From contig JBJMMA010000240.1 of assembly GCA_045805065.1 (NCBI GenBank), forward strand, positions 1 to 13,214: a DNA stretch of 13,214 nucleotides. Reading direction: 5' to 3'. Made by a program: the position numbers and the translations under genes. Below, one piece after another: positions 1-13,214 of this stretch (the stretch's first letter is position 1; every line of letters starts with the position of its first letter). The notes beneath the pieces were generated by a model that worked only from the letters and a program-made list of their open reading frames with translations, made no database searches and was not told where the DNA came from. The stretch is from Bdellovibrionia bacterium. GTDB lineage: Bacteria; Bdellovibrionota; UBA1018.

Positions 1-864
1 ACTGAAAGTCGACATTCCGGCCGAGGCTCGCTTTTGCCACAGGGAGAAGATATATATTCCTACGGAGGAAGGCATCTGGCGGTGGATGCTTCCAATCTGG
101 ATCGCGCGGTGAAGGCTCTCGCTCAAGGCAAGTCTTATGGCGCAACGTCGGCCTTTCAACGAGTTTTCCACAAATGGGATGAGTTCATTCCCATGCTTCA
201 AGAGCGTATGAAGCAGCTTTCAAACGACCCGATTGAGCTTCGTCCATTCACAAAGAAAGAAGCAAAAGCGATAGGCGCCGAAGCCGATGCCCGCTATTTC
301 AAGTTGATTCGCCACACATCTCAAGGCTCGGAAGAACACGCAGCGAAACTGACGCAGGAAGGGCTCATTGTTCTTTCGCCTTCTGAACTCTCAGCACCTA
401 AGAAGCACGGATTTTCCACTCAGGGATCGACGACAGGTCATCCCGCATTTCTGTCTAGCTCTTCTTCTTCTCTGATGGGCTTGGGTAATTCTCACTTGGG
501 GCGTAATCTCGAAAAAGAGGGTCATCAGTTGGACAATGCTGTGAGGTCTCTGATCAAAGGGAAATCCTATGGAGTGGCCGTACTGAAGAACCGGCCAATT
601 GAAGCCAAAACTGCTCGGGCGGCGTTTGATGATCTTTCCCAAAACTGGAATCAACTTGTTTACGAATTTGAAGAGCGCGTTAGAAAACTTTCAGACGGAA
701 AGTCAGAACTGATCCCGATCTCCGCCAAAGAAGCAGGCGTTGATGTCATTGGATACGGTCGTTATTTCAAGCTCATTCAAAATACAGAGAAGGGTGCCGA
801 AACCCATGTCGTCGAGCTGACTGCCGAGGGATTCAGCGTCCTCCCTTCTATTGATAAGTTTTGA
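1..864 (+). CDS. Hypothetical protein with two tandem copies of a ~95-105 aa domain (probably 5'-partial)
   Basis: Frame 1 is open from base 1 (TESRHSGRGSLLPQGE...) to TGA at 862-864, so the TTG at 34 is probably not the real start. Two internal repeats: LDRAVKALAQGKSYG...RYFKLIRHTSQGSEEHAAKLTQEGLIVL and LDNAVRSLIKGKSYG...RYFKLIQNTEKGAETHVVELTAEGFSVL. Confidence 0.8.
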   Translation, partial: TESRHSGRGSLLPQGEDIYSYGGRHLAVDASNLDRAVKALAQGKSYGATSAFQRVFHKWDEFIPMLQERMKQLSNDPIELRPFTKKEAKAIGAEADARYFKLIRHTSQGSEEHAAKLTQEGLIVLSPSELSAPKKHGFSTQGSTTGHPAFLSSSSSSLMGLGNSHLGRNLEKEGHQLDNAVRSLIKGKSYGVAVLKNRPIEAKTARAAFDDLSQNWNQLVYEFEERVRKLSDGKSELIPISAKEAGVDVIGYGRYFKLIQNTEKGAETHVVELTAEGFSVLPSIDKF

Positions 865-910
865 GCAGCTTCTGAGGAATGGTACCGTTTTTGCCTGCTG
901 TAACGTTACT

Positions 911-1324
911 ATGAAAGGCTTCAAGCAGTTCCTCATGCGAGGTAATGTCATTGACCTAGCCGTGGCGGTCGTTATTGGCGCGGCGTTCGGAACGGTCATT
1001 TCCACCTTCGTTAAAGATCTTTTGACACCGCTCATCGCTGCTCTCGGCGGGCAGCCGGACTTTTCAAATCTCGTATTCACACTGAACGGGAGCCAATTTC
1101 GCTACGGAGAGTTCATCAACGCCGTGATCGCTTTCATAATCGTGGCCGCTGTCGTGTACTACCTCATCGTGGTGCCCTCAGCTCAACTGAAAAGACTCGC
1201 GGATGAGGAAGTCGTTAATACACGGCAATGTCCGGAGTGTTTGAGCAGTATTCCTCTTCAGGCAAGGCGTTGCGCACATTGTGGCGAGCCAGTTGAGACG
1301 GTCACTTCTGCGAAGTCAGCCTGA
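911..1324 (+). CDS. mscL: Large-conductance mechanosensitive channel MscL with C-terminal CxxC...CxxC zinc-ribbon extension
   Basis: ATG at 911 gives MKGFKQFLMRGNVIDLAVAVVIGAAFG, the canonical MscL S1/TM1 signature. TM2 is YGEFINAVIAFIIVAAVVYY and the tail is CPECLSSIPLQARRCAHC. Confidence 0.95.
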   Translation: MKGFKQFLMRGNVIDLAVAVVIGAAFGTVISTFVKDLLTPLIAALGGQPDFSNLVFTLNGSQFRYGEFINAVIAFIIVAAVVYYLIVVPSAQLKRLADEEVVNTRQCPECLSSIPLQARRCAHCGEPVETVTSAKSA

Positions 1325-1360
1325 GAGCGGGAAGAACCTGGGATCACGCAGCTGTGCGCT

Positions 1361-1771
1361 CTATTCAGGAACTCGCAGTAAAATCTCGATATTTACCCAG
1401 GAAGGATCGAGCACATAGAAGTGGCGATAAGTTTTGCCATTCATGGAGAAAGTGCTGACTCCAGCTTCGGAATTCAGCGGGACTTGAGAGCGTGGTTTAA
1501 GTCCCATTGTCCTCGCCGTATGAAGTAGCGTTTCAAACTCGACTCCAGAGTTAGCTTCAAAAGCGAGATGATGCGCGTAAGGCAGTTTTGCCGCTCCGAT
1601 GGGAGTAATGAGCAAATCAAGATCGCTTCCATGAACTTCTTTATGAACGATTTGAGTGTCGCCAGCTCCATCATTGAATCTCTTCGTGGGGACAAAGCCA
1701 AAAAGGTCGCAATAAAAGCGGGTGGATTTCTCGATGTCGGTTGCAGGGATGAACAGGTGGTTGATTCTCAT
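1361..1771 (-). CDS. VOC-family (glyoxalase/bleomycin-resistance/dioxygenase) protein
   Basis: MRINHLFIPATDIEKSTRFYCDLFGF...HHLAFE...HFYVLDPSWVNIEI are typical VOC motifs with His/His/Glu metal ligands. AGGAG Shine-Dalgarno lies upstream of the ATG at 1771. Confidence 0.9.
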   Translation of the reverse strand: MRINHLFIPATDIEKSTRFYCDLFGFVPTKRFNDGAGDTQIVHKEVHGSDLDLLITPIGAAKLPYAHHLAFEANSGVEFETLLHTARTMGLKPRSQVPLNSEAGVSTFSMNGKTYRHFYVLDPSWVNIEILLRVPE

Positions 1772-1872
1772 GGGCTCAGCTCCTCTCGGTTTAGTCAAGT
1801 CTTCCGGTTGATGGCGAGTGGGTATCGTTCCCTTTCTTTACATCAGTCATCCTATCAGTGATCCTACTGCTA

Positions 1873-2178
1873 ATGAGTCTGAAGAAAAAGATCAAGTCGG
1901 CCACGCTTGCTATTGTTTGCCTTTATCCGGCGTTTCTTTTTGCTGAAAACCCTTGCGCAAAAGAAGGCGAGGAGTGGCACCCCTTTATATTCGGATCCGG
2001 TTCCGTGTCCTGCTGCAAAGGTTTGACTTCGACTTCAAAATGGCTGCAGGAGAATCTTGATTCCAAGTGCCTGCCAGGGCCGCCGGGCGATAACGGCTAT
2101 TGCGTCAAGTGTGGTGACGGAAAGTGCGATACTCCGCTTTTTGAGAATAAATGCAATTGCCCTAAAGACTGTAAATAG
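1873..2178 (+). CDS. Small secreted cysteine-rich protein (10 Cys in ~77-aa mature part)
   Basis: Basic N-terminus plus hydrophobic stretch ending AFLFA|E suggests a signal peptide. The mature part has C...CC...C...CxxCGDGxC...ENxCNCPxDC. Confidence 0.8.
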   Translation: MSLKKKIKSATLAIVCLYPAFLFAENPCAKEGEEWHPFIFGSGSVSCCKGLTSTSKWLQENLDSKCLPGPPGDNGYCVKCGDGKCDTPLFENKCNCPKDCK

Positions 2179-2184
2179 ACCGTT

Positions 2185-2940
2185 TCAGTATTCAAAAAGA
2201 AAAATGATTTTCCCCTGAATAGCAAATCGACACGACTGGTTGCCAAGGGTCATTTCATGGGAAGCCTTATCGACCTGAATTTGATTAAGAGAAGCCGGCA
2301 CCGTCAGCGAATCAAAAAATTCGACCGCTATCGATGACTCCTTTTGATTCAAATGACTCCATTTGGACGGGGGAGGCGTAGTTCCATCGTTCCAACCGTA
2401 AGGTTCATCATAGGGGCCTTGGTCCAGGATTTGATCCATATCGTGCGAAAACCACTGTTTCGCCTGAACTGCGATCCAGGAAGCCCGGTCACTGGCATCG
2501 TTGATCGCAAGATTGAAGACATTTCGGTAAGGGCCGAACTTTTGGCCACTAAAATAAACATGTTCTTCAGCCTGAGCTCGGGCCGCATAAGCAAATACGC
2601 AACCCTGCGATGTATCCCGGACAGCGTACTGGAGCACAAGTTCTTCAAAGGGCCCGTATTCTTGATCTCCGACCTTAAAGTACCAGCTTGAACCCTGCTT
2701 ATATTGAAAAAATTCCGCGGGAGCATTCGATGGCTTTGATGGCAATTGGAACTCATCAAAGGGACCAAACTTTTTTGAATCGGTCGAAACGAAATAGGAG
2801 TATTTGGACCGATTAGGCTTGGTGTAACTCACGCAGAGAAAGTTTCCACTCTGGATATCGAACTTTAGGAGCTGAAGCGTTTCATCGTCGTCAAGTTCAA
2901 TGAGTTTTCTGCGACTCTTTGGTACAGGTAAGTGAATCAT
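2185..2940 (-). CDS. Hypothetical protein with four GP[FY] repeats (beta-propeller-like)
   Basis: Long ORF; AGGAG precedes the ATG at 2940 (MIHLPVPK...). Repeats are KKFGPFDE, QEYGPFEE, QKFGPYRN and LDQGPYDE. Confidence 0.7.
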   Translation of the reverse strand: MIHLPVPKSRRKLIELDDDETLQLLKFDIQSGNFLCVSYTKPNRSKYSYFVSTDSKKFGPFDEFQLPSKPSNAPAEFFQYKQGSSWYFKVGDQEYGPFEELVLQYAVRDTSQGCVFAYAARAQAEEHVYFSGQKFGPYRNVFNLAINDASDRASWIAVQAKQWFSHDMDQILDQGPYDEPYGWNDGTTPPPSKWSHLNQKESSIAVEFFDSLTVPASLNQIQVDKASHEMTLGNQSCRFAIQGKIIFLFEY

Positions 2941-3181
2941 ATCCCACGCTCCTGAACTCATGGTCGGACCCCGTCCGATGCAAGTCAAGAGTCGAATCTC
3001 TTGCTTGTGGTTTGTTGAATTTCCATCAACAATCAAGGGATGAGCTCAAGCGACGCTACGTGGCCCGAGTCCCCGATATGGAACTTCCTGGATCAGCACA
3101 AATGCAAAATCATCTGTCTGGAAAACGGGAAATGCGGAAATCAAAACCGCATACTGGTTTAAATCAGAAACCCCTAAGCTG

Positions 3182-3664
3182 ATGATCTTTGTGTCTCCTA
3201 ATTTCAAAATGATTGCGACAGAAGCTGAAGAGGAGTTCATAGAAGATGCGCTTCTGACGAGCATGTTTTCAGGGACAGAAATAGATCTTCTTCCCGGAAG
3301 TGAAGCACCACTTTGGCAAAAGCCCGAACTTTATCGACGTCTTACAACTCAATTTGAAGGCGGCGCAACCCTGATTGGTTTTGATAAAGACCATCAATTC
3401 TTTTTCGGCGTAAAAGAGTTCACGGCCGTCATTATTCCCGTTCAAGAGCTTGAAAAAATTGTTTTCATAAGCTCTATAGATAGAACGGGTACTCAGTATT
3501 CAGTTTTAGGAAAGTTTAAGGGCGAAGCAATCTCATCCCAGGGCGGAACCAGCTTCCCGTTTGCCTATACTTCGAATCCGACTCAGGCCAAAAAAGTTGC
3601 CGAGTACCTCTCAACCAATCTGCAACTTGAGCTGGATGTGGTTGTAGAGAGCAATCTATATTAA
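3182..3664 (+). CDS. Hypothetical protein (160 aa)
   Basis: Longest ORF in the interval, with globular alpha/beta composition. No family recognised and the start is uncertain. Confidence 0.65.
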   Translation: MIFVSPNFKMIATEAEEEFIEDALLTSMFSGTEIDLLPGSEAPLWQKPELYRRLTTQFEGGATLIGFDKDHQFFFGVKEFTAVIIPVQELEKIVFISSIDRTGTQYSVLGKFKGEAISSQGGTSFPFAYTSNPTQAKKVAEYLSTNLQLELDVVVESNLY

Positions 3665-3678
3665 CTTTATGAAACCTT

Positions 3679-4032
3679 CTACTTTCGAGGAGTTTTGTCG
3701 TTATAGCAGTCTGCAAGGGATTGAGCGCCCTGCTTCGAAGCAAGCCAACTCTTTAGTTTTTGGGTAGTTTCCTCGGCACTCATAAAAAGGCCTAGGGATA
3801 TGTCGTGTCTTGCTGAGCGTGCAAGGCATGTTACGACTGCAAGGCGTAGATGAGCGTCGACTTTGAGGTCTACAAAGGGAGAATTTGCAGGATAGTCCTG
3901 GTTCGCTAGTATTTGTTCTACCTGGTAAAAGAGCTTTGCCTGCGGCCAGGCGTACAAAGCAATTCCGGCAACTGCAAGTAGGACGACTCCAATGGTCCCA
4001 ATAAAAAGCCATTTCAAAGCTCTTTTCGGCAT
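3679..4032 (-). CDS. Hypothetical membrane-anchored protein
   Basis: N-terminal TM helix WLFIGTIGVVLLAVAGIALYAW, purine-rich SD-like sequence upstream, and two Cys in the soluble domain. Confidence 0.7.
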   Translation of the reverse strand: MPKRALKWLFIGTIGVVLLAVAGIALYAWPQAKLFYQVEQILANQDYPANSPFVDLKVDAHLRLAVVTCLARSARHDISLGLFMSAEETTQKLKSWLASKQGAQSLADCYNDKTPRK

Positions 4033-4158
4033 GCTTCCAGCTCTCCCTTGGATTCAATATAGGTTACGCATCTTCAGCTGTCATCGACAAAGCATGGCTT
4101 TCGGTATGAGCGCGATTATCTATATGACATCGGGTCGAAGTATCTCTAACATTCAGAC

Positions 4159-5421
4159 ATGCACATAGATGATCTGGTTCTCGTTGGAGTCGCGCAGTCT
4201 CTCAAGAGTCTCTCAAAAGATCAGGACGATGTTTTAAAACTGCTGAAAGCGAAAATCGGGCTTAATGCCGAAGTGCTCCGACAGGACAAGGAGCGAAGCA
4301 TCGCTTTCGTGCTGGCGGATGGGCGCGAGTTGCCTGTGGCACAAGCTCTTACTGAGTTTCAAAAGCTCGGTGGTGTCGAACAGGTTACACTCGGTGCTCT
4401 GGAAGAGCCAAAGTCGGAGCTGCCGGAAGAAATGAGAGCCGCGTTCGCAAACACGTCTCGGACCGTGCTTTCCTTCCGGTGCCAGGGAAAAAAGAGAAAC
4501 TTTCTGGTGAGAGTGCAGCGCAGCCGGTCAACGACACTCACCTTTAGGAATATGGTGGAGCTGGTTCAGGCGCAGCCGATCCGAGATCAGATCTGGTCAA
4601 CTCTAGCCAACCAACTGAATTCGAAGCTTGAAATGCAGGGGAGTCCTCGTGTTTATGCGAAGGATCTGCCTCAGTACTTTAAGGACCCACTCCGCGAGAG
4701 TGATCTTGGGTACGAAAAACCAGAGTATCTGCAGGAAATTCAGCTCGAATGTAAATTGGCTCATCAACCTTTGGTTATCCCTGAGCATTTAAAAGAGACT
4801 TTGGAACACGTTGAACCCGCTCCGTCTCCGGCGCCGGAGGTGTCTGACGATCCTCGTGCCGATGCGCGAGCCCGATTTTATGATGAGCCCTATTGGGCCA
4901 TGAAGACTAATCCTGTTCGCTGGGAAGTTTATGGGCTCTGCGAGATTGAGAATGCCAGAGTTTCTGGCGAATCTGTGAAGTTGGGAGACGCAGTTCAGAA
5001 CTTCGAGAAAATTTTGGAGCGGACTAAAAAATTTGCAGAGAAGATCGATTCATCTTTTACTGAGGCATTCCGTTATGCTCAGTTTCTTCTGACGGCTTCC
5101 TCTCTTTCCGAGGCGGGACCTGAGAAAGACTTTGTTGCGAAAGTTCAGGCTGAGTTGAAAGCAAAGCAGTTTTCTGAGATCGCGTTGGCAATCTGTAACC
5201 AAACGATTTGGATTGTTCCATTTCTGACCAGTATGGGCCTCTCTTCGGAAGCGGTGCGAGCCCTCGCTGCGTACGATACGATTCGCGATATCTTCGGGGG
5301 AATGGGGTCATGGAACGATCAAGGTTATGATGATGCGACGGATCAAGCGGAGTACTCTGCCTGCTCCTCGTCACTCTATGAGAGCCTGATGAGCCTGTTT
5401 ATGGCTTCACTTAATCGTTAA
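4159..5421 (+). CDS. Multidomain hypothetical protein with C-terminal FGGMGSWND motif (DUF6966-like)
   Basis: 420-aa ORF with a Pro-rich linker EPAPSPAPE. The C-terminal helical region contains IFGGMGSWNDQGY (motif at 5296-5319). Confidence 0.8.
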   Translation: MHIDDLVLVGVAQSLKSLSKDQDDVLKLLKAKIGLNAEVLRQDKERSIAFVLADGRELPVAQALTEFQKLGGVEQVTLGALEEPKSELPEEMRAAFANTSRTVLSFRCQGKKRNFLVRVQRSRSTTLTFRNMVELVQAQPIRDQIWSTLANQLNSKLEMQGSPRVYAKDLPQYFKDPLRESDLGYEKPEYLQEIQLECKLAHQPLVIPEHLKETLEHVEPAPSPAPEVSDDPRADARARFYDEPYWAMKTNPVRWEVYGLCEIENARVSGESVKLGDAVQNFEKILERTKKFAEKIDSSFTEAFRYAQFLLTASSLSEAGPEKDFVAKVQAELKAKQFSEIALAICNQTIWIVPFLTSMGLSSEAVRALAAYDTIRDIFGGMGSWNDQGYDDATDQAEYSACSSSLYESLMSLFMASLNR

Positions 5422-5433
5422 GGAGAGGTTGGA

Positions 5434-5452
5434 TCCTTCGTTTTACGAAGGA
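5434..5452. terminator. Hairpin TCCTTCGT-ttt-ACGAAGGA downstream of the 4159-5421 gene (possible terminator or stabiliser)
   Basis: Perfect 8-bp inverted repeat 12 nt after the stop. It lacks a clear U-tract. Confidence 0.35.
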
Positions 5453-5546
5453 AGAAACCCCGTAGGCTTAAGCTCCAGGCGATCGCTGAGGCAATAGATT
5501 TAACGACTGGACCTTGGGGTTTCAAGGTATTAGCATTTGAAAGTAT

Positions 5547-6026
5547 ATGACTAACAGATCTGAAATTACGTGGACTGAGATCAAAATCGACCCTTCGACG
5601 ATTGACCTATCGGGCTCCGATGAAGAGGTGATTTTGCGTCTGGCAAAGCAAATCAATCCGCCAGTACCTGCGGATTTGTTAGAAGAAACTTTTGAATACG
5701 CTTGTTACATGGCGCGTGAGTACTATCGCCGCGAAATGGGCATCGATAATCCTGTCCTGTCTGATCAAAAGACTGCTGAGATACGTTCAAGTGTAATCGA
5801 GTCTCTTCAGGCTGAGTGTATTATTCGGGGTCTCTCCAAGTCTTATGGCATTGAGGTCACGGAAGCGGATGAAGAGAAAGAACTGCTTGCCGAGAAGAAC
5901 CGCACGGGAATCAACGTCAAGCAGTTGCGGAAATACTTTGAGAACCATCCCGTGCAGTCGAACGAAAAATACCTCGGCGTTCTTCGTAAAAAGCTGATGG
6001 ACTATCTGCGAGGATTGAAGCCGTGA
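5547..6026 (+). CDS. Stand-alone trigger-factor C-terminal (SurA-like chaperone) domain-like protein
   Basis: EVILRLAKQINPPVPADLLEETF...IIRGLSKSYGIEVTEADEEKEL...GINVKQLRKYFEN...VLRKKLMDYL follows the Trigger_C pattern. No GFRxGxxP ribosome-binding motif and no FKBP domain. Confidence 0.65.
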   Translation: MTNRSEITWTEIKIDPSTIDLSGSDEEVILRLAKQINPPVPADLLEETFEYACYMAREYYRREMGIDNPVLSDQKTAEIRSSVIESLQAECIIRGLSKSYGIEVTEADEEKELLAEKNRTGINVKQLRKYFENHPVQSNEKYLGVLRKKLMDYLRGLKP

Positions 6027-6343
6027 GAAATTGGGTCATAACGGCCAGTGCTGGATTTTTACTGAACGCTACGTCAGCTTTCGCTTGCCTGGAGGCACGA
6101 GGCGTAATGTGGACGTTCGGAGGCCTCATCCTCGTCACGATTCTCATTCCGGCCGTCTCGTTTTTCGTTTTCAAGCGATGGTATACGGCACGTGAATTTC
6201 GGTTTCCGAAAGTAACCGCCTTAGCTTCGGCTGTTGTGGTTTTTGTCTGTATGATTCCGATTCTGGGTGCAACCGGTCAGCGGGTTCCGAAAGCCCTGGC
6301 TTGTCCCGGCCTTAGTCTCGACGGCTACTATTTTGTGAAGTGA
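6023..6343 (+). CDS. Small membrane protein (signal peptide plus two TM helices)
   Basis: GTG start overlaps the upstream stop (GTGA). Signal-like SAFA|C is followed by two hydrophobic segments. The 3' end overlaps the convergent gene by 16 nt. Confidence 0.6.
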   Translation: MRNWVITASAGFLLNATSAFACLEARGVMWTFGGLILVTILIPAVSFFVFKRWYTAREFRFPKVTALASAVVVFVCMIPILGATGQRVPKALACPGLSLDGYYFVK

Positions 6344-6897
6344 GGCTTGATATTTGAAATCAAGTCTCTCGATTTCTGATCAAATCGTGGCTCGCCCTTA
6401 GTTACCCAGCTCAGAGCTTTTTCAACTGAGACTCGCGCCGTAGACCAAGGGCTTGCTAGTTTCCAGCCCCAAGGCGTTTTGACGATGCGATAGTCTTCAT
6501 CCACTTTTTCCTTTTTGGGTTTGAAGACAGAATAGATCTGATCGCCGATCTGTTCGCTGGTTACTGATCCTTCAACTGAATATGAGACGCGAAACTTGTT
6601 ACCGCCTAATGCTTGAGTCGCCTTGCTTGAAATAATATAAAAACTGTCCGGCCCACCCATATACCCGGGACACATAACGGCTTTATTCAGCCACGGGCTT
6701 GTCTGGAGGAACTCTCCCTCGCTGTCTCGCTGAATAAACTCCTCGAATAGTTTTTGAGGAGAGAGATGAAGATCTTCTTTTACGATATCGCAGCCCTCGC
6801 CCTTCCATTCGGGAGCTTCAGGCTTACTTGCTAAGGCCTGGGAGCTTAAAAATGAAACGACACATATGCATAGGAAGATTAGAAAGGTCGATCTCAT
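6328..6897 (-). CDS. Secreted hypothetical protein
   Basis: MRSTFLIFLCICVVSFLSSQALA|S signal peptide. The C-terminal YRIVKTPWGWKL is reminiscent of the last hairpin of NTF2-like folds (tentative). Confidence 0.75.
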   Translation of the reverse strand: MRSTFLIFLCICVVSFLSSQALASKPEAPEWKGEGCDIVKEDLHLSPQKLFEEFIQRDSEGEFLQTSPWLNKAVMCPGYMGGPDSFYIISSKATQALGGNKFRVSYSVEGSVTSEQIGDQIYSVFKPKKEKVDEDYRIVKTPWGWKLASPWSTARVSVEKALSWVTKGEPRFDQKSRDLISNIKPHFTK

Positions 6898-6928
6898 GTA
6901 GTCATTCAATCATCCGATTTAAGATAGA

Positions 6929-7369
6929 TCAACTGAATATAGATTTTCTGGCCTTGAGTGAGCGAGTGACAGGTTCACTTGCATCGTCAGAAAATTTGCT
7001 TTGCTCGACGATCTCGTTCAAGCAGTCTTCCACCCATTTTTCAAAGTCGAGTTTTTGCAATTCTGGTCCGCCAAATTCTGGATTTCCCATTTGCACCCAA
7101 ACGCCACCATCAGAAAATTTATATTCGGAAGGAGGATGCCGGCTGGCCATGCCTGAGGTTGCGTAAAAGAGGCCTCGAAAAGGCTCGATTTCGAGGCAGT
7201 AGCTTTCAAAGACTCTCTTCTCATTCACATTTTTAATGAATTGGGCACCCGTCAGATTCGAATGAACATCGAATTTGCATAAAAATCCGCCAACTGAAAG
7301 ATTTTCAGAAAACATGGGATATTTCTTAGACATCCATTCTCGAGTAATTCCAAAGGTTCGTTTTGACAT
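6929..7369 (-). CDS. Hypothetical protein (146 aa)
   Basis: ATG ORF with AGGA upstream, co-oriented with the 6328-6897 gene. No family recognised. Confidence 0.65.
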   Translation of the reverse strand: MSKRTFGITREWMSKKYPMFSENLSVGGFLCKFDVHSNLTGAQFIKNVNEKRVFESYCLEIEPFRGLFYATSGMASRHPPSEYKFSDGGVWVQMGNPEFGGPELQKLDFEKWVEDCLNEIVEQSKFSDDASEPVTRSLKARKSIFS

Positions 7370-7533
7370 AATGTGTTCCTATCCAGCGTGAAGGCTATTC
7401 TCTATCAAGGCTACTCCTCACAAGACATCAATTCAAGAGAGAGCCAATGTGCCCCAAGATGTTGATGAGAGAGGCGGTCCCCAGGAAATCTCTTGTCCGA
7501 CGGCATAGATACCGACAGAATACTCATTGAAAT

Positions 7534-7971
7534 ATGAGGAAAAAAATCATGCTCTGGCTTGGACTAGGTGTTGGTTTTCTGGTCATCTGTGTCGTCACTC
7601 TATTTTTCTATCTAAATTCTCAGACGAACGCCGAGACCAAGATCAAAAATGCTGAGTTCAACAGCTTGTTGGAGTACGCCAAAACCAATAAGAGCTTTGA
7701 GAGACTGGCGGCGTACGCTGCGAAGACTCGCTTTAAAGAAATCACTTTTTACCGGCTTGGATCATCCGAGTCATCCGATCTGTCGTCAAAGCCTATGGCA
7801 GTACCTGCCCAGGACATTGAAACAGTGAAGAAAGTCATGACGGAACTCAAGAAGGGCAGGGCAGTGTTTAGCGATCCCAAGGATAGCCCTTTGATGTATA
7901 CTCGTCCTTTTGTACGGGTCGAGTTCGATGGTGATTCAATTCTAAGTGTTGAAGACGGAAATTTAGGCTGA
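7534..7971 (+). CDS. Membrane-anchored periplasmic hypothetical protein
   Basis: MRKK followed by a single TM helix (IMLWLGLGVGFLVICVVTLFFYL) and a soluble domain. Confidence 0.75.
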   Translation: MRKKIMLWLGLGVGFLVICVVTLFFYLNSQTNAETKIKNAEFNSLLEYAKTNKSFERLAAYAAKTRFKEITFYRLGSSESSDLSSKPMAVPAQDIETVKKVMTELKKGRAVFSDPKDSPLMYTRPFVRVEFDGDSILSVEDGNLG

Positions 7972-8010
7972 CTAAATGTTGAAAAAAGTACTCCACGGAA
8001 GGATTCCTTC

Positions 8011-8316
8011 GTGAAAAATCGCTCACTCTTCGATTTGGTAAAGAAACGAAGAGTACCGATGTTCCTGCTGCCTTATATGAACCGATCACCGGAGACCAAG
8101 GCTTTAAAAACCACCGCAAAAATGCCATTGGACAAAAAGCTTGATTTAGGAGCGATAGGTGGCATTCGCGTCGAGCCGATATCGGAAGGGGTTCGAGTTC
8201 ATCTGGTTCAAGGTGAAGAGGCGGATGGCAAAAAGCAGGGCACTTCGAAAGATATCCAAGGTTGGAAGAGAATCACGGCCAAAGGCGGCACCGGGACTGG
8301 TTTTGAAAGCCTATGA
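8011..8316 (+). CDS. Small basic hypothetical protein (possible mobile-element gene or remnant; start uncertain)
   Basis: GTG-start ORF with AAGGA upstream. Its stop overlaps the next start (ATGA at 8313-8316). Confidence 0.45.
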   Translation: MKNRSLFDLVKKRRVPMFLLPYMNRSPETKALKTTAKMPLDKKLDLGAIGGIRVEPISEGVRVHLVQGEEADGKKQGTSKDIQGWKRITAKGGTGTGFESL

Positions 8317-8531
8317 ATAAAAAACAGAAGATCTATAAAGATTCAAAAGAGGCTCGTGAAGCCTATGAGGACGAAACAGAGTCCCTTCGTAGACTGTGTG
8401 TTTCTTACGCTGACAAGATAGCCCAACATGTGAAGCGTGCTGGCGGTCTAGAGCATTGCGCCGAGGTGGAAGCTTATGTGGCGAATCCCGAATTCAACCC
8501 GTTTCAAGCGTGTGTCATTGACAGTTGGTAA
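8313..8531 (+). CDS. Small hypothetical protein (72 aa), possibly 3'-truncated or chimeric
   Basis: Coupled to the upstream ORF through ATGA. Its 3' end runs into a resolvase-type HTH remnant in another frame. Confidence 0.45.
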   Translation: MNKKQKIYKDSKEAREAYEDETESLRRLCVSYADKIAQHVKRAGGLEHCAEVEAYVANPEFNPFQACVIDSW

Positions 8532-8644
8532 CCCTGAGGGGACAAGGTCTGTCTTGGCGGGAGATCGCCACACGACTTGAGGTCTCTAAAACTTCGGCGC
8601 TTCGAGTCTTTTGCTTGGACGCAAAGAGTTGCACGAAAATGTGA
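8522..8644 (+). pseudogene. Remnant C-terminal HTH of a resolvase/invertase-type serine recombinase (or similar HTH protein)
   Basis: Translates as QLVTLRGQGLSWREIATRLEVSKTSALRVFCLDAKSCTKM*, matching the LRxxGxSxRxIAxxLxVSKxT HTH pattern. An in-frame TGA lies directly upstream (8519-8521) and no catalytic domain is present. Confidence 0.6.
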
Positions 8645-8701
8645 GCAAAATCCGAGCATTCAGCGGAACACAAGATAAAGCAGAACAAGAGCTAATCGGC
8701 T

Positions 8702-9130
8702 TCATTTAGGCTGCATGTTGCTGACAACCATCAAAATTCGGGAATGGTGATGACCGGTGAAGCGATGAAAAAGCGTTCCTTGGATTTTTACATGCGCGCC
8801 TTTCCCAACCTTTCGAAAACTGTCCCAAAGCTTGTCATCTTCTTCTGAGATAGAAAGCTGGATAATTCTCACATTCCGTTCTTTTTCTGGATTTTCGATT
8901 TCGGAACTGGCTCCTTTGGGGAGGACATCAACAGCCTTGTCCAATTTTAGGTAAAAATGGCGTTCGATTTCGTCCCCATTCTTGATGCTTTCATAGTTGG
9001 GAGGACCAGGGAAGGTTTGCAAATCCAAGGTCCCCGTCAATTCAACGATGGAAGGGCCATAAGTTAGCACCTGATTTGAGGCAAGAGATGGGCAGGCAAA
9101 CAAGATCAATAAAAAAGGAAAGCTCTTCAT
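8702..9130 (-). CDS. Secreted DUF4431-domain protein (candidate immunity protein/inhibitor)
   Basis: Signal peptide, then VELTGTL...FPGPPNYESIKNGD...FYLKLD...IQL...GAHVKIQGTLFHRFTGHHHSRILM, the motif set I recognise as DUF4431. The start overlaps the upstream stop (ATGA). Confidence 0.85.
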   Translation of the reverse strand: MKSFPFLLILFACPSLASNQVLTYGPSIVELTGTLDLQTFPGPPNYESIKNGDEIERHFYLKLDKAVDVLPKGASSEIENPEKERNVRIIQLSISEEDDKLWDSFRKVGKGAHVKIQGTLFHRFTGHHHSRILMVVSNMQPK

Positions 9131-9309
9131 CCCTTAACCTTCAAGTTGTCAGATATGGATGAATTGCTGACATTGCCCGAAACAAGATTGCCTGGATTAT
9201 GATTGCGCCATGGTCTACTGCCGCCCTCAAATATCCATTCCTTGCCATCAGAGTCAGTATAGATCACCGAATGACGAGGTCCCGATTCTGCTTTGATATA
9301 CTTTGGCAT
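9127..9309 (-). pseudogene. Internally deleted 'RNxNPGNL' lysozyme-like/virion-type peptidoglycan hydrolase gene
   Basis: GGSRPWRNHNPGNL is the N-terminal motif of this family, but only 18 residues follow (VSGNVSNSSISDNLKVKG*), so the rest of the domain is missing. The stop is still coupled to DUF4431. Confidence 0.65.
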
Positions 9310-9319
9310 CACTCAGTTC

Positions 9320-9703
9320 TCAAACAGCTACGTCAAACTCATCCCAGGGACAGTGCGGCACAAGAGCCGTCCTCTTTTTCCCAGTATCCTTTGCGATTTT
9401 AAATTCCAGGACCCCAAGATCCGCTAGATCTTGAACATCCTTTTGCACGTTGGGCTGAGAGCGCTTAAGAAGTCGAGCCAGCTCCCGGATTGATGCGGGC
9501 TTTTTCTCGCGAACTGTTTGAATAATGCGAATACGTTCGGGGCTAAATACTCTGGAAAGGGACGAGGCGTCTTGGAAACTTAAGACTAGATTGTATTCTG
9601 GTTCCCATATAGTGCCGTGCTCTGCCGCCTTCCACGCTTTACCAAAGTCACTTTTGAAATTCTCTAATGATTGGATCTTAATCTTGAACTTTTTCGTTTT
9701 CAT
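9320..9703 (-). CDS. Winged-HTH transcriptional regulator/antitoxin (COG4190/HVO_A0114-like, TumA-type partner of DUF6516 toxins)
   Basis: LSFQDASSLSRVFSPERIRIIQTVREKKPASIRELARLLKRSQPNVQKDVQDLADLGVLEF...LVPHCPWDEF. GGAGG SD upstream, and the start overlaps the stop of the toxin C-terminal frame (ATGA 9700-9703). Confidence 0.85.
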   Translation of the reverse strand: MKTKKFKIKIQSLENFKSDFGKAWKAAEHGTIWEPEYNLVLSFQDASSLSRVFSPERIRIIQTVREKKPASIRELARLLKRSQPNVQKDVQDLADLGVLEFKIAKDTGKKRTALVPHCPWDEFDVAV

Positions 9704-9910
9704 ACAAAGCCTCCTAAGCGTCTTACTTCGGCAAAGAAGTCATTCCAAAGTTGTTCAACGGAATGGAACTGATAATCCTTCTCTTGACCATCTATATGAC
9801 AGAGGTCTCCATCGGTCGGGCCGAATCGGTTTGATTTGCCAGTCGATGAAACTGCCATCTTGAAGGTCAAACCGTGACGAAGATCCTATATACCGATATG
9901 GTATCGCCAT
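9700..9910 (-). pseudogene. TumE/DUF6516-like toxin gene, internally deleted and frameshifted
   Basis: The frame from ATG 9910 gives MAIPYRYIGSSSRFDLQDGSFIDWQIKPIRPDRWRP (to 9803). A different frame from 9801 gives CHIDGQEKDYQFHSVEQLWNDFFAEVRRLGGFV* (stop 9700-9702), matching the DUF6516 C-terminus. The central YRL...DNxxGKxxH segment is absent. Confidence 0.75.
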
Positions 9911-9918
9911 ATCGGTAT
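9890..9918. promoter_or_regulatory. Perfect 12-bp inverted repeat ATACCGATATGG-tatcg-CCATATCGGTAT over the toxin start; likely TA operator
   Basis: Arms at 9890-9901 and 9907-9918 overlap the ATG at 9908-9910. Confidence 0.6.
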
Positions 9919-9996
9919 GCGTACAATATAGGAAAAAGTTCGTTTAAATCGCGTTCGACGTTTTGCAGTGAGTTGAGATTATGAAGGAATTTAAGA

Positions 9997-10071
9997 TGGT
10001 GGTCCCACCAAGAATCGAACTTGGAACGGCCCTTTAGGAAAGGGCTGTTATATCCATTTAACTATGGGACC
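9997..10071 (-). tRNA. tRNA-Arg (anticodon CCT, reads AGG), CCA encoded
   Basis: Minus strand GGTCCCA-TA-GTTAAATGGATATAAC-A-GCCCT-TTCCTAA-AGGGC-CGTT-CCAAG-TTCGATT-CTTGG-TGGGACC-A-CCA forms a complete 75-nt cloverleaf. Confidence 0.97.
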
Positions 10072-10146
10072 ACTCAACTTGAGATATCGAGGAGCTGAGT
10101 AAAACTCAATCTTGTTTTTTCTGGCCAAGCGAGTCATGCTCCGGCC

Positions 10147-10476
10147 ATGGGTAAGTCCTTGAGTTCTTTTGTTGTGGTTATGGCATTGTTTCAAGCTTTG
10201 GCGGCCAACGCGGATGAAGTGATCACTCCTCCGGGCGGAAAGGGCTGGGGAGAGGGGACGACGGCTGAATCGCTTCTCAATATGAACCGGGATCCTGAAT
10301 CGGTTCGCAAAGTCGATCCTGAGCGGGTTCCGATTCCGATTCGCGGGACCTGCACGGACGATCAAGGCAAGACCTACACGGGCGATGACGAAGACTACGC
10401 CCTTTGCATGAACCGTAAAACTTCCAGAACAAAGGCCTCGGCTCCGGCACCTGCTTCCGTCATCAAGAAAAACTGA
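10147..10476 (+). CDS. Secreted hypothetical protein
   Basis: Signal peptide MGKSLSSFVVVMALFQALAANA|D, a Cys pair (GTCTD...ALCM) and a basic Pro/Ala tail. The stop abuts the convergent regulator stop. Confidence 0.75.
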   Translation: MGKSLSSFVVVMALFQALAANADEVITPPGGKGWGEGTTAESLLNMNRDPESVRKVDPERVPIPIRGTCTDDQGKTYTGDDEDYALCMNRKTSRTKASAPAPASVIKKN

Positions 10477-11223
10477 TCAGCGGCCAGGAGCATTCCGGCG
10501 TTGAGAGGAATCAGCGCTCTTTTTTTGGCTCTCGTTCTTTAGAATATATCCTGCCGAGTAGATCGTCTTGAAGGCATGATCAAAACCGACAAGCTTTCTG
10601 CGGAGTGAGGCCATGTGCGTATCGACCGTGCGATCGGAGACGACGGAATCTTTCCAGACGGCCTCTAGGATTTTCTGGCGGCTGATCACGCGATCCACAT
10701 TCTCAACAAAGTAACGAAGCAGGTTGAACTCAAGCACGCTGATTGTAATCGTCTCGCCATTGATCGTTACTTCGAACTTGTCAGGATCGAGCGTGAGGTT
10801 TCCGCAACGGATGACTTGAGATGCGGCGGCAGGATTTTTCTCATCAAGCCTTCTCATCTTGGCGCGAATGCGCGCCAGAAGCTCGCGAATCTCATAAGGC
10901 TTGGACACCATATCATCAGCACCGCTTCCGAATGCGCTGATGCGCGGATCGAGCTCCGATGAGCCCGTGACAACCAGAATGGTGATGTCGCGAGTCTCTT
11001 CGCTCACTCGGAGTGTCTGACAAGTGCGAATGCCATCCATTCCGGGCATCACAAGATCCAGCAAGATCAAATCGGGCCGGACTTCGCGGGCCATTCTCAC
11101 TCCATCTTCACCATTGGATGCGAGATAAGTTTTATATTCCGACGATAATATATCGTTTAAAACTTCGAGACTGTCTTTGTCATCATCAATAATGAGGATG
11201 CTACGCCGAGATGCTTGCAACAT
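10477..11223 (-). CDS. OmpR/PhoB-family DNA-binding response regulator
   Basis: Receiver motifs ILIIDDD, LILLDLVMPGMDG, VVTG and VSKPY. Winged-helix output EFNLLRYF...SRQKILEAVW...SDRTVDTHMASLRRKL...KTIYSAGY. Confidence 0.95.
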   Translation of the reverse strand: MLQASRRSILIIDDDKDSLEVLNDILSSEYKTYLASNGEDGVRMAREVRPDLILLDLVMPGMDGIRTCQTLRVSEETRDITILVVTGSSELDPRISAFGSGADDMVSKPYEIRELLARIRAKMRRLDEKNPAAASQVIRCGNLTLDPDKFEVTINGETITISVLEFNLLRYFVENVDRVISRQKILEAVWKDSVVSDRTVDTHMASLRRKLVGFDHAFKTIYSAGYILKNESQKKSADSSQRRNAPGR

Positions 11224-11326
11224 ATTGGTAGAATAAGGAGCGCCTATTCGAAGCGCAATTAATTTTAAATAGAAAATCTATAGAATTAGATTTTTCAGCG
11301 TCATGAGCTGCTTGCTTAACAGACAG

Positions 11327-11620
11327 CTAGTAGTCGAGATAGTCATTTCGCGGCGGAAGAGAGGGAAGATGTGAAGGAGTGCGCGCTCCACGAGCTGCTC
11401 GCTTTCTTCGCAAGTGATGCGCTTGAGTCGATGTGATGGCGCGACGACGAAATGTTTGATGAAGCGCGCGCATGATCATGGGTGACATGATCCAGGAGGC
11501 TGCAGCAAAAACCCCCATCAGCCAGAAACCAGAGTCTTGCGAGCGGCTTGAGACATGGATTGAGTTTTTCACGCACCACGAGAAGTGCAAAGCGCGAGCC
11601 GCAGGTGAGTCGTGTCTCAA
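11327..11620 (-). CDS. Possible small protein with one hydrophobic segment (start uncertain)
   Basis: Co-oriented between hrpB and the regulator, with GFWLMGVFAAASWIMSPMIM followed by a basic tail. Several competing overlapping ORFs exist. Confidence 0.3.
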   Translation of the reverse strand: MRHDSPAARALHFSWCVKNSIHVSSRSQDSGFWLMGVFAAASWIMSPMIMRALHQTFRRRAITSTQAHHLRRKRAARGARTPSHLPSLPPRNDYLDY

Positions 11621-11621
11621 T

Positions 11622-11662
11622 CAAAAGAATTTGGGCAAAAGAATTTGGGCAAAAGAATTTTG
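11622..11662. repeat. 14-bp tandem repeat CAAAAGAATTTGGG (two perfect copies plus one partial)
   Basis: Copies at 11622-11635 and 11636-11649, with a partial CAAAAGAATTTTG at 11650-11662, just past the hrpB stop. Confidence 0.9.
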
Positions 11663-11670
11663 CGAAAGAT

Positions 11671-13214
11671 TTACTTCACGGGTTTGAGTGGATCTTCTGG
11701 CCAAGCGTGACGTGGATAACGACGGCTCAACGCGTTTCTCTGTTCGCGGTAACCGCGTTCCCAAAAACCTGCGAGATCTGTGGTGACCTGGACAGCGCGT
11801 TGATTGGGCGCAAGAAGATGCAAAGTGAGAGGAAGTCTTCCATCCAAAAGCGCGGGTCCTTGGCGCATTCCGAAAAAATCCTGAAGTCGCGACTCAACCC
11901 ACGGAGTTTTATCGAGGGCATAATAGATGCGTGCGCGTCGACCACTTGGAAGCGCAATCGACTCCGGCAACCATCGATCCAGTTGAGAAAGCGCATCGGG
12001 AACAAGCGCTCCTAAAATCTCCGCTGGCCAATCCGTCTCGCGAAGCTCGGCGAGTGAGGTTCGAGTTTCAAAAATTCCTGCAAGCGCACTGAATCCTTTT
12101 TCCGGTTCAAAGGATTCAGCCATCTGAGGGAAGTGTTTCTTCAAGAGGAGCGCGCGCGCAAAAGCACCTTCGAGTTTTTCTGGATCCGCGACAGTCGATA
12201 GCGCCCGAATCCAGTCCTGAACACTCAACTCCTGAAGTTTCGATGCATCCAGTCCCAAAACGGAGCGAAGCAGAATGCGGGCAGAGGCGCTGCCGGGAGT
12301 TGCGGGTTTTGATTTCTCTTCAAGCACGAGCTCGTCATAGACAAGCTGCGAGGATTGCATGACCCGCGATCGGTCCTGATCCCAGGTGAAGATTTCACGA
12401 TCCTCCAGTGGAGATGGAGAAAGCTCAATCAACCATTCCATTTGAATGGGGGAGAGCGAGCTGACCTGAAGCTTGGAGCGAGCCTGACCCAAATGCTGGA
12501 TCTCGCGCAGATCCAGGGTGACAAAAAAATCTGAAGAGAGAGTGGTTGCGGATTCTTCGATTTTCGCGGAACCCCCGGACGCAAAGACAAGCTCTGTTTC
12601 GCCTGCCTGAGAGCGAGCCGAGCTTGCTGCAGCTTTCCTTCTTTTTGAAACCCGATCAGGAAAGCCTGTGAGAAGAGAGAATCGGAGTCGATCATCGGCG
12701 TTCTCAGTCAGGGGCTTTGGGGCAGCTTGAGCTTCCTTCGCCGCTTGAATGAGTTGCTGCTTGAGCTTACGTTGCGTGTCGCTCATTGGAAGTTTCAGGC
12801 AGTCGACGGCATCAAGCCTCTCGAGCCTTCCTTCTGAGATCCAGCTGGCAAGAGCTGCGGCCTCATCGAGACAGTTCTGCCTGGCAGCTTCGAGCAGAAA
12901 GCGCGCAATGCGAGGATGCGCTGGAAAGCGCGCCATCTGACGGCCGATTTCGGTCAGCGTGCCTGAAGGCAACGCGCTCTCAATTGCACCCAATCGATGG
13001 AGAAGTTTCCAGGACGCATCAAGGGCGGTTGCGGCAGGAGCTTCAAACCATTCGATCGTTTCAAGATCAAAAAGTCCCATGGCCTTGAGCTCAAGGAGCG
13101 TTTGAGAAAGGTCCGCTCGTTGAATCTCAGGCGTCTCAAAGGGAGGGCGACTGTCAAAGTCACCCTGCGTGTAAAGCCTGAAGCAGCGTCCTGGAGCGGT
13201 ACGTCCCGCGCGGC
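11671..13214 (-). CDS. hrpB: ATP-dependent DEAH-box RNA helicase HrpB (5'-partial)
   Basis: The frame is open to the window edge: RAGRTAPGRCFRLY (motif VI), PEIQRADL, LTEIGRQMARFPAHPRIAR (HA2), GFPDRV, and HrpB_C LQDFFG...LHLLAPNQRAVQVTTDLAGFW...RRYPRHAWPEDP. Confidence 0.96.
   Translation of the reverse strand, partial: RAGRTAPGRCFRLYTQGDFDSRPPFETPEIQRADLSQTLLELKAMGLFDLETIEWFEAPAATALDASWKLLHRLGAIESALPSGTLTEIGRQMARFPAHPRIARFLLEAARQNCLDEAAALASWISEGRLERLDAVDCLKLPMSDTQRKLKQQLIQAAKEAQAAPKPLTENADDRLRFSLLTGFPDRVSKRRKAAASSARSQAGETELVFASGGSAKIEESATTLSSDFFVTLDLREIQHLGQARSKLQVSSLSPIQMEWLIELSPSPLEDREIFTWDQDRSRVMQSSQLVYDELVLEEKSKPATPGSASARILLRSVLGLDASKLQELSVQDWIRALSTVADPEKLEGAFARALLLKKHFPQMAESFEPEKGFSALAGIFETRTSLAELRETDWPAEILGALVPDALSQLDRWLPESIALPSGRRARIYYALDKTPWVESRLQDFFGMRQGPALLDGRLPLTLHLLAPNQRAVQVTTDLAGFWERGYREQRNALSRRYPRHAWPEDPLKPVK

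Follow-up and report, generated by a model that had tools for sequence, protein, structure and literature searches.

Type II toxin-antitoxin pairs of the TumE-TumA superfamily were described by Durairaj et al. (2023, PMC10584680), with toxicity and neutralization demonstrated in Escherichia coli; the toxin is represented in Pfam by TumE (PF20126, formerly DUF6516). Endolysins of the Enc34 type (PHA02564 family; PDB 7q47) are diverged GH73/GH23-like glycosidases that use Glu131 and Tyr95 as catalytic residues and have an aromatic residue at Trp79 (Cernooka et al. 2022, PMC8943055). Members of both families meet in the locus described here.

Two further systems resemble one half of this locus in their logic. 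In one type VI secretion system (T6SS) pair, Tge2-Tgi2 of Pseudomonas protegens (PDB 4kt3), a wall-cleaving enzyme is likewise encoded beside a protein that is exported to the wall compartment. In Bdellovibrio, the predator's wall-modifying enzyme Bd3459 (DacB), which has a signal peptide, is encoded beside Bd3460, a protein that protects its producer; the arrangement of enzyme and protector is similar to that of the hydrolase and DUF4431 protein reported below, but the enzyme class and the fold of the protector differ. Orphaned antitoxins and immunity genes are familiar cases, and in orphan immunity loci and AID clusters the immunity genes are likewise described as outliving their effectors.

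Gene layout and the TumE-TumA pair

The window, by which we mean the whole 13,214-nt stretch of DNA that was analyzed, comes from a soil Bdellovibrio-like bacterium (Bdellovibrionota). Four co-oriented genes lie on the minus strand downstream of a tRNA-Arg(CCT) gene (positions 9997 to 10071, minus strand; ARAGORN). The original prediction had read them, in order, as a broken TumE-like toxin, a helix-turn-helix (HTH) antitoxin, a collapsed hydrolase, and a secreted DUF4431 protein, and the minus-strand open reading frames (ORFs) match this order. Both of the ATGA overlaps that it reported, at 9700 to 9703 and 9127 to 9130, are present in the sequence, as is the 10-nt spacer between the pairs, which runs from the TumA stop to an ATG at 9309. 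The idea of a single ancestral four-gene operon did not survive comparison with relatives, which carry either the TumE-TumA pair or the hydrolase-DUF4431 pair by itself. Because each pair occurs alone, we regard them as two independent modules.

DNA synteny with a genome of the same genus (G001), whose contig continues for only about 300 nt beyond the tRNA, stops at position 9988, at the tRNA-Arg gene, and GC content is 0.43 to 0.47 to the left of this gene versus 0.52 to 0.56 to the right. Since the synteny ends at the tRNA, the genes below it belong to a variable, lower-GC island. The direct repeats of the window include no att-site repeat of the tRNA, and no PADLOC model matched TumE, the hydrolase, or DUF4431.

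The TumE gene persists as two pieces on the minus strand. Its 5′ part (9803 to 9910, frame A) lies in an ORF spanning 9755 to 9910 that reaches a stop past the junction, and its 3′ part (9700 to 9802, frame B) lies in an ORF spanning 9700 to 9870 that closes with the ATGA it shares with TumA. Alignment with the intact 90-aa TumE gene of a relative (G003:C56) requires a single 83-nt gap, with 136 of 187 bases matching, in agreement with the predicted loss of the middle; both ends are kept, in two frames. The deletion shifts the frame at 9801 to 9803, where the single-gap alignment leaves 1 nt of ambiguity or microhomology. It removes 5 of the 11 positions that are invariant among 22 aligned TumE sequences (G31, D49, N50, H51, and K54), and the other invariant core residues H57, H59, E64, and Y67 are out of frame with the start. 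The start codon itself reads ATA at 9887 to 9889, versus ATG in all three relatives compared; an in-frame ATG is found upstream at 9908 to 9910.

Homology to the family can still be traced on both sides of the gap. Residues 1 to 34 of the remnant share 79% amino acid identity with the G003 TumE, and in tblastn searches residues 30 to 90 of that protein match frame B, the first residues of the query falling in the stretch that the window has lost. Neither frame matches Pfam TumE at an E value of ≤1; the intact G003 orthologue does so at 4.4e−11 (43 bits versus a cut-off of 23.4). The TumE of the window is a remnant of a family member and not a working member.

TumA (9320 to 9703, minus strand) is an intact, 127-aa winged-HTH protein of the HVO_A0114 family (Pfam PF25212; E value, 2.3e−22; 79 bits versus a cut-off of 27.6; residues 40 to 122). 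The HTH_20, ArsR, and MarR models match it too, with scores that lie under or close to their cut-offs. Its identity to the G003 TumA, whose gene comes after an intact TumE, is 76%. Among the relatives, a TumE-like match was found just upstream of TumA in 26 of 30 other pairs. TumE was intact in 22 of 31 pairs (30 loci); in 4, an intact TumA stood next to a TumE that was clearly broken or missing. Another 4 were unclear, and 1 was cut by a contig end.

Over the TumE start (9890 to 9918), sequence inspection revealed a perfect palindrome whose 12-nt arms flank a 5-nt spacer. In two relatives (G003:C56 and G048:C266) the arms differ on both sides, yet the element is still palindromic. It is likely the TumA operator, through which TumA probably represses its own pair. 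The locus thus shares with described TumE-TumA systems the order of toxin followed by antitoxin, the 4-nt overlap, the winged-HTH antitoxin, and the palindrome at the toxin start, but its toxin is dead. The copies studied here, about 90 aa long, are from Bdellovibrionota; those tested in the published account (PMC10584680) were from Proteobacteria.

The hydrolase and its DUF4431 partner

The third gene, identified by homology, is a 60-aa stub of a 222-aa family (9127 to 9309, minus strand, with its ATG at 9309, in an ORF spanning 9127 to 9312). It keeps residues 1 to 48 and the last 12 residues of its 222-aa relatives. Both ends align, and 162 codons (486 nt) are absent between them, as the original prediction of a missing middle implied; the loss is in frame, with its 5′ junction at 9164|9163. 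The 48 retained residues comprise a β-hairpin domain and the motif WRNxNPGNL. At its 3′ end the stub shares the ATGA of 9127 to 9130 with the DUF4431 gene. No protein of 33 to 105 aa in a set of 5.8 billion shares words with the stub, and therefore the homologues are not naturally as short as the stub, an explanation that had been named as fatal to the original prediction. The family has 276 homologues at an E value of ≤0.001, and among the 120 matches listed, lengths range from 187 to 320 aa, mostly 212 to 234 aa. Searches of the ESM Atlas found nothing beyond unnamed clusters that belong to the same families.

Intact members consist of an Enc34-endolysin-like glycosidase domain followed by a C-terminal DUF3892. 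The family profile matches the Enc34 endolysin (7q47; E value, 2.2e−5; residues 28 to 147) and Gp29 (9vvp; 1.9e−14). An AlphaFold2 (AF2) model (pLDDT, 90.9) was matched to 7q47 by Foldseek (2.6e−4) and by structural alignment (VIA; Z score, 10.3; rmsd, 3.0 over 113 residues), the next match having a Z score of 5.0. The catalytic residues Glu131 and Tyr95 of Enc34 align with E138 and Y103, which are invariant in 47 family members, whereas the position of Trp79 is occupied by Tyr or Phe. All three positions fall in the part that the window has lost. DUF3892 (PF13031), which scores 38.8 bits versus a cut-off of 22.3 in a homologue from G023 (residues 155 to 220), is deleted as well, leaving the window copy without a profile match.

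The family departs from the Enc34 endolysin in several respects: it adds the N-terminal β-hairpin, it carries DUF3892 in place of the C-terminal transmembrane domain, and it is chromosomal, lies in no lysis cassette, and is paired with the secreted DUF4431 protein. A prophage lysis cassette was considered as the source of the pair and rejected; no phage neighbors are conserved, and DUF4431 has no PHROG match. The fold match to Tge2 is weak (4kt3_A; Z score, 4.2). Unlike the Tge2-Tgi2 pair, the module travels alone, its hydrolase has no recognizable delivery domain, and its candidate immunity protein has an OB fold and belongs to an uncharacterized family. Read by eye, the hydrolase shows no signal peptide, and no match to the T6SS sheath gene (PF05943) was found in the genome of the window or in five genomes with an intact hydrolase (92 to 98% complete).

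DUF4431 (8702 to 9130, minus strand; 142 aa), the candidate antidote or immunity protein, is intact. It matches Pfam PF14485 (E value, 5e−8; 33 bits versus a cut-off of 24) and has all of the motifs conserved in a 33-sequence alignment, including FPGPPNY, GDExE, and GHHH. Read by eye, its N terminus resembles a signal peptide. The model of the G023 homologue (pLDDT, 88.3) has a predicted OB fold, and a known immunity or lysozyme-inhibitor fold was rejected, as only generic OB folds were matched (Z scores, ≤7.4). No paper in the literature that we searched mentions DUF4431.

Across 64 places in related genomes, the hydrolase and DUF4431 are adjacent and co-oriented in 43, counting broken copies, and both are intact in 24 of these 43. 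Both gene orders occur, across the order and the phylum, start-stop overlaps are retained in either order, and no neighbor other than the partner is conserved. The pair is an autonomous two-gene module. The distribution of the hydrolase is patchy (31 of 116 genomes), with several copies in some genomes, and about half of the copies are pseudogenes.

Damage falls mainly on the hydrolase. The 64 places hold 27 intact and 24 broken hydrolases (4 of the 24 are merely short at the C terminus and may work), compared with 49 intact and 3 broken copies of DUF4431. A broken hydrolase stands beside an intact DUF4431 gene 17 times; the reverse, an intact hydrolase beside a broken DUF4431 gene, occurs 0 times. 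This one-sided decay has a Fisher P value of 1.3e−6, a value that ignores kinship, the tallied genomes being related and the counts nonindependent. DUF4431 stands alone in seven places, with all motifs kept. Two intact hydrolases have no DUF4431 partner, and each of them instead overlaps a different signal-peptide ORF by 4 nt. A dead toxin beside a whole antidote gene is thus a recurrent state, and the comparative sequence data support the view that the pair behaves like a poison and its antidote across relatives.

Copies of DUF4431 that have lost a working partner are also constrained. The dN/dS ratios were 0.06, 0.08, and 0.37 in comparisons in which one partner was broken or absent, 0.06 where both partners were broken, and 0.25 and 0.45 where both were intact. 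At the level of the family, DUF4431 without a working partner remains under purifying selection, and therefore copies left as orphans probably retain some useful role.

Deletion junctions and competing explanations

The central claim of the original prediction, that both toxins are internally deleted and both partner genes whole, agrees with the alignments to intact relatives. Conservation in the dead remnants equals that in the live genes (the N-terminal remnant of TumE, for example, has 93% amino acid identity), and a 151-nt contig from another metagenome (X4) is 99% identical to the window over 9164 to 9251 and continues into undeleted hydrolase sequence. Both deletions look recent, judging from the conserved remnants and, for the hydrolase, from this single contig.

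We consider it probable that the locus consists of two unrelated, self-contained poison-antidote modules lying head to tail beside the tRNA-Arg gene, in which one internal deletion per poison is the expected intermediate of decay. The first module is a type II toxin-antitoxin pair, and TumE a toxin that inhibits translation. The second pairs a putative poison, an Enc34-endolysin-type peptidoglycan glycosidase with a C-terminal DUF3892 that is presumably made in the cytoplasm, with a secreted OB-fold protein that most likely neutralizes the glycosidase at the cell wall. Each poison gene has been killed by one deletion, TumE by the frameshifting loss of 83 nt and the hydrolase by the in-frame loss of 486 nt that took the catalytic Glu and Tyr. 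The antidote genes survive; loss of the poison first should be viable and loss of the antidote first should not. Because the toxin-first route would be the only nonlethal one, no special or positive selection is needed at this locus.

The original prediction went further and proposed that selection removed both toxic activities and kept TumA and DUF4431 as an expressed, antidote-only cassette that shields the cell against cognate toxins brought in by mobile elements or competitors. Both antidote genes are indeed whole, with their start contexts and ATGA overlaps kept, the loss in the hydrolase keeps the frame and leaves in place the 3′ end with the ribosome site of DUF4431, DUF4431 is commonly widowed or orphaned in relatives and is constrained there, and protective orphan immunity genes and antitoxins are described as established concepts. 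However, toxin-first loss without selection yields the same picture, and a deletion will be in frame by chance one time in three. A scan for sigma-70-like promoters between 8400 and 10150 found 0 sites versus 2.0 expected. The apparent recency of the deletions also counts against such a cassette, and selection after them is not measurable at the locus, with dS undefined or saturated in all nine whole-gene comparisons involving the window and in all three remnant comparisons (undefined, 2.0, and 3.7). We think a selected cassette unlikely. Still less credible, in our view highly improbable, is that one or both deletions are artefacts of metagenome assembly, for example a chimeric join between strains. 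Both junctions rest on one metagenome assembly; among the contigs, all short, that were assembled from the reads of four runs, none bridges 9801 to 9803 or 9163 to 9164 and none covers 9526 to 9903, and the nearly identical X4 contig is undeleted at the 5′ junction of the hydrolase. Against this, the junctions show just 1 to 2 nt of microhomology and lack any repeat prone to collapse, both remnants retain the correct flanks and gene overlaps, and many independent assemblies have similar lesions, G018:C178 among them with another in-frame internal deletion.

A different objection concerns the role of DUF4431, which might be no antidote at all but act in the periplasm in a role of its own, or as an activator, next to an ordinary, dispensable enzyme of wall remodeling or predation that the window has merely lost. 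Such a role would suit a hydrolase without an export signal in genomes where the T6SS sheath gene was not found (six genomes), a protein that persists alone in seven places with every motif, a generic OB fold, and the lack of PADLOC matches to either gene. An enzyme and its activator should decay symmetrically, but none of the 27 intact hydrolases lies beside a broken DUF4431 gene. The overlaps preserved in either gene order, the pseudogenization, multiple copies, and patchy distribution of the hydrolase, and the pairing of divergent hydrolases with unrelated secreted ORFs, which resembles the partner swaps of effectors and immunity proteins, argue in the same direction. We therefore regard a nonantidote role as rather doubtful and retain the reading of two decaying poison-antidote modules.

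Implications for Bdellovibrionota

Taken by itself, the locus shows addiction-type modules decaying toxin first, which is nothing unusual. The hydrolase-DUF4431 pair looks like an undescribed family that joins a cell wall hydrolase to a protector. We tentatively put forward, as a possibility well short of even, that the 222-aa Enc34-like glycosidase and the secreted OB-fold DUF4431 protein form a new toxin-immunity family in predatory Bdellovibrionota that is independent of secretion systems, in which widowed or orphan copies of DUF4431, like that of the window, may be retained because they shield the wall against hydrolases from related predators or mobile elements. If this is true, self-protection would be the first function for DUF4431. 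Across Bdellovibrionota, DUF4431 consistently partners an Enc34-type peptidoglycan glycosidase, and gene death in the pair is strongly one-sided. This association gives a concrete hypothesis for two uncharacterized families in predators whose biology centers on attacking walls and protecting their own.

Two gene pairs in a variable island

Directly downstream of a tRNA-Arg(CCT) gene (9997-10071), four genes lie on the minus strand: a TumE-like toxin gene split in two frames (9755-9910 and 9700-9870), a winged-HTH gene of 127 aa encoding the TumA antitoxin (9320-9703; Pfam HVO_A0114, E 2.3e-22), a 60/61-aa ORF that is the stub of a hydrolase gene (9127-9309/9312), and a DUF4431 gene of 142 aa (8702-9130; Pfam E 5e-8). 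All four point the same way, ATGA overlaps occur at 9700-9703 and at 9127-9130, and a spacer of 10 nt precedes the ATG at 9309, just as originally predicted. DNA-level synteny with G001, a genome of the same genus, spans 9988-13214 and ends at the tRNA, and GC drops from 0.52-0.56 on the right of the tRNA to 0.43-0.47 on its left; this places the four genes within a variable island. Among direct repeats in the window, none was an att-like repeat of the tRNA end. The window is one entire contig (G000:C240, 13,214 nt) of a 4.2-Mb assembly, 94% complete, in which the hydrolase, DUF4431, and TumE genes have no further copy; TumA has a distant paralogue on another contig (G000:C81, 26% identical). 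The sources named for homologues include Pseudobdellovibrionaceae and Oligoflexia.

Other features of the contig were also recorded. At 8313-8644 on the plus strand lie an ORF of 72 aa and, overlapping it, one of 39 aa with a weak match to the resolvase-type HTH_7 (E 0.0076); the two may represent a single small HTH gene that has been frameshifted, which would be a further sign of island decay. A 14-nt unit repeated three times in tandem at 11622-11667, displayed as overlapping 18-nt repeats, lies just downstream of an HrpB-like helicase gene, with a response-regulator gene on the other side. The MscL channel gene at 851-1324 (plus strand; Pfam E 2.5e-34) has a short zinc-ribbon-like C-terminal tail that matches UPF0547 and DZR weakly.

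The original prediction treated the four genes as one operon, a view that the relatives do not bear out: each pair occurs there with different neighbors. In G003, the TumE-TumA pair is followed by a HigA-like gene, and the upstream neighbors of the hydrolase-DUF4431 pair are unrelated in G023, G098, G063, G066, and two more genomes. When flanking ORFs from 48 places were clustered, no conserved neighbor of hydrolase or DUF4431 emerged beyond shadow ORFs, an HNH-like gene in four places, and an ATPase in three. TumE-TumA and hydrolase-DUF4431 are independent modules. The only other place where both module types are neighbors is L048 (G006:C3:63000-67700), in which a frameshifted hydrolase gene is divergent from an intact TumE-TumA pair.

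Lesions in the TumE and hydrolase genes and their probable age

TumE-TumA is described as a validated, translation-targeting toxin-antitoxin superfamily (PMC10584680). As a reference we used the relative G003:C56, which encodes an intact 90-aa TumE (Pfam TumE, E 4.4e-11) whose gene overlaps, at an ATGA, that of a downstream TumA 76% identical to that of the window. Aligned to this TumE gene, the window matches at 136 of 187 bases given a single 83-nt gap, so that both ends remain and the middle is absent, as had been proposed. The junction, at 9801-9803, shows 1-nt microhomology. The gap is a frameshift and removes G31, D49, N50, H51, and K54, which make up 5 of the 11 positions invariant among 22 aligned TumE sequences. 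A second lesion affects the start codon (9887-9889), which is ATA in the window versus ATG in all three relatives compared. By its sequence, gene 1 reads as a dead TumE gene. A perfect palindrome with 12-nt arms (9890-9918) overlaps the TumE start; its arms differ in G003:C56 and G048:C266 yet remain palindromic, and it is therefore likely to be a TumA operator with a lineage-specific sequence.

TumA-like genes were found in 49 of 116 genomes, and the best 30 of their loci, comprising 31 pairs, were tallied. TumE is intact in 22 of the 31 pairs. In four (the window, L089, L103, and one L105 pair) it is plainly broken or missing and the adjacent TumA is intact; in four more (L087, L099, L109, and the second L105 pair) its state is ambiguous, and in one a contig end cuts it. 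An intact TumE beside a broken TumA occurred in none of these 31 pairs.

The hydrolase stub retains residues 1-48 and the final 12 of a 222-aa protein, encoded in G023:C97 by a gene with an ATGA overlap with a DUF4431 gene; compared with the G063 and G066 copies, the 162 codons between were lost in frame, again in agreement with the proposed loss of the middle. A search covering proteins of 122 to 389 aa returned 276 homologues at E ≤ 0.001; those listed, 120 in number, are 187 to 320 aa long, the majority between 212 and 234 aa. The family has no naturally short form, since a search of 33- to 105-aa proteins with the 60-aa stub as query found no homologue.

Parts of the stretch occur in eight sequencing runs from three studies, none of them an RNA run. 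In the four runs analyzed, no contig bridged either junction, and 9526-9903 was uncovered. A 151-nt contig from metagenome run X4 agrees with the window over 9164-9251 apart from a single difference and then continues for 63 nt unlike the window, placing the hydrolase 5′ junction at 9164|9163. In our own comparison, a 30-nt consensus of this contig on the gene's strand reads as the family sequence normally found after residue 48, which indicates that a near-identical lineage has kept undeleted sequence at this junction and suggests that the hydrolase deletion is recent and polymorphic; the X4 contig does not independently prove the deleted allele. The TumE N-terminal remnant keeps 93% amino acid identity, and that of the hydrolase has a dN/dS of 0.06 at a dS of 3.7. 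This conservation of the remnants argues that the window's deletions are young, and they are probably recent.

One-sided decay of the hydrolase-DUF4431 pair

Among 116 genomes at the order level, the hydrolase occurs in 31 and DUF4431 in 27; at the phylum level, PF14485 occurs in 24 of 301. They sit side by side in the same orientation; the hydrolase comes first in the relatives closest to the window, and DUF4431 does so in most others. We scored 64 places by fixed criteria, in which an intact gene has one open frame over nearly the whole HMM and a cut gene has a match ending ≤15 nt from a contig end. The hydrolase was intact in 27, broken in 24, cut in 4, and without a match in 9, compared with 49, 3, 1, and 11 for DUF4431. 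Among the 24 broken hydrolases, four are shortened only at the C terminus (HMM end 199-207) and may function, and G106:C41 was scored as intact despite a stop that removes its N terminus; of the three broken DUF4431 genes, one is a true remnant, another stops 20 nt short of a contig end, and the third is a divergent partial match. Both genes were intact in 24 places, and a broken hydrolase accompanied an intact DUF4431 in 17; the reverse, an intact hydrolase with a broken DUF4431, occurred in none of the 64. Seven places had an intact DUF4431 with no hydrolase trace (one at a contig end, one a weak match). An intact hydrolase without DUF4431 was found twice, and in both the next ORF is a signal-peptide ORF, differing between the two, with a 4-nt overlap and no Pfam match.

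The difference in breakage (27/24 versus 49/3) gives a Fisher p of 1.3e-6, with genomes that are related and events not counted on a tree. The hydrolase gene is 1.55-fold longer, and length does not explain the difference. Its lesions are diverse (frameshifts, stops, N-terminal stubs, and an in-frame internal deletion in G018:C178), and G001 carries a different module lineage in which the hydrolase is again broken and DUF4431 intact. The G018:C178 deletion (L038, 1498-1845) is independent of the window's; it joins HMM positions 3-76 to 192-220 in a single 127-aa frame and has no DUF4431 beside it. In the two places where an intact hydrolase lacks DUF4431 (L024:1498-2633 and L026:728-2157), the unrelated signal-peptide ORFs that adjoin the hydrolase variants are 159 and 254 aa long, a partner swap; at L027 (G030:C5, 2200-2805) a single 285-aa frame containing two DUF4431 domains lies upstream of an intact hydrolase.

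The dN/dS comparison proposed with the original prediction was run, and dS was undefined or saturated in every comparison including the window, which gives no reading of selection there after the deletions. Close pairs elsewhere gave DUF4431 dN/dS values of 0.25 and 0.45 where both partners were intact, 0.06 between intact-partner and broken-partner copies, 0.06 (dS 2.8) where both partners were broken, and 0.37 (dS 0.057) and 0.08 between an intact-partner copy and an orphan. At the family level, DUF4431 stays constrained after the death of its partner.

A putative wall glycosidase and its candidate inhibitor

A 47-member hydrolase profile matches the Enc34 endolysin's catalytic domain (7q47; E 2.2e-5) and the N terminus of the 1295-aa Gp29 (9vvp; E 1.9e-14). 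The AF2 model (pLDDT 90.9) recovers 7q47 with Foldseek (E 2.6e-4) and with VIA (Z 10.3, rmsd 3.0, 113 residues; runner-up Z 5.0); among the weak VIA matches (Z 3.8-4.3) are GH73-type glucosaminidases and the T6SS effector chain 4kt3_A. Enc34 is argued to be an N-acetylglucosaminidase, with Glu131, Trp79, and Tyr95 described as catalytically important (PMC8943055). In the profile alignment, the Glu and Tyr correspond to the family-invariant E138 and Y103, and the Trp position is Tyr or Phe. These three positions, the Enc34-like catalytic match, and the DUF3892 domain that forms the family's C terminus all fall within the window's deletion. No signal peptide was seen in the hydrolase.

The DUF4431 model (pLDDT 88.3) is an OB-fold barrel behind an N terminus that, read by eye, resembles a signal peptide. 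Foldseek and VIA return generic OB folds (PriB/SSB at a TM of about 0.4; Z ≤ 7.4), including periplasmic OB proteins and potempin protease inhibitors. No paper in the library searched mentions DUF4431, and PADLOC and PHROGs gave no match to it.

The best reading is that a wall glycosidase would be kept in check by DUF4431 as a secreted, putatively neutralizing inhibitor, and we propose that the pair may work like peptidoglycan effector-immunity pairs. The T6SS sheath family PF05943 was not found in the window's genome or in five genomes with intact pairs (all 92 to 98% complete). It is possible instead that DUF4431 has a function of its own and that the hydrolase is simply dispensable; this explanation predicts symmetric decay, whereas the decay seen is one-sided.

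With DUF4431 read as the candidate antidote, the original interpretation is half right. As it held, there are two poison-antidote modules in which the poison is dead and the antidote intact; the pattern is the normal order of decay, in which loss of the toxin first is forced, and an expressed "antidote-only" cassette kept by selection is a less likely reading. The locus itself is ordinary, and the lead worth following is the family-level pattern of the hydrolase-DUF4431 pair.
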